Origin: a virus
Virus record (IMG/VR): IMGVR_UViG_3300048587_000705
Location: 1-64,000 of that record
Reading direction: 5' to 3' (one strand)
Length of the DNA stretch: 64,000 nucleotides
Under the pieces are notes generated by a model, which had not been told where the DNA came from, searched no databases, and saw nothing but the letters and a program-made list of their open reading frames with translations. Made by a program: the position numbers and the translations under genes. Positions 1 through 64,000 of this stretch are shown one piece after another; positions within the stretch are counted from its first letter, which is position 1, and the number at the start of each line of letters is the position of its first letter.

Positions 1-2
1 CA

Positions 3-251
3 ATAGGATTTCATTCCGACGAAGAGGTAAAAGCAAACGCAGAACTAATATGCGAAGCCTTTAACGTAGCCAACGAAACAGGGCTATCTCCAAGGCAAAT
101 GCAAGAAAGGATAAAGGAGTTGGAAGAATCTTTGAAAGGACTGTATGATTCAATTGATGATTATTACTCAAGTGTTAAATCATTAAGATTCGTCCATCAG
201 TTGCAAAACTTATATTTCTGCTTAACAGGAAAAGAACTAACCTTAACATAA
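3..251 (+). CDS. hypothetical phage protein, 5'-partial
   Basis: Open frame from the window edge ending ...FVHQLQNLYFCLTGKELTLT-TAA; this C-terminal motif is typical of flavobacterial phage proteins. Not in the ORF track. Confidence 0.7.
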   Translation: MGFHSDEEVKANAELICEAFNVANETGLSPRQMQERIKELEESLKGLYDSIDDYYSSVKSLRFVHQLQNLYFCLTGKELTLT

Positions 252-274
252 AACGCATTGAAAAAATACGTACT

Positions 275-400
275 ATGAAGAAATTGATATTTTTGGTACT
301 GTTGATTATCCTTTTTTCTTCCTGCGGCGCACAGAAACAGGACAGCGTAAAAGAAGCGGATTGGTATCCCTACGGTTGGGATTGGTTGTTGGTGCAATAG
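275..400 (+). CDS. small putative lipoprotein (41 aa)
   Basis: MKKLIFLVLLIILFSSC: basic N-terminus, hydrophobic core, lipobox Cys. Confidence 0.55.
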   Translation: MKKLIFLVLLIILFSSCGAQKQDSVKEADWYPYGWDWLLVQ

Positions 401-480
401 AAAAGACCCCTTTACAGAAAAGTATATGGAAGAAGGAGAAGTAAAAGAAATACAGAGAAACTTATAAAAGAGTTGAATAA

Positions 481-1656
481 ATGATTCTTGCAGAAAGACA
501 TATAATTAAAGAAACCGATAACAGGTTCGCAGAATTAGATAATTTGTGCTATTTATCTAAAAATCTGTATAACGCAGGTTTGTATGCTGTAAGACAATAC
601 TACTTCAATAACAATAAATTTTTAAGTTACGTAAGTAACGTATCAATAATGTCTGCCACAGACAATATTGATTATAGAGCGTTGCCATCTAAAGTATCTC
701 AACAGACTTTAAAATTAGTAGAACAAAATTTTAAATCCTTTTTTGGTAGTTTGAAAGCTAAGATTGGTAAAGTTAAAATACCTAAATATTTGACAAAAGA
801 CGGTAGGCAGGTTGTAGTGTATACTAATCAAGCTGTTTCTAAAAAGTGGTTAACTAAAGGTTTAATTAAACTTTCCAAGTGTGAAACACTAATTAAAACA
901 AATGTCAAAGATGTTAAACAAGTAAGAATAGTGCCCAAGGGAAATCATATTGTAGTTGAAGTTTTGTATGAAGCAGATGAGAAGATTCTGAAAGAAGATA
1001 ATGGAAGATATTGCTCTATTGATTTAGGATTGAATAATTTAGCTACAATAGGAAGTAATGTTATTAAACCTGTTATAGTGAATGGTAAACCCTTAAAATC
1101 AATAAATCAATATTATAATAAAAAATTAGCAAAATTAAAATCAAACTTAAACGGAAATAAAAAAACATCAAAGAGGATTAAGTCCCTAACTTTGAAAAGA
1201 AATAACAAGATTAAAGATTATTTGCACAAAGCAAGTCGGTTAATTATTAATCATTCAATTTTCAACAATATTAACACCTTAGTAATAGGTAAAAATGACG
1301 GGTGGAAAAAAGAAATAAGAATCGGTAAAAGGAATAATCAAAATTTTGTTCAAGTACCTCATACTACGTTCGTACAGATGTTGCAATATAAAGCTAAACT
1401 CGAAGGGATAAATGTGATACTTCAAGAAGAAAGTTATACTTCTAAATGCTCTTTTTTAGATAACGAAGATATTCGCAATCACGTGGAGTATAAAGGAAAA
1501 AGGGTCAAGCGTGGGTTATTCAGAACGAAGTTAAACAGGTTAATCAATGCCGACCTAAATGGGGCGTTGAATATCTTAAGAAAAGCAATCGGGGAATTTC
1601 AGTACTCGATAGAGGTGTGTAGTACGCCATTAGTTTCGACTATAAAACATAATTGA
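481..1656 (+). CDS. tnpB: RNA-guided endonuclease TnpB with rearranged RuvC site
   Basis: RuvC-I SIDLGLNNL; VIGKNDGWK where the canonical Glu would be; alternative Glu in QEESYTSK; RuvC-III INADLNGALNI. Confidence 0.92.
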   Translation: MILAERHIIKETDNRFAELDNLCYLSKNLYNAGLYAVRQYYFNNNKFLSYVSNVSIMSATDNIDYRALPSKVSQQTLKLVEQNFKSFFGSLKAKIGKVKIPKYLTKDGRQVVVYTNQAVSKKWLTKGLIKLSKCETLIKTNVKDVKQVRIVPKGNHIVVEVLYEADEKILKEDNGRYCSIDLGLNNLATIGSNVIKPVIVNGKPLKSINQYYNKKLAKLKSNLNGNKKTSKRIKSLTLKRNNKIKDYLHKASRLIINHSIFNNINTLVIGKNDGWKKEIRIGKRNNQNFVQVPHTTFVQMLQYKAKLEGINVILQEESYTSKCSFLDNEDIRNHVEYKGKRVKRGLFRTKLNRLINADLNGALNILRKAIGEFQYSIEVCSTPLVSTIKHN

Positions 1657-1705
1657 CGTTGTTTGACGTTTAATTATGTAACTATCCAACCGTTGTTACC
1701 TTCTT
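1560..1705 (+). ncRNA. putative omega-RNA of TnpB 481-1656 (boundaries approximate)
   Basis: Hairpin ACATAATTGACGT...ACGTTTAATTATGT at 1647-1679 after the gene end, then AACTAT; guide inferred to start near 1686. Confidence 0.45.
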
Positions 1706-1796
1706 TATAACCGTGTTCGAGAAATTCTTTTAATTCTTTAAAAGTGTAGTGATAGGTTGTTTTACCGTTCTTTTCTGTGTAGTTTTTTGGTTTCAT
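1674..1796 (-). pseudogene. small ORF (40 aa), probably truncated by the TnpB element end
   Basis: MKPKNYTEKN...NNGW|IVT-TAA; last codons and stop fall inside the element's terminal sequence. Confidence 0.45.
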
Positions 1797-1798
1797 AA

Positions 1799-2452
1799 TT
1801 AGTTTGTGTTTTTGTTATGGTGGCTCTTTTGTTGGAATGTCCTTCCTTTCATGTACCGTTCTATATCTTCCTGAGAAAATGGCCTATATTCCCCAAGTAT
1901 CTTTTTGGCGTTATCTATACCCACATCCATCCTTCTACCCTCGCCTTGGAAGCTACCATGGCAATGCCCGAAAAGTAGTATCCTGTTATGGTGCCCTTTA
2001 TTCCATATCTCCAATGGGAAATGGAAAAGGTTATAGGTCTGTTTTCCGTATTTACTCGATGATACGACAAGTTCAAGATAGCTATGTACCGATTCAAACA
2101 GCTCTTGGTGCTCTTTCTTGTTGGCTATATGCGAGTCATGGTTGCCTAATATGTAAATGATATTTTTACAGAGTACCCTTTCCCTGAACTTTTTTATATT
2201 CTCCTCCCCGCCAAAAGTAAAATCGCCCAAAAAAACTAACCAGTCATCCTGATCGACAGTGCTGTTTATACCTTTTAGTATACACTCGTTCATTTCCTCG
2301 ACGGTAGCAAAATCCCGGGTAGAGTCATGTCCTCCATGTTCTTTTAGGTCCCAAGTAGTCGTACCTCTACATATATTTTTGTGGTAACCGTGGAAATCAG
2401 AGCTAAAAAATACTTTTTGTTTTCCACTAAGAATTAATTTCCTGTATATCAT
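1799..2452 (-). CDS. calcineurin-like metallophosphoesterase
   Basis: SDFH, LGDF, GNHD, HFP and GHCH motifs. Confidence 0.9.
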   Translation of the reverse strand: MIYRKLILSGKQKVFFSSDFHGYHKNICRGTTTWDLKEHGGHDSTRDFATVEEMNECILKGINSTVDQDDWLVFLGDFTFGGEENIKKFRERVLCKNIIYILGNHDSHIANKKEHQELFESVHSYLELVVSSSKYGKQTYNLFHFPLEIWNKGHHNRILLFGHCHGSFQGEGRRMDVGIDNAKKILGEYRPFSQEDIERYMKGRTFQQKSHHNKNTN

Positions 2453-2929
2453 AATTAAATTTTAATCTGTTTTTGTTTAAAAATTCCCTTAAATCAATAT
2501 AAGAGTTATATTGTTTGATGATAATGTCCTCGTCGACTTTCCTGTTACGAGAGTTGTTCCGTATAAGTGCCTCTTTTAACGTGATGTTGAAGAAGATAAT
2601 CTCCTTGTCCGCTGGATAGTCGTTGAATCTGTTCAGATATTTTACTTTTAAGTGAGTGGCGTCGACTATAACATCCTTACCCTCTGCCAAAAACTTATAT
2701 ATATAAGGGATTCCTCTACATCGGACACTCGTTCCTCAAGTCTATTAAAGTCACTTCTAAAATAATATTCTTTAATATTCTGTTCTGTATATCCATACAA
2801 AAGTTCCCTTATTTTATCCCGGTTGACGCATATGTACCTGTCTGGATTATGTTGTACGGTGGTGGAAGCGAATGTTGATTTTCCACTGTTGGATATCCCG
2901 CACAATAATATTAATTTACCTTTAATCAT
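2427..2929 (-). pseudogene. polynucleotide kinase (AAA_33 type), split by a 2-nt frameshift
   Basis: P-loop GISNSGKST and NRD in 2666-2929; VIVDAT and RN..R in 2427-2690; removing one TA from the tract at 2696-2705 joins the two frames. Confidence 0.8.
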
Positions 2930-3539
2930 ATTTAAACTCTTTTATATTGTTCGTATCCACCACTATCTGAATAAGTTCCTGACCTTCTCTGAAATGTGGG
3001 TACATATCTATCTCACCTTTGTTTAACATATCGTTTAATCTACCCCTAAGATTATTTTGTTTTTTGTTCAGTGTCTCGGTTGATGGTAGGTAACAACCTG
3101 CGTAATTTTTATATAAAAGTTGTATTCCCCCTACCGTTGGTAGCTCTTTTTCCATAAGTTTTTCTGCCATATACATACTTCTCAGAGCGTGGAATTTCTT
3201 TTTATCGTTGTTACCATGTAATTTAAGGTCGCGCCGGGCAACCCCAAGATAACCTTTGATAACCTTGTACCCACTGCACAAAAACAAAGGCTCTTCAAAT
3301 CCCCCGCTTAAAAGTACCACATCTGCCACCATATTACCATCGCCGCTAAAAAGGTTGTAGTAAAACTGTCTCTCGGTCATAAGAACATATTGGGTATTGT
3401 TTTTATTATCATCAAACTGATATGAATGGATATTTGGTAAATAAATGGCTTTTGTATCAAAATAACTGTACAAATCGTTGCTCAATACGATTATATAATC
3501 AGAATCACTGTTTTGGTCCGCTATACCATGTAGTTGGGG
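2922..3539 (-). pseudogene. Pol-beta-superfamily nucleotidyltransferase lacking its N-terminus
   Basis: Frame extends upstream of the track start to PQLHGIADQNSDSDYII (G...SDxD motif) with no start codon; C-terminal KKFHALR. Confidence 0.65.
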
Positions 3540-3633
3540 ATCTGAAATAATTATCCGAAGAACCTAAACCTATATAAAATACCTCGTTGTCTGAAAGTTT
3601 TGTGTGTCTATAAATATAATAATTTTTTCCCAT
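3505..3633 (-). pseudogene. GIY-YIG homing endonuclease N-terminal fragment
   Basis: MGKNYYIYRHTKLSDNEVFYIGLG...R, stops after 42 aa. Confidence 0.65.
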
Positions 3634-3772
3634 AAATTGTTAAATAAAAACCCTCGCCAAAGAAGTTATAGTTTTTAAGACAAGGGGTGATAATTTCTTT
3701 AAAGATTTGTGTAACTGCAACTCACAAAACAAGACTAAAAATTTAATTTGAGCTTGGCAAATTTGTCAATTT

Positions 3773-5026
3773 CTATACAGCATAATAAAACACATTAGGA
3801 ATACCTTCCCCATTATCCTCAGTAATGACAAATCCACTCTGAGAGGTGTAACCCAAAGCCTCACTATAAAAATTTCCTGTAAAAAAACTTGGGCAGTTCA
3901 TTCTACGGTGGTCAACGGCATCGTCACGTACAGTCTGGAATTTTTCACGTTGTGATATGGACAGTTTTTCTATAATGGAGTGTAAATGTCCCTCACAAAT
4001 GAGATTAAAAGCGCCTTGTTCACCATAGTCCCAACATAATTGCTTTGTACTTCTTTTCGATATTACATGGTGCCCGTGGGTGAGTATGTGGCAAATACCG
4101 TCAACCTTGTGCTTTATTACAAGAGGATTGAATTCTACACTATATCCCATAAGTTCGAGGCCCCAACCAACAAGATTGGCCGCATCCCCCTGAACATCTT
4201 CTTTATTGTCAGAGGTTACCCTATCATGGTTCCCGGCTACTAACTTAATATCCCCAAGATTGTTTATCTTTTGCAGAAAATCTTTGTGTAATATTTTACA
4301 TGATAATTTTACCGCTTCCGCACCCACCATTGCCTTATCTAAACCTTTCCAAGAATTTTTATGGTTGGTTCCCGTGAAAGTCTCCAGAATATCACCAAGT
4401 ATGTGGATATGGACAAGTCGGTAATTTCTTTTATTTATCTCTTCCGCTGCCTTGTTTAACTTTTGGGCAAGAATGTTTATAGAAAACTCTTTAGTTCTTA
4501 TTAAGCCTTCTACATAGCTTCCTAAATGAAAATCTGCCACCTTGACTACTCCTGTTCCCGAACCCTCTTTGACTAAGGGTGAATATTTTATAACAGACAA
4601 CTCTTTTTCTATAAGAGATTTGAATTCTTCTTCTGTTACTTGTGATTCAACAACTGTTTCATAGAACGCAATGTTGAAATAAGGCACCCCAGTATGGCTG
4701 ACAAGTTTGTAACTTCTTATCTTATCTTGGTCAAGTCCATAATGTTCGCAATATTGTTCAATGGACATCAGTTTTCCATCAGGACCTATGGCGCTAAAAT
4801 GTGGTTGTTTATTTTTATCGTTTCCGTACTGATTGGTATCGGTTTCCGTACCATTATCCAAATCATTGTCAACGTTATTTGACAGTTTGTTCAGCTTGTT
4901 GCTAAAGGTCCTTCTAAGACTGTCTGAGTATTCTGTGCCCGTTTCTTGGCAATACTTCTTTGTTGCCTTTGTAATGTTGTCCTCCTGTTCGTAGAGTTCC
5001 TGTAATCTATCTAAGTTTATTTCCAT
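3773..5026 (-). CDS. metallophosphoesterase with N-terminal extension
   Basis: ADFH, LGD, GNHDR, HGH and GHLH motifs. Confidence 0.85.
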   Translation of the reverse strand: MEINLDRLQELYEQEDNITKATKKYCQETGTEYSDSLRRTFSNKLNKLSNNVDNDLDNGTETDTNQYGNDKNKQPHFSAIGPDGKLMSIEQYCEHYGLDQDKIRSYKLVSHTGVPYFNIAFYETVVESQVTEEEFKSLIEKELSVIKYSPLVKEGSGTGVVKVADFHLGSYVEGLIRTKEFSINILAQKLNKAAEEINKRNYRLVHIHILGDILETFTGTNHKNSWKGLDKAMVGAEAVKLSCKILHKDFLQKINNLGDIKLVAGNHDRVTSDNKEDVQGDAANLVGWGLELMGYSVEFNPLVIKHKVDGICHILTHGHHVISKRSTKQLCWDYGEQGAFNLICEGHLHSIIEKLSISQREKFQTVRDDAVDHRRMNCPSFFTGNFYSEALGYTSQSGFVITEDNGEGIPNVFYYAV

Positions 5027-5428
5027 TTATTGGGGTTTGGTTACTGTTTTTTCTGTTTTTGGTGCCGAGAACCCTTCCAATTTTTCCAGAAGTTCCTGTT
5101 CGTTTTTAAAAAGTTCTTCTTTGAGTTTCTGTCTCTCCGCGGAGATTTTATTTCTCACCATCTTTTTTAATCCCTCCACATATTCCAAGGTGAATTCCTT
5201 TTGGTACAAAAAGGCGTGGTTGGATATGGTGACGTTGCGGTGCTCTATTGATATGTACACCTTGTTCTTTTTGTCGAGTATCAGGTAGTCGTCCTCTGAT
5301 GTCCTTGGCGCGACTATGGCGTCCACATGGTCCACCGAACCATATTGGTCCATATATCCCTCTACTATACTTTTTACCTGTCTTTCCCTTTGCGAGGGTT
5401 CTTTTTTTATTGAAAATCTTTTGAACAT
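5027..5428 (-). CDS. hypothetical protein
   Basis: ORF abutting the downstream gene. Confidence 0.7.
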   Translation of the reverse strand: MFKRFSIKKEPSQRERQVKSIVEGYMDQYGSVDHVDAIVAPRTSEDDYLILDKKNKVYISIEHRNVTISNHAFLYQKEFTLEYVEGLKKMVRNKISAERQKLKEELFKNEQELLEKLEGFSAPKTEKTVTKPQ

Positions 5429-5569
5429 TTTTTAGTTTTATGTGTCAATAACCCGTTGACGTGTCGGTTTTTATCGTTCAATTGTCATTTTTGGTTGCTA
5501 TAAAAGCATAAATTATCGCGGCGAGGATTATAGTGGAAAAACCCGCCACAAGAAAAATATCTATCCAAG

Positions 5570-5797
5570 TCATTCCTTAGGTCTCCTTTTTGGCATTATC
5601 TGGAATATCCCGGCAAGCAAAAAGCTCAGTGTGGCCAGAAACACCAAAACAATAGTTGGAAACCATATGGGAACGAATACCCACACCCACAGACAGTCTA
5701 TGACGCCCGTAATCTTAAAAATGACAAGTGTGCAGAATACAAGCCCCATAACAAGGAGCTCAATGTTTTTTTCTTTTAATAACCTTTTCATGTTCAT
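5570..5797 (-). CDS. small membrane protein
   Basis: Two hydrophobic segments; KITGVID.LWVWVFVPIW motif common in phages. Confidence 0.7.
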   Translation of the reverse strand: MNMKRLLKEKNIELLVMGLVFCTLVIFKITGVIDCLWVWVFVPIWFPTIVLVFLATLSFLLAGIFQIMPKRRPKE

Positions 5798-5810
5798 TTA
5801 GATTTGGGGG

Positions 5811-5842
5811 CAAAGGTACGTTTTTTTGCGTACTCGGGCAAA
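5811..5842 (-). promoter_or_regulatory. Bacteroidota primary-sigma promoter
   Basis: TTTG-N20-TACCTTTG matches the -33/-7 consensus. Confidence 0.75.
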
Positions 5843-5851
5843 TTTGTCAAT

Positions 5852-6532
5852 TTACCGTAGAAAGTGGGGGATAAAATCTCCTTGGCAACATCCTACGACA
5901 GGAAGTAATAAATCCCCTTTTTGATCTGGTGAGCCTAATTTTGTCAATTTTTGGTGCCACATTTTGTCCGTTGCTTTTGATGGTTCTACCAGTACATGGT
6001 ACCCGCCCCTTGTCTTGATAATATCGAAACATTCTTTGTTGCCAGTGGATTCAAAAGCTATATCCTTTATATGTCGGTCGTAGTGGGGGTTTGGTATATC
6101 AAAATCAAAATCCACCCTAAAAGTCCTGCTTTTGCTAACCTGAATAGCGTTCAACGATACGGAGTGCGGATTTTGGTACCTATCTTTCCCTATATTGTCT
6201 GCAATCATCTTTAATGTAGCGATTGAAGCTTTTTTAAAGCACCTTGGGTTTGGGTTTATGTATAGGGCAATACTCTCCTCTGGAACCTCTGTGCCGTCTA
6301 TTTCATAACTCCCCAAAGGAACCTCCAATTTTTGTATTTTCTTGAACAACCTATCCTTTGTGGACGTACCCCTTTTGAGCTGCGCCTTGTCCGATTTCAA
6401 TATATTTGTCGAATCATACTTCGAGCGCGCAAAAAGTGAATAGTAAAATTGCTCCGAATCTTTAAGGTTGGGAAGCCAATCTATAAACTCCAATAACTTT
6501 TCTTTGTCCCGTATTATTTTATAAGTACTCAT
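5852..6532 (-). CDS. hypothetical protein, possible AEP (primase-polymerase) fold
   Basis: RVDFDFD, then KTRGGYH, then a distal GD. Confidence 0.6.
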   Translation of the reverse strand: MSTYKIIRDKEKLLEFIDWLPNLKDSEQFYYSLFARSKYDSTNILKSDKAQLKRGTSTKDRLFKKIQKLEVPLGSYEIDGTEVPEESIALYINPNPRCFKKASIATLKMIADNIGKDRYQNPHSVSLNAIQVSKSRTFRVDFDFDIPNPHYDRHIKDIAFESTGNKECFDIIKTRGGYHVLVEPSKATDKMWHQKLTKLGSPDQKGDLLLPVVGCCQGDFIPHFLR

Positions 6533-7637
6533 TTTTTCTTATTTTAAGTTCAATGTTATATATAAAATCTTTATCCACAGATTGTTGCAGATCAGATTTA
6601 TCGTAAAGCTCTTTTAGTTGTTCCGCTTTTTGTGACCACTCGGCTATTATATTTTTTAGGTCTACTTTACCGTTTTTTATATTCAACAGATAATTTCTTT
6701 CCTTTGTCCTATCTACATTTATTTTTTTCTGTACGGGTATTTCCTGTGCCGTCATAATAAGCCTAACAGTGTGGAGGATGTTTTTTCCATCATAATCCTG
6801 ACCATGTTTTTTATTTGTAGCGACCCTATTCTCGTTCCTGTTTTTTAACCATTTTTGGTACTCCCGATACTCTTTACAATGGGAAGAATATTCCTCCCTA
6901 TTCCAGTACATAATACCTTTCCAATCATTGTTTCGGTATTTTTCTATGATAGATGTACGTGGCTCATTGGTATCTACGTCACCTATCCCCCGATATTGTC
7001 TGTCCTCTGACCTTATATTGTCAAATCTATGGTTATCATTTGCCCATTTTATATCGTCGGTATAGAGTTTATAACAATCTCGGAAACTGTCTATTGATGT
7101 AAGCCCTACTTGGGACTGGTCGTAGCCATTGTTTTTTAACCAATCTTTTACTTTAAAGGTTTTTCCCGTATCCCTGTCCACGATCTTTGAAAAATCAATT
7201 ATGTCCTTTCTTTCGGTGCGGGATTTCTCAAAATTGAATTTCTTGTTGAGCCCGGATGCCTTTTTTAGCTGTGTTCGGGCATACCCAGAAAATGTTCCAT
7301 AACACTCCTTTGACAGAAAGTCTTCTTTAAAAGAGCTTATGTACTGCCATTCAGGTGATGTATTCAATATACAGTGGTCGGGCAGGTATAAAAGTTCAAG
7401 TACATTTGGGTTTCCTACCGACACGAGTTCCAAAAAACGTCTCAATTCGTAATAAACCGTATCACTATCCTCATCTATTTGCGGTATGTACTTATTGGAA
7501 AGTATGTCCTTGTTGGATTGAAGAAAAACACCTTTTATATCCACATCTGATACAGTAGTAGATAACCCATAAGCTTGGCTACCGACTATACCACTAAACA
7601 ATATTTTACTACCCTGTGGTAATTTGTTTACTTCCAT
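6519..7637 (-). CDS. Pol-beta-superfamily nucleotidyltransferase (RlaP/NrdC.11-like)
   Basis: GSQAYGLST..SDVDIKGVF, GNPNVLELL, YDGKNILHTVRL. Confidence 0.9.
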   Translation of the reverse strand: MEVNKLPQGSKILFSGIVGSQAYGLSTTVSDVDIKGVFLQSNKDILSNKYIPQIDEDSDTVYYELRRFLELVSVGNPNVLELLYLPDHCILNTSPEWQYISSFKEDFLSKECYGTFSGYARTQLKKASGLNKKFNFEKSRTERKDIIDFSKIVDRDTGKTFKVKDWLKNNGYDQSQVGLTSIDSFRDCYKLYTDDIKWANDNHRFDNIRSEDRQYRGIGDVDTNEPRTSIIEKYRNNDWKGIMYWNREEYSSHCKEYREYQKWLKNRNENRVATNKKHGQDYDGKNILHTVRLIMTAQEIPVQKKINVDRTKERNYLLNIKNGKVDLKNIIAEWSQKAEQLKELYDKSDLQQSVDKDFIYNIELKIRKNEYL

Positions 7638-8173
7638 TCTATCCTCGTGCAGTATTTGTTATAAAAATCCTTTATTCCCTGCGAAGCTACGGAAGGTTTT
7701 TTGTATCTTATACCCCTGTATTTAAAATAATTAAATAATCCACCTACGCCGACTATCAAAAAACCTAAAATGGTAATAAGTGCTGGCCAAAACAACCAAA
7801 CTGAAATATATACATACCAAGGTGTTGTATGTAACATAGTCCCATTATCATTAATATATCCTAATGTGCCCAAACCTGCAATTTCTGACATAAAAATTAA
7901 AAAGGTAAAAAGAGAGCTGTATCCTATAAATATCAAACCATTTCCCTCAAAATGATCCTCCCTTATTTCTATAAAAGGTTCTTTAAACTTACCGAACACC
8001 CATATCAAGATACACAACAGTATAAAAAGAGGTGATAAAATTATTGTAAAAAATCCCATTATTCCGCCCCAAAAAAGAGGGCATATCGTGTTCGGCAAAG
8101 ATTCTGCCTTTCCTGTCCACATCCTGTACAGGAACAGCCATATGTTGTTTTTAATTTTCAGTTCCATAACCAT
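7628..8173 (-). CDS. membrane protein
   Basis: About three hydrophobic helices. Confidence 0.7.
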   Translation of the reverse strand: MVMELKIKNNIWLFLYRMWTGKAESLPNTICPLFWGGIMGFFTIILSPLFILLCILIWVFGKFKEPFIEIREDHFEGNGLIFIGYSSLFTFLIFMSEIAGLGTLGYINDNGTMLHTTPWYVYISVWLFWPALITILGFLIVGVGGLFNYFKYRGIRYKKPSVASQGIKDFYNKYCTRIEWK

Positions 8174-8423
8174 CTTCTTTTAAATCTTCAAATATTAATT
8201 TTAATTGTTTTTTCGCATATTGTCCTATTTTCCTTGCCGAACCATATTGACTGTTCGAATGTGTTTGGGCAATATAGTTTACGTCGTACAACAGTTCGCT
8301 CAGTATGTTAAACATCTTTTCCAAGTTCTCCATACGCTCCCTATCAACGGACGCGTCGGCAACGGGGTCTATGCTTCCCACAAGACTCCTTATAACCTCT
8401 ACTATAGTTCTGTAATCTTTCAT
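8151..8423 (-). CDS. hypothetical protein
   Basis: Tightly packed ORF. Confidence 0.65.
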   Translation of the reverse strand: MKDYRTIVEVIRSLVGSIDPVADASVDRERMENLEKMFNILSELLYDVNYIAQTHSNSQYGSARKIGQYAKKQLKLIFEDLKEDGYGTEN

Positions 8424-8428
8424 AATTT

Positions 8429-9073
8429 TTAGTTTAATTTTTTGATTATTTTTATTGAGTTGTTTGTTATTTTTGGTTTTGGATTATCTAATGACTTATC
8501 TGGTTGGTCATAAATAGTAGATTCTTTCCAATATTCCATCTGAACCTCAATATCAAATACTTTAGGTTGTGATTGTAACAGCTCTTTTCTTCTTTCCACT
8601 AATTCATCAAATGTTATAGAATCCCTCGAAGTTTCCCAATATTTTTGTCCAGCAAACCAAATTAACTTAGCTTCTTCCAAACTAAACTTCTTCTCATTAA
8701 GAGATTGTGCTTTTTTGAAGCCTTCAATAAAACCATCTTCTATTCCTTCATAAGTTTCCTTTAAAGTGTATTCTCTTTTGAAGTTTCTATACTTAGTTTT
8801 ATCTAATTCTTTAGCTAATTTATTGATATCAACCCATCCAAACTCTTCTTCAAGACCATTCCAATCTATTGATGGCAGACCTTCAATTCCTGCTATGATT
8901 TTCTTACGCCATCTATTAGGTTTAATAGGTACATCTTTATCACAAATAGAAATTTCAAACTCATCAGTACCATCTTCTCTAAAAGTAATATTCGTAATAG
9001 TCCAATCTCCTTTATTTATCACTTCATCAGAGACAATAATAGGTGTCTCCAACATTATCAATTGTGTTTTCAT
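8429..9073 (-). CDS. hypothetical protein
   Basis: AT-rich 214-aa ORF downstream of a promoter. Confidence 0.7.
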   Translation of the reverse strand: MKTQLIMLETPIIVSDEVINKGDWTITNITFREDGTDEFEISICDKDVPIKPNRWRKKIIAGIEGLPSIDWNGLEEEFGWVDINKLAKELDKTKYRNFKREYTLKETYEGIEDGFIEGFKKAQSLNEKKFSLEEAKLIWFAGQKYWETSRDSITFDELVERRKELLQSQPKVFDIEVQMEYWKESTIYDQPDKSLDNPKPKITNNSIKIIKKLN

Positions 9074-9152
9074 ATTTTATAAGTTTTAATTATCCGCCGC
9101 ATAAAGAAAAAAGGTGAAAAAACACCCCTAAAAACAGCATCTTTTCTCCCTA

Positions 9153-9184
9153 CAAAGATACACCTTTAAAAAGGAACGTACAAG
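9153..9184 (-). promoter_or_regulatory. Bacteroidota-type promoter
   Basis: CTTG-N20-TATCTTTG. Confidence 0.7.
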
Positions 9185-9206
9185 TTTATTGTGAAAAGTT
9201 TAACTT

Positions 9207-11156
9207 TTAGTGAACGTCCCCATACGATTTTGCAAACTCAGGCTCTGCTTCAAACTTTATGGGATGGTTAAATATTCTGTTCACTTTATCTATTGCCCTT
9301 TTTACCAACTTCTCCGTTTCCTTTTCCTGTCCTTCATCTATGTACCAAGAGACCTCATCATGCATGCTCATTATAGGCTTAACACCCTCTTGTATAAGGA
9401 AATACACCCATAGGTCAAATACTTTTGCCCCGAAATTTTGGTTGACTGCCGAAAACTTTATGTGTTGGGCTGTGAGTATCAACCAAGTCTTTGAAAAGGG
9501 ACTGTATATCCATTCTCTACCATCAGCGAACTTTGTCTTAAAAGAATCCTCTAGCTTCAATATGCTCCAATTGAGGTCCCAGTATGCTTTATGGAATATT
9601 TTTGCTTCTTTTAAGGGTAGGTCTGCCGTTTCCCCTATCTTTTTGGCCGATGCTTTGTAGGTGGCCGCGTAATTTGTGGTCTTTGCGCCAGACCTTGTCT
9701 TTACAAGTTTGTCAAATGTCTCTGACATTTCTTTATCCGTAAGGTTGGAAAAACTTTTTGGAAAATCTGAATCATCTCTGCTTTTGTCTTTCCTTTTGTA
9801 CCATTTGAAAAAACTTACCTCGTCCTCGGTCATAAAACCTGCCCTTAATGCTATGGTCAAATGTGCATCATATCCCGGAACATTCAGTTGGTCGACATAC
9901 TCCCTATCTATATCATATATACCTATTTGCTTTGTCTTATCTTCCAAAGAACTTAAATCTGCATTTACAAACACCTTTCCCTCTGGTGCAATGAGGGTTG
10001 ACCTTATAAGCTCTCCATATTGGGAGTTGTTCGCAGGTATGTTGACAATAGGTTTGATATGTTTTACCCTCCATGTCTTTGCCATTGCCATCCAAGACGC
10101 CGTTACATATCCATCCTCGTCCATAGTCTCAAGAAATGCTTTTAAATAGCCTGCCCTATGTTGTGCAACGGACAGTCCCTCAAGGTTTTCAAGTTCTGGG
10201 TAATCTTTGAACATGCTTGTTATACTGGAGCATAGGTTTTTGTCGTCATCCCTTAGTTGTGGCACCTTTCCGTTCGCGCCGTCTTTGAATATTTTTGGTT
10301 TCCAGTTTTTTGAGAAAAGAAAATCTTTTATCTGTGTATTGCTCTGTGGATTTGGCTCTATATATTTAGTTATTACTTCTACCTCTCCGTTGTAGTCCTC
10401 AGGCAACCCCATCTCTTCAAGCATGGTGAACCATTTTTTACCTATGGACGATAGGGTGCCATCCTGTTTAAAAGGTTTTTTAGGTTTTGATTTTTTTATA
10501 GAAACTGCTACCTTTGGCATTATTTTGGAGACTTCCGTTGTTTTTTCCTCTATGACTCCCTCTAAAAATTTTAAATTTTTTTTACATTGCTCTACTGCAA
10601 GTTTTATCTTGTTTTCCTCTTGAATCACTTGCAACTCTATTTTAAAATTACAGTGTTTTATTATAGAAATAATTTCTTCATCGGAACTATATAGTTCCCG
10701 CAACAGTTTAAGAAATTTTATCCATATGTTTGTATTTATTTTTACATCGGATTCACATCTAAACCTGTACTCTTCATAGGAAAGACCTTCCCAATCATCC
10801 ACCTTTGGCTTCTCTATACCAACGTCCGTCCCCCAAGAATCCAATCCATGCAACGCCCTATCATTATATAGATACCAACTCAATGGTAGGGTATCTATTA
10901 TAAATGCTTTTATTTGTATATCTGGATAAACTTTTTTTATTGCCCGGATGTCAAATCCCAAGAAATAATGCCCTACAATAATATTTTTTGGATTTTCAAA
11001 AATCTTTTTTACATCACTTTTTTTATTAGTAGATTTTAATTGCCATTGTTCATCCATATCCTTCCAAGCTACTGAAAGTACGTGCATCTTTGTAAGTTCG
11101 GGCAATAGTCCGTCAAATTCTGTATCTACAATAAAAACTTTGTCTAAATTATACAT
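9207..11156 (-). CDS. polA: family A DNA polymerase with 3'-5' exonuclease domain
   Basis: ExoI DTE; motif A ADLSSLE; motif B RSGAKTTNYAATY; motif C HDE; start moved to MYNLDK, which overlaps the primase stop. Confidence 0.93.
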   Translation of the reverse strand: MYNLDKVFIVDTEFDGLLPELTKMHVLSVAWKDMDEQWQLKSTNKKSDVKKIFENPKNIIVGHYFLGFDIRAIKKVYPDIQIKAFIIDTLPLSWYLYNDRALHGLDSWGTDVGIEKPKVDDWEGLSYEEYRFRCESDVKINTNIWIKFLKLLRELYSSDEEIISIIKHCNFKIELQVIQEENKIKLAVEQCKKNLKFLEGVIEEKTTEVSKIMPKVAVSIKKSKPKKPFKQDGTLSSIGKKWFTMLEEMGLPEDYNGEVEVITKYIEPNPQSNTQIKDFLFSKNWKPKIFKDGANGKVPQLRDDDKNLCSSITSMFKDYPELENLEGLSVAQHRAGYLKAFLETMDEDGYVTASWMAMAKTWRVKHIKPIVNIPANNSQYGELIRSTLIAPEGKVFVNADLSSLEDKTKQIGIYDIDREYVDQLNVPGYDAHLTIALRAGFMTEDEVSFFKWYKRKDKSRDDSDFPKSFSNLTDKEMSETFDKLVKTRSGAKTTNYAATYKASAKKIGETADLPLKEAKIFHKAYWDLNWSILKLEDSFKTKFADGREWIYSPFSKTWLILTAQHIKFSAVNQNFGAKVFDLWVYFLIQEGVKPIMSMHDEVSWYIDEGQEKETEKLVKRAIDKVNRIFNHPIKFEAEPEFAKSYGDVH

Positions 11157-12117
11157 TTTCACCAAATCCCTGTTCAACCAATTTCTCGTATGCCAACTGT
11201 GTGTCGTCGTCACACTCTATTTTTATAAATACGTTTACGGGCGTGTATCCCACATTGGGCTCGAACACCGTTGATGTACTAAAGACGTTAAAAATCCTTG
11301 TGTCCTTGTCAAACAGTGCCGATGATTTGCTATCTGGGCTCCCGGGACGCCGCATCCTTACATTGTGACCGTTCTCTGACACTATCTCCCAACCGTTGTC
11401 TATCAACAGTCCGAGACTGTCCCCCCTCTCGTTGTAGTTCTCAAATGGGTTTACGTCCCTATCGGCGTATTTTGTAAGTTTATAGTTTTTTGAAGGTTCC
11501 ATGTATTCGTTAAAGCTCCTGCAAGCCTCAAACAGCATCTCTCTTTCCTCTGGGGTTATCTCTCTTAATTTGCCATATACTTTTTCATAACCTTTTGTTG
11601 GTGCCAATAAAAAATACCCACCATTTTCACGGGTCTCCAAAAGTACCTTTACCTTGTCATTGGACGCTATTTTGAGTGCCATAGGGCGTGTCCTTATATT
11701 GTTGAATGCCTCAGTGTAGGTAATATGTTTTTCCTCCGGCGTGGTGAGCCTGTTTGCGAGTTTTTGGTTGTGCTCGACCACACTGCACTTGAATACCCAA
11801 TGGAGCCCACCCGATGGCGTCTTTTGTACCCACATCTTTCTCAAAAGGCTTTCTGGAAGTTTTTCTTTTAATCTGTCCACGAGATTTCCAGTGGTGTCGT
11901 ATTTGAGATCTATGTCAACACATGTTACTTTTGAACTTCCCCCACATATAAGTGCCATTCCGTGTACGTTTTTAAAGTACTTACCAACCTCTGTTTCGGA
12001 CATAGGTGTTGTTTGGTATTTTGTCCAGTTTATGGTAGGCTGTTTCAGGGCATCCACGGGTATCACCGAAAATCCCTGTTCTATATATTGTAGTGCAAGT
12101 TTTCTAAAGTCGTTCAT
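11149..12117 (-). CDS. bifunctional primase/polymerase (Prim-Pol)
   Basis: GFSVIPV, VDID, TPSGGLH, ETRENGGYFLLAPT. Confidence 0.9.
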   Translation of the reverse strand: MNDFRKLALQYIEQGFSVIPVDALKQPTINWTKYQTTPMSETEVGKYFKNVHGMALICGGSSKVTCVDIDLKYDTTGNLVDRLKEKLPESLLRKMWVQKTPSGGLHWVFKCSVVEHNQKLANRLTTPEEKHITYTEAFNNIRTRPMALKIASNDKVKVLLETRENGGYFLLAPTKGYEKVYGKLREITPEEREMLFEACRSFNEYMEPSKNYKLTKYADRDVNPFENYNERGDSLGLLIDNGWEIVSENGHNVRMRRPGSPDSKSSALFDKDTRIFNVFSTSTVFEPNVGYTPVNVFIKIECDDDTQLAYEKLVEQGFGENV

Positions 12118-12341
12118 ACAAGGTTATATTTTCGCAGAAATCTGAAATGTTGTAGGGCGTTCTCAAGCTCATCGTCTATAAGGGCGGGATAGGCTACCTT
12201 ATAGGCAAAAAAGTGTTCGGCCGGTAGTTTTTCGACCACGATAAGTTCATTTCCTTTTACACCAAATACATCGCCTTTTTTATAATGCGGATATTTTAGA
12301 AAGGTCGTGAACTGTTCTGTTTCTGTTCCATATATTTCCAT
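12114..12341 (-). CDS. hypothetical protein
   Basis: Start and stop overlap both neighbours. Confidence 0.6.
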   Translation of the reverse strand: MEIYGTETEQFTTFLKYPHYKKGDVFGVKGNELIVVEKLPAEHFFAYKVAYPALIDDELENALQHFRFLRKYNLV

Positions 12342-12817
12342 TATTTTTTAATTTTTAGTGTCTTCTCCTGCACTATACCCTTTTTAGTGCCATGGGTTAT
12401 GTGTATTAATTTTCTCCATTCTTTTTCCTTTATATAATATGGTAGGTAGATATTTTCGGGGCGGTTCTTTTGCTCGTAGTCTATGAGTGCTTCGAGCCAT
12501 TGGTCATTTATATCCTTTAATCTTACGTGTCTAAAATCCTCGTCTTGGTTTTTACCGTAAGTCCCGCGCATAAGTTTTTCCCGCACCTTTTTAAAATCGT
12601 CCGTATCGTACAATGTCAAATCCTCTTTCGGGGACGTTGCGTTCCTGCGTATATAATCCCTGCCACCGTCCACCATGTACTGTTGTCCGTTTTTATCGGT
12701 GTATTCTACATAATCGTGTCTGTGGGAGGACATCAACACTGTCCCGTCAGGTGTGATAATTCCGTTCTGTATCAAAGCCTTGTTCATAATTTTTGTTTGT
12801 TCATTATTCGTGTACAT
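12341..12817 (-). CDS. conserved phage hypothetical protein
   Basis: TPDGT.L.S.HRHDY...VDGG..YIRR motif. Confidence 0.75.
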   Translation of the reverse strand: MYTNNEQTKIMNKALIQNGIITPDGTVLMSSHRHDYVEYTDKNGQQYMVDGGRDYIRRNATSPKEDLTLYDTDDFKKVREKLMRGTYGKNQDEDFRHVRLKDINDQWLEALIDYEQKNRPENIYLPYYIKEKEWRKLIHITHGTKKGIVQEKTLKIKK

Positions 12818-12850
12818 TGTTAAAATATGTTCAACGTTGTTTATTTTCTA

Positions 12851-12882
12851 CAAATGTACTCCTTATTTTTAGATTACGCAAC
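12851..12882 (-). promoter_or_regulatory. Bacteroidota-type promoter
   Basis: GTTG-N20-TACATTTG. Confidence 0.6.
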
Positions 12883-12886
12883 AATT

Positions 12887-13282
12887 TTATAATTCTTCTA
12901 CTGTGTGGTAAAATTTATTTCTCCCTTCAAAAGTATAGTATACACCATCTTCACCTTTTACGGCAACTGTTTCTATCCATTCATCGGTATTGTGTTTCTG
13001 TGCCTTTATTTTTACGTGGCGGGATTTGTCGAACAGCCATTTTATGTAGTTCCACTGGTCATTGTCCATATCCATTCCCGCCTTTCCGTGCTTGGTCTGG
13101 TACTCCTGTATCTTCCTTGAAACGTTTTCCTTGAAATGCTCGGACAACCTGTCCTGTAACCTTATCAGTTCATCACATATCGAGCCCACTACATAGGTCA
13201 TTCTGCCCAAGCCATAAGATATGGCGCATTGTAGTACTATCTCTTCGTTTAAGCTTATGTATTTTTGTCCTATCTTACTCAT
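12887..13282 (-). CDS. hypothetical protein
   Basis: CAISYGLGRMTY motif of a common phage family. Confidence 0.7.
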   Translation of the reverse strand: MSKIGQKYISLNEEIVLQCAISYGLGRMTYVVGSICDELIRLQDRLSEHFKENVSRKIQEYQTKHGKAGMDMDNDQWNYIKWLFDKSRHVKIKAQKHNTDEWIETVAVKGEDGVYYTFEGRNKFYHTVEEL

Positions 13283-13769
13283 AATTTTCCAAAAATTCGC
13301 TGTTTATGTCTTTCAAAGTGTTTTCAAAAAGGTCCTCCTCTTTCATTAAGTTTCTGTACTTTTTCTCCGCTTCTTTTTTGTATTTTTCATACGTGGCGGC
13401 GATATCGTGCAATTCGGGATAGCTATCCTCTATATCTTTTTTGGTATACTCCCCATAGGTATCGTTGAGAAGTATATACCTTTTGTGCATAAAAAATCCT
13501 GAGAATGGTATAAGTATGTACCAACCTTTATTTTCATAAACATCCGTCCAACCAATCTCCCATTTTTGTATAGAATAAAAACTTGAAAAAATACCCTGTC
13601 TAAGCTGATATATAGGTGATTTTTTATTTTTGTACCTTTTTGGCGGCGGTATTTTTATCCTGTATTTTTTTGGTATCAAAGTGAGTGCCCAGTTAAATAT
13701 CGGCACCCCTAATGCCCAAAACAACATGAGCATCAGCGCTATCAATACATAGTCGTGTTGTGTTTCCAT
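13275..13769 (-). CDS. hypothetical membrane-anchored protein
   Basis: N-terminal hydrophobic helix. Confidence 0.65.
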   Translation of the reverse strand: METQHDYVLIALMLMLFWALGVPIFNWALTLIPKKYRIKIPPPKRYKNKKSPIYQLRQGIFSSFYSIQKWEIGWTDVYENKGWYILIPFSGFFMHKRYILLNDTYGEYTKKDIEDSYPELHDIAATYEKYKKEAEKKYRNLMKEEDLFENTLKDINSEFLENYE

Positions 13770-13771
13770 AC

Positions 13772-14122
13772 CTAAAATATATTATGTTCTTCCAAGAGTT
13801 GCTCTATCTTTTCTATCGGTACCCTTTCTATGTTTTCGAGTAGCTTTTCGTACGCGTCGTTCGTTCTTATGCTGTTGTGCGGGTAATATAGGTTTGTTGT
13901 TGGTAGGTCCCTGCATCTTAGCTCCAACAACAGGTCATTGTCATCATAATCTGCTATATCCGCATAATTATCGTTACATTCCTCACAGTCTTCCTCATCA
14001 ATCATATTGAGGTATATGTTGGCGTATCTTTCTACATCCCTTTTTATGTTACCGAGGTCTATCTTTACCTTCCCCGTTTCTGAGTTCAATAAGTATTGCC
14101 CCGCTTTTAACTCTATTTCCAT
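13772..14122 (-). CDS. hypothetical protein
   Basis: Packed ORF. Confidence 0.65.
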   Translation of the reverse strand: MEIELKAGQYLLNSETGKVKIDLGNIKRDVERYANIYLNMIDEEDCEECNDNYADIADYDDNDLLLELRCRDLPTTNLYYPHNSIRTNDAYEKLLENIERVPIEKIEQLLEEHNIF

Positions 14123-14123
14123 A

Positions 14124-14312
14124 TTATTCTTTTAAAGTGTTCAACATCTCTATCAATATATCGGCAAAATCTTTTACCTCTTCTTCGTCCGAAAAGGTAA
14201 ATATCGTTTCGTTATCATGGTCGAGCAGACATACTTTTTTATCCGTTTCATCGCCATATATCTCTATTTTCCAACCTTCTTTGTTTTTTAATGTTCTTCC
14301 TATCGTTTTCAT
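14124..14312 (-). CDS. hypothetical protein
   Basis: Packed ORF. Confidence 0.6.
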   Translation of the reverse strand: MKTIGRTLKNKEGWKIEIYGDETDKKVCLLDHDNETIFTFSDEEEVKDFADILIEMLNTLKE

Positions 14313-14325
14313 AATATTTTTGGTT

Positions 14326-14574
14326 TTAATTTTCCATAAACGCGTCCACCACGTCCATTATATAAGCCTCTATCTGTTGTTGTGTCATTTTTTGTATAAC
14401 AGCACTTCTTTTTGTCAAGGATTTTGTAACCTTACCTCGGTAGTACTTTTCAACTGTTACCGTTATGTTCCCTTCTGTTACCTCGCATTGTATGTTGAGT
14501 GGATGTTTGTCCACATCGGGGTAATAGATGTATCCAAAGGGTGTTTGTTCCAAGCGTTCTTCTCTATGGTTCAT
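14326..14574 (-). CDS. hypothetical protein
   Basis: Packed ORF. Confidence 0.6.
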   Translation of the reverse strand: MNHREERLEQTPFGYIYYPDVDKHPLNIQCEVTEGNITVTVEKYYRGKVTKSLTKRSAVIQKMTQQQIEAYIMDVVDAFMEN

Positions 14575-15040
14575 ATTGCAGTATTATTTCCGTTCTTACG
14601 TCCAGTTCGTTATTTGGGGGCACTTCTTTTAACTTATAGTGCGACATATCACAGTCCCATAAAGCGTTTTCTATCCCTTTTTGGAACTCTTCTGTGTTTT
14701 GCGGGTCAACGCGCGGTACAAGGGCTGAAATCTCTTTTTCGAGGTATTTTTGCTCTATGTTCTTTTTGTACCACGCCAAGTTTTCGTAGAATTTTTTGTT
14801 TGATTCCTACGTGTCGAATTTTAGGGCGCGGTATTCCTTGTTTTTCCGTTCCCACTCCTGCTCAAGGTCTTGCTCCACTTGGATAACGACCCCGCTTTTC
14901 AACATATCTGTTGATAGTGTGGGCAATTGTGTCGCCACGATATACTCCCCCACCAAATAACCGAGTTGCCAATCAAGTGATGGTACATCTCTTTTTGGTA
15001 ATACACAGTCTTTAAAAATTTCTCTAAATTTTGTTTTCAT
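14564..15040 (-). pseudogene. hypothetical gene with one internal in-frame TAG
   Basis: ...KFDT-TAG-ESNKKFYENLAWYKK... continues in frame into ORF 14564-14779. Confidence 0.65.
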
Positions 15041-15447
15041 ACGATAGCTTCGTTCAACTCGTTATTTAGGTTTTCTATTTCCTCTTTCAGATCAATTATC
15101 TCATCCTCCAGTTCCGATACCTTTCGCTCAAAATCTTCTTTTTCCTTTTGTTCGTAATCAACTTCATTTTCAAGTTCATCAATCCTGTTCAAATGGTCGG
15201 TTATTTCACTTTCCGCATAATCGCGCATAGATGTATTGGCTTCCCTTATTTTTTCAAACTGTTGCTCAAACAATGTGTATATTTCATCCGATACGTCCGA
15301 GCACATCTGTTCAATATTCTGTGGATTTTCTAAAAAGTATTCAAAATAACTTTTAAAAATACTTTCCGATTCTTCCCTAAACTGGGACATACCTTTGTCT
15401 ATTTCGGGACAGGTGTATGGATATTGGAAGTTTTTATAGTTTCTCAT
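15037..15447 (-). CDS. coiled-coil hypothetical protein
   Basis: YTCPEID motif with an acidic coiled-coil tail; promoter box at 15452-15459. Confidence 0.7.
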   Translation of the reverse strand: MRNYKNFQYPYTCPEIDKGMSQFREESESIFKSYFEYFLENPQNIEQMCSDVSDEIYTLFEQQFEKIREANTSMRDYAESEITDHLNRIDELENEVDYEQKEKEDFERKVSELEDEIIDLKEEIENLNNELNEAIV

Positions 15448-15497
15448 ACTGTAAAGATACAAAAATCGCCGTAAAGAAAAAATGGTTTAACAAAATT

Positions 15498-16649
15498 TTA
15501 AAATGGAGTGTTGTCTTTTTCTTCTTCCTCATCATCACCGAAAGCGTCCTTTGGAGAGGTGTTAAACTTGGCGCTGTCGAATATGGGCATTGGGTCTGGC
15601 TGTGTAAAAACAGGTGCCTTTAGGTTGGATACAAAATCTTCTTCTTTTACCTCGGATTTCATTTTTTCCAACTGTTCTTTTGACAAATCCATTTCTTTTA
15701 TAAAGAGATCCCGCGTAAAATCATCAGATTCCCGTGTCTTAGTGACCACATAAAAAAGATTACCCAAGGTATTAAATGAAACTTTTCCTTTACTGTTTGG
15801 TTCGGTAAAATATTTTTCAAGATATTCGTATCTCTCTGGATAGACCGACAGATATTCTGACACCCCTTGTTTAAATGGGTTTGTCTGTATTATAATATAG
15901 GACGCCAACTGCTCCATAAAAGATGAACCAAATATCCAAGAATTGTTGGGACGCATGTCGTTTGACCGTTCTTTGACCGTTGTATGTACCATCCTATTGG
16001 TCTGCGAGAGTAGAATAAAATACAGATTGTTAAATTTTAATTTAAGAAGGTTTATATACTCACTGACTTTTTCTAATACTGCTTGCTTATCTGTGCCTGT
16101 CAGCAACAATAAATGGTCTATACTTATGAGTATTGCATCCCTATCTTTGTGGAGTGTGGCGAAGGTTTCGACCATGTTATAAAATTCATCAGCACTGACA
16201 GGTTCCTGTACCACAAATCTTCTATCGTCCTGTAAATTTTCATAGTATTCTTTTACCTTTAACGCCTCTTCTTCATTAAACTTGTTGAAAAGTATTTCAG
16301 ATTTCTTTTTGTTCAGTAAATTGTGTGTGGATCGCAAGAGGCGGTTTAGCATCTTCATTTCCAAATTAAACTCAAGAGAACAGAAGTTGTCGGCAGTGGG
16401 GTTTACATCTTTACTCATTATCTTTTCTATCATTCTGTAAAGTGTCTCGGATTTCCCTGCGCCGGGCGGGGCACTTATCAAAACAACATCACCCTCGAGA
16501 AGTGACCCTATATGGCAATCTATCATTTCCTCCCCTGTACGTAAAAGTCTTTTTTCTCCGTACTGTATTTTTCTTAGGTCTGCAAAGGCTTCTTTTGCCG
16601 CGATTCCAACTTTTTTTATTCTTTTATCCAATTGGATTTCTTCTGCCAT
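15498..16649 (-). CDS. dnaB: DnaB-like replicative helicase
   Basis: Walker A APPGAGKS, NLEM, IDH, LSQTNR; acidic tail ending PF. Confidence 0.88.
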   Translation of the reverse strand: MAEEIQLDKRIKKVGIAAKEAFADLRKIQYGEKRLLRTGEEMIDCHIGSLLEGDVVLISAPPGAGKSETLYRMIEKIMSKDVNPTADNFCSLEFNLEMKMLNRLLRSTHNLLNKKKSEILFNKFNEEEALKVKEYYENLQDDRRFVVQEPVSADEFYNMVETFATLHKDRDAILISIDHLLLLTGTDKQAVLEKVSEYINLLKLKFNNLYFILLSQTNRMVHTTVKERSNDMRPNNSWIFGSSFMEQLASYIIIQTNPFKQGVSEYLSVYPERYEYLEKYFTEPNSKGKVSFNTLGNLFYVVTKTRESDDFTRDLFIKEMDLSKEQLEKMKSEVKEEDFVSNLKAPVFTQPDPMPIFDSAKFNTSPKDAFGDDEEEEKDNTPF

Positions 16650-16849
16650 AGTTTTAGTGTAGGTGTTTTTTGTATTTGTATGTAGGTTATCTTAGGGTGT
16701 TTACTTCTTCTTTCTCGCAGTTCTGTACTTTCTTTGGATAGTTCTTTGTTGAAGTTCTTTTGTGGTTCTATTGTTTGGAAACATTTTAGTCTTCCTTCTA
16801 ACGTCCAACTATCGTGTATTGTCCACTCTTCTGCGTGTCTTTTACTCAT
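16616..16849 (-). CDS. hypothetical protein
   Basis: Packed ORF. Confidence 0.5.
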   Translation of the reverse strand: MSKRHAEEWTIHDSWTLEGRLKCFQTIEPQKNFNKELSKESTELRERRSKHPKITYIQIQKTPTLKLWQKKSNWIKE

Positions 16850-17147
16850 TTTTATAGACTTTATCGTAAATCTCGTCGTATTTTTTATCGAGTTCCTGTT
16901 TTATTTTCTCATTACCATAGTCTTCAAAAATCTCGTACATTTCTTCAAACATATAATACCTGAACCGTAGTTCTTGAAAATAGGTCTCGGAGTAATGGCA
17001 ATCTTTTATTTCCTTACCTTTTAACATTATTGCCCGGGCACAATTTAAGGCGCTACAGCAACCGTCTTCTCCACAGGCATGGCAGTTTTTACAATATGGG
17101 GTGTAATCATCCTCTTTTTCTATTTCTTCAACCTCTTTTTTATTCAT
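16842..17147 (-). CDS. Cys-rich hypothetical protein
   Basis: YCKNCHACGEDGCC motif. Confidence 0.7.
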   Translation of the reverse strand: MNKKEVEEIEKEDDYTPYCKNCHACGEDGCCSALNCARAIMLKGKEIKDCHYSETYFQELRFRYYMFEEMYEIFEDYGNEKIKQELDKKYDEIYDKVYKNE

Positions 17148-17745
17148 TGTTTTTTATTTTTTGTTGCCAAAACTTTTCGATACGTTGCCTGTTGTTTTCG
17201 TAAAACTGATATAACGGGCTATCGTTTATATTACTTTCCAAAGACCCGTAACGGTTTTTATTGCTGTCCAAAAAGATGTACTCAAGTCGACGTGAAAATT
17301 TATACTCGTCTAAAAACAGCCAACATAACCAATACATCTCGTGTAAAGTCAGTCCCAATAATTTTCTAAAAGTGGCACAATGCTGTTTTGTTTTTTTCTT
17401 GTTTCCCACCACTCTTTCTTTATCTTCATCCTGTAGGTACATGTTTTCGAGATATGCGAACATGTCCAGATCCCCTTGGGAAATTTCGGGGATTTGTACG
17501 TCCTCTAAAATTTGTTCCCCCTTCTTTGACAACCTCAGTACCGAGAAATCGCTATCGGACTTCTTTTTCTTTTTAACGGTGGCTATCAGTTCTTGTTCGG
17601 TAAATTTCTCAAACATATCGTCGTCGGCGTACATGGCGATATAGTCCCCCTGTTCCTCGGTGCGGTTCTGTTTTAGAAGTTGTAAAACTATTACTTCTGT
17701 CAAGGTATAGCCTTTTTCGTGTATCAATGTTGTGTTCAGCCACAT
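17140..17745 (-). CDS. hypothetical protein, possibly winged-helix replication-associated
   Basis: 201-aa ORF upstream of the helicase; function is inferred. Confidence 0.6.
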   Translation of the reverse strand: MWLNTTLIHEKGYTLTEVIVLQLLKQNRTEEQGDYIAMYADDDMFEKFTEQELIATVKKKKKSDSDFSVLRLSKKGEQILEDVQIPEISQGDLDMFAYLENMYLQDEDKERVVGNKKKTKQHCATFRKLLGLTLHEMYWLCWLFLDEYKFSRRLEYIFLDSNKNRYGSLESNINDSPLYQFYENNRQRIEKFWQQKIKNNE

Positions 17746-17752
17746 ATATTTG

Positions 17753-17980
17753 TTATTTTTTCAAAATTGTCCCGTCCCAAGCAATCCAATCAAAATTGTT
17801 CCAATCAATACTTTGAAGTTCTCTGATTTTATCCTCAACCCTTGCCTTTAATTCAGAAATGGCTTCTTCTTTGTTTTCACCGTATCCATTGAGATAAACA
17901 TTAGATTCACTTTCATCTAATCTGGCTTCAAATGACTGCCATTTCTTTTTGCCGTCATTATGTATTTGTAATTTCAACAT
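17753..17980 (-). CDS. hypothetical protein
   Basis: GYGENKEEAISEL resembles a HicB-like helix. Confidence 0.6.
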   Translation of the reverse strand: MLKLQIHNDGKKKWQSFEARLDESESNVYLNGYGENKEEAISELKARVEDKIRELQSIDWNNFDWIAWDGTILKK

Positions 17981-17989
17981 GTTTTAATA

Positions 17990-18175
17990 TTATTTTAATT
18001 CTACCTCATACTCCCATCCCTCTACAAAACGTTGCTTAAAGGTGATGTAGTACATTATTCTGTGCCACCACTTATCATATACATGTTTAGGCTTGGATGC
18101 AATGACAACTTTTTGGTCAAATAAGTTGGCACCTTGGTTAAAGTCTTTGTTTAATGTTATTTGAAACTGTTCCAT
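17990..18175 (-). CDS. hypothetical protein
   Basis: Packed ORF. Confidence 0.55.
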   Translation of the reverse strand: MEQFQITLNKDFNQGANLFDQKVVIASKPKHVYDKWWHRIMYYITFKQRFVEGWEYEVELK

Positions 18176-18178
18176 TTT

Positions 18179-18337
18179 CTAATTTGAATTTGCGATTATC
18201 TCGGCGCGGTCCGATACTTCCTCTATACTGTTTCCATACACCGTTGCAATGGTATCTCCTGTTAGCTCATCATAAACTATTGTACTGTAACTGTCCTCTG
18301 CCAGTTCGTCGATGCCTATGTCTACTCTCCAACTCAT
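18179..18337 (-). CDS. small hypothetical protein (52 aa)
   Basis: MSWRVDIGID...IIANSN fills the gap between neighbours; below the track cutoff. Confidence 0.6.
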   Translation of the reverse strand: MSWRVDIGIDELAEDSYSTIVYDELTGDTIATVYGNSIEEVSDRAEIIANSN

Positions 18338-18340
18338 TTT

Positions 18341-18523
18341 TTAATATTTTTTATCTTTATTTTTTATTCTCTCTATTCCCTCTTTTGCCAAATCATAGAA
18401 AAGCGGGGTCAAAAACCACCACAACAAATTGTAGTAATTGTCCGTTTCTATTGCATACCATGGTACACCTATAAAGAACAGTAGTGCCGTTAGTATACAG
18501 AGTATTCCTTTAACCTTTCTCAC
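18341..18523 (-). CDS. small membrane protein
   Basis: Hydrophobic segments. Confidence 0.55.
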   Translation of the reverse strand: MRKVKGILCILTALLFFIGVPWYAIETDNYYNLLWWFLTPLFYDLAKEGIERIKNKDKKY

Positions 18524-18935
18524 CTAGTTTTAAAAAATTTTGTTCAAATATTATGTTTTCTGGTATCTTTACATCACTCATAACAAACATATGTGCCATT
18601 TCTTTTGGTGTATATCCGTTCAAATTTGCACCTTCACCGGAGTAAGCTACATAAAAATCTTTATCTTTGTTCTGTTCGGCGTATAGATAAAGGAATAATA
18701 TCTGGGATGTTATGTAAAGTTTTGACACGCTCGGATGTTTGGTTTTTTGTAGGTTTTTGGTCACTATTGCGAAACTTTGTCCTTGTAACCCGAATTTTTG
18801 TCCATATATAGCACCAAATTTATCTTTTGCTATTTTTGCCGCTCCTTTTCCATGCCTACCCTCTGTATTTGAGCCAAATACAAATATTCCGTTTTTTGGC
18901 AATGTTTTTATCTTTCCTTTATACGTCCTTCTCAT
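18510..18935 (-). CDS. A1S_2505-family phage protein (macro-like)
   Basis: IFVFGSN.EGRHGKGAA...FGAIYG...G.QGQSFAI.TK. Confidence 0.85.
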   Translation of the reverse strand: MRRTYKGKIKTLPKNGIFVFGSNTEGRHGKGAAKIAKDKFGAIYGQKFGLQGQSFAIVTKNLQKTKHPSVSKLYITSQILFLYLYAEQNKDKDFYVAYSGEGANLNGYTPKEMAHMFVMSDVKIPENIIFEQNFLKLGEKG

Positions 18936-19101
18936 TTTTGAAAAATTCGTCTGTCAAATATCCGTGCGCCGCCACAAAGAAAAAGGTAGGGAAAATCCAC
19001 AAAAACATCGCCCACCACCTATATATCAATATAGGTAGTATCAGAAGGACTGCCCCTATTGCCAAAAATACAGTCCCTTTTAATTTTCTACTGGTTTTCA
19101 T
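18919..19101 (-). CDS. small membrane protein
   Basis: Two transmembrane segments. Confidence 0.55.
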   Translation of the reverse strand: MKTSRKLKGTVFLAIGAVLLILPILIYRWWAMFLWIFPTFFFVAAHGYLTDEFFKNEKDV

Positions 19102-19423
19102 CCTCTTCTTCTATATATCCCTCGGGCGTTAAATCGCGTACACCGTTTGTAACGTTATAAATTTCATTGCCAATAATCACCTTTTCGGGCGTTATTTGCT
19201 GTATGCCGTTCTCTACATTATATACCTCTGTTGTATTTCCTGTCTGTTTCAGTATTTTGTCCGGCGTCAGGTTCTTTACACCGTTTATAGAGGAATATAT
19301 CTCTATATAGGTAGGTTCCGTTGAATAATCGTGCGTATAAGTCTGTGCCGTTGCTGTGTATGTGGCGGCGAGTGTCAGTATTATTCTTAATAGTTTTTTC
19401 ATGGTTTTTGTAGAAAAGTTCAT
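19088..19423 (-). CDS. secreted protein with three internal repeats
   Basis: Signal peptide MKKLLRIILTLAATYTATA; three E(I/V)Y...NG(V/I)..(L/I)TP(D/E) repeats. Confidence 0.7.
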   Translation of the reverse strand: MNFSTKTMKKLLRIILTLAATYTATAQTYTHDYSTEPTYIEIYSSINGVKNLTPDKILKQTGNTTEVYNVENGIQQITPEKVIIGNEIYNVTNGVRDLTPEGYIEEEDENQ

Positions 19424-19462
19424 TTTTTATTATTGTTCATGTTTCTTGAACACAGTTATTTT

Positions 19463-19690
19463 GTGAACTACACATCCACTAAAGATGAATGTGCTTCGGG
19501 AGGTCGCTGCCTTCTGCAACCAGAACGACTACCGCCCGTTTTTGTTTACCCTGCGAGACAGTCCCTGCCACACAGCAATATTTTTAATATGCAAAACTTG
19601 GTTATCGTAATGCAATGTTTATTTACTTTTAAGGAGTCGCTTACATCCCATCCACAGCAAAGCTGATGAATGGGTTTTACGCTCCGTCAT
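19463..19690 (-). mobile_element. 228-bp non-autonomous IS200/IS605 derivative retaining the omega-RNA region
   Basis: TTTAT flank, then left-end hairpin with AAAA foot; tnpB-like tail IKNIAVWQGLSRRVNKNGR*; right-end hairpin GAAGCACATTCATCTTTAGTGGATGTGTAGTTCAC. Confidence 0.85.
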
Positions 19691-19704
19691 ATAAAAAACC
19701 CCAC

Positions 19705-19905
19705 TCAAACTAAATCGTCTATGTCAATATTGTACTCTTCCAAGAGTTTGTCTATCTTGTCCCACGACTTCTGATAGTCATAGTCGGTGTTCTTAAATTC
19801 GCGCCACCCGTTGTGTACAAGTTCCCATATAAAAAACGCCATGTCGTTGCACTTTGACAGTCTTTTTATCTCTGTCGGGTCATCGCTCTCAAATACTGTC
19901 CTCAT
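19705..19905 (-). CDS. hypothetical protein
   Basis: Packed ORF. Confidence 0.6.
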   Translation of the reverse strand: MRTVFESDDPTEIKRLSKCNDMAFFIWELVHNGWREFKNTDYDYQKSWDKIDKLLEEYNIDIDDLV

Positions 19906-19906
19906 A

Positions 19907-20173
19907 TTATCTTGTCACCTTTATGATAACTTTTTCTACTTCTTCAAGACGCTTCATTATCTCATCTGCGCTCTTGCAGGGTTTCAACGATTCGTCGGTG
20001 TACTTTTGTAGGCACTGCTGTATGTTGTTGTAGTATCTTCTGTCCTCGGACACATATAGCTTTCCTGCGTTCTTTCCCTTTTCGGCGATTTTTGATTCCT
20101 TTTGTACCAATACCCAATTGTTGGCGTCGTTCTCTATACTGTAGTTGTTGTCCAATATTATTTCTCTGCTCAT
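19907..20173 (-). CDS. hypothetical protein
   Basis: ORF downstream of promoter TTTG-N20-TACATTTG (20194-20225). Confidence 0.65.
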   Translation of the reverse strand: MSREIILDNNYSIENDANNWVLVQKESKIAEKGKNAGKLYVSEDRRYYNNIQQCLQKYTDESLKPCKSADEIMKRLEEVEKVIIKVTR

Positions 20174-20240
20174 ATTACTATTTTTATTTTTATCAAATGT
20201 AGTCTATCATACTGCTAATTCCAAAAAGTTTAAAATTCAT

Positions 20241-20936
20241 TTACATAAACATACCGTTTCTCCAATCTATTGTTTTAAATATGTTTGGTAGTTCTTTTTC
20301 CAGTTCTTCGCCTATTCTTGTAGCTATATCGCGCACTTCTTTCTGTGCATGCTCGTCACATCTAACGTTCAAAAAACCTAATAAGTCTCTGAGTGTTGCT
20401 GTTATGTGTATTGTGGTTTTTGTACACAACGGTAAAATATCCCGAACCGTTTCTTTTGCTACGCCCGCATCCACCATAGCTGTATAAGCCTCTTCTATTC
20501 TAACTAACGCGTCTGAGGCTTTTACTATAGCGTTGTAGGCAGGATGATTAAAATCCCCTACGTATTCCCAACCTGTTTTGTCTACAGATATTGTTCCTAT
20601 AACATCTGTACTACTTTGTCTGTTTGTTGGGTGCTCTTTTCTTAATTCTATGTCTTCAAAACCCAACGGCTCTGAATATCTAAGTGACCACTCTTGCCCG
20701 TTTAATGAGCGATGTCTGAAAATCTGTGCTGAGATGCTTCTACGTGTCTCTACTTTAAAACCATAAGAAATATGTTGTAACGGACTCCAATGGCGATGTT
20801 CCATAAGGTATTTTACAAGCTTTCCATTATCTTCTTTTATTGTACCGTGCCTTGCTATCGCCGCCACTATCTCTTCATTCATTAGTTGGGAGTAACCGTT
20901 TACCCCCACCGTCTTACTTATTAATTCTACTTTCAT
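20241..20936 (-). CDS. thyX: FAD-dependent thymidylate synthase
   Basis: HWSP, QIFRHRS...EWSLRY, RCDEHAQKEVR. Confidence 0.93.
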   Translation of the reverse strand: MKVELISKTVGVNGYSQLMNEEIVAAIARHGTIKEDNGKLVKYLMEHRHWSPLQHISYGFKVETRRSISAQIFRHRSLNGQEWSLRYSEPLGFEDIELRKEHPTNRQSSTDVIGTISVDKTGWEYVGDFNHPAYNAIVKASDALVRIEEAYTAMVDAGVAKETVRDILPLCTKTTIHITATLRDLLGFLNVRCDEHAQKEVRDIATRIGEELEKELPNIFKTIDWRNGMFM

Positions 20937-21184
20937 ACAATTCTTCTATTTTTTCCAGTGCCTCTATCTCCATTTCCCAAGCCCTATCCGTGGCCACTCT
21001 CATTTCAAGTGCGCGGACGGCTATCCTGAACAGATCCTTGTCTACCTCTATTGTCTCCATGATTTTTTCTGTTACCACCAGTTCTTTTGTGGATTGGGAA
21101 AATATGTGGTGAATGTAAGATACCCTTGTTTTTCGCCCCTTTCCCTGCGTTCCCGTTCCTCTCGGTCGTACTGCTTTTCCTTTT

Positions 21185-21373
21185 CTACAAACTTTCCATT
21201 ATTCTCCATTTTTCTTTGAATTTTTTAAAATTGTACCTTGTTTTTGTTTCTTTGTCGAGGTTTTTTATAAAAACCGTTGTTTCTGTCAGTTCTTCTACTT
21301 CACCTTTAAACGGCGCGGATGAATAAATATCGTAGGTGTCGAAGATATATGTTTTGTTTAGTTGTAGCTCCAT
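21185..21373 (-). CDS. hypothetical protein
   Basis: Likely start MELQLNK. Confidence 0.55.
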   Translation of the reverse strand: MELQLNKTYIFDTYDIYSSAPFKGEVEELTETTVFIKNLDKETKTRYNFKKFKEKWRIMESL

Positions 21374-21704
21374 TATAGTTTTATGTTTTCTATTTTTACC
21401 GACCCTTGTTTTATTCCCCAAACCCCATCGTCCCATTTTTGTCTAAAATAGTCTTCTATAATTAAACAGAGTTGATCTTGTGTAATTGTTTCTTTTGTAA
21501 AATCAAAGAATCTATCGCTGTGTGTTCTCTCAAATTCAAATGTTATTTCCATAATCTTTAGTAATAATATTTACAAACTCTTCTTTTCCCGCGCCAATAG
21601 TAGTGGATAAAAACAGCTTCGTTGTCCCTGTCCCAATCTACAAAAGGTCTGGTGTACAAATATACAATAATTAAAACAAAAATGCAAGTAATTAACATAA
21701 TTTT

Positions 21705-22322
21705 TTAATTAAACCATTTTAAGGTCGTTTCACCTTCGTAACCCTTTTCCCAAATTATCCAACAATAGCACGCGGCAGATCCTCCTGATTCTTTCATTTT
21801 TTGAAAATCACCATTTTTTGCACATGTAATTCTTGCCGACGAAACCCACACTCTTTTTGGAGGATATTTTTTAAATAATTCCCTTCTTCCTGTGGATTCC
21901 AAAAATTGTATTTTTAAAAACATACACACTTTGTGTCCGTCAGATACTACATCTAAACATTTCTCTACAAAAGGTTTTGCATATTTATAAGGGGGGTTGG
22001 TCACTATATCAGCATCGAACTTTTCTTTAAAATCTTCTTTTAAAAAATCTGCCACTATTGTCCCTTCAAAACCTCGGTCAATTATGTCGTATGTACGTAC
22101 CCCATACCCTTTGTCTAAAAATACTTGTGCTAAATGTCCTTCACCAACACAGGGTTCAATTATGTTTACATCAAGTTTTTCGATTTCTAGTAACATTTCG
22201 GCAGCACGAGGGTCAGTTGCATAATAGTCTTCTGGGTGTCGTTCTTCTTCTGTATGGTTGCTTGCACCCAGTGTTTTATAGATGCTGTTGCTGTTACCTG
22301 TCCAATTTTTGTTTTTTGTCAT
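21705..22322 (-). CDS. DNA amino (N6-adenine) methyltransferase
   Basis: DYYATDP; EPCVGEG SAM-binding motif; NPPY catalytic motif. Confidence 0.88.
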   Translation of the reverse strand: MTKNKNWTGNSNSIYKTLGASNHTEEERHPEDYYATDPRAAEMLLEIEKLDVNIIEPCVGEGHLAQVFLDKGYGVRTYDIIDRGFEGTIVADFLKEDFKEKFDADIVTNPPYKYAKPFVEKCLDVVSDGHKVCMFLKIQFLESTGRRELFKKYPPKRVWVSSARITCAKNGDFQKMKESGGSAACYCWIIWEKGYEGETTLKWFN

Positions 22323-22325
22323 AGT

Positions 22326-22889
22326 TTATTGTTCAAATAATTTTTTTGTTTCTTCACTGTCCGCTATCACCATAATTTTGCTTACATAATCTATGTCCTC
22401 GGCATAATGGTCGCGCAGGTACTGTATATATTGTTGTCTGTTCAGGTCTTTTGTATAGGCGGCGTAATAGAGTCCAAAATCATATACACTGTGCCTCCAA
22501 GTGGGATATATGCTGTATCCCGATTTATCGCTGTCTATTGCCGTTGTGGGGCGGTTCCTTGGCAGTTTCATCCCCATCAGATTGTTTAGTTCCCGAAATT
22601 TATAGCTCTTGAAATTACCGCTCTCGAGCTTCATCTGCGCATAGACTATCCGCTCATTTTTAAGGTTGAGTCCTTTCAATGCCTCTACCAACTTCTTTTC
22701 CGAAAATTTGTCGTGGTGCTCTATGGATACCACCTTTTCGCCGTTTATGTATTCGACCGTTGGTGTGGGCATAAAGGCAAAGAATATCGCGCATATAAAG
22801 AGTACCAAAAAAGCAATCGTCTTTATGCTGTAACAATATCTTACGGGCTCGTATACAAGTTTTTCCCGGCTGAATTTAAAGAGTTTCAT
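22326..22889 (-). CDS. glucosaminidase-domain (GH73-like) peptidoglycan hydrolase with N-terminal TM helix
   Basis: AQMKLESG, NNLMGMK, YAEDIDY. Confidence 0.8.
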   Translation of the reverse strand: MKLFKFSREKLVYEPVRYCYSIKTIAFLVLFICAIFFAFMPTPTVEYINGEKVVSIEHHDKFSEKKLVEALKGLNLKNERIVYAQMKLESGNFKSYKFRELNNLMGMKLPRNRPTTAIDSDKSGYSIYPTWRHSVYDFGLYYAAYTKDLNRQQYIQYLRDHYAEDIDYVSKIMVIADSEETKKLFEQ

Positions 22890-22900
22890 TTACGTGTATT

Positions 22901-23134
22901 TTAATCTGAAAAATATTCTTCTTCTTTTTTAACAATAATTATTTCAAGTTTTTCGTTCTCTATTGATGTTTTAAGAAAATCCAAAAATAAAAGCCCAATC
23001 TCTTTTGCCTTTTTCTCAAATTCCTCCGCAGTTTTTGCCTGTACTATACATCCGGGAAAGTCTACAAAATGTCCTACATGATAACCATCCTCAGTAATGA
23101 GTTTTTTAATTACCAATCCTATGTTTGATTTCAT
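22901..23134 (-). CDS. HicB-family antitoxin-like protein
   Basis: EDGYHVGHFVDFPGCIVQAKTAEE. Confidence 0.75.
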   Translation of the reverse strand: MKSNIGLVIKKLITEDGYHVGHFVDFPGCIVQAKTAEEFEKKAKEIGLLFLDFLKTSIENEKLEIIIVKKEEEYFSD

Positions 23135-23167
23135 ACCTTATATATTTATTTGGTAAAGATACAACAA

Positions 23168-23201
23168 AAAAGGGATATATTGCTATACCCCTCTTGTTTT
23201 T
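23168..23201. terminator. intrinsic terminator after nrdJ
   Basis: AGGGATATA...TATACCCCT imperfect stem with A/T-rich flanks. Confidence 0.55.
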
Positions 23202-23279
23202 ATGAAAATTTTAACGGTTTTATTGATTTACATACAAAGTGTATATCCAACATTCTTTACCTAAATAACTGTACATATT

Positions 23280-25502
23280 CTAAAAAGTTATCTCACATTG
23301 CCCGCCGGAACAGGCTATTGCTGCCGTAGAATCAACATTTGTATAATTTGGCTTTTTTAATATTTCGGTAAAATCTATTAATTTAAAACCTTTATTTATA
23401 GTATTCCATTTATGCCAGAGATGTACATCTTTCATACAATAAATAGTTTCATTTATATCCTTTTTGAAATAATTGGTGCTAAATTTTTTAACCCTCCTTA
23501 TCCAGTCTTTTTTTAATAGTACTTGTGCTCTTGATCCTTCAATAGGTAAATTTTTATCTAATACATGAGTAGTGGCCTTCCACAGGTCTCCATCAAAATA
23601 ATGCAGTCCATCTACAATAAGTCCTGACATAAAAATAGCTCCGTCACCATATCTTTTTATAATCTCTTCTGTGTTAAGTACAGATGTAAATGGGGCTTGG
23701 TTATAATCCTTGTCTCCAAAAATAGACAAAAAAGATACTGCGCTAAAATTATCCTGATTATCAAATATATAATCTACTATTTCATCCTTATTGTCAATAA
23801 TAACGGTATTACTAACATTATGGGTAGTTGTGGGCACGTAACATAACTCTTCCCTTTTACCCTCTTTTACCCACGAATTTTGTACGAGTTCTATGAGTTT
23901 TAGATGTTTTACGCCCTGTATTTCTTCTTTGTACAAAGTTCCTTGTGGATTTTCACAAGGCGAGTACACTACATAATCAGTGCCTGTACTTGACCATACA
24001 GAGTTTTCCAACATTTCTGGCTTATTATCCTCTAACCATTTTGCCGTTTCACTGTCCTTGTTTAGCTGCATTATCCTAAAATATCTCTCCGAGTGCTCTG
24101 GGTGTATACCAGAAGGTGTTTGTAGGATAACGGAAGCATTACCTGATGGTTTTACGGTCGTTGACCTTGCGGAAAGGTTTATCCCTATCACTTTTGCCAC
24201 CTCTTCGTTGGTATCCTTAACTATATTTGCGCCTTTTTTAAGTATTTTTTCGTTGAAAAGTTCGGGACGACCCATCCATCCCGTTATAGAAACCCCTAAT
24301 AAAGCCTCTCCTGCTACTATTTCTTCTGTTTGTACTCCAAGATAGGGAAATGATGTGTAACCTGCTTGTAGGGTTCCTATTATAGAAGCCGTACGACAAA
24401 GTTCATAAAACTTTTCTTCACTGAAATTACCTTTTGTATCCGAACATGCAGATGCACTTATCTCACAAAGATTGCAGAATTGAAAGACAGCCTGTGTTTT
24501 ATCCTTTATCTTACTATAAAAATTAAATTGGATCTCGAAACAAGGGTTGAACATATCATCTTCGTGTGACATAAATACAAATCCCAAATCATTATCTCCC
24601 TCGTTAAGAGATACAAAATCATTAAACTGTTGTTTTGTAAAATTGTTTCTCAGTAACCCTACAGAATTATTACTCCTTGCTCTCCATGGATGTGTCTGCC
24701 TCCAATTTCCCACTTTCGCGTTCAAAAGGTCTTGGTCGTCCTCATCCATAATAATATTCATTGCACTTCTTCTCACCCCTCCTGAAAGAACGGCATCAGA
24801 CAAGTGCATAAATATATCATAAGCTACAATTGATTTGAATTCTTTTGACTCTTCTTCGCCTATATAACTGTTTAAAAGACCCTCTATTCTTTCAAGGGAC
24901 TGTTTCAATCCTTCTGGCCCGGGGGCCCTAAACCCTCCTGTTATCATTGCGCCTTTTGGACGTATTTTTGAATAGTCAAATTTTATTTGGTAACCATAGT
25001 ATTCTTTATATAAAGACGGGTGTTCACAATAAGAACTCAGAAGTACTTTGGCGCTCTCTGCCCAACCTTCTATGCTATCAGGGATTTCAAATACCTTTAC
25101 TTCTTTCCCTCTTTTTGAAAGATTAGGTAATTGTGAAATAAACTTTTTCTTCATAGAAACACCAAGTCCCGTACCCGATAACAACACAAAAAACCCTTTG
25201 TGGAAAACATCTGGTGAGTACGCATAAGAAACACAACAGTTATAAAGTTTACTGTTATTTTTTAAAATCAATTCTCCCCTGAACTGTAAGTTTCTTTGAG
25301 ATACTAAAAACTCTTTATTGTAATAAGATGGTTTTACCTCTTCTATGTATTTTTCAACTTTTTTACCGTATTTTAAAGTGTGAGTATTGAGCACTTTATC
25401 GCAAGCCTCTTCCCAAGTTTCATATCTTTTTTTATCCTCGTCGAATTTTAAATAATCACTGTATAATTTAAGATCCGATATAAATTGTTTTCCTTTACTC
25501 AT
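23280..25502 (-). CDS. nrdJ: class II (adenosylcobalamin-dependent) ribonucleotide reductase
   Basis: YNCC, GGVRRSA, NPCFEI, FCNLCEI, TTVKPSG; C-terminal CSGGQC. Confidence 0.88.
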   Translation of the reverse strand: MSKGKQFISDLKLYSDYLKFDEDKKRYETWEEACDKVLNTHTLKYGKKVEKYIEEVKPSYYNKEFLVSQRNLQFRGELILKNNSKLYNCCVSYAYSPDVFHKGFFVLLSGTGLGVSMKKKFISQLPNLSKRGKEVKVFEIPDSIEGWAESAKVLLSSYCEHPSLYKEYYGYQIKFDYSKIRPKGAMITGGFRAPGPEGLKQSLERIEGLLNSYIGEEESKEFKSIVAYDIFMHLSDAVLSGGVRRSAMNIIMDEDDQDLLNAKVGNWRQTHPWRARSNNSVGLLRNNFTKQQFNDFVSLNEGDNDLGFVFMSHEDDMFNPCFEIQFNFYSKIKDKTQAVFQFCNLCEISASACSDTKGNFSEEKFYELCRTASIIGTLQAGYTSFPYLGVQTEEIVAGEALLGVSITGWMGRPELFNEKILKKGANIVKDTNEEVAKVIGINLSARSTTVKPSGNASVILQTPSGIHPEHSERYFRIMQLNKDSETAKWLEDNKPEMLENSVWSSTGTDYVVYSPCENPQGTLYKEEIQGVKHLKLIELVQNSWVKEGKREELCYVPTTTHNVSNTVIIDNKDEIVDYIFDNQDNFSAVSFLSIFGDKDYNQAPFTSVLNTEEIIKRYGDGAIFMSGLIVDGLHYFDGDLWKATTHVLDKNLPIEGSRAQVLLKKDWIRRVKKFSTNYFKKDINETIYCMKDVHLWHKWNTINKGFKLIDFTEILKKPNYTNVDSTAAIACSGGQCEITF

Positions 25503-25664
25503 TTTAATCAACTAAATTTAAAAATTGCATGTCCTGATTTTGTTATTGTTCTTGAATTTTCTTTCTTTTTATTTACAAAACTTTTATTGTTTATAGCTCG
25601 TGCCCAAAGTCGAAAAAGGGGCGCTCGGATTGGGGGCACCCCTCGTTTATTTTTAAATGGTTGG

Positions 25665-25696
25665 TAAAGATACGTATTTATTTTATACTTACCAAA
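25665..25696 (-). promoter_or_regulatory. promoter for nrdJ
   Basis: TTTG-N20-TATCTTTA. Confidence 0.6.
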
Positions 25697-25717
25697 TAAG
25701 TTAATTTTTGACGGTTT

Positions 25718-26515
25718 TCATCCGAATATTTTTAGATAGGTGGAATAGAGAGAACTTATTTTTTTGACCGTTTCCACTATCATTTTATGTGTATCTTTTA
25801 AACGTTCTTCATCCCAACTGTAAGGTTCGTACCATATCTCTTTTCCGACCGACAGGCTTTCTCTACCGCCGCCGTTAAAACACTCTTTTCCACCCAACCT
25901 TTCTATGATACAATATTCGGCATTTTCTACCTCAAGCCCCTGTTGTCTATATCCAAGTACATAAAGCTCTATTTGGTGCTTTTTATCAAGGTGTAGGTCT
26001 TTTTTACTGCTTTGAGATTTTGTCTTGTAGTCGCGTAGCAGTTTTATTATTTTTCCGTTTATTTCAGGCGTCCTGTCGTCGGTATACCCCAAAACAATTA
26101 CGTCCAATTCCTCTACATAGTAGCATATCTCGTCTTGGAAGATACCCAAAGGCTTTATTTTTTCGAGCGTTTCTTTTTCCCTTGGTGTAAAGTTCTTTTG
26201 CGCGGCGAGAAGGTAGTTTTTATCTGATTCTTCAAGGGTATTTACATCTTTGTCTCGTAATGTTATGTACGCCTCAGCTTCGGATCCGAAGTCCCCCCAA
26301 CCAAGATCTGGAAATTTAATTCCGAGGAAGTACCCCAAAATATATTCAAACTCCCCCAAAAGACCTGTATTGAAGCCTGATTTATCGTTAAAGGACTCTA
26401 TTTGTGACCACGATATATAGTGCTTGCCTATATATTTTTTGTTGTGGGGGTTTTTGTATCTCTCCCATATTTCTTGGGTGTATATTTTTGGCAGTACTGT
26501 TTGGTTTTTTGACAT
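25718..26515 (-). CDS. PD-(D/E)xK nuclease
   Basis: ISWSQ, GYTD, DYKT, QIELY. Confidence 0.8.
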   Translation of the reverse strand: MSKNQTVLPKIYTQEIWERYKNPHNKKYIGKHYISWSQIESFNDKSGFNTGLLGEFEYILGYFLGIKFPDLGWGDFGSEAEAYITLRDKDVNTLEESDKNYLLAAQKNFTPREKETLEKIKPLGIFQDEICYYVEELDVIVLGYTDDRTPEINGKIIKLLRDYKTKSQSSKKDLHLDKKHQIELYVLGYRQQGLEVENAEYCIIERLGGKECFNGGGRESLSVGKEIWYEPYSWDEERLKDTHKMIVETVKKISSLYSTYLKIFG

Positions 26516-27457
26516 CTATAATGTTTTTATAAATTCTTCTACTTCTGTTTGTTTTTCTTTTTTTACCGCTACCTTGTCACCTTTTGTTTGATATACTGAA
26601 AGAAGTATTTTTACGAGGTTTTTTTTATCGGTAGCAGTAAGTTTCTTTTTCTGCGTCAGTTTCTCTATATCCTTTTTCAGGTTGTCGGTCAGTTGGTTTG
26701 TTGCGTAGAGTTTTTCCAGTACTGTTCTTTCATCGACTATTTGTATGTCTGAGCGGTCCACAAATTCCGTATATATGTCTTTCCCTTGCATTTTCAAAAA
26801 GATGTTTATGTTTGCAAGTACATCTTTCTTTACATAGGTAGATATTCTTCCTATACCCTCGTTATAATAGGTTTCTGACACCTCTGCGCCACTTATATCA
26901 TCCTTTGGGGTAGGTATGTCAAAATGATAACATATCTCTTCTACGGAGCTGTTATAGTAATGCGTACCTTTAAACGTCTCCATTAAATCAATTACCATAT
27001 CGAGGTTCCATTGTTTCTTGCCAGATGTTAAAAACTGGTCTGGTAGTACCTGTACCACATTAAAATATTTCCAACCATTGTTGATTATCATAGGTAGGTC
27101 ATACGCCAAGATGTTTGCACCACATACATATTTAAACTGTTGTGTAAGCTCACAGAATATTTTTATAACTTCTTCTTCCGTCCCCTCTATTGATTTTATA
27201 TAAGGGGTATTATTTTTTACAAACCCCACGCCTATTGTCACAATTTTATTATACCCTATTTTTAGGGCAGCACGTTTTTTATAATCTTCTTGCAGTTCTT
27301 CGTCCGTCAAAAATTCATCCGTCTCCCTATTACGGGTCTTTTTTTGGTATAGTTGATATTCCAAGGAATCTATTTCAAGCTCCTTGTTCTTTCTGACTAC
27401 CTCTGCATCAAAGAATAAAACATCTTCAATATTTATTTTTTGGAATTTACTGTTCAT
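26516..27457 (-). CDS. DnaQ/PolB-like 3'-5' exonuclease
   Basis: FFDAE, NILAYDLP, TPKDDISG, YVKKDV. Confidence 0.85.
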   Translation of the reverse strand: MNSKFQKINIEDVLFFDAEVVRKNKELEIDSLEYQLYQKKTRNRETDEFLTDEELQEDYKKRAALKIGYNKIVTIGVGFVKNNTPYIKSIEGTEEEVIKIFCELTQQFKYVCGANILAYDLPMIINNGWKYFNVVQVLPDQFLTSGKKQWNLDMVIDLMETFKGTHYYNSSVEEICYHFDIPTPKDDISGAEVSETYYNEGIGRISTYVKKDVLANINIFLKMQGKDIYTEFVDRSDIQIVDERTVLEKLYATNQLTDNLKKDIEKLTQKKKLTATDKKNLVKILLSVYQTKGDKVAVKKEKQTEVEEFIKTL

Positions 27458-27458
27458 A

Positions 27459-28214
27459 TTAATCTGTTATTTCTACTTGGTAATTGTACATCGCTTTGTG
27501 AACTCTCGGGTCAAGTTGGTCCTTCCATTTGTCGGCGACTTCTTTTATATACTTTTCCTTTTCTATTTTGTAGGTTTGAAAGGCTTCTTCATATGTTAAA
27601 AAACTCCCTAATTTTTTTTGACTTTTATAAGTGTTGATAGACGCAAGAAATCTATTTTTTTGTTTATATACACCTATAGGATATTTACCTCTAAAACTTG
27701 AGCTGTTTGTAAAAATCCCATTAATTTCAGGTGGGACAAAAGCACAGGTCTCTGGTGAATAAATCTTACATTCGGAACAGATTATATCTTTGTCAAGGTG
27801 CCATCCTTTCATTGTTTCTGGGTCATAGTTTTCCTCGAACCATTGCGCAAAGTTCTGGAAATTATGCCATTCTTTACAGACCTCTACGTCTCTGTAGGTG
27901 GGGTATCTTTCAATAGATTTTTCATCATAACATCTTTGTAATATACGAATCCAACGATCTTTTTTAATAGTATCTGTTGTTTTGTATTTCCCTATACCTG
28001 TGAATCCTACACCATAAACTGTTGGAGTAAACCTGTTTTTTATAACTCCATTTTTTACACAATAATAAGATCTATTTTTTACGACTACCCCGTCCTCAAA
28101 CTCTATATCTACGTTTAAAGCGTCTGTGTATTTTATTATTTTATATTTTTGTCCAAACCTGTTTTTATATTCTTCTCCTATTCTATAAGAGTAATCTATG
28201 TATTTATTACCCAT
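27459..28214 (-). CDS. freestanding HNH-type homing endonuclease
   Basis: VCKEWHNFQNFAQW, LDKDI, YSPETCAFVP..IN; AP2-like C-terminus. Confidence 0.85.
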   Translation of the reverse strand: MGNKYIDYSYRIGEEYKNRFGQKYKIIKYTDALNVDIEFEDGVVVKNRSYYCVKNGVIKNRFTPTVYGVGFTGIGKYKTTDTIKKDRWIRILQRCYDEKSIERYPTYRDVEVCKEWHNFQNFAQWFEENYDPETMKGWHLDKDIICSECKIYSPETCAFVPPEINGIFTNSSSFRGKYPIGVYKQKNRFLASINTYKSQKKLGSFLTYEEAFQTYKIEKEKYIKEVADKWKDQLDPRVHKAMYNYQVEITD

Positions 28215-28331
28215 GATTATTTATTTTAACAAACTCGTCCTCTTCCAATATACCTACTACCACTGCCGTTGAATGGTATGTCTTTTGGTTCAAAAACCTT
28301 CTGTCTGTAAATAAGTTTGTTTTCATGGTTT

Positions 28332-28505
28332 TTAATTTAAGTATATTGATAATCCCACACAAAATACAATAAACAGTATAAAGAATATTATTACTCCCTC
28401 TGTAAAACTATTGTCCATATTCTGCCCCGTAACTGGGTCGCCCTTCATTTCCGCGTAGTGTATGGGGTCGTTTTCCTTTAAGTATTCCCAGTGTTCTTTT
28501 TTCAT
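28332..28505 (-). CDS. small membrane protein
   Basis: True start MKKEH lies at the IS junction; C-terminal TM helix. Confidence 0.6.
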   Translation of the reverse strand: MKKEHWEYLKENDPIHYAEMKGDPVTGQNMDNSFTEGVIIFFILFIVFCVGLSIYLN

Positions 28506-28582
28506 AAATAAGCCACGGAAACACACTCATCGCTTTAGCGTGGGTGTGGGGAAAGTGACTAACCCCCTAATTAATAATAGTA

Positions 28583-28669
28583 CAAATATACAAAAAATTA
28601 TTAGTTAAAAACAAATTGTTAGCAAAAATTTAACATATTTGGTGGTTTAAAACTTATTATGTATATTTG
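28583..28669. promoter_or_regulatory. divergent pair of TATATTTG promoters inside the IS left end
   Basis: Minus-strand box 28583-28590 and plus-strand box 28662-28669, each with a TTTG 20-21 nt upstream. Confidence 0.65.
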
Positions 28670-28680
28670 CATCAGCTATC

Positions 28681-29787
28681 GTGAAATATTCTATAAAAAC
28701 ATATAAATTTAAGTTAAAATTAACCAATATCCAAAAAGAATTGGTTGACGAATACATTAACACTTCAAGATGTTTGTACAACCTTGCACTTGAAACTCGT
28801 TTATATGCTTATTCTTCACATAAAGTTTATTGGAATTATTACGATTTATCTTCACAACTAACAGAACTTAGAAAAGAGTTTGATTGGATTAAAAAATTAC
28901 CGTCAAATACTTGTCAAGATGTTTTAGAACGCCAAGAAAAAGCTTTTAAATCTTTCTTTAAGGGTTCAGGTTTTCCTAAATTTGCTAAAAAAGATAAATA
29001 TAATTCTGTTACTTTTAAAAATGTTAAAACACATACACACAATAGATTAAAAATTGAAAAATTAGGTTCTGTAAAATATTTCAACTCCCGTGAAATGGGG
29101 GGTAAAATACAAAGAGCAACAATTACACGTAAAAACGGAGAATATTTTGTTTCCGTTATGGTACGTACAGATTCAGCCATACCCATCAAAATCAGTCACG
29201 ATAGCTCAAAAATTGGTTTAGATGTTGGTGTGGCTTACTTTTTATCAGATTCTAATGGTAATTTTGTAGAAAATCCTCGTATATTAGAAAAATACTCCAA
29301 ACAACTAAGAATTGAACAAAGTTCCCTTTCACGTAAAAAGAAAGGTTCAAATAACCGTAAAAAACAAAAACTCAAAGTTGCTAAACTACATGAAAAAATA
29401 ACCAATACAAGAAAAGATTTTCAACAAAAATTATCAACTGAGATAACCAATCAGAATGATATAATAATAGTTGAAGATATCAAACCATCTAAGATGTTAA
29501 ATAGTAAGTATCTAAATAAACAGATTTCAGATGCTTCTTGGAGTAGTTTTTTATCTATGTTGGAGTATAAATGTAAAGCTAAAGGTAAGATATTTGAAAA
29601 AATAAACCCTGCCTATACTTCTCAAACTTGCAATGCTTGTGGCATTATTGATAAAAAATCTCGTATTTCACAATCAGAATTTGTTTGTATTTCTTGTGGA
29701 AATATAGATAATGCAGACCAAAACGCTGCAAAAAACATACTTGGTAAGGGCATTACCAGTCTCCGCAAACGTAAGGCGTTAGCCTAA
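28681..29787 (+). CDS. tnpB: RNA-guided endonuclease TnpB (canonical)
   Basis: N-terminal HTH; GLDVG, VEDI, CNAC/CISC zinc ribbon, NADQNAAKNI. Confidence 0.95.
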   Translation: MKYSIKTYKFKLKLTNIQKELVDEYINTSRCLYNLALETRLYAYSSHKVYWNYYDLSSQLTELRKEFDWIKKLPSNTCQDVLERQEKAFKSFFKGSGFPKFAKKDKYNSVTFKNVKTHTHNRLKIEKLGSVKYFNSREMGGKIQRATITRKNGEYFVSVMVRTDSAIPIKISHDSSKIGLDVGVAYFLSDSNGNFVENPRILEKYSKQLRIEQSSLSRKKKGSNNRKKQKLKVAKLHEKITNTRKDFQQKLSTEITNQNDIIIVEDIKPSKMLNSKYLNKQISDASWSSFLSMLEYKCKAKGKIFEKINPAYTSQTCNACGIIDKKSRISQSEFVCISCGNIDNADQNAAKNILGKGITSLRKRKALA

Positions 29788-29830
29788 GCGTTGGAGAAGA
29801 ATCCCACCTAATCTTTAGTTGGTGGGAGTG

Positions 29831-30070
29831 TCAATCCTTAAACTCTTTTATACAAGCTTCAACAAATTCTTTTGACAATGCTCTACCATCGCCCTCAAAG
29901 AACTCTACCTGTTTTTCTTTTTCACCTTTGTGGAATGCTTCGGATATAAGCCTTATATATTTATCTATGTCAAAAGTATAATAGGTGAAAGGTCTTCCAC
30001 CGCATTCTTCGACAGATACTTTATTCTCTGTGAAACCGTAGTCTTTTAGTTGTTTTCTTGTGAACTTCAT
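29831..30070 (-). CDS. hypothetical protein
   Basis: Stop codon now supplied by the IS right end. Confidence 0.65.
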   Translation of the reverse strand: MKFTRKQLKDYGFTENKVSVEECGGRPFTYYTFDIDKYIRLISEAFHKGEKEKQVEFFEGDGRALSKEFVEACIKEFKD

Positions 30071-30273
30071 TTTTCTCTTATATATTGTTTCAACTGTTTT
30101 ACCTGTTCCAATAGTTTTTGGTCGTGGCTCACTGCAAAGATAAGGTTATTGCAGTAGTTTAGGGCTGTTTCTCTTGTTAATTTTTGGTTAATTTTTTGCT
30201 CTTTACGCGGCGGCACATCGTTCCAAAAAAACTCTTGTTCCAAGTTTTCTTCGTATTTTTTACTGCTGTTCAT
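30067..30273 (-). CDS. hypothetical protein
   Basis: Overlaps both neighbours. Confidence 0.55.
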   Translation of the reverse strand: MNSSKKYEENLEQEFFWNDVPPRKEQKINQKLTRETALNYCNNLIFAVSHDQKLLEQVKQLKQYIREK

Positions 30274-30484
30274 ATATCCCGGATTTTTCGTCGTCTTCCA
30301 TTATTTGTCTGATATATACTTCTTGTATCTCTTTTTGGGTATAGTTGTTCTTTACCTCACGGCGCTCTACCATTTCCATCCACACATCTTTGTCCTGCTC
30401 CCATTGGCCCGTTAGTTCGGGGTAAAATTCCCAGAACATTCCCGAGAGCACCATTTTTTCGTAGTCTTCTTTTATCCTGCTCAT
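30260..30484 (-). CDS. hypothetical protein
   Basis: Likely start MSRIKED; SGMFWEFYPELTG.WE.DK motif. Confidence 0.65.
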   Translation of the reverse strand: MSRIKEDYEKMVLSGMFWEFYPELTGQWEQDKDVWMEMVERREVKNNYTQKEIQEVYIRQIMEDDEKSGIYEQQ

Positions 30485-30864
30485 CACACTTCTTTTAATC
30501 CGTTGTTTGAAAATAATTTTACCCTGTTCTGTTTCCTGTCTATATTTTCCACCCAAGCTACACATACCGCTGCGAGTTGTATAATTTCGGTCCTTCTTTT
30601 TTCTATATCAAGTTCACCCACGACCTCGCAAAACTCTTCTAAGGCTATATGTGCCCAAGTTCCGTCACCTCTTTTAAAAGCAGTGTCGCACTTAAACTTT
30701 GCCCTATTCTCTGTAGGTATCTCATATTCTTCTGCTATTCTCTGTGGAGTACATCCACCAACCCTGTTCAATAAAGTTTCGTCAAGACAGGGATGGTTTT
30801 GTTCCCCCCATTTTTCGTCCTGTCTTTTTCTCTCCTGTGCTATTTCTTCAAGTATTTTGTTCAT
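30484..30864 (-). CDS. MazG-like NTP pyrophosphohydrolase
   Basis: ERKRQDEKWG, LEEFCE, EIIQLAAVCVAWVE. Confidence 0.75.
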   Translation of the reverse strand: MNKILEEIAQERKRQDEKWGEQNHPCLDETLLNRVGGCTPQRIAEEYEIPTENRAKFKCDTAFKRGDGTWAHIALEEFCEVVGELDIEKRRTEIIQLAAVCVAWVENIDRKQNRVKLFSNNGLKEV

Positions 30865-31138
30865 ATTCTGTTTTTCTTTTGTTGAATAATTTTGAAACCT
30901 CTTTGTTGATATTTACATCTTTGTATTTTGCCGTTGGTTCATGATGTATATTATATACTGTTGGTGCTTGGCTTGGGTCGAAAAGAAACATTTTTATCTT
31001 TTCACCGTTTATAATATATTCAGGCGCTTTTAACCATTGGAAAAAATGTTGTGATGCCACATTTTCTATATGCAGTTTCATCACTTTATCCTCTGTTTTT
31101 TGAAGCTCTATTTTTAAATATTCTTCCATTATTTCCAC
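30848..31138 (-). CDS. hypothetical protein
   Basis: Packed ORF. Confidence 0.55.
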   Translation of the reverse strand: MEIMEEYLKIELQKTEDKVMKLHIENVASQHFFQWLKAPEYIINGEKIKMFLFDPSQAPTVYNIHHEPTAKYKDVNINKEVSKLFNKRKTEYEQNT

Positions 31139-31344
31139 TCATGTTTTGGGTCGGGGACAAAACATATGCTTGTGCGCCATTGGTACCCTTCTTCATTCCT
31201 AAAACTTACCAGCCCTTGTCCCCATTGTTCGGGTATCTGTGTCTGTACCTCATCTGTACTCATAACGAGCCATCCGCCAAAGACTTTTGCCCTTGTGATA
31301 TAATTACTGTGATTGCTGTCTATTGGTTCCCACTCTATTTTCAT
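31129..31344 (-). CDS. conserved phage hypothetical protein
   Basis: TRAKVFGGWLV...FVPDPKHEW. Confidence 0.7.
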   Translation of the reverse strand: MKIEWEPIDSNHSNYITRAKVFGGWLVMSTDEVQTQIPEQWGQGLVSFRNEEGYQWRTSICFVPDPKHEWK

Positions 31345-31407
31345 AATTCTTTTTTGTTTATATTATACCCTATTATCTCACCATCTTTTTTTTGATTTCC
31401 GTTTGTT

Positions 31408-32142
31408 TCAAAACTCAAATTTTAATCCCCCTTCGACCGAACTGTTAGTGGCGCCACCTACTTCAAGATAGACTTTCTTGTACCTAATACCACCCGTGAC
31501 CTTTAGGTAGTCCTCTCCCCCTTCTTTGAAGCTGTGTCCGTATGAACTACCTAAAATAAATCCGAAGTTATCTGGTTTTGGGATTTCCAATGGTGTTGCC
31601 TGAATATCTATATTATCTATCTTTAACCACTCCGGTGTTTTAAAATCCGCTGTAAAAATGCCATCATCCCTTTGGGAAATTACGCCCGATATACTGATTG
31701 GCGAGAAACTCCATTTTTCTGCTCCCGTACTATCTTTTAATGTTATTCTGTTTTGGTACCGCGCGAAATAATCCTTTTTTTGTGGATAATATGAGTCAAT
31801 GTCGATGTGGGTACTGTCTATTTTTATACTATCTGTTTCTTTTTCCACTTCTTTTGGTGTTGCCTTTACTACGTATACAATTTTTGGTTTTGCGTCGAGT
31901 TCTATTTCAAGACTGTCTACCAATTTAGAAAGTTGTCTTTGTGTAAGGGTATCAGCGACAAGTTTTCTATATTGCTGTTCGTTGATTTGTACCAATTTAT
32001 CATTTCTCAATATTTCTTTTCTAATGGCGAAATTTGCTTCCTTTAGGTCGTTTTGCAGGGAGTTTATATACCATGCGCCGCCACCTATCAAAAGTAGCAA
32101 CAAAACTACCAAAGCTATTATTATTTTATTACTGTTTTTCAT
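31408..32142 (-). CDS. membrane-anchored protein, possibly spanin-like
   Basis: N-terminal TM and coiled coil; beta-rich C-terminus ending KFEF; own promoter box at 32163-32170. Confidence 0.65.
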   Translation of the reverse strand: MKNSNKIIIALVVLLLLLIGGGAWYINSLQNDLKEANFAIRKEILRNDKLVQINEQQYRKLVADTLTQRQLSKLVDSLEIELDAKPKIVYVVKATPKEVEKETDSIKIDSTHIDIDSYYPQKKDYFARYQNRITLKDSTGAEKWSFSPISISGVISQRDDGIFTADFKTPEWLKIDNIDIQATPLEIPKPDNFGFILGSSYGHSFKEGGEDYLKVTGGIRYKKVYLEVGGATNSSVEGGLKFEF

Positions 32143-32386
32143 CTTTTGTTTATTTTATCTTACAAAGATACGTAAATTTTGTGGTTTTGTCTGTTATAGT
32201 TGGCAAAAATTTAACTCTCTTGTTCTTTTTTACACCAGTCATATAAAGATAGTGTTGATTTTGTCTGTATCCTACGGTTGTTGGCATACTCCACTTGCTC
32301 ATATACAAAGGAGGGTACATCCATTTTTGTATGTGGGTTTGCTTCGTAGTATAATTTTTCGGCTGTTTCTATTATTTCGTCCATTT

Positions 32387-32902
32387 TTAACTGTTTATTT
32401 TATTATTTTTCGCCACCACGTTCAAAAGGCTCAAATAGGTCAAATCGTGTATCGTGTACCCTTTCTTCTTCCAATGTGGTATCCTTAAAAGACTGCAAAG
32501 TGCATCACTTTTGGTCTCAAATGATACGGGTGTCAGTGTCTTGTCCTTAAAGCTCTGTTCATCTATGGACAATATTTTTTTACCTACCTCATAAGTTGCT
32601 TGACTTATGGTGAAATCAAATTTTTCTTTTGGTTTGCTCAATATCTGTACGGTTATACCATCCTTTTTATATGTCGCGGCGGATTTTGTTGTATGTACAT
32701 GCTCAAACCCGGCATCGAGAAAAGGTTTTGGGGATGTCTTTAAAAAATCCCAATCCTTTGGCTCTCGTCCTTCGAGCAAGTCGGTTATAGCTCCGCCGCA
32801 AATATAAAATTGTGAGAAACTTTTTGTTTTAAATATTTCGTGGAACATTTGTACCGTTGGGTGGTTGTCTATGAGTTCCTTTTGTTCTTGTGCTGTTTTC
32901 AT
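32387..32902 (-). CDS. stand-alone CCA-adding/poly(A) polymerase-like head domain
   Basis: YICGGAITDLLEGREPKDWDF, FDFTI. Confidence 0.8.
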   Translation of the reverse strand: MKTAQEQKELIDNHPTVQMFHEIFKTKSFSQFYICGGAITDLLEGREPKDWDFLKTSPKPFLDAGFEHVHTTKSAATYKKDGITVQILSKPKEKFDFTISQATYEVGKKILSIDEQSFKDKTLTPVSFETKSDALCSLLRIPHWKKKGYTIHDLTYLSLLNVVAKNNKINS

Positions 32903-34143
32903 TTTATTTTTAACAAATTACAAATATAAACACTCATATTTTTTACTACATTCCCTTCTTGTGTCAGATCTATATATTGGACGATAAATTCGGGCATATC
33001 TTTTTCTATGTCAAAATCCCTGTCAATTATTATACATTTCTCATACTTGTCGGCAACGACTTTACTCCCCTTCAATTGGGCTACCTTTACATCGACCTCT
33101 ACACTAAAGTTATAGAATTGTTTTACCTTTTCTTGGAATACTGTTTCTTTTTGTATTGGTTGGGGGTTTGATTCTACGCTCACCTTTTCACTATATGTCC
33201 AAAGACTATCCTCTATGGTCTTTATTATCTTGCCCGGTATTGCACAATCTTTTCTTTCTTTTATAGCTTTTGTCAACCAACCGTAGGTATGGATATCGCC
33301 GTACTGGGAATAAACCTCTTGAGCTATTTTATGTGCGGTCTCCCCTGCCGTACCATAATAATCCATATCATTTAAAAACTCATCTTCTTCAAACTGTACC
33401 ATTGGGGTAATAATCTCACGAAGGTAATCCTCATTGTTTGAAGATGTTATAGCGCTTACAATAGAACTTTTTACACTGTATACATTTGACAATATCCTAC
33501 GCTCATCTATATCACCATATTTTATGTTGTATGCAAATTTACTCGGTATCTTTTCATTTTGGTACACAAGAATATTCTGCTTATAAATCCTAAGTGTGTT
33601 CTCCTTGTTCTCAAGTGCCTCTATGTTGTTGGATATTTTATATAGTGCGGGTTTTTCGTTTATGTATAAATGCCGATTCTTCCAGACTCCATAAAATTCA
33701 CTATCTTCATTAAATTCAAGTGTTATGAGAGTACCATACGCCCCAATTTCCTCCCCTTCTGAATATATTCCGTTTTCATCGAGCATATTTGAATACAGTT
33801 CCCTTAGTGCCATCCATGTCTCCCAATTAAACCCAAGTGCCTTTGCAAAACCTGTTTTTATCTCTTTTTCACCGTTTTCTTTTACAAGTATAAGTTCTTT
33901 GTTTTTCCCCGTTTTTTCACAGGTTTGGTTGTAGGTGCCGAAAGTGAACTTTGTAATATTACCACCATCGTTATATACTTTTATGTTTATATCTACATTG
34001 TCCCTTAGCAATAAAGCTATTGAATATTTAAGTCCTGAATCAAAAGTACCAATAGTGTTGGGATCATTCCTTTTAATAGAGTCACCCATAGATGTGATAT
34101 CTATAATGGATAATTTTGTAGGGGTTATGAAGTTTACCTGCAT
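32899..34143 (-). CDS. GHKL-like ATPase-domain protein
   Basis: MGDSIKR...IGTFDSGLKY; RELYSNMLDE. Confidence 0.7.
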   Translation of the reverse strand: MQVNFITPTKLSIIDITSMGDSIKRNDPNTIGTFDSGLKYSIALLLRDNVDINIKVYNDGGNITKFTFGTYNQTCEKTGKNKELILVKENGEKEIKTGFAKALGFNWETWMALRELYSNMLDENGIYSEGEEIGAYGTLITLEFNEDSEFYGVWKNRHLYINEKPALYKISNNIEALENKENTLRIYKQNILVYQNEKIPSKFAYNIKYGDIDERRILSNVYSVKSSIVSAITSSNNEDYLREIITPMVQFEEDEFLNDMDYYGTAGETAHKIAQEVYSQYGDIHTYGWLTKAIKERKDCAIPGKIIKTIEDSLWTYSEKVSVESNPQPIQKETVFQEKVKQFYNFSVEVDVKVAQLKGSKVVADKYEKCIIIDRDFDIEKDMPEFIVQYIDLTQEGNVVKNMSVYICNLLKIK

Positions 34144-34156
34144 TATTTTTTGTTTA

Positions 34157-34193
34157 AAAGGGTGTTTTCTAATGTTTAACAGAAAACACCCTA
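34157..34193. terminator. hairpin terminator
   Basis: AGGGTGTTTTCT...AGAAAACACCCT perfect inverted repeat; U tail on the minus strand. Confidence 0.7.
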
Positions 34194-34200
34194 TTGGTTT

Positions 34201-34473
34201 TTAAAGATATTGCTGTTCAAAATTTTTGTAGGTCTCCAAAAGGGCTTTCTGTGTTTGGATGGATGCGAATGTTACCTCTACCGTGGCTTTGTCCAATGGC
34301 ACTTCTGAGACAAGGCGTTTTTGTAATTCTGTCTCTAAGTCCTCAATGGCGTCTTCGATATCACGCTTTGAACGTCTGATAAACTTCGCATCGTTTTTCA
34401 AAGTTTGATTGATTTTTACCTCTTTGCTTTTATCTTCGTCGAGGGTTTGTTTTAATGCTTCTGCTCTTTTCAT
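34201..34473 (-). CDS. coiled-coil hypothetical protein
   Basis: First gene after promoter CTTG-N20-TACTTTTG (34500-34531). Confidence 0.65.
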   Translation of the reverse strand: MKRAEALKQTLDEDKSKEVKINQTLKNDAKFIRRSKRDIEDAIEDLETELQKRLVSEVPLDKATVEVTFASIQTQKALLETYKNFEQQYL

Positions 34474-34569
34474 TTTTGTTTATTTAAAAGTTTATGTGTC
34501 AAAAGTACAAAATAAAAAAGAGACTCACAAGGAATCTCTTTCTTTTTATGAAAATTTTAACGTATTGTT

Positions 34570-37500
34570 TTATTCTTCTTTATTCTCTAATCTATCAACT
34601 ATAAATGAAAATGGGGTGGCCTTGAGGTTACTTGAGTTGAAATACTCATATTGGTGTCTCGCTGTTTTTAATGCGCGTCCACTGTTCAGGTAGTTATATT
34701 GTGAAACACCTGCCATCATTTTAGATAGATATCGGAACCTTTCAGTACTTCCCTTATAAGAACCTTGTTTTATTATATCCCCGGAGAACAAATCCTGTGC
34801 CTTAAATATATTCTGCACTATATTAAGCCCTATGATAGGCGATTCCAAAGTGTCGTTCACCGATGTCACCATCCCTATCTTCTGCACCGAACTTGTCTCG
34901 TTCAATAATCTCTGGTAGAAGTATGCCACTGCCTGCAATGCGTACTGTTCTCCTTCCTCATCATCGTCCGCCGCGCCTACTATCAAATATCCTATCGCCG
35001 CCATAAGCGTCAATACCGATATATCCACCGCCACCCGTTTCAGGTTCCTTCTCTCGGCAACAGAACTGTTCTTCCATTGTTCCTTAAAGGCGCGGATAAA
35101 GTTAGCGGTCCCCATTTTTCTCAGTTCCTGTACCGAGGCGTTCAAAAAGTTCGCGGCGCTTCTGTATGTACCCTCTTCAAGTTCCCCCGTCATGGGATTA
35201 TAGAACTCCGAGCGGGTGCGTCTTGAAATGTTCGTTATAAGGAAACTCCTGTGGGTCAATAATATGGAAAAAAGTGCGTTCCTCTGTGCTGCCACCCTTG
35301 TCTCTGTGGGTATCTGTGTATCGACGTTCAGTATTATCTCGCCCATACGGGTCTGTATCCCCTTTACCTTGTTGTCAAGATACTGTTTGAACCTCTCGTC
35401 CGACATTGGGTTGCCGTCGGTATCTGTGAGCAAGGTCTTTAACTTTTGCTCGTCAAAGGACAGTATTCCATCGTTTACATCTATAAAGTTGTAAAAGGCG
35501 TTTTCTTCCTGTGCCCTCCAAAGGCTGTCTATCTCCTTTTTGGTCTTTCCTTTGTTCAGATCGTTGAAGTTGTTGCGGTTTATAATGGAGCCGTCCACTA
35601 CCCTGTAATCGAACAACGTTCCAAGCGCCACCTCTCCGTACAATGGGAAGTTCGCAAGTTCGTGCAGCCCCATGGAAATTTTGGGCAAAAACCTTGCGGC
35701 GCCCGAGTAGTTACTGTTCTGTAGGCTCTCAAGTGCACTGAATGCACGGAAATGTTGTAGAATAACATTGAGCTTTGATTTTTTGCCCAATTTGTTGAAA
35801 TCCCCCATTGCCTCGGGCATAAGTTTTGTAAGTGCCCTACGACCGAGTTTCAGGGAATCCCTGCCTATGTGCTCACCTACAAGGCTCTCTATCAAAAGCT
35901 GTACCTTTCCCGTTATGGCGGAAGTGATGGGGATAATTGCGTTCAGTCCAAGGTTTCGGAACTTTACGTATTTCACTATGTTCCTTACCACCTTTGCCAC
36001 GTCCACTTTGCCCAAGAACGGTACGTCCACCTCATAAGTCCAAGTCTCCTTTACCCCAAAGAGCGTGTAGTCCATAAAGTTCTGGAACATTTTGTAGGTG
36101 TTGGTGGCGGTCACCTCTTTACCGTTCCCTGTTGTCCTTTTGTCAATGGCGTCGGAAAGTGCCATGATGTCGCCATAGGCGTTGAGCCTTGCGCGTTTCA
36201 AGAACCCTTCTGAATTTCGTGCGGCAATGGACCAGAAAAGGTCGTCTGATACGTCCTCTTGGTTCTCCAATCTGTTGGTGCCTATGTTGGGTATCACCTT
36301 TATACTGTTACCAAACTGTGTTTCCCCTTGTATAAGCTCATCGGGGGTAAAGGTAATAGCTTCCGTCCAAGCCTCCTTTATACTCTGGGCCGAAAGGTTC
36401 TTTGTCAGGTCCTTTGCCCGTTGTATGGTGCCCTTTCTAAATTGTGGCATGGTGTACCTGTTATAGGTGCCGCCTATCTGCATCGCATCGAGCCCCTCGC
36501 TGTTCCATTCGAGCGTTGCCTTGTATGCCTCGTACAGTTTGGGGTCGTTCTTTATTTTTTCAAAATCCTTGTTGTAATATTTGGACAGTTTCGGTTGGTC
36601 GTACCCACCGTAGAACTCTGGGATAAAATTTGGGTTTAGGTCGTCCACACCGCCTATCTCCAAAAAGGATGTATTTGGCGCTATCTCTATATAGTTGTAG
36701 GTTCCTTGTTTTATGGACTCCACCTTGTTCTTTGCGGGGACGTTCGGGTCCTGCATTGCCTGTAGGAACACCCCGTACTGTGACGGTGCAAAACGTTTGT
36801 AGTATGGCAACAACCTTCTTGTAATAAGCTGTTCCACTACCTGTTGCTTTACCCGTATGTCCTCCAAGTCCTGCATCTCCCAACCGTTTTCGTCGAGTAC
36901 GCTGTCGATTGCCTTGTTTGTCTTTTCACCTGTCTTTCCTTCAAGGTATCGGTTCAGAAAATAGATGGCGTCGGACAGCCCCTTTGCGTTGTCGGCGGTC
37001 ATATGTTGGCGGGCATACTCCACCTGCTCGTCCAGCTTCCTGTTTATTTCCTGTGCGCTGTCGTTCTCCTCGATGTTCAGTCCAAGGTCTATCAATATCT
37101 TTCGGTAGCTCTCGTTGGTCGTGGTCTCGGTATCAACGTCACTAAAGGTCTCGCCCGTCTGTTCCTCTATAAGTTTTGACGCCTTTCTATAGGCGTTGGT
37201 GATATCTTCCTGTAGTTTTTTTACCGCGTCCCTTGTAACGGACGGCATACGCTGTACGTCTATCTCGGAAGGGTTGTTCTTGTGCTGGAACTGTTTGAGA
37301 ATTGCCTTTAACGCCTTTCCCTTTGTATCGAGGGTTTCCAATATAGCGTCCACCTCTGCCATATTGTCCCCTGTATACACCTCTGGTGCCGTTATCTTTT
37401 CACGCAGGGACTGGTTCTGTTGCAGGTCGTTCCAGAACTGGTCGGAAAATCCCATGTAAGAGTTCAGTTTCAAAAAACGCATCCCTTCCTCTGGACTTAC

Positions 37501-40386
37501 CTCAAAGGCTTTCTGTAACATATCAAAGAACTTGGGAGATATCCTTCTGTCCTTTGACGCCATAAAATCATCTATCTCTTTTTGAGAAGGGTCTTGCCCG
37601 TTATTGTTGATTTTATACTGCTCTGTAAACTGCTCAACGGTTTTTATAAAATCCCCCTCGAACTTGTTCAGGTCTACCGCTATCTGGGCGTCCTGTGACA
37701 AAGTCTGGGCCGGGTCTATCACAACATCCCCGTTGGCATCTACTTTCAATCCTTTTTTAAGGTTGCCCACTTCGTCGTAATAGCTTTTCTTGAACTTTTT
37801 ATCGGCCAAGAAATCCTCATATTTCTGTCTGTCGTATTCGTCAAGGTTACGTAGGTCTATCACCCCGTCCTTTGTCGCCTTTCTGTTGAGGGATGATATA
37901 TCGGAATAATATGCCATTATATACCCTATCCCTACCTCGGATACACCACTGTCCTCTATACGTTTCTCAAACTTGTCGTAATAGGCGTCGTTCATCCTTC
38001 TCTCTACAAGTGGCTGTTTTCTCTTTTTTATCTGCCTGTTGAGTTCTCCCTTGTTCTCCGGCGAGAGTTTCTGTTCAAGATTTCGCCTTTCCTTTAATAT
38101 ATCCTCATCGGACATCTGTTTTGTATTGCCCTTTTTATCTGTTGTCTGGTAATCGGACTTTGGTGCCACTTTTTTGTACTCTTCCAAAAATATATTGTCG
38201 AGATCCGCGTTGAACCTTTCCCAGTCGTATTCGCTGATAATGTTTCCCGATTTTTTGTCAACAAAATCCCGTCCCATGTTGCGCACGTTGTACCCTATCT
38301 CCCTGAACCTTTTTAAGGCGTTCTGTAGGCTATTGGTGGTATCTTGGTTCCTTTCCTGTTCTATATCCTTTGCCTTTACGCCCAATAGTGCCAGAATAGG
38401 GTCACGGGAATGTATTATCTGCCCAAAGTTTTGGTGGAAAAATGTGGTGTCGTGCTCGGCTGTCTTTATCCAATTCTGTACCCTCTCCCTATACTCCTCT
38501 GGAAGGTTGTGCCTGTCCATTACCTGTTGTACAAGGTTGTCCACGGCATCGGTTACGTGCAGTTTCTTTTTTGCCTCAAGGTCGGTCATCTTTTGCCCTA
38601 TGGTGTCGATGTCCTTTGATATCTTTGCAACGGTCTCCTTGTTGTAGTCCATCTGGGGGGCAAGTTGCTTTATTTCGGCAAGTGCCTTTGTCAGAACGCC
38701 TTTCAAAGAATGGTACACAATGTTCTGTTCCGTTGTAAACGGTGTCTTGTCCGCTTCCCCTATCGCGGCGTCCATCCTTCGGATATAACTGTTGGTAAGT
38801 GATATGAGTCCTGTGATTGCCTCAAGTTCCTCGTTGCGCTCAAGTTCCTCTTCGAGTTTGTTGAGCTCGGCGCGCTCAAGGTTTGACGTATCGCCCGTTG
38901 CCCTGTATGCACGTAGTATCTGCTCCCGTATCTGTCTTGCTGATACCTGTACCGCCTTTCTTATCCTTTCCGTTGCACGTTCCTGTTCCGTTTGTGGGTT
39001 GTTGGAGATGGCGTAAAGTCTGAACCTGTTGTCCTTGAAATTATCGGTATCGAGTACGTTGGAAACATCCTCCATAAAAAGGATGTCCTCTATCTCGTTT
39101 TTATAGGTCTCAAGGTCTTTTTGGTACTGGGGCTTGAAATAGTCTTTTACTTTTTGGAAAAACTCGTTGAACAGCGTCTGTAATCTGTTTATGATATTGG
39201 TCTGTGTCTCGGATTGTCCTTCCTGCGCCTGAAACCTGTTCAGGAGCGCATTTTTCAACACCTTTCCAAGTACTTCCCTGCGTACCGCCTGCTCAAGTTC
39301 CTCGCCTTGGTAGTCGTCGCGGTATATCTCCCTATAAACCTGAGAGTACTGTGCCCATTCCCGTGTACGGTGCACGTTCCTAAGCAAGTTCTCTATTTTT
39401 TCCTGTGGCAGTGCCTCGTTTATAAAGTGGGTGGTTTCCTCAGTTAAATCCTCTAAAGTTATTTCCCCGCCCTCAAAGGCGATTACTTGGTTGGCTATAT
39501 CGGCCAGTGCCCTTGCCGAAGGGTTTGTACCGTTCCTTTTTGCGTACTTTGTGTTGTATTCCACTATGGAGGTGGTAGATACTCCCAATTTGTTCAACAG
39601 GTCCATCAAAAGGAGTTGTAGCTGTTGTTCTGTCCTTGGTCTTGCCCGTTCCTCTTGTAATCTTTTTCCGTTCAGTGCCTTTGCCCACTCCCTGCCCGTT
39701 ACGGCGCCTATGGCAACGTCCTCACCATATTTGTTTTTCACCTCGGGGAACGGGGCGGTATTTAAGTACTCACTGTCCACATATTCCGTTTTTTCGCCTC
39801 TTTGTATCCTTACCTTGTCGTTGGTCTTTTGTAATAAAAACGTATCCCCGTCACGTCCTACACCTTCGGTTCCAAGGTATAGTCGGGCATCTTCTTCAAG
39901 AAGTTCGCTGTTGATTGTCTGGAATATATCTGTCTCCCCTGCGGACTCAAACCTGTACTCCCCGTTTGATACCTGTTTTTTACGGTCTTTTAATAGGTTG
40001 TTTTTAATAGCGTGGTTTATAAAGCCTGTTTGCGTATCGCGATTTGCGATGTTGGTTGTTTTTATAAGTGGAAAGAACTTGCCTCCCGTTTCAAGTCCTA
40101 CTTCTATCTCACCGTTCTCGGGGGTGTTCTTTACGGCCTCTTTGTACGATGTATAAATGTTGTCGCCGTTTTTGTGCGATACCCTTACGTTGTCCTCCCC
40201 GACTGTCTGTTTTTGTACTTTTTTTGAGAACACGTTTTTGTAAAGTTCCAGAGCGTCCTCTTTTGAGCCTACTAGTGGGTGTGAGGCTATGTCGATAAAA
40301 AGACGGCTCTGTTGTCCGCCCTCTTTTCTTACGTCCTGTATGGCGTTTGTCTTTGGGTCTCTTATTATTTTGCAGTTGCTTGGCAT
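34570..40386 (-). CDS. giant virion/ejected protein (crAss-like cargo cluster)
   Basis: 1938 aa; degenerate zincin EETTH; C-terminal hydrophobic helices. Confidence 0.8.
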   Translation of the reverse strand: MPSNCKIIRDPKTNAIQDVRKEGGQQSRLFIDIASHPLVGSKEDALELYKNVFSKKVQKQTVGEDNVRVSHKNGDNIYTSYKEAVKNTPENGEIEVGLETGGKFFPLIKTTNIANRDTQTGFINHAIKNNLLKDRKKQVSNGEYRFESAGETDIFQTINSELLEEDARLYLGTEGVGRDGDTFLLQKTNDKVRIQRGEKTEYVDSEYLNTAPFPEVKNKYGEDVAIGAVTGREWAKALNGKRLQEERARPRTEQQLQLLLMDLLNKLGVSTTSIVEYNTKYAKRNGTNPSARALADIANQVIAFEGGEITLEDLTEETTHFINEALPQEKIENLLRNVHRTREWAQYSQVYREIYRDDYQGEELEQAVRREVLGKVLKNALLNRFQAQEGQSETQTNIINRLQTLFNEFFQKVKDYFKPQYQKDLETYKNEIEDILFMEDVSNVLDTDNFKDNRFRLYAISNNPQTEQERATERIRKAVQVSARQIREQILRAYRATGDTSNLERAELNKLEEELERNEELEAITGLISLTNSYIRRMDAAIGEADKTPFTTEQNIVYHSLKGVLTKALAEIKQLAPQMDYNKETVAKISKDIDTIGQKMTDLEAKKKLHVTDAVDNLVQQVMDRHNLPEEYRERVQNWIKTAEHDTTFFHQNFGQIIHSRDPILALLGVKAKDIEQERNQDTTNSLQNALKRFREIGYNVRNMGRDFVDKKSGNIISEYDWERFNADLDNIFLEEYKKVAPKSDYQTTDKKGNTKQMSDEDILKERRNLEQKLSPENKGELNRQIKKRKQPLVERRMNDAYYDKFEKRIEDSGVSEVGIGYIMAYYSDISSLNRKATKDGVIDLRNLDEYDRQKYEDFLADKKFKKSYYDEVGNLKKGLKVDANGDVVIDPAQTLSQDAQIAVDLNKFEGDFIKTVEQFTEQYKINNNGQDPSQKEIDDFMASKDRRISPKFFDMLQKAFEVSPEEGMRFLKLNSYMGFSDQFWNDLQQNQSLREKITAPEVYTGDNMAEVDAILETLDTKGKALKAILKQFQHKNNPSEIDVQRMPSVTRDAVKKLQEDITNAYRKASKLIEEQTGETFSDVDTETTTNESYRKILIDLGLNIEENDSAQEINRKLDEQVEYARQHMTADNAKGLSDAIYFLNRYLEGKTGEKTNKAIDSVLDENGWEMQDLEDIRVKQQVVEQLITRRLLPYYKRFAPSQYGVFLQAMQDPNVPAKNKVESIKQGTYNYIEIAPNTSFLEIGGVDDLNPNFIPEFYGGYDQPKLSKYYNKDFEKIKNDPKLYEAYKATLEWNSEGLDAMQIGGTYNRYTMPQFRKGTIQRAKDLTKNLSAQSIKEAWTEAITFTPDELIQGETQFGNSIKVIPNIGTNRLENQEDVSDDLFWSIAARNSEGFLKRARLNAYGDIMALSDAIDKRTTGNGKEVTATNTYKMFQNFMDYTLFGVKETWTYEVDVPFLGKVDVAKVVRNIVKYVKFRNLGLNAIIPITSAITGKVQLLIESLVGEHIGRDSLKLGRRALTKLMPEAMGDFNKLGKKSKLNVILQHFRAFSALESLQNSNYSGAARFLPKISMGLHELANFPLYGEVALGTLFDYRVVDGSIINRNNFNDLNKGKTKKEIDSLWRAQEENAFYNFIDVNDGILSFDEQKLKTLLTDTDGNPMSDERFKQYLDNKVKGIQTRMGEIILNVDTQIPTETRVAAQRNALFSILLTHRSFLITNISRRTRSEFYNPMTGELEEGTYRSAANFLNASVQELRKMGTANFIRAFKEQWKNSSVAERRNLKRVAVDISVLTLMAAIGYLIVGAADDDEEGEQYALQAVAYFYQRLLNETSSVQKIGMVTSVNDTLESPIIGLNIVQNIFKAQDLFSGDIIKQGSYKGSTERFRYLSKMMAGVSQYNYLNSGRALKTARHQYEYFNSSNLKATPFSFIVDRLENKEE

Positions 40387-40694
40387 TCCTGTTGGGTCTT
40401 TTTAATAATTTTAACCTGTTCTTTTATGTTCGGTGATAGGTATTTTCTTTTTATGTTTTCCGCGACGTTCCTTATATGTGTTGGTATGGATATATTTGAA
40501 CTGTTCTCCTTTCTGAGTTGGTCGGATTTTTGTTGCACCACCTCGAGTATCAAATGACACTCCTCGTAGTTTTCACTTTGTTCGTACTCCTCTAACAAAT
40601 ATAAAAGGGGAAATATTCCCCACCTATGTGCGTGGGCGAGGTAGTCTGCCTTTTTTACCTCTTTGATATTGTCGATTTTGTCCTTTAGCCGCAT
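40365..40694 (-). CDS. hypothetical protein
   Basis: UVR-like EEYEQSENYEEC motif; overlaps both neighbours. Confidence 0.6.
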   Translation of the reverse strand: MRLKDKIDNIKEVKKADYLAHAHRWGIFPLLYLLEEYEQSENYEECHLILEVVQQKSDQLRKENSSNISIPTHIRNVAENIKRKYLSPNIKEQVKIIKKTQQECQATAK

Positions 40695-43600
40695 TCGAGT
40701 TCGCTGTTTATCTGTTGTTCCTCTTGTTTTGTAAAAAGTTTACTAATCTTTATCTCCGGTTCTTTTACTTGTTCGGTATTGTCCATTTCCACATCTATCT
40801 CTGGTACCATATCGGTAAGCAGTATATATGGTGATGTATTATGTGGGAGTTTTGCGTAATACCCATCGGTGGAGTTTTTTTCTGTCAGTTCATATACCCC
40901 GTCCCTTGTTCGTATAAAATTCTCTGTGGGGTTTTTCACCTTTATCGTACGGGCAGATTTTTGCTCGAACTGCCCCTTGTAGAGTGGTACGGACTTTGGG
41001 GAATTTATTGCCCTGTTGCGTTCTGCCAGTACATCGTCCACATATGAAGATTCCTCTGCTTGGGTAAAGACATTTGAATCCTTTTTCAGAGAAAAATAAT
41101 TACGTGTATCCTCGTCCATGTATTCCTCCATAATCTGTATTGACAAAGGATCGGTGTTTATCGGTTCTATTCCGTCTTTTGTTATGTTGAAATTACTGTA
41201 AAAATCTCGGTATTTCTGCGAGCCTTTTATCTTTTCTTTCAAGGACTGTTTGTTAAAGTCGGCGATAAAGTCCGTTGACAGATATTGTGTGTCGATTTCT
41301 TTGCCCACTATATTTTCCACATTTTTTATATTTTCCTGTATGTTGGTAGGCGTCCCAAAATAAACGGTGTTCAAAAAGTATACCTTTAGTTTATCGGTAT
41401 CAAAAAGGTTTCCCGTCTCTATCTCTTGCACCTGTTCGTTGGCGTAGTTCTCTATCCTGTCCCTTACCTGTGCCATATTGGTCATATTTATCCCGTCAAA
41501 TATCTCCTGTGGGAACATCTCTGGACGCTTTTCCATAATGTCCAATGTTTCTTCTAAACTTTTACGGTTGTTGGTGCGCTTGTACAGATTATTTCCTTGG
41601 TACAATAGTCCATTCTCGGCGAACATCTCAAAAGCGGTCTTTTGTTTGTTGTAGATTTTTTCGGTTGTCTGCGTTGCCCCTTTTATCTTTTCCGTCTCAA
41701 CCGTTTCAGTGTCGATATCAAAGAAACTGTCGTATACCTGTGCAAAGTTTTCCAAGTTCTGTGCGTTTAGCGTTCTTAGCGCCACCAAGAACCTTGTAAG
41801 CTCCCCTATTCCCTTTTCGGTGTATTTTTGACCTATGTCGGTAAGGTCGAGCCCTATGTCAACGGCTTTTTCTCTTAATTCTTCCAATAAATCAGCTATC
41901 TCTGATTGGCTTGTCTGCGCTATATCGGGCGGAATATTCAGTATATAGTCAATCTCTTTTCTAAGCTCGTCATTGCTCGGGTCGGTCAGGGTCTCTTGGA
42001 ACTTTTCTGCCGTCCTGTTCAATTTTCTTTCTGTTATGGTACCATCTGGCTGTACTTCCTTTACCGTAAGTTCTGTGTACTGTGACAAATCTTCAAAATC
42101 ATTTTTTGCCACTTCCATGGAGTTTTCCGCAACGGCGCTGTCAAATTCATTTCTGTCTTTTATCCCGCCGAGTGTGTCCACTATCTGTTTTTGCGCTATA
42201 TAGGGATTCGCCTGTTGGTACTTACCAACAAAATTGGGTTCCATAGATGAAATGGTGCTGTATGGCATTTCTACCTCGTCTATTGATATAGGTTCTTTGA
42301 GGTTCTGTATCTTTGCGATATTCTCTTTTATTCGCGCCTGTAAAGATATGTCCGATAATATATTTGTCGCCTCGCCTTTTGTGTATCCGTTATTGGTCAG
42401 TGTTGACATTGTAGGGGCAAACAGCCCGTTTACATAAAAAGCCTTTCTTGTCCTTTCCAATAGCGCATCAGAACTTGGTGTCTGTGCGTCAAGCGCCTTT
42501 ATGATATTTACCCTGTCCTCTTGTGTAGGTCGTATTCCTTCCGCGTTTTTTCTGTCAACATATTCATACACGTCCTTTGCAAATACCTCTCCGTTCTTGT
42601 CAAATTGTGCAGCAATAGGTTTTGGTGTTCTGTTCACGTTCCTTGCTCTTCTGACCATTTCCTGCGGTAAAAATTGGTCAGACGTAAAACCAAGACTTCT
42701 GTAAAAATTTATAAGCCCCTTTTCCGTTGTAGTTTTATCTCTTGGGTTTGCAAATAAATATACGTCCTGTCCCTCTCTATCTGTCATCAAAAGAAACTCT
42801 CGTAAGGCTTTTTTAGCCCTACCCTGTCCTCTCAAATCCTGTGGGGTATTTATCAATTCGAGTTCTATGCCACCTAATTGTTGGTTTGTAATAGGATTTA
42901 TCCTTGGGCGATAATTTATGGTCACTCCGTTTGACTTGAAAGTTCCCGTTAAATTTTCTCCCGACAAAAGGTCTTTTGATACAGCCTCTCCAAATTGTTT
43001 CAATGTCATGTTGGACACCTGTTCCGCTGTATATTGCGATAATCCAAGTATGTCTCTTACTGCGTTCCAAAAATCCTGCAACCAAGTTTTAAGGTTATTT
43101 CCCACGAGCCTTGCACCATTATCCCCAATTACTTGTGCCAAAACTTCATTCTTCCACTCCTCTGAACCCTCTTTTAAATCAGGTTGGTTGGTGTTGACAA
43201 AATCTATGTAAGACTGTGCCTCCTTTTTATTCTTTTCTATAAGGGATAATCCTGCATCATAGATTTCTTTGTTGTTTTGATTTAAAAAATCAAGATATAA
43301 GTGCCCAAATTCGTGAATACTCGTATTAGGTGACATCTTATCTTTGTTCAGATATACTTGTCCGTTGTATACGAAACCGTTTGGTGTTGTACCCTCTTTT
43401 TGTTGGTAAATATTATTTGATTGTATCGAAAAATCCCCTATGTTTGCCTCTGCGGATTTTATTTGATTTGGGTCAAATACGGCAAAAGTTTCATGTTCAA
43501 TATCATTCACTTCATCATCAAAAAAAGTACCATCATAGCCTTCTTCTTTTATCTTTTCTATAACTCCTTTTGATTCAAGTATTTCCCAAGTTTGAGTGTT

Positions 43601-45235
43601 TTGAAAATTATATATATCTATCCCGCTCTCCTTATCTAAATATTGCTCTGCGTCACTCCATTTAAACAACGTTTCAGGGTACTTTAATGACAGAAAAACA
43701 GGTGTAATGTTATTTCCATGCTCTTTGGCTGCCTTTTTTTTAGGGGTAAAAAAGAAAGCATCTACCTCTACATCATACTCACTAAAAAGTACCCACCTTT
43801 TGGATTTGGATTTTTTAAAAGTGTCAATATTTTTATTAGATGATCCATGGTAAACTACAAGGGGTTCCCCATTTTTATCTATTACTTTGCTTGAATTAAA
43901 TGGGTTTCCTTCCCAATCACCAAACCAATCTTTAAATGCCTGTGTCCTGACTTGTAACCATTGATTTTCCGTAAGGTTTGTAGGCTTTCCGTTGGGGGCT
44001 TTCATAAAAATTCCTTGCGAAATGGCATTCTCTTTGATTTTTTCCATTTCTGTATTTAACACCTGTTGTTTTTTTACTTCATCTTGTATAGAGCCAAGTT
44101 TTTCCTCTATCTCGGAATTGGTCAGTATATTAACTTTTTTTGCAAGTCCTGTCTTTTCCAACTGTTCCGTGACAGGTAAAGATAGGTTTCTTTTGAGTGA
44201 TAGTTGTTTGGTTGCTTGGTTTATGTATATTTGGTCCTCTGGTGTTATATCAAAATCATCTGATATAAGTGAATTGGATATATCAAAATCAAAATAAGTG
44301 TTTCTTTTAACTATTGCCCTTGCTTCTACCTCACCACTTATGGTTTGATACAATTCTTGTTGTACCTGCAATCTTTTAACCCTGTTTGGCTCTTTGTAAT
44401 ATCTTAACACACCTTTTAATATATTTTTATCTGATAGGTTTAAATTATTGTCTTTTAATTTTTGCTCTATCAATGCTACATTCCCTTCTTCGGGCTCCAC
44501 CAATAAGTTTTTTCCAATAAGTACTGATGCTCTTTCAAAAACCGTTGTAGCTCCTCCTCCTGTACCATATCCCTCAACATATTGTACTTTATGCCCCAAT
44601 TCGTGAAGCAATGTTTCCCATAGTTCCACATTATGTCCTCCTTCATTGGTACCTGATTTTTTGGGAAATATATGTTCCATAGTTCTGGCACTGATATTAA
44701 TTGAGTCACTAACTGGGTCATATCCTCCGTAAACTGTTGTTCCATCATCTTCAATAATATTTATTTTTAAATCCCCGTATATTTTTATCAAATCGTTTCC
44801 TTCTACGATATCTGATAACCTATATGTCTCTCCCTCTTTTAAATCAATTGTTTTTAGGTTACCGTCAGGTATCTCGAATCGCCACTTATTGTCAACAGGG
44901 TTTCGCTCCCACATAGTGAGTTTTTTTATATACCTTTTTGATTTACCCTCTTTTTCAAGCTGTACGGCAAGATTTAAGTTGTCTATCCTGTTTGTAACAT
45001 TTTCTATGTTATCAAGTTGTGTGGCGCCTTTTATTCCCGTTATAGATTTTTTTACCAGTATGTTCTTTGGCTTTACCACTTCCTCTAAAAAATCCTCCGT
45101 TACGGTAATAGTGTACAGATCCTCTGCGTTGTCGGGAGTCCTTTTTTTTAGTTCATCAAAGAGTATGCTCCGCTCACCATTGTTGGCTTCGGCGTACACA
45201 GGGTTTCCTTGTTTGTCTTTTATTATACAGGACAT
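40685..45235 (-). CDS. large polyvalent virion protein: LPD23, zincin, ADP-ribosyltransferase-like, zincin, GNAT
   Basis: WERNPVDNKWRFEI; HELGH...GEVEAR; FKDWFGDW...PLVVYHGS...GYDG...FDPNQIKSA; HEFGH; RGQGRAK...NFYRSLGF. Confidence 0.85.
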   Translation of the reverse strand: MSCIIKDKQGNPVYAEANNGERSILFDELKKRTPDNAEDLYTITVTEDFLEEVVKPKNILVKKSITGIKGATQLDNIENVTNRIDNLNLAVQLEKEGKSKRYIKKLTMWERNPVDNKWRFEIPDGNLKTIDLKEGETYRLSDIVEGNDLIKIYGDLKINIIEDDGTTVYGGYDPVSDSINISARTMEHIFPKKSGTNEGGHNVELWETLLHELGHKVQYVEGYGTGGGATTVFERASVLIGKNLLVEPEEGNVALIEQKLKDNNLNLSDKNILKGVLRYYKEPNRVKRLQVQQELYQTISGEVEARAIVKRNTYFDFDISNSLISDDFDITPEDQIYINQATKQLSLKRNLSLPVTEQLEKTGLAKKVNILTNSEIEEKLGSIQDEVKKQQVLNTEMEKIKENAISQGIFMKAPNGKPTNLTENQWLQVRTQAFKDWFGDWEGNPFNSSKVIDKNGEPLVVYHGSSNKNIDTFKKSKSKRWVLFSEYDVEVDAFFFTPKKKAAKEHGNNITPVFLSLKYPETLFKWSDAEQYLDKESGIDIYNFQNTQTWEILESKGVIEKIKEEGYDGTFFDDEVNDIEHETFAVFDPNQIKSAEANIGDFSIQSNNIYQQKEGTTPNGFVYNGQVYLNKDKMSPNTSIHEFGHLYLDFLNQNNKEIYDAGLSLIEKNKKEAQSYIDFVNTNQPDLKEGSEEWKNEVLAQVIGDNGARLVGNNLKTWLQDFWNAVRDILGLSQYTAEQVSNMTLKQFGEAVSKDLLSGENLTGTFKSNGVTINYRPRINPITNQQLGGIELELINTPQDLRGQGRAKKALREFLLMTDREGQDVYLFANPRDKTTTEKGLINFYRSLGFTSDQFLPQEMVRRARNVNRTPKPIAAQFDKNGEVFAKDVYEYVDRKNAEGIRPTQEDRVNIIKALDAQTPSSDALLERTRKAFYVNGLFAPTMSTLTNNGYTKGEATNILSDISLQARIKENIAKIQNLKEPISIDEVEMPYSTISSMEPNFVGKYQQANPYIAQKQIVDTLGGIKDRNEFDSAVAENSMEVAKNDFEDLSQYTELTVKEVQPDGTITERKLNRTAEKFQETLTDPSNDELRKEIDYILNIPPDIAQTSQSEIADLLEELREKAVDIGLDLTDIGQKYTEKGIGELTRFLVALRTLNAQNLENFAQVYDSFFDIDTETVETEKIKGATQTTEKIYNKQKTAFEMFAENGLLYQGNNLYKRTNNRKSLEETLDIMEKRPEMFPQEIFDGINMTNMAQVRDRIENYANEQVQEIETGNLFDTDKLKVYFLNTVYFGTPTNIQENIKNVENIVGKEIDTQYLSTDFIADFNKQSLKEKIKGSQKYRDFYSNFNITKDGIEPINTDPLSIQIMEEYMDEDTRNYFSLKKDSNVFTQAEESSYVDDVLAERNRAINSPKSVPLYKGQFEQKSARTIKVKNPTENFIRTRDGVYELTEKNSTDGYYAKLPHNTSPYILLTDMVPEIDVEMDNTEQVKEPEIKISKLFTKQEEQQINSELECG

Positions 45236-45349
45236 TATTTTATTTATTTTTTAATTTGTTATATATCATATTCGATAATATACCTAACAACATTCCAGTA
45301 ATTATTGATATGTATATTAATAAAATTATCAACACTTATCTCTACCATA

Positions 45350-48300
45350 CTAATTACAGTTGTTTACTTTTGGTTTATTATCTTTTACCTGTTGTGCCAC
45401 CGTTTGGTTCTTTATCCCTGCCTTTAGGCTACCAAGTTCTTTTTCAAGTTGTTCATGGCGGGCTATCTGTTCCCTTATCTTACCTATCTTTGACTGTCCT
45501 ATGTTGTCGCGCACCTTTTTGGGCATTATCTTTATAACCTCTTTCAGCATATTTACGTTGGACATCGTTTCAAGTGCGTTGTTCGGCTCTTTTTGTACGT
45601 CAGTGCCGTCCATTGCGTCCACGAACCTTCCTTCGGTCATGTCCTGATATGCGGGATTGGTCAACCAATCTTGGTATATATCCTGCATATCCTGTGACAA
45701 GCTCTTTTCAAGGTTGAGTTTCTCCGTTTCGCTGCCCTCAAAAAGTCCTTTCAGTATATCAAGCTCCCCTACTTGTTCCACGTTTTCAAGGTCAAGTATC
45801 ATTTTCCCTGTGTTGAACGGTCTGTTGGATATGTCTATGGCTATTTCCGCCTGTTGTTGGAGCAAAGATACGTTAAATTTTTCATTTATCCAAGTTTCTA
45901 TATCGGCAAATTCATTTATTTTTTCAAATCGGTCAAATAATCTTGTAAGGGTATCTATATTTCCGTCCGATGTAAGCGCCTGTGAGGGGTCGAAAATGTA
46001 TTCCGAGGGCGACACACCGTTCTGTACCAAAAACTCGTTCAGATGCTTTATCTGCTGTGAAACGGGTACGTTCAGGTTCCCTATCTCCACTATCCTGCGG
46101 GTAAGGTCAACCTCTGTTTTTATCAATGACACGGGAAAAGCTATGTTCCTGCCGTTATAGTCGAACACTATAATAGGTGTCTTTTCGCTGAACTTCTGTA
46201 CGAACATCTTTTCCGCCTCTATTTTTTTGTTCAGTTTCAGTTCACCATTCTTTACATACCCCACTGCGACCACTTTTTTCATCATCTCGGGGGTGAATTT
46301 CTGTGTCGTGGGCACAAGGGAATTATTTTCTCCCTCTTTCACCTTATAATTCGGGCTCCCTATCAATACTTTTTCAATAGGTATGGAAACGTTCATATCG
46401 AACCTTCCGCTCTTGCCGTCCATTACGTTCCTTGTGGCGCGCTCCCTAAGTGCCAAAAGTGTCTGTGTTGCCTCGGAGTTTGCGTTGAAGCTCTGTTGGA
46501 ACGCCTTGAAACTGCCAAGTATTTCCCCGTTCTCTGTGGTGACGAATATATGTAGGTTTTCCTTTAGCTGTTTTTCTGCCTCTCTTAGTTTTTCCTCTTT
46601 GTTCTTTGCGCGGGATTTCTTTGCCCTTTGATAGTTGTCTATGAGTTTTTTGTTATAATTGTCATTGGTATCCACCTGTAAACTTATCTTGTCACCGGGC
46701 TTTTGCCTGTCTACAAGTTCTTTGTTAAGTTGGTTCTCCCCATATCCAAAATCGCCCTGTAGGGGAATATACTCGTCCCCCACTTTTTCATAGATGTCAA
46801 AGGATGATTTGTCGCCGTAGTCCACTATCTTTATCCTGTCGGTGGACTCCAACAGAGTGTTCATCTGTTCCTTGCCTACGGTTATCCTCGCCGACTGTCC
46901 TATGGTGAACTCTACACTCTCTCCCGTTGGTAGTTGCAGTACAAATTTTCTGCCCTGTTCCTTTATGTTGTTCGTGTCAATAGGTACAAGCTCTCCTTTT
47001 GCGTTCTTTTCGGACAATATACTGCCCTCAAAATACTGTGGCAGTGACGTTATGTCCAAATGTGATATCTGGTAGGTGCTCTGCAAACTTTTCACCTTTA
47101 CGTTGTCGGGCGTCTGTACGGGTCTTGCCGTATCATAGGTGGACATTTCCACATCGGGCGCCGATTGTACGGTCAAATAATCTTGTTGGGTCAGTTCAGT
47201 CTTTGTATCCTGTTTGTCAAGTTGTGTCTGGTACTGCTCTATAAGCTGTAATAGGTCTACAATGGAATTGCCCTCTACCGTTACGCCGTCCAGTACATTC
47301 CAGTTGCCGAGTTTTCTGTTCAGCTTGGTAAAATCCTCTATTTCCTGTTCGTTGAAACCCTCTGCCTTTAACTGCTCGGGGTCTGTGGTTGGTTGCGACA
47401 TTCTTTGTATGTATCCCGTGTACTTGTCGATGTCTTTCTGCGACGGTTTTGATTTCAACAGCTCATCAAATTCCTCCCCCTTATATTCCTTCGTATAGGA
47501 GTTGCCCTGTATCATCTGTTTTATCTGTTGGATGATTTTTTGAATAGGGTCGGTCTGTTCTGTCTGTTCTTTGTTTATGGTATTATTTTCTAAAGCATTT
47601 ATTTCAGCATCATATTTAGCGTTTATTTCATCACTAACAGATTCTCCTGCTTTTAGTTTTGTTTTACCATCTATTTTATCTTGAATCCAATCTTTTACAA
47701 AAGAAGCATCTACTTGTTTTCTTCTTATATTATTATCTATAAGTTTTATATATATATCTTCTGCTGATAAACCTTGTTTAATCCATTTATTAATTAAAGC
47801 TTCTACTCTTTTATATTCTGATTCTGTTAAATCAATGTTGTCTCCATTAGGATTATTTTTAACAAATTTATTTTTAAAAGGAGACTCTTTCTCTAACTCT
47901 TCTTGTCTTCTTTTATTTATTTTGTTTATTTTAGACTGATTATCTGTTTTCGTTTGTATAGGTGGGGCTTCCATGGTCTCCTCGACAGGTTCTGTTTCTA
48001 TAGGGGCTCCGTCTTCCTGTGTCTTTGTTACCTCGGCTATGTTGTCCTGCGTGTAGTTTTCGACAATGTTCTGGAAAAATGCAAGTTCTCCCTCTTCCAG
48101 AGATTTGTTCTTTGAAAAAAGTTTTTGTACGTAGCCATTTATCTCGGTCATGCGCAGGGACGGATCCACCATTTTCTGTGCGAGGGTGTTGTAGGTCCTT
48201 GCATACTCTACCGCCCGTTCGTACTCCTTTAGCTTAGTCTTTATCCGTGCATAGGCAGTTGGGTCGGTACTTGATAGGCTCTCTATGGAACCCACAAGTT

Positions 48301-50698
48301 CTTGAAGGTTTTTTTCCTGATTGTCAAGGTCATCCTGTGTAATCATTTCCTCGGATACCCCGCGCAAGTTCAGTGCGTTGTAGGACGCCTGTTTTTGTGC
48401 CTGTGCCCTTTGTACCTCTTGTGCAAGTTCATTGAACTGTTCCACAAGACGTGCCCTTTCGCTTGCCTCTGTTTCGTTCTCTTGCCTTGTGCTGTTTATC
48501 TTGGCTATCCTGTCCTGAATCTTTTTGTACCTTTCTTCAAGAACGGACAGTTGTTGTGATTTTTGCCTGTAATCTTTAATGGCGGTCTTGTTCACCTTTC
48601 TCAGGGCGTCCGATACATCAAGGGCATTTGCCGTTTCCCTGTTGCTCAGTATGTTGAGCGACTGTTCCTTTATGTCGTTTATGGTAGCGGTTGCAAGGTT
48701 GTCCGCGTTCTTTCCTATCGTAAGATTGTTCGCCACTGCCCTCACCACCACGTCACGGGCAATTCCCGCATTCCTGAACTCCGCAAATTCCCGTGTACCA
48801 AAGGCAGCCTCGGCAAACTCTCGGTTTTTTACGTACTCGTCGGCAAGCTGCTTGTACTCATTTACCTTTTCCTCTATAAACTGTTTTGTGCCGTCCTCGT
48901 CAAGTCCAAGTTCCTCTTGCAGTTCCTGAGCCCTTGTATAAAGGTATGCGCGGTAATCCTTTGCTCCCTGTTCCACCCCCTCAAAGGCATAGTCACGTTC
49001 TATCTTTGCCGTGGTAGCCATATCGTTACCTATCTTTCCACCAACAATATCACCGTTTTTCAGCGCCTGTTCCGACATCTCGTTTGCCGATTTTGCCTTG
49101 TTGGTATAGATAATATTGTTAAAAAGGTTCTTTGCGGTAAAGGTGTTCCTGTAATCTACAAGGTCGTCCACCGCTTTTCTTTGGTCCGATGTCTGTGAAA
49201 AGTTGCCTGATATACCACCACCTATAAGACCTATTATGGCACCTATAAATACCTCTTTTCCACCTTCTTTTGTGCCGTAGGTCTCTTTGAACCCTTCCCA
49301 CATGCTCTCCGCTATACCGAGACTGTCCTTTGTATTGTCCATATCGTACCCAGACAGGGTGTATGCTTTTGCTGCCTTTGCAATGGTTCCTTGCCCACCT
49401 TCTTCGTAAAACCCTTCCAAGAACACGGGTCTGAGCACATCGTAAAACTTTGACCCTACTTTTTGTCTTGCAGTCTGCTCTATTGCCTTTATTGTCCCGT
49501 CCGCTCCGACTTTTTCGTACCCTACACCGAGTACGTTCTTTTTGAACCAATTGTTGGTAAAGGTGCCCGTATTCTTTGAGCCCAGTAACATTTTGCCATA
49601 AATTGCCAAATTGGAACTTCCTACCAAGGCTATGTTGGTGGCGAACACTGCGTTTGCGGAATTTACAAGTCCTTTTCTGAAATTGTCGAGTTCTTGTACC
49701 GACGGCTTCTTGCCGTATTTTGCCATGTAGTCGCTTATGTACTGTTCCTCGGTTTCCTTCATATAATGGCGTGCCTCGACACCCCCCTCGTATGCCGCAG
49801 AGGTATATATAAGCCTTGTGTTGTTCAAGAACTCCGTTGCCTTTGCGCCTTTTATGGTTGCGTTACGGGCTACGTCAAAAGCCTTTTTTTCCGCCACGTC
49901 GTTCAGTAGTGCCTTTCCTATATTTTTTGATTTTGACAGCGCTCCCATGGCACGTTCCGCCCCGAGCGCTTTTGTGCTCCATCTCGTTGCCTGTCCAAGT
50001 GCTCCTTTTGCGAACAAAGATGTTCCTCCCGTTGCGTATGCCCATACGCCCTCGCTCACTATCATACCGAGGGTAAAGGAAAGTCCTCCCATCACATCGT
50101 TCGCCCAAAAATTGGCGGTAAAAGACTGTCCCAAAAGGCTTTTGTTCTTTTCCTGCTCCGTGTAGTAGTTTGGCAGGTTGTAGTCCATTTTTGTATTGAG
50201 GTCATCGAGCCAATCATTAAAGCTGTTATCGTACACCGCGCTTAAAGACCCTTTGGATATTCCCTCTATGGCGCCAATTACGCTGCCCACGGTTCCACCT
50301 ACTGCGGATGTTGCAATCTTGCCCCCAAGTTTCTGTATGCCGTTCCACCATTTACTGCCCGTTGACTGCCCCTGTGCAAGACGCTCGTCGTTGTTGGTGC
50401 CGGGGATGTAGTTCTCGTACTTTGCTATCCAATTACCGCTGTTAAGTTTTACATAGGCGTCTTCCAGCCTCGTGTCGTAGTTCTCGAACTTTGCCCTCTT
50501 GTCACCGCCCAATATCTGGCTGTTGAAACTGTCCTGTTGTGTCTTTATAGTCGAATAGCTCTGTGGGGTAAGTTCCGCGCTCTTTTTTATGTCCACCGAC
50601 ATTTTTTCTATCGGGGGCATTGTCGGTGCAACGGGGGTTATTGTCTCCGTAAAATCGGGAAGGTATATGTTTGTATTATTTGGAATTAAGTCGTCCAT
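45350..50698 (-). CDS. giant virion/ejected protein
   Basis: 1782 aa; Gly/Ala-rich membrane-inserting N-terminal half; EAR and EEGGQ motifs. Confidence 0.8.
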   Translation of the reverse strand: MDDLIPNNTNIYLPDFTETITPVAPTMPPIEKMSVDIKKSAELTPQSYSTIKTQQDSFNSQILGGDKRAKFENYDTRLEDAYVKLNSGNWIAKYENYIPGTNNDERLAQGQSTGSKWWNGIQKLGGKIATSAVGGTVGSVIGAIEGISKGSLSAVYDNSFNDWLDDLNTKMDYNLPNYYTEQEKNKSLLGQSFTANFWANDVMGGLSFTLGMIVSEGVWAYATGGTSLFAKGALGQATRWSTKALGAERAMGALSKSKNIGKALLNDVAEKKAFDVARNATIKGAKATEFLNNTRLIYTSAAYEGGVEARHYMKETEEQYISDYMAKYGKKPSVQELDNFRKGLVNSANAVFATNIALVGSSNLAIYGKMLLGSKNTGTFTNNWFKKNVLGVGYEKVGADGTIKAIEQTARQKVGSKFYDVLRPVFLEGFYEEGGQGTIAKAAKAYTLSGYDMDNTKDSLGIAESMWEGFKETYGTKEGGKEVFIGAIIGLIGGGISGNFSQTSDQRKAVDDLVDYRNTFTAKNLFNNIIYTNKAKSANEMSEQALKNGDIVGGKIGNDMATTAKIERDYAFEGVEQGAKDYRAYLYTRAQELQEELGLDEDGTKQFIEEKVNEYKQLADEYVKNREFAEAAFGTREFAEFRNAGIARDVVVRAVANNLTIGKNADNLATATINDIKEQSLNILSNRETANALDVSDALRKVNKTAIKDYRQKSQQLSVLEERYKKIQDRIAKINSTRQENETEASERARLVEQFNELAQEVQRAQAQKQASYNALNLRGVSEEMITQDDLDNQEKNLQELVGSIESLSSTDPTAYARIKTKLKEYERAVEYARTYNTLAQKMVDPSLRMTEINGYVQKLFSKNKSLEEGELAFFQNIVENYTQDNIAEVTKTQEDGAPIETEPVEETMEAPPIQTKTDNQSKINKINKRRQEELEKESPFKNKFVKNNPNGDNIDLTESEYKRVEALINKWIKQGLSAEDIYIKLIDNNIRRKQVDASFVKDWIQDKIDGKTKLKAGESVSDEINAKYDAEINALENNTINKEQTEQTDPIQKIIQQIKQMIQGNSYTKEYKGEEFDELLKSKPSQKDIDKYTGYIQRMSQPTTDPEQLKAEGFNEQEIEDFTKLNRKLGNWNVLDGVTVEGNSIVDLLQLIEQYQTQLDKQDTKTELTQQDYLTVQSAPDVEMSTYDTARPVQTPDNVKVKSLQSTYQISHLDITSLPQYFEGSILSEKNAKGELVPIDTNNIKEQGRKFVLQLPTGESVEFTIGQSARITVGKEQMNTLLESTDRIKIVDYGDKSSFDIYEKVGDEYIPLQGDFGYGENQLNKELVDRQKPGDKISLQVDTNDNYNKKLIDNYQRAKKSRAKNKEEKLREAEKQLKENLHIFVTTENGEILGSFKAFQQSFNANSEATQTLLALRERATRNVMDGKSGRFDMNVSIPIEKVLIGSPNYKVKEGENNSLVPTTQKFTPEMMKKVVAVGYVKNGELKLNKKIEAEKMFVQKFSEKTPIIVFDYNGRNIAFPVSLIKTEVDLTRRIVEIGNLNVPVSQQIKHLNEFLVQNGVSPSEYIFDPSQALTSDGNIDTLTRLFDRFEKINEFADIETWINEKFNVSLLQQQAEIAIDISNRPFNTGKMILDLENVEQVGELDILKGLFEGSETEKLNLEKSLSQDMQDIYQDWLTNPAYQDMTEGRFVDAMDGTDVQKEPNNALETMSNVNMLKEVIKIMPKKVRDNIGQSKIGKIREQIARHEQLEKELGSLKAGIKNQTVAQQVKDNKPKVNNCN

Positions 50699-53546
50699 AT
50701 AATTTTTCGTAATTTTCTGTGTTTTGGTTCTGTACCTCTATGGCGATATTTCTAAGAGCAAGTGTAACGAGTATCTGTGGGTCGTAATCTATAATACTCT
50801 CTACCTGTTCCCTATCCGCGTCCGTTATCTGTGATATTCGCTGTCCGTCAAAGTATACGTCGACGTAGTTCCTACCGTTCTTGTTCTTTACCTCTGCCGA
50901 GAACCTATTGGCGTTGTCCATGGCGATTTTCATGACTTGTACGAGTTGTGGGTTGTCCGTGGTCTGCTGTATCACTCCCAATGCCCCTTGTTTGGTGGCC
51001 GAGTAGAACATCGGCGTTCCCTGCCCATATCTTTGCGCAAGATAGTCAAGGTTTTCCACATCGAACGGTTTATAGTTAAAATTCTCTACCTTTAACGGTG
51101 GTTGGTTCTCCACTACCAATTGGTTATTATTTTCCTCTAAATCTATCAGTCTTACGACCTCTGGATAGTTTTGCAATACATTTTTTGGTATCACGGCGGA
51201 TTTACCACCTTGTGTCACTATAAAATTATCGGTAGATCCGGGTTGTCTCATAAGTTGTACCCCCACACCGTTTTTAAGTGCCTTCAACATATCATCTTCA
51301 TCCTGACCTTCCAATGGTATTCCTGCTGCAAGCGGTGCCCGCAACGATTCAAAAAGAAGCACTTTGTTCTTCTCTCCCGTGGACGGATTTATCGACATGG
51401 CATTGTACCCTTTTAATCTTATACCGTTCTGTGTGACCGCTTCCTTATATTGTTTTTCAAAATTTTCATAACTGAGCGCGCTCCTGAGCGTACTATCGTC
51501 CTGAACCGAGTTGTCCATAGAGAAGAGCTCTCCTATAACGGTCTTTTGTGTGTCCCAAGTGCCGTTGTCAAGTGCCGTCTTTAGTACTTTGTATGCCCTT
51601 GTATTGCTTGCTTTGGGGTTGAGTTTTATCCTGTACCTTTCCTTTAGGTCACCTACGTGTTCTTTTATAAACTCATCATCCACTTTTCTTGTGCTGTTGG
51701 GGTTTATCATAAGCCCCGGTGTGCCCGGAGTTACCTCATAGGATACGTTCTCTACTTCTAAAAGGTCGGTGATATCCATTTTCTCCCCTGTCACCTTTAA
51801 AAGCCTTTCTATCTGCAACAAGAGGTTTTTGTCAATACTCCCTGCCTCTTTCCCTTTAAGGACGTGTCCTAAATTGTTTTGGGATGCAGCATATGTAGAA
51901 CCGGTGTTGGCGGATAGTGCGGCGTTTGCCGTTAACTGTTCCTTAAATGCTTTTGATAATGTCTCGTCTTTTATAAAATTGTTATAGTCCTCTTTTGAAT
52001 TTATTCCCAATGACCTTAGATATTGGTCGTAGCTCACCACCCGTCCGTTGGAGTCTGTTAGTGTGATATTTTTGTTGTTCTTCAAAGCATCATAAAAACC
52101 TTCCGACTCAAGTGCGTTGGTAAGTGTTGCCTCGTACACCTTTTGGTCATCCTCAAGGTAGTTTTTGTACTTTCTTGCAAGATTGTTTAGCGCCCCCTGT
52201 GCCTGTGGGTCAAGTACTCCTGCGTCCATCATCGCTCTTGTCCTTTTTTCCCTTTCGTCCAATCCTTGGTACTTTATGTCCGATGTAAGTGCATCCACTT
52301 TTTGCTTTTGCTCTTCTGTAAGGTTGTTGTACTGTTGTGTTGCCGTATTGTAGTATTGCTCTCCTAATTTTTTGCCCGCGGATTTTATCTCGTTATAGGT
52401 GTCCACTTTTTCCATAAGGTCACTTGCTATCGGGGCGGTGGTAACGGAAGGTATTGATTCCTGTCCTACAAGTTCTCTTTCTTTCAGGTCATTGGCTCTT
52501 CTTTTCTCGGCAAGCTCCAAGGATTTCCAGTATGCGTTGTCGGAGAGATATTTTTCAGATGCGCGTGCCTGCAATGTCTGTGACATGGTGGATACAAGGT
52601 TCTGCTCTTCAAGGTAACCTCCTATAAACCCAGCGTCGCCCTCTGATAACCTATTGTAGGTCTTTTGTGTTACCTCTCTCTGTGTTTCAAGGTTTTTTAT
52701 CTGCTGTCTGTATTTTTCGGTCGTTGCGGTGTCTACGTTTGGACTGTCTATCTGTGTCCGTAGGTTCGTTATCTCCGTCTCTATACTTGCAAGCTTTTTT
52801 TCATACTGTGGCTGTATACTGTTTACCGCAGCCTCTTTACTGCCACCGTACCTGTAATATCCGTTTACGTTGAGCTGGGCGCGCATCCTGTCGTCTATGA
52901 GTGTGGGAACAAGTGCCTCGAGTTCCGTTTGTGTGAGCCCGTCTATCTCCCTTTCTATTATGTTCCCCTGTCCGTCCCTTACCTGAACTACTTGCTTTCC
53001 ACCTTTAATGGCGGTTATATCCTTTAATTTTTTGGTTATTTCCCCCGTTACGTCAACATGTGGGGTATAGCTTATATCGCCAAGGTCATCTGTATTTCCG
53101 TTGATGTAGTCAACGTACCCTGATTTCATAAGCGCAACTTGATAGTTCACATCACTGTATTGGTCGGGTTTTGATTTTTTTATCTCCTGCACCTGTGATT
53201 GGAACGACTTTATCTTCTGGGTGTTCTGTATTTGTTTTAGTACGTTCTCGTCAAGCGCCTTTGATATATGGCCCATGATACCAGATGTGACGTTGGTAGA
53301 CGACAGGTCGGCGGTAGACAGTCCATTTATGTTGTTTACAAGCCTATTTAATCTTTCGTACAAATATTCCCTGTCCTCTGGCCTTGCGAGCTCTATATCC
53401 CCATAGGCGTTCAACGTCTCCTGTATCTTTGCGGCGTTCGCATCGTACCTTCCCTGTTTATAGGACAGTGCTTGGAGGGCAAGTTCTTGGTTGAAGTTGC
53501 TCTGCGGTCTGCCGTAATTGTGAATTATTGAATGGTAATTGGCCAT
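50676..53546 (-). CDS. internal virion protein
   Basis: 956 aa; N-terminal KQGRYDAN motif typical of crAss-like cargo proteins. Confidence 0.75.
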   Translation of the reverse strand: MANYHSIIHNYGRPQSNFNQELALQALSYKQGRYDANAAKIQETLNAYGDIELARPEDREYLYERLNRLVNNINGLSTADLSSTNVTSGIMGHISKALDENVLKQIQNTQKIKSFQSQVQEIKKSKPDQYSDVNYQVALMKSGYVDYINGNTDDLGDISYTPHVDVTGEITKKLKDITAIKGGKQVVQVRDGQGNIIEREIDGLTQTELEALVPTLIDDRMRAQLNVNGYYRYGGSKEAAVNSIQPQYEKKLASIETEITNLRTQIDSPNVDTATTEKYRQQIKNLETQREVTQKTYNRLSEGDAGFIGGYLEEQNLVSTMSQTLQARASEKYLSDNAYWKSLELAEKRRANDLKERELVGQESIPSVTTAPIASDLMEKVDTYNEIKSAGKKLGEQYYNTATQQYNNLTEEQKQKVDALTSDIKYQGLDEREKRTRAMMDAGVLDPQAQGALNNLARKYKNYLEDDQKVYEATLTNALESEGFYDALKNNKNITLTDSNGRVVSYDQYLRSLGINSKEDYNNFIKDETLSKAFKEQLTANAALSANTGSTYAASQNNLGHVLKGKEAGSIDKNLLLQIERLLKVTGEKMDITDLLEVENVSYEVTPGTPGLMINPNSTRKVDDEFIKEHVGDLKERYRIKLNPKASNTRAYKVLKTALDNGTWDTQKTVIGELFSMDNSVQDDSTLRSALSYENFEKQYKEAVTQNGIRLKGYNAMSINPSTGEKNKVLLFESLRAPLAAGIPLEGQDEDDMLKALKNGVGVQLMRQPGSTDNFIVTQGGKSAVIPKNVLQNYPEVVRLIDLEENNNQLVVENQPPLKVENFNYKPFDVENLDYLAQRYGQGTPMFYSATKQGALGVIQQTTDNPQLVQVMKIAMDNANRFSAEVKNKNGRNYVDVYFDGQRISQITDADREQVESIIDYDPQILVTLALRNIAIEVQNQNTENYEKLYGRLNSK

Positions 53547-53549
53547 CTA

Positions 53550-56525
53550 TTATTTCTTTTTTGTGGTAGTAGTTGTCGGCACAGTGCCCCTTGAAATCGC
53601 AAGCTGTAGTTCCTGCGGGGTGAGTATTATATTACCGTTGCTATCGACATTGTAGTTCTCAAACATTTGGTTGATGGTGTTCTGGTTGCGCACGTCGTTA
53701 AAATTCTGGGTCCTTACATTTCTAAGATAATCGTAGTATTGGTTGATGTTCTCGTCATATACCGCTTGTGTCCTGAATACCCTGTCCTCGTAGCTCAGTG
53801 CATTCTCCCCTCTCAACAAATCCTCTTTGTCCGCTATCTGCGCGTTATAGAGCTGTGTCTGGTTGTCAATCTGCGCGTTCTGTATGTTCGCCTGTGAGAT
53901 GGCTTGATTATTGGCGTTCTGTGTCTGCCCGAGTATCTGTGCCATCATAGCCGCGCGTTGGTTCGGGGGCAAATCACCTATCAGGCTCTGTATTGCCTGT
54001 GCCTGTCTTTGGTTCTCGGCAAGCTGTTGCTCTGGGGATATGTTTACACTGTCCACCCTCTGCAATCTGTTCTCCACCTTTAACGGTGGTTGCATACTGC
54101 TCGGTGGCAATACCGATTGGTCGGGCAACAACGGTAGGTTCTGTAAAGGGTTCCCTGCCTGTTTTGTGCTGTCGGTGTTTGCTATTCCGTCAACAGGGGG
54201 GTCCATTACTGTCTTACTAAAATCGGGAAGTCCGTCCATTGGATTTATTTCCTTGTACCCATACGGTAATCCCGTTCCGTTTATTGATATGTTAGGTTGT
54301 CTTGGTTGTAAGTCCAATGGCACTTCTTTCTCTTTTTGGTCGGCGGTTATCTTACTAAGGTCGGTAAAGAAGTAAGTATTTGCGTCCGCCATATCGAACC
54401 CTTCTTTTCTTACGTATATTTTTTTGCCGTCCGTATCCCTTACCTCAAACGCTTGGTTAAAGTTGTCGGGGTATTTCTTGCGCAGTTTTTCAAGCTGCTC
54501 AATGGCTTTTGGGTCTGAGTACTTTATGGTTCCCCCACTTTGGTAGGATGCCCTGTTCTCAAAGGGTATGTAGTTGGGCACTATTTTTTGGTTTGGATTC
54601 AACTGTTTTATCCTGTCGACCATCTTTATATAGTCCACGTAGTTGTAGGGATTTTTTGGGGTGGGGTTTATGATGTAGTCCTCTCCGTTTCTCTGTACAT
54701 CTATGTATCCCTCATCCTTGTACCATCCGTAGTTCAACGGGTCGGTGCTCTCTTGTACCGTTTGTTTTTTCGGCGCCTTTATAAAAAGGGAGTTTGCAGC
54801 CTCATCGGAAAAGGTTATTCCCGTTGCCTCGTTTACGCTGGCTATGTCCTCTGTGGTAAGAGGTCCTCCGTCCTGCATCTTTTTGCACATCTTTTTGTAT
54901 TCTCCACCTTTTAAAAACTGTTCTATTATGCCCTGCGCCTCCTCGGGTGCCAGTCTGTTCTGTTGTGCAAGTTGTGCCACTAAGTTCGGATCCGCCAAAG
55001 GTTCACTTTTTTCTTTTGGTTTTGATTCTTCCTGTTTTTGATAAACTTCCTTCATTGCCTCTATCCTTGCGGGCTCCAATTGCTCTTTTTCCTTTTCGAG
55101 GTCGTTTATCTTTTTTGAAAGAAATTCCCTGTTGATGTTCTTTGTATTGTCGTCCTCGGTGTTCTTTTCCTGTTTTTCAAGTTGTTTAAAGGCTTCCTCT
55201 TGCTCTTTTGTCACTTTTGTGATACCAACTTTGTCCTTTACTTTGTCTATGACCGTGGCATAGGTATCCTTTGCCTTTAGGGTTATACCGTACTTATCGC
55301 GGAAATATTTTGCGTTCTTTTTCCCTACCTTTAAATGGTCGGATATTACTATTGAGCCTTCTTCTATCTGCTGTGCGGTAAGTTTTTCACCTCCTTGACT
55401 GTGCTTTTGCCCTACTACTTCTGATGCGGTTCCGTCGGGTTTAAGCACATGTTCTCCTTTTTCAAGTTCCACTACCGTTCCTTCTTCTTTCCCATCTGGT
55501 TGTCCTTGTAGGTATTCACCTGTCAATGATTGGGCTTGTGACATCTGCCCACCACTCTGCATAAACTGTTGTGGGGATAAAAGTGCCTGTGAAAGATTGA
55601 ACTGACCACCGTCCTCTAATCCCGTTATGCTGTCGCGGGTCCTTTGGTCGTATTCATCCTGTAAAAATTTTTGTCTTTTTCCCGCACCTACTCCCGAAGC
55701 TATATCCCTTGTTAAAGAAAGAGCTATCTTTCCCGCGGCGAGTCCTCCCCTATAAGCGGGAGTACCACCACCTATCGCATTACCGAGCGTAAAGGCTGCG
55801 CTACTGGTATCATACGAGGAATAAGGATTGTACAGTTGGGATTGGTTTGGGTTCTGTACATTGTGCTCTGGTATTGTAGTATTATTTTCAGAATTTTTTA
55901 GCCACTGCTCATAATCGTTGCTAAGGTTGGTGTCGTAATTATCCGCAGCGTTATCTTTTGGAAGTGTTTTTGCCCAAGCTAAATCTTTCACCGACCTATC
56001 ATATTGAGCCTGTAAATCAAGTTCTTGTGTATCAATAGGTTGGTTTATACCTAACTCTTCATCGGTAAGTGACACTATTCCCGGTTGTTGGTTTTGTGAT
56101 GTAGGGGGAACTAATTGTCGCCCTTGTGACATAATATCAAGAGCCTGTTGGTTTTTTTGCACTTCTTCCTGCGTCATTACGCCCGTGGATGGTACACTAA
56201 CAGGATTTCCGTTAGCATCGACTGAATATACACTACCATAATTGGGTTGTGGAGAGAAATAGTTTGGTGTGGGTTGATATGGGTACTGCACACCACCGCC
56301 CATCTGCATATGTGGTATCTCCATTACGTAATCGGCACCCTCAAAATTGTACTCCCCACCACGTTTCATCAGAACGGCTTTTTGTGGTTGGCCATTTTTG
56401 TAGGGTACTGCGTATATGTATTCGTGGATTGTATCTTTCATGTCGATTTTATTTGACGGTATTATAACGGACGGTTCTTTGTTGTCGGGTGAATTGTGCC
56501 TGTATCCTTCTATTGAGGTCTTCAT
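53550..56525 (-). CDS. internal virion (cargo) protein with repeated xxGG motifs
   Basis: VELEKGE...GQKHSQGGE domain; Gln-rich C-terminus. Confidence 0.78.
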   Translation of the reverse strand: MKTSIEGYRHNSPDNKEPSVIIPSNKIDMKDTIHEYIYAVPYKNGQPQKAVLMKRGGEYNFEGADYVMEIPHMQMGGGVQYPYQPTPNYFSPQPNYGSVYSVDANGNPVSVPSTGVMTQEEVQKNQQALDIMSQGRQLVPPTSQNQQPGIVSLTDEELGINQPIDTQELDLQAQYDRSVKDLAWAKTLPKDNAADNYDTNLSNDYEQWLKNSENNTTIPEHNVQNPNQSQLYNPYSSYDTSSAAFTLGNAIGGGTPAYRGGLAAGKIALSLTRDIASGVGAGKRQKFLQDEYDQRTRDSITGLEDGGQFNLSQALLSPQQFMQSGGQMSQAQSLTGEYLQGQPDGKEEGTVVELEKGEHVLKPDGTASEVVGQKHSQGGEKLTAQQIEEGSIVISDHLKVGKKNAKYFRDKYGITLKAKDTYATVIDKVKDKVGITKVTKEQEEAFKQLEKQEKNTEDDNTKNINREFLSKKINDLEKEKEQLEPARIEAMKEVYQKQEESKPKEKSEPLADPNLVAQLAQQNRLAPEEAQGIIEQFLKGGEYKKMCKKMQDGGPLTTEDIASVNEATGITFSDEAANSLFIKAPKKQTVQESTDPLNYGWYKDEGYIDVQRNGEDYIINPTPKNPYNYVDYIKMVDRIKQLNPNQKIVPNYIPFENRASYQSGGTIKYSDPKAIEQLEKLRKKYPDNFNQAFEVRDTDGKKIYVRKEGFDMADANTYFFTDLSKITADQKEKEVPLDLQPRQPNISINGTGLPYGYKEINPMDGLPDFSKTVMDPPVDGIANTDSTKQAGNPLQNLPLLPDQSVLPPSSMQPPLKVENRLQRVDSVNISPEQQLAENQRQAQAIQSLIGDLPPNQRAAMMAQILGQTQNANNQAISQANIQNAQIDNQTQLYNAQIADKEDLLRGENALSYEDRVFRTQAVYDENINQYYDYLRNVRTQNFNDVRNQNTINQMFENYNVDSNGNIILTPQELQLAISRGTVPTTTTTKKK

Positions 56526-58729
56526 TTTGTAGATTTTTTGTATCTTTTATTAAAATTCTTCCACTCATCTTCGTATATTCTATCATAGTAATGTATAGCT
56601 TTTTCTTTATCAGGCATACCGTTCCAATCATATACATCACTAAAAGAGATATATCTTCCTTTTTCATCCTCTCCGGCATCTACTCTGTATCTTCCTAAAT
56701 TAAATTCTCCTTTAAAACTACCATGTCCAAGATTATACATTCCTTTATATCCAGCCTTATTTTTTGGGAACGCTTCTTCGGCACTATGTTCTCTATCCTT
56801 TCCATTAGACTTTAATCCTTTGTATATATCTTCAAATGTACCATTATGGTTATATGCCTTTTTGACTTCTGGTGATATAAAGTCTCTAAAAACATCTTCT
56901 TTCATACCTGTTCGAGTATAATATTTTATATTCCCATTATCTGAATCAGTGGTGACAGTTGGTCTGTAAGAACTTTCTATTAAATCTTTATCCTCTATAC
57001 CTAAAAAATATTGCCCTACATTTCCAAACATGTTTCCCCAAGTATTTGCTGTTGGAAACTCTTCTTTTTTAACTTTTATTTTAAGTTTTTCTACCTCTTC
57101 ATCTCTATCCATTCTTCCACCGTCCTGCATCATTCCATGTTTTTTCTTTATTTCCAGTACACAACGCTCGTATTTTTCCTTGTCGTCCCTACCAACAGAC
57201 GCGGTGCATATTGCCCAAGGGTTTATTTTTCCACCGTCTTTTGCTATAAATATATTATTGTTGTCCATATCTTCTGTGGAAGCTATATTGTTCATTAACC
57301 AAATTAAATCATCGTCCTTTACATTATCAAAAACCCTTTTTATATCCTTATTTGATTTGTATTTTGATTTAGCTTTATTTAAAAAATATTTATTAAATTC
57401 TTGTGTTTTTGTATCATATATTTTATCTTCAAATAATTTATATCTTAGCGCATCTATTTCAGCTTTAAGCTCTGATGGCATAGAATCATGTGGGTCAGAG
57501 GCATTATTTCTTTTATTTATATTTAGTCTCTCATTATCATTTAGGTTAAGATTAGGTATTTTTGAATTTCCTCGTATTTCCATACTCCCTATCCCATGGG
57601 ATATTTCATGGGCAGCTATAGTTGATTTATCTGAATTTCTGTTTTTAATCTCCCCGTTGTCTACATAGGCTTTATTTGTCCTGTATTTATAACTAGAACC
57701 ATAGTCACCATAATCCCCTCTTTGGATAGTCATTGTATTAAGATTATTGAGTCTGTCTTTAATTACTTGTTCTGTATTTTCCCAACCCATTCCCTCTATT
57801 CTTTTTTTGTACACAGGGGAATTCAAGTAATCATTATAAAATTGAATTTCTTTTTGAAACTCTTTATTTCTTACAAATAATTGTTCTGGGTCGTTAAAAT
57901 AATCATAATCTACTTGACCTCCCGATTGCATAACACTCGGTTGTTGCGCAAATGCGTTTGTCCTTTTGTATTCAGGCGCAACATAATTAAAAGCCCCCTG
58001 TTGTAACAGACCTACCAAAAAGTTCCTTTCAGCTATCTTTTTATCGAGCGCGGTCTTTGCTGTACTTTCCTCGTCCTCTTTACCATTCTCTTGGCCGTTG
58101 TCGTCGGGAATATCAGGTAAAGATACAAATGTACGATTTATTTTTGGTTCTTCATAAAATGTCAAATTTTCGTCAAATATACTGGGCTGTACTGTTTTTT
58201 GCTCGGTCAGTGCTTGGTCAGTGTTTTGTGTCGGAGGTACTGTTTGTTGTGGCTGTGGTTCAAACTGCATTCCCTCAAAGGTCTGTAAAAGGTTACGTGC
58301 GTTGTTTATCCTACGGTCGTTGTGTGCGTAATCTTTGTGTGGCCTTTCATAGTATTTTGATATAACAAGTGCAGCCTCATCAGGAGTGGTAGCTTTTTGT
58401 AAATGTTCTAACCCTAACGCTTTTTTATTTTTTAACTCCCAATCCACATAATCAAGCTGTTGTTCAAAAGTACTTTGTCTTATAGGTACTCCATAAAGTT
58501 GTTGGAACTTTTCCACTCTTTCGGGGGAACCTTTTGCGTTCCATTGTGCGAGCCCCATGGAGTTTTCCACCTTATCGTTCTTTCCAGCTTGATGGTTTAG
58601 TGAGCTCTCGGCAATAAGGTTTCCTACTATACCCGCTGATTGTACGGGTGTGTACCCACGTTCCAAAAAGAATTGGTATGCCTGCTTTTTTCGCTCCTGT
58701 ATCGGTTTTTGTTTGTCACCTAATCTCAT
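56522..58729 (-). CDS. virion protein with phage tail lysozyme and zincin domains
   Basis: AGIVGNLIAESSLN...GLAQWN...YERP; HEISH...ELKA. Confidence 0.85.
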   Translation of the reverse strand: MRLGDKQKPIQERKKQAYQFFLERGYTPVQSAGIVGNLIAESSLNHQAGKNDKVENSMGLAQWNAKGSPERVEKFQQLYGVPIRQSTFEQQLDYVDWELKNKKALGLEHLQKATTPDEAALVISKYYERPHKDYAHNDRRINNARNLLQTFEGMQFEPQPQQTVPPTQNTDQALTEQKTVQPSIFDENLTFYEEPKINRTFVSLPDIPDDNGQENGKEDEESTAKTALDKKIAERNFLVGLLQQGAFNYVAPEYKRTNAFAQQPSVMQSGGQVDYDYFNDPEQLFVRNKEFQKEIQFYNDYLNSPVYKKRIEGMGWENTEQVIKDRLNNLNTMTIQRGDYGDYGSSYKYRTNKAYVDNGEIKNRNSDKSTIAAHEISHGIGSMEIRGNSKIPNLNLNDNERLNINKRNNASDPHDSMPSELKAEIDALRYKLFEDKIYDTKTQEFNKYFLNKAKSKYKSNKDIKRVFDNVKDDDLIWLMNNIASTEDMDNNNIFIAKDGGKINPWAICTASVGRDDKEKYERCVLEIKKKHGMMQDGGRMDRDEEVEKLKIKVKKEEFPTANTWGNMFGNVGQYFLGIEDKDLIESSYRPTVTTDSDNGNIKYYTRTGMKEDVFRDFISPEVKKAYNHNGTFEDIYKGLKSNGKDREHSAEEAFPKNKAGYKGMYNLGHGSFKGEFNLGRYRVDAGEDEKGRYISFSDVYDWNGMPDKEKAIHYYDRIYEDEWKNFNKRYKKSTK

Positions 58730-61700
58730 TATTCCAAGTATAGATTTTCTTTTGTAAACCCGAGCCTGAACATCTTTTTGTGGCGGGTATCCTTGGATTT
58801 AAAGTTTATTAAAAATTCCATCCCGCGCAATCTTTCAAGTGTCCTCTTGCCGTAGAAGCTCACCGCCTGTTGGTTTATGTGCTTTTGTATCTCGTTCTCG
58901 TCGTAGGTAAACAACGGTACGTTATTGTTCTGGTCCTTTGTGCGGTTATAGAAATAGTTTACGTTCCACACCCCTTCATCGTTTACCTGTAATATTCTTT
59001 GTTGGTTCCCCTCAGTAATAGGGTACTTGGATATCTGCGACAAAGATTTCTGTTTGTCAAGGACAAGGTTTCCGCTTATGTTCGTATTGTTATAAATATA
59101 CATTTCGTCAAACCCCACTTCCTGTGTCTCGGAATAATCATAGTCGTTGTGGTATCTCAGGGATTCCATGATATAGGACGTATACTCAAGGAAACGTTTT
59201 GACCCCTTGTTCTGTATCGGAACCTCTATCTCCCAATCGTATGCCTTTCCGTAGAACACTTGGAAACTCCTGTTGGTAAGTAGGTGGCTCCAAAGACCTT
59301 CCTCACTACTGTCATCGTTCGTGGAGTAGTTTACTCCCGATTGGAAATAGTTGTTCTGTGCCAGATAGTAGTTTGGTTTGAAGTCAAAATAGCTTGCCCA
59401 CTTACCTGTCTGGAAGTTAAAGGATATGGTCCAAGATACGTCCTTAAAGTAATTGGTATCTGTGAGTAACACCTCCGGTAGATCCACAAACAGTGCCTCT
59501 TGTTCCCCACTACTACCAGCCCTTATTATATTGGTGAGCTCCTGTCCAAAGGTCTCCGAGGTAAATACTGACGACGCGGGACTTTTTTTGTTGTAGACAC
59601 CTTTCCACCCGAGTGCATTTAATGGCGTGTATATAGAACTGTCTGGCATCACTGCGTTGAAATAAGGATTCTCCGAGAGTATTGCCGTAACATCCACCTG
59701 CGGATCAAATTCGGCAAGTTCTGTTGGTGTCAATATCTTTCCCTCTATAGCGGCAATTCCCTGTAGGACAAGATTATCGGTCGGACCTCCTTTTGGTATA
59801 GGGTACAGTATGTTTTTCAGAAAAGTAAATTCCTGTAAGCCTACTTTGTACATTAAATAATCATCTTTGAATTTGTTGGTAGGTTGCCCTAAGAAATCGT
59901 TGGGGATTGAGTTATGGTAATCGGGTTGCACCTCGTCTACAAAACACAACTGTACCGCACTATCCTCTGGTGTCCATAAAGGGTTGGGGTCATCATTCCC
60001 AAGAGAAAAATTGGGTGGCAGTATAGCAAATGCCATATAATTGTCCCCCGGCCTATCGGGGTTGTTGCCTACCAAGGAGCTTGACCCTCTTCTCAAGAGT
60101 ATATGTAGTGTAAGGTATGCTTCAGTCAAGATTGGAAGGATATACAGATTGCCATCAAACGAGGGGTTATCCTCTTGATATGATGTAAACCAATCTGTTA
60201 ATGCCCCCGAAGCGGCCTCTACATCTCCTATTCCCATAGATGTAACGTCAAAGAAAGTATATATATTTGTAGTGCTTGGTAATACACCCTCCTTTATAAA
60301 CTTTATCCTACATTTCTCTATTGACTCATATGTCCATCCCTCACCCTCATATTGGGACACAAGGGGGGTTATTATTTCATCGGATACGTTGTAGAACTTT
60401 CCGTCCCTATAGCACAACTCTATATTTTTATCTATCAACTTGTAGTCGCGCTTGGTCAAAAACAGTCTTTCATATTTGCTGTCCCAACCCATTGCTATCC
60501 CTATACCTTTATAGGCGTTATCGGTGTCTATATCCTCGGGATTTCCTATCTGGTTGTTCTTTTTTATCTTGAACGGCAGATGTTCCTTGAACCACCTTTT
60601 CATGTTGGTTGGTTGGTTGCCCGCAGACTTTGATATCTCCTGTAACCCGTTTCCTCCCGGTGGCAATAAGAACACCTGTCCTCTTTCGGCATCCACCCAT
60701 ATATGCCCATATTCACAGCTCACTATTGTCCTGTTCTGTGTTCCGCCATACCCAAGTCCTGTGGTGTTGAAATCTATAGGTCTTTGGTTAAGTAACCTGT
60801 TCTCTCCAGCTACCCTTGACTCGGGTGTCATCCTCTCACTGTTCTCCAACGCGTTGAGTATGGTGAACGCCTTTTCAAAACGTGCCAGTATCTGCTCGGA
60901 CTCTATCGTGTCCAATGATACAAGACCCCCATTCGATGACTTGAACTTAAAAAAATTGTTGGGCTTATATATCAGCCAAGGATCTGTAAACCCATATTCG
61001 CTGTTGTCGGGCTCGGACGCTATTATCGTACCGTCACCTTTTGCTATCTTTTCATAAGTATCCTTATCATAGGTAGATGGTAATATCGTATAGGGGTGGC
61101 TCTCTATATTCTTTGAATAGGCGTTGTTGTAAAAAAGTGTATTTGGCGTCCTTATAGGTCTGTCTACTTGTTCTGTCAGTCTTATATAATCCTGTTCCTG
61201 CGGGTAAAAACTGTTCAGCAAGCCTTCCTTTGCATACCTGTTGTTACAGTTTATCTCGCTTTCCACAAGATAGGATGCTATACCATGACTGTATAGGTAA
61301 AACTTGGCGGGAGGTTTTATATAAAACCCGTTCTGTCCACGTAAGCAGTCAAAATTATACTTTGAATCTAAGTCGGGGAAAAGTATGTCACCAAAATTGG
61401 TATCCGAGCCAAATTCATAATCACAGTAGTACGTAGGTCTTGTGCCCAGATTACTGTACTTCTCATAGTCAAACGGTGTAAGTGATGCTTGCCCCATAGC
61501 CGTTGTCAAGAAAAACGGTATCTTACGTATTTCTGCAAATCTGGATATAAAGACGTCCCCACCGAATATTCTTGGTGTTGTGTTCGGGCTTTTCAGGTTC
61601 CCATTATAAGAAGTCGTGAGCCATACCACACTATCTATCGTACCATATTGTGCGGGGACATAATTTTTAAGGGAAAAATAGGGGGATGCAACATTTTTTA

Positions 61701-63999
61701 TATATTCTTCTGATTTTCCCTCTGGGCAATTCTCCTCTCCCGCCGTAAACCTACTCGAAGAGCTATAATTTCTTTCATTATTATCGTAGTTTATATACTC
61801 GCTTGGATACTCTATGTGTATCGGTTGGTCATTATCATCATATCCAAAAGAAATATACAAGCTCTGTTCCCTATCTATGTTGTTTATGTGGGATATGTTT
61901 CCCTGTTTATCGGTTATGTTGTTTATACCGCTGTTTATCTTTCCTATCCCGGATATCCCTCTTAACCTTTGTTCGGGCTGGTGCTCGTTGAGCATGTAAT
62001 TGTAGTGTCCTACCCCTGTGTTGCGTGAGGCAAAATTATACGGTGTCCCAAGGTCCTTTATCGTTTTTAACCATTGTAGCCTATACTGCCCTACTTTTAC
62101 AAAAGCGTTCGCTATAACAGCTATCGCACGGAGTATGTACAGTATTATACCCGCCACGTTCAGGGAGACCACAAAGCCAAAGTCGAGTCGGAATACCTCC
62201 ATACTCTCCGTAAGGCCGAGCGCCACCTCTATCACACCCTCTATAACGGCTAGTTTTGTAGCGGTCTTTTTTGCGTCCTTGCCCAATATTACCCATTTGG
62301 GGTGATCCTTTACTTCGGTAATAGTGTTCGTTGAGTCGCCAAAAAGGTACCCTTCTATGTTCACCTCGGTGGGGTTAAGTTGTATGTTGCTGTATATGTC
62401 TGGTGACATAAACATAAACTTGTGGTTCTTTTCACTGTTAAAAGGATGTTCCAATGGGTCGTCACTGTTGTCCTTGAAATATTTGTTCTTTCCGAGGTCG
62501 TTAAATGGAAAATTGGAGTACTCTACATCTTTTCCTTTTTCTGTATATTTCATACTATCAAAGGCCACTCCTTTTGCCTGTATACTTTTGTTGCCGACCC
62601 TGTTACCGTACATTATCTCGTACCCCACTATGGAATCCCTTTGTGCTTGGGTTATCAAAGAATTGTTAACAGCTATATCCAAAAAAGAGTTTATAATATT
62701 CTCGTCTATGGTCATACCTATGGGGTACACTATCGAGTCGGTAAACGGTGCCATCTCTATAGGTGATATGAAAGGGGATACCGCTGAATCTGGATACTTA
62801 AAATGTCTTATCGGCTGACATATAAAATTTGAATCTTTTAAAGTGTATATTTCCGCAGTTCCTGTTGTGTATGTTTCCTCAAACTCGTCCACTATGCTCT
62901 CTGGAATGTCATCTGGCGTTATTATAAGTCCAGAAGAATCATACAGTTGTGTGTTGTCTGGATATGTCTCTATACTCTCCCAATAGGAAAACTTACCTGT
63001 CTCAAATGATTGTGGTGCACAGTCATTTGGTTGTGGCACTTCATACATACAGGTGGCAACATATTTTTGGCTCTTGTTAATCCCTATACTATCAAATGTC
63101 ACCCGTACCTCTGAAAACTCTATTGGGCGGGTAAAAATAGAAAAGCAGTCCCAAGGGGGTACTGTCATATAAATATCTGGTTCTATATCTCCAGAAAAAG
63201 AAACAGAATTATATATAGGTGCTTCAACCGAAACTAAAAAACTTTTTCTTGTAAGCGGTAGGTAATCAGGACTGAGTGTGTCTTCCGTATCAAATATTTG
63301 AAATATTCCATCATCTTTTTCAAATATATACGTTCTAATAGGTTCTCGTGAACTGCAATTGTCCCATATACTTACCCTCAAAGACGATTCCACTTTTAAA
63401 ACCGCTTGTATTTGCCGAACTATGTCCAATCTTCTGGCAAAAGTCTCTCCATTTTGTGGAACTTCATACCAAGGCTTTTTTGTAAGGGGTGTCATGTCAA
63501 ATACAAACCTTGGCTCATCTGGTTGTACAAATCCTTTGAACCATATTGCTCCCTTATGTAGCCCCGGATACCATCCATTGGCACTTGGCCCCAATACTAC
63601 AGTGCCATTTAAATCTCCTGTTAGATTTATTATCGTAATAGTAGATGACGATGATATAAATGTAAGTGTCTCCCCATCAGCCGTAACAGTGATATCAAGC
63701 GCGTCCAATGCAGCAGCGTGGTCAGTTACAAAATCTGTAGCTGTCTGTGTAAGCGACGTGTTGAAAGTAGAAAGGTAGTCTACGCCTCCTACATTGATGT
63801 TGGCCGTTCCAGATGTTCCTGTTAAGGTTACAGAATTACTTACCGTAAAAGTATAGCTTGTATCATAAAGGTCTGCCAGCACTATCTCATCCCCCTCTCC
63901 CGGCTCCGTTTCAGGTAAAGTGCCATATATCGCTAAATGATAAGCCTGTCCTACTATATCTTCATCAACTTTATGTACTATTTCTTCCGCGTAGTTACA
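58729..63999 (-). CDS. large tail (muzzle/stabilisation-like) protein, 5'-partial
   Basis: Frame is open to the window edge; YWESIETYP, PIRHFKYP, FGGDVFISRF, SWTISF...WASYFDFKP motifs. Confidence 0.8.
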   Translation of the reverse strand, partial: CNYAEEIVHKVDEDIVGQAYHLAIYGTLPETEPGEGDEIVLADLYDTSYTFTVSNSVTLTGTSGTANINVGGVDYLSTFNTSLTQTATDFVTDHAAALDALDITVTADGETLTFISSSSTITIINLTGDLNGTVVLGPSANGWYPGLHKGAIWFKGFVQPDEPRFVFDMTPLTKKPWYEVPQNGETFARRLDIVRQIQAVLKVESSLRVSIWDNCSSREPIRTYIFEKDDGIFQIFDTEDTLSPDYLPLTRKSFLVSVEAPIYNSVSFSGDIEPDIYMTVPPWDCFSIFTRPIEFSEVRVTFDSIGINKSQKYVATCMYEVPQPNDCAPQSFETGKFSYWESIETYPDNTQLYDSSGLIITPDDIPESIVDEFEETYTTGTAEIYTLKDSNFICQPIRHFKYPDSAVSPFISPIEMAPFTDSIVYPIGMTIDENIINSFLDIAVNNSLITQAQRDSIVGYEIMYGNRVGNKSIQAKGVAFDSMKYTEKGKDVEYSNFPFNDLGKNKYFKDNSDDPLEHPFNSEKNHKFMFMSPDIYSNIQLNPTEVNIEGYLFGDSTNTITEVKDHPKWVILGKDAKKTATKLAVIEGVIEVALGLTESMEVFRLDFGFVVSLNVAGIILYILRAIAVIANAFVKVGQYRLQWLKTIKDLGTPYNFASRNTGVGHYNYMLNEHQPEQRLRGISGIGKINSGINNITDKQGNISHINNIDREQSLYISFGYDDNDQPIHIEYPSEYINYDNNERNYSSSSRFTAGEENCPEGKSEEYIKNVASPYFSLKNYVPAQYGTIDSVVWLTTSYNGNLKSPNTTPRIFGGDVFISRFAEIRKIPFFLTTAMGQASLTPFDYEKYSNLGTRPTYYCDYEFGSDTNFGDILFPDLDSKYNFDCLRGQNGFYIKPPAKFYLYSHGIASYLVESEINCNNRYAKEGLLNSFYPQEQDYIRLTEQVDRPIRTPNTLFYNNAYSKNIESHPYTILPSTYDKDTYEKIAKGDGTIIASEPDNSEYGFTDPWLIYKPNNFFKFKSSNGGLVSLDTIESEQILARFEKAFTILNALENSERMTPESRVAGENRLLNQRPIDFNTTGLGYGGTQNRTIVSCEYGHIWVDAERGQVFLLPPGGNGLQEISKSAGNQPTNMKRWFKEHLPFKIKKNNQIGNPEDIDTDNAYKGIGIAMGWDSKYERLFLTKRDYKLIDKNIELCYRDGKFYNVSDEIITPLVSQYEGEGWTYESIEKCRIKFIKEGVLPSTTNIYTFFDVTSMGIGDVEAASGALTDWFTSYQEDNPSFDGNLYILPILTEAYLTLHILLRRGSSSLVGNNPDRPGDNYMAFAILPPNFSLGNDDPNPLWTPEDSAVQLCFVDEVQPDYHNSIPNDFLGQPTNKFKDDYLMYKVGLQEFTFLKNILYPIPKGGPTDNLVLQGIAAIEGKILTPTELAEFDPQVDVTAILSENPYFNAVMPDSSIYTPLNALGWKGVYNKKSPASSVFTSETFGQELTNIIRAGSSGEQEALFVDLPEVLLTDTNYFKDVSWTISFNFQTGKWASYFDFKPNYYLAQNNYFQSGVNYSTNDDSSEEGLWSHLLTNRSFQVFYGKAYDWEIEVPIQNKGSKRFLEYTSYIMESLRYHNDYDYSETQEVGFDEMYIYNNTNISGNLVLDKQKSLSQISKYPITEGNQQRILQVNDEGVWNVNYFYNRTKDQNNNVPLFTYDENEIQKHINQQAVSFYGKRTLERLRGMEFLINFKSKDTRHKKMFRLGFTKENLYLE

Positions 64000-64000
64000 C

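Follow-up and report, generated by a model that had tools for sequence, protein, structure and literature searches.

The 64,000-nt stretch of viral DNA analysed here (the window) carries, at positions 19463–19690 on the minus strand, a mini-element of 228 nt without genes, which is confirmed by its sequence as a protein-less IS200/IS605 derivative (PATE) and which very likely retains an omega-RNA module. Its boundaries coincide, exact to the nucleotide, with those of a family of elements that share its ends. As a whole, the observations are best explained by a non-autonomous PATE that is mobilised and used in trans by an external TnpA and TnpB, a reading to which we assign a probability of roughly 60%. 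An earlier note on this DNA had placed a protein-less IS200/IS605 element at these coordinates; all of the features that it named are present, well beyond what chance would produce, and the family ends and the TnpB- and TnpA-coding relatives uphold the assignment.

The mini-element occupies a 281-nt spacer separating two co-directional small phage genes, a 66-aa ORF upstream (19705–19905, minus strand) and a 111-aa ORF downstream (19088–19423, minus strand). Between the stop codon of the former and the mini-element lies GTGGGGTTTTTTAT. The 3′ flank directly beyond 19463 reads AAAATAACTGTGTTCAAG, and the ATG of the 111-aa ORF lies 39 nt beyond it. The genes around form a minus-strand replication and nucleotide-metabolism block with ThyX (Thy1; 20241–20936), a DnaB-like helicase (15498–16649) and an RlaP/D5_N-like protein (6519–7637).

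All parts of the mini-element are read on the minus strand. Directly 5′ of the left end (LE) is the target motif TTTAT (19691–19695), the predicted transposon-adjacent motif (TAM) for a cognate TnpB. The LE as a whole (19633–19690) opens with the 12 nt ATGACGGAGCGT (19690–19679), continues with the DNA guide AAAA at the hairpin foot (19678–19675) and an imperfect hairpin, CCCATTCATC-AGCTTTGCT-GTGGATGGG (19674–19647), which fits the family LE consensus, and closes with the conserved GATGTAAGCGACTCC on the 3′ side of that hairpin (19647–19633). The interior comprises an AT-rich stretch with a second small hairpin and then a G+C-richer structured stretch; the hairpin TGCATTAC-GATAACCAA-GTTTTGCA, whose 9-nt loop is conserved in other PATE lineages, is at 19590–19614. 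The right end (RE; 19463–19497) consists of the DNA guide GAAG (19497–19494), the imperfect hairpin CACATTCATC-TTTA-GTGGATGTG (19493–19471), which fits the family RE consensus, and the tail TAGTTCAC (19470–19463), the last four nucleotides of which are the cleavage tetranucleotide TCAC. The predicted folding energy is −73.7 kcal/mol over the 228 nt. There is no direct repeat of the flank and thus no target duplication, and the joint of the empty donor site expected on excision would be GGTTTTTTAT-AAAATAACTG.

Translation and DNA alignment revealed no protein-coding capacity in the mini-element beyond a relic of a TnpB C-terminus at 19529–19618 (TLHYDNQVLHIKNIAVWQGLSRRVNKNGR*), which is not a gene. 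The earlier note had seen this tnpB-tail frame but gave it about 20 codons, whereas it spans 29. A 77-aa plus-strand frame overlapping the mini-element had no Pfam match. No further copy was found in the 64-kb window or in the 98.6-kb record to which it belongs (G000, estimated to be ∼65% complete).

The family was recovered by scanning viral contigs for the hairpin core (CCCATTCATC, 3–12 nt, GTGGATGG), which returned 93 viral loci in two context groups, left ends and right ends. The LE consensus is TTTAT followed across the boundary by AAAACGGAGCGTAAAA, the hairpin and GATGTAAGCGAC, and the RE consensus is GACCTCCCGAAG, the hairpin and GTAGTTCAC up to the boundary, such that a typical member reads TTTAT, boundary, 12 nt, AAAA and hairpin on the left, and GAAG, hairpin, GTAGTTCAC and boundary on the right. 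When left and right ends were paired, 48 bounded elements resulted, whose flanks are unrelated and among which is the mini-element with its 228 nt. These start right after TTTAT and end in GTAGTTCAC, with a subgroup that starts after TTCAT and ends in GTAGTTTAC. The LE of the mini-element is 88–92% identical over ∼50 nt to those of dozens of independent members, both full-length and mini, with E-values down to 1e-16.

The bounded elements fall into size classes of 47–59 nt (one hairpin only, made of the 5′ part of an LE and the 3′ part of an RE), 207–356 nt (protein-less), 822–937 nt (other cargo), 1269–1360 nt (tnpB only) and 1785–1821 nt (tnpB together with a Y1 tnpA, which lies at the LE side on the other strand). 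All of the full-length members (1.27–1.82 kb) carry TnpB and some also Y1 TnpA. Locus L083, for example, encodes between the same ends a Y1 TnpA (L083:5787–6197, minus strand; Pfam Y1_Tnp, 1.9e-34) and a TnpB (L083:6313–7515, plus strand; OrfB_IS605, 9.6e-30; TNB, Cas12f1-like, 1.1e-22; and an HTH domain). The exact LE 20-mer occurs in 13 contigs, mostly Bacteroidota MAGs, of the genera Chitinophaga, Galbibacter, Sphingobacterium, Sediminibacterium, Gracilimonas, Vicingus and others, and the probable host phylum of the phage is therefore Bacteroidota. Judged by its ends, this IS605-type family is common in phage contigs and MAGs of that phylum.

IS608-type elements recognise the cleavage or target tetranucleotide by base pairing with a 4-nt DNA guide that lies at the foot of the hairpin, and Meers et al. 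take covariation of the guide as an argument for active ends (PMC10055086). Such covariation runs through the present family. Left ends preceded by TTAT always have the foot guide AAAA (31 distinct contexts), those preceded by TCAT have GAAA (4 contexts, plus 5 offset by 1 nt), and at right ends GAAG goes with TCAC and AAAG with TTAC. Both pairs of the mini-element, AAAA/TTAT at the LE and GAAG/TCAC at the RE, obey this rule, so that the fit pointed out in the earlier note extends to the family ends at large. Furthermore, the RE stem differs from the family consensus by a compensatory change (CCCAT/ATGGG to CACAT/ATGTG). Both TnpA substrates are intact, and the ends look functional.

The alignment of the last ∼135 nt of the mini-element extends over the tnpB tail and RE of L083 and takes in six further protein-less lineages; for the relic frame, the counterpart at the DNA level is the ‘...NILSGLG...’ tail of TnpB in L083 and other members. 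In full-length relatives this ∼135-nt module overlaps the 3′ end of tnpB and the RE, running to the RE boundary. RNAalifold analysis of eight sequences, the mini-element among them, gave four helices. In the mini-element these are stem A with a GGnA loop (19575–19551), a closing helix CGGG/CCCG (19538–19535 with ∼19497–19500) separated from stem A by the linker ACAAAAAC, stem B enclosed by that helix (19529–19509) and the RE hairpin. Changes on both sides were seen in 13 of the 36 pairs, 93.5% of cells were paired as against 37–45% when partners were slid, and none of 500 shuffles reached the observed covariation score, in a set of only eight sequences and with an RE helix that doubles as a DNA hairpin. 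In stem A, L138 and contigs of two runs, which form the closest lineage, have a compensatory C:G to G:C change at element positions 116/140 and an additional A:U pair at positions 115/141.

Because the mini-element had been part of the first alignment, a second covariance model (R2) was built without it and without L138 and L082. R2 matched 19463–19596 over its full length with 71.7 bits (E ∼1e-19), and across the covariance models the mini-element scored 72–112 bits. The earlier note had proposed a search with omega-RNA models; no Rfam 15 family reached its gathering score anywhere in the window, and between 19200 and 19950 nothing relevant turned up even at E ≤ 10. Weak model matches at 34549–34689 of the window were dismissed as noise on inspection. 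The proposal that a deletion took tnpB and spared the omega-RNA region agrees with both the alignment to L083 and the R2 match. By its position and structure, 19463–19596 corresponds to the omega-RNA of TnpB systems, and it may be made and used as RNA. As the ISDra2 layout would have it, the guide portion should be AAAATAACTGTGTTCAAGAA (19443–19462, minus strand), the flank just 3′ of the RE. A scaffold followed by a guide from the RE flank is the layout described for TnpB omega-RNAs by Meers et al. (PMC10055086).

The protein-less members of at least 207 nt all keep the whole module, as judged by full-length model matches, and the shortest of them (207–215 nt) are essentially LE plus module. 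No bounded element has a length between 60 and 206 nt; they are either 47–59 nt or at least 207 nt long. The size gap and the retention of the module fit selection on the RNA, in a small sample from one search pattern, although the retention could instead reflect descent from few PATE ancestors. The ∼50-nt forms look like decay products, and one contig (L051) has a 51-nt form where related contigs with the same right flank have a 207-nt PATE.

Several lines of evidence together point to movement of the lineage and family. Over 86–122 nt, wastewater and activated-sludge contigs are 100% identical to the RE side of the mini-element, up to a sharp divergence of the flanks at 19462 or 19463; a third contig, which matches 153 nt of the RE side at 96% identity, likewise diverges at 19462/19463. 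These RE-side segments with diverging flanks come from three runs, in which no contig spans both ends of an identical copy. A contig of another study (X1) is ∼93% identical over 19308–19564 and comes from a related phage in which this site is likewise occupied. A JGI metagenome contig (L138) holds an 89%-identical sister copy of element positions 60–228, after another TTTAT and with other flanks; its LE is degenerate and the hairpin lost, a state which, at the sequence level, shows that the lineage decays. Finally, two 356-nt PATEs that are 100% identical to each other (L066:3796–4152 and L066:12020–12376, plus strand) sit in a single viral contig at two TTTAT sites 8.2 kb apart, which as a sequence pattern is direct evidence for transposition of family PATEs within phage genomes.

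The search for a parent IS and an empty site that the earlier note had called for yielded neither, the exact parent having been sought in viral, metagenome and genome collections. The exact empty-site pattern had no match in viral contigs, nor was there an empty-site allele among the run contigs. As for a parent, the exact RE hairpin had no match, a 25-mer of the module none in metagenome contigs and a 22-mer of stem A none in genome and viral contigs; when the pattern was relaxed, the metagenome contigs yielded just the sister PATE L138 and two chance matches. Blastn of the locus and of the element against annotated phage records gave no match. The flanking 111-aa protein has no relatives in viral contigs, and an empty-site comparison via this gene was therefore precluded. 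At most 13% of the sampled words of the 1.1-kb locus occurred in any one run, and the run contigs contained no joint across the element, so that they are uninformative on excision.

Under the favoured reading, the Y1 TnpA of a full-length relative, residing in the host or in a co-infecting phage, would mobilise the mini-element in trans as single-stranded DNA. Transcription of the module, for which read-through from the co-directional gene upstream would be the simplest route, would yield an omega-RNA with the RE-flanking guide AAAATAACTGTGTTCA... Loaded on a cognate TnpB like that of L083, this RNA may direct the cutting of TTTAT-adjacent empty sites in related phage genomes, and this would help the element to be retained or copied by recombination. 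Regarding expression, the single RNA-library contig over the RE side (X17) could represent DNA or read-through and is no proof of transcription. A scan for sigma-70 promoters and terminators was uninformative and found no terminator-like site. The Bacteroidota-type −7 box (TAnnTTTG) is perfect upstream of the module in L056, L066, L082 and L112 but matches at only 7 of 8 positions in the mini-element (AAGTTTTG), and its distance varies; it was dropped as evidence. As family PATEs may point either way with respect to the ORFs beside them, expression by read-through is not general, and orientation was not counted in its favour.

Whether partners for such a mechanism are encoded by the phage itself can be judged from the record. 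G000 has three TnpB genes, two of them identified with Pfam in the window, at 481–1656 and at 28681–29787, and the third a 387-aa open frame outside it (G000 68306–69469, minus strand; locus L136) with ends unrelated to the family. The earlier note, which had counted two nucleases, was thus right for the window and one short for the record; its statement that TnpA is lacking extends to all of G000, in which no Y1 TnpA was found. The TnpB at 28681–29787 lies within a tnpB-only element (28506–29834, plus strand) that reads TTCAT, boundary, 12 nt, GAAA and hairpin on the left and GAAT, hairpin, GAGTGTCAA and boundary on the right; with its GAAA/TCAT pair and different right end, it belongs to a sister group of the family and is similar to L126. 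A third guide loaded in trans on a resident TnpB, as the earlier note envisaged (three guides, two nucleases), would draw on the kinship of this element with the mini-element. The two have the same end architecture, with a foot guide and hairpin after an identical 12-nt offset, as the note had correctly remarked; the 3′ region of the 28681 element folds along broadly similar lines, with a stem, a closed two-stem domain and an RE hairpin; and its TnpB is the resident nearest to the family (36–40% identity). However, family TnpBs are 44–71% identical among themselves (∼27–31% for the outlier L055), while the resident proteins reach only 35–40%, or 24–27% for the TnpB at 481, and on the models that give the mini-element 72–112 bits, no resident 3′ region exceeds 11.8. 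A forced global alignment with the 3′ region of the 28681 element, unrelated in sequence, is only 53% identical, and the TAM and cleavage motifs TTCAT/TCAA differ from TTTAT/TCAC, in keeping with the earlier remark that the ends are unlike those of the resident full elements. Moreover, scaffold recognition by TnpB is usually specific to the cognate protein. Given the low identities and the non-matching 3′ regions, there is no cognate nuclease in the G000 record, and the use of the mini-element RNA as an extra guide by any of the phage's own three TnpBs is improbable. With neither a cognate TnpB nor a TnpA in the record, the mini-element is here an orphan dependent on partners encoded elsewhere, and function in trans is plausible with an external cognate TnpB and unlikely with the residents.

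The lack of cognate proteins in the record is equally what an inert relic would show, that is, a PATE by descent that makes no functional RNA, is no longer mobilised and has kept its module only because the deletion was recent. Its single copy in G000, the sister copy without an LE hairpin and the 47–59-nt single-hairpin remnants, which show that the family decays in place, would all suit such a relic. We consider it unlikely on balance, although well within reason, given that both ends obey the guide/cleavage rule, that the changes in the RE stem and, within the lineage, in stem A are compensatory, that every PATE of at least 207 nt has a complete module, and that RE-side copies of 100% identity with different flanks speak of recent movement of the lineage or its parent. 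Alternatively, the phage might have domesticated the hairpins that separate the 66-aa and 111-aa genes, using them without any TnpB to terminate or attenuate transcription or to stabilise RNA. The highly structured spacer between co-directional genes and the occupied site in the related phage X1 could be taken in this sense, but no terminator-like site was detected, the module is found in either orientation and across many unrelated settings, and its covariation is common to tnpB-linked copies, all of which makes a cis-acting role very improbable.

Among known systems, IS608 (ISHp608) of Helicobacter pylori provides a parallel for the ends, with subterminal imperfect hairpins, a 4-nt foot guide pairing with the cleavage tetranucleotide and insertion 3′ of a TTAC-like motif without duplication. 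Its motif pairs TTAC/AAAG and TCAA/GAAT correspond to TTAT/AAAA and TCAC/GAAG here. The likeness claimed is one of layout; the family's tnpA lies on the opposite strand at the LE side, as in IS605 but not IS608, and the mini-element has no genes. For the RNA, the counterpart is the omega-RNA (reRNA) of ISDra2 TnpB from Deinococcus radiodurans, where the TAM is also the transposon target motif, the same logic as in the mini-element. In the latter, unlike ISDra2, the nuclease gene is deleted and the scaffold is deduced only from covariation. The likeness to ISDra2 is one of position, in that a structured RNA covers the 3′ end of tnpB and the RE and is followed by a guide from the flank (PMC10055086).

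For the guide-RNA-only unit put forward in the earlier note there is a precedent, in that PATEs encoding omega-RNAs for use in trans have already been described (Meers et al., 2023; PMC10055086). The mini-element is therefore a further example of a described kind of element, here in a phage of a probable Bacteroidota host, and not a new category. The ISGst PATE-like elements of Geobacillus stearothermophilus are likewise protein-less IS200/IS605 derivatives that keep LE and RE, often with an omega-RNA, and need TnpA and TnpB in trans, and for them too covariation between guide and TAM/TEM served as the argument for active ends (PMC10055086). In contrast to them, the mini-element belongs to another host phylum and to a phage genome rather than a bacterial chromosome, has other ends, another TAM (TTTAT) and another scaffold, lacks a cognate nuclease in the same genome and is known here from its sequence alone. 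The term PATE was originally used for elements of the haloarchaeon Haloquadratum walsbyi, which are short, palindrome-ended, non-autonomous IS200/IS605 relatives in many copies (PMC3119063); these have archaeal hosts and were described before omega-RNAs were known, and the mini-element is likened to them by description, not by sequence.

With these results, the 281-nt ‘intergenic’ spacer can firmly be annotated as a mobile element whose ends are precisely defined and for which a TAM (TTTAT) and a guide are predicted. They also indicate that Bacteroidota phages frequently carry omega-RNA-retaining PATEs, which until now were known chiefly from bacterial chromosomes. The end consensus, the guide/cleavage covariation rule, the scaffold covariance model and the full-length TnpA/TnpB relatives form a resource with which one can ask whether a guide RNA without a nuclease drives homing between co-infecting phages, and the size gap between the ∼50-nt remnants and the forms of at least 207 nt is a testable hint of selection keeping the RNA module. 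More speculatively, and with a good deal of doubt, guide-RNA-only PATEs might sustain themselves as a lineage of their own in the phages of Bacteroidota, parasitising TnpB-bearing elements at the RNA level. Reduced to LE, omega-RNA module and RE (∼207 nt at the least, several lineages having a conserved GATAACCAA-loop hairpin in addition), they would borrow TnpA and TnpB from co-infecting elements and home into TTTAT sites of competing phages, the nuclease slot being interchangeable (TnpB, GIY-YIG, LAGLIDADG or none).

Three elements with the same LE and RE carry homing-endonuclease-type cargo. A gene with GIY-YIG and NUMOD3 domains (L119:31–750, minus strand) occupies the tnpB slot of an 858-nt element and one with a LAGLIDADG domain (L092:2451–3029, minus strand) that of an 822-nt element, while a 937-nt element has a 189-aa ORF that looks like an HNH protein and had no Pfam match (L091:3835–4404, minus strand). 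The 3′ module is partly retained. Different nucleases may be able to take the same slot in this IS family; alternatively, the elements could have been invaded by homing endonucleases.

The 47–59-nt single-hairpin chimeras (L044, L070/L074, L121/L123, L130, L059 and L095) join the 5′ part of an LE, with AAAA, to the RE tail GTAGTTCAC, leaving a mismatched guide/cleavage pair (AAAA with TCAC), and are probably products of recombination between LE and RE hairpins. A separate 56-nt RE-only remnant follows TTTTAT in L052/L087/L113. In three related viral contigs (L051:1164–1389, L096:50–431 and the first ∼360 nt of L100, minus strand) the right flank of the element is identical, whereas the three left flanks are unrelated to one another; one has a 51-nt single-hairpin form and two have a 207-nt PATE whose RE foot guide is GAAA, not GAAG. 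This arrangement could reflect recombination at the element or mobilisation of flanking DNA.

The hairpin with the 9-nt loop GATAACCAA recurs 5′ of the module in four PATE lineages (the mini-element, L138, L082 and L066) on unrelated stems, namely TGCAnnAC/GTnnTGCA, TTCTAAC/GTTAGAA and ACAAACTTC/GAGTTTGT. A similar hairpin of this type lies inside tnpB, ∼480–600 nt from the RE, in two full-length members (L107 and L087).
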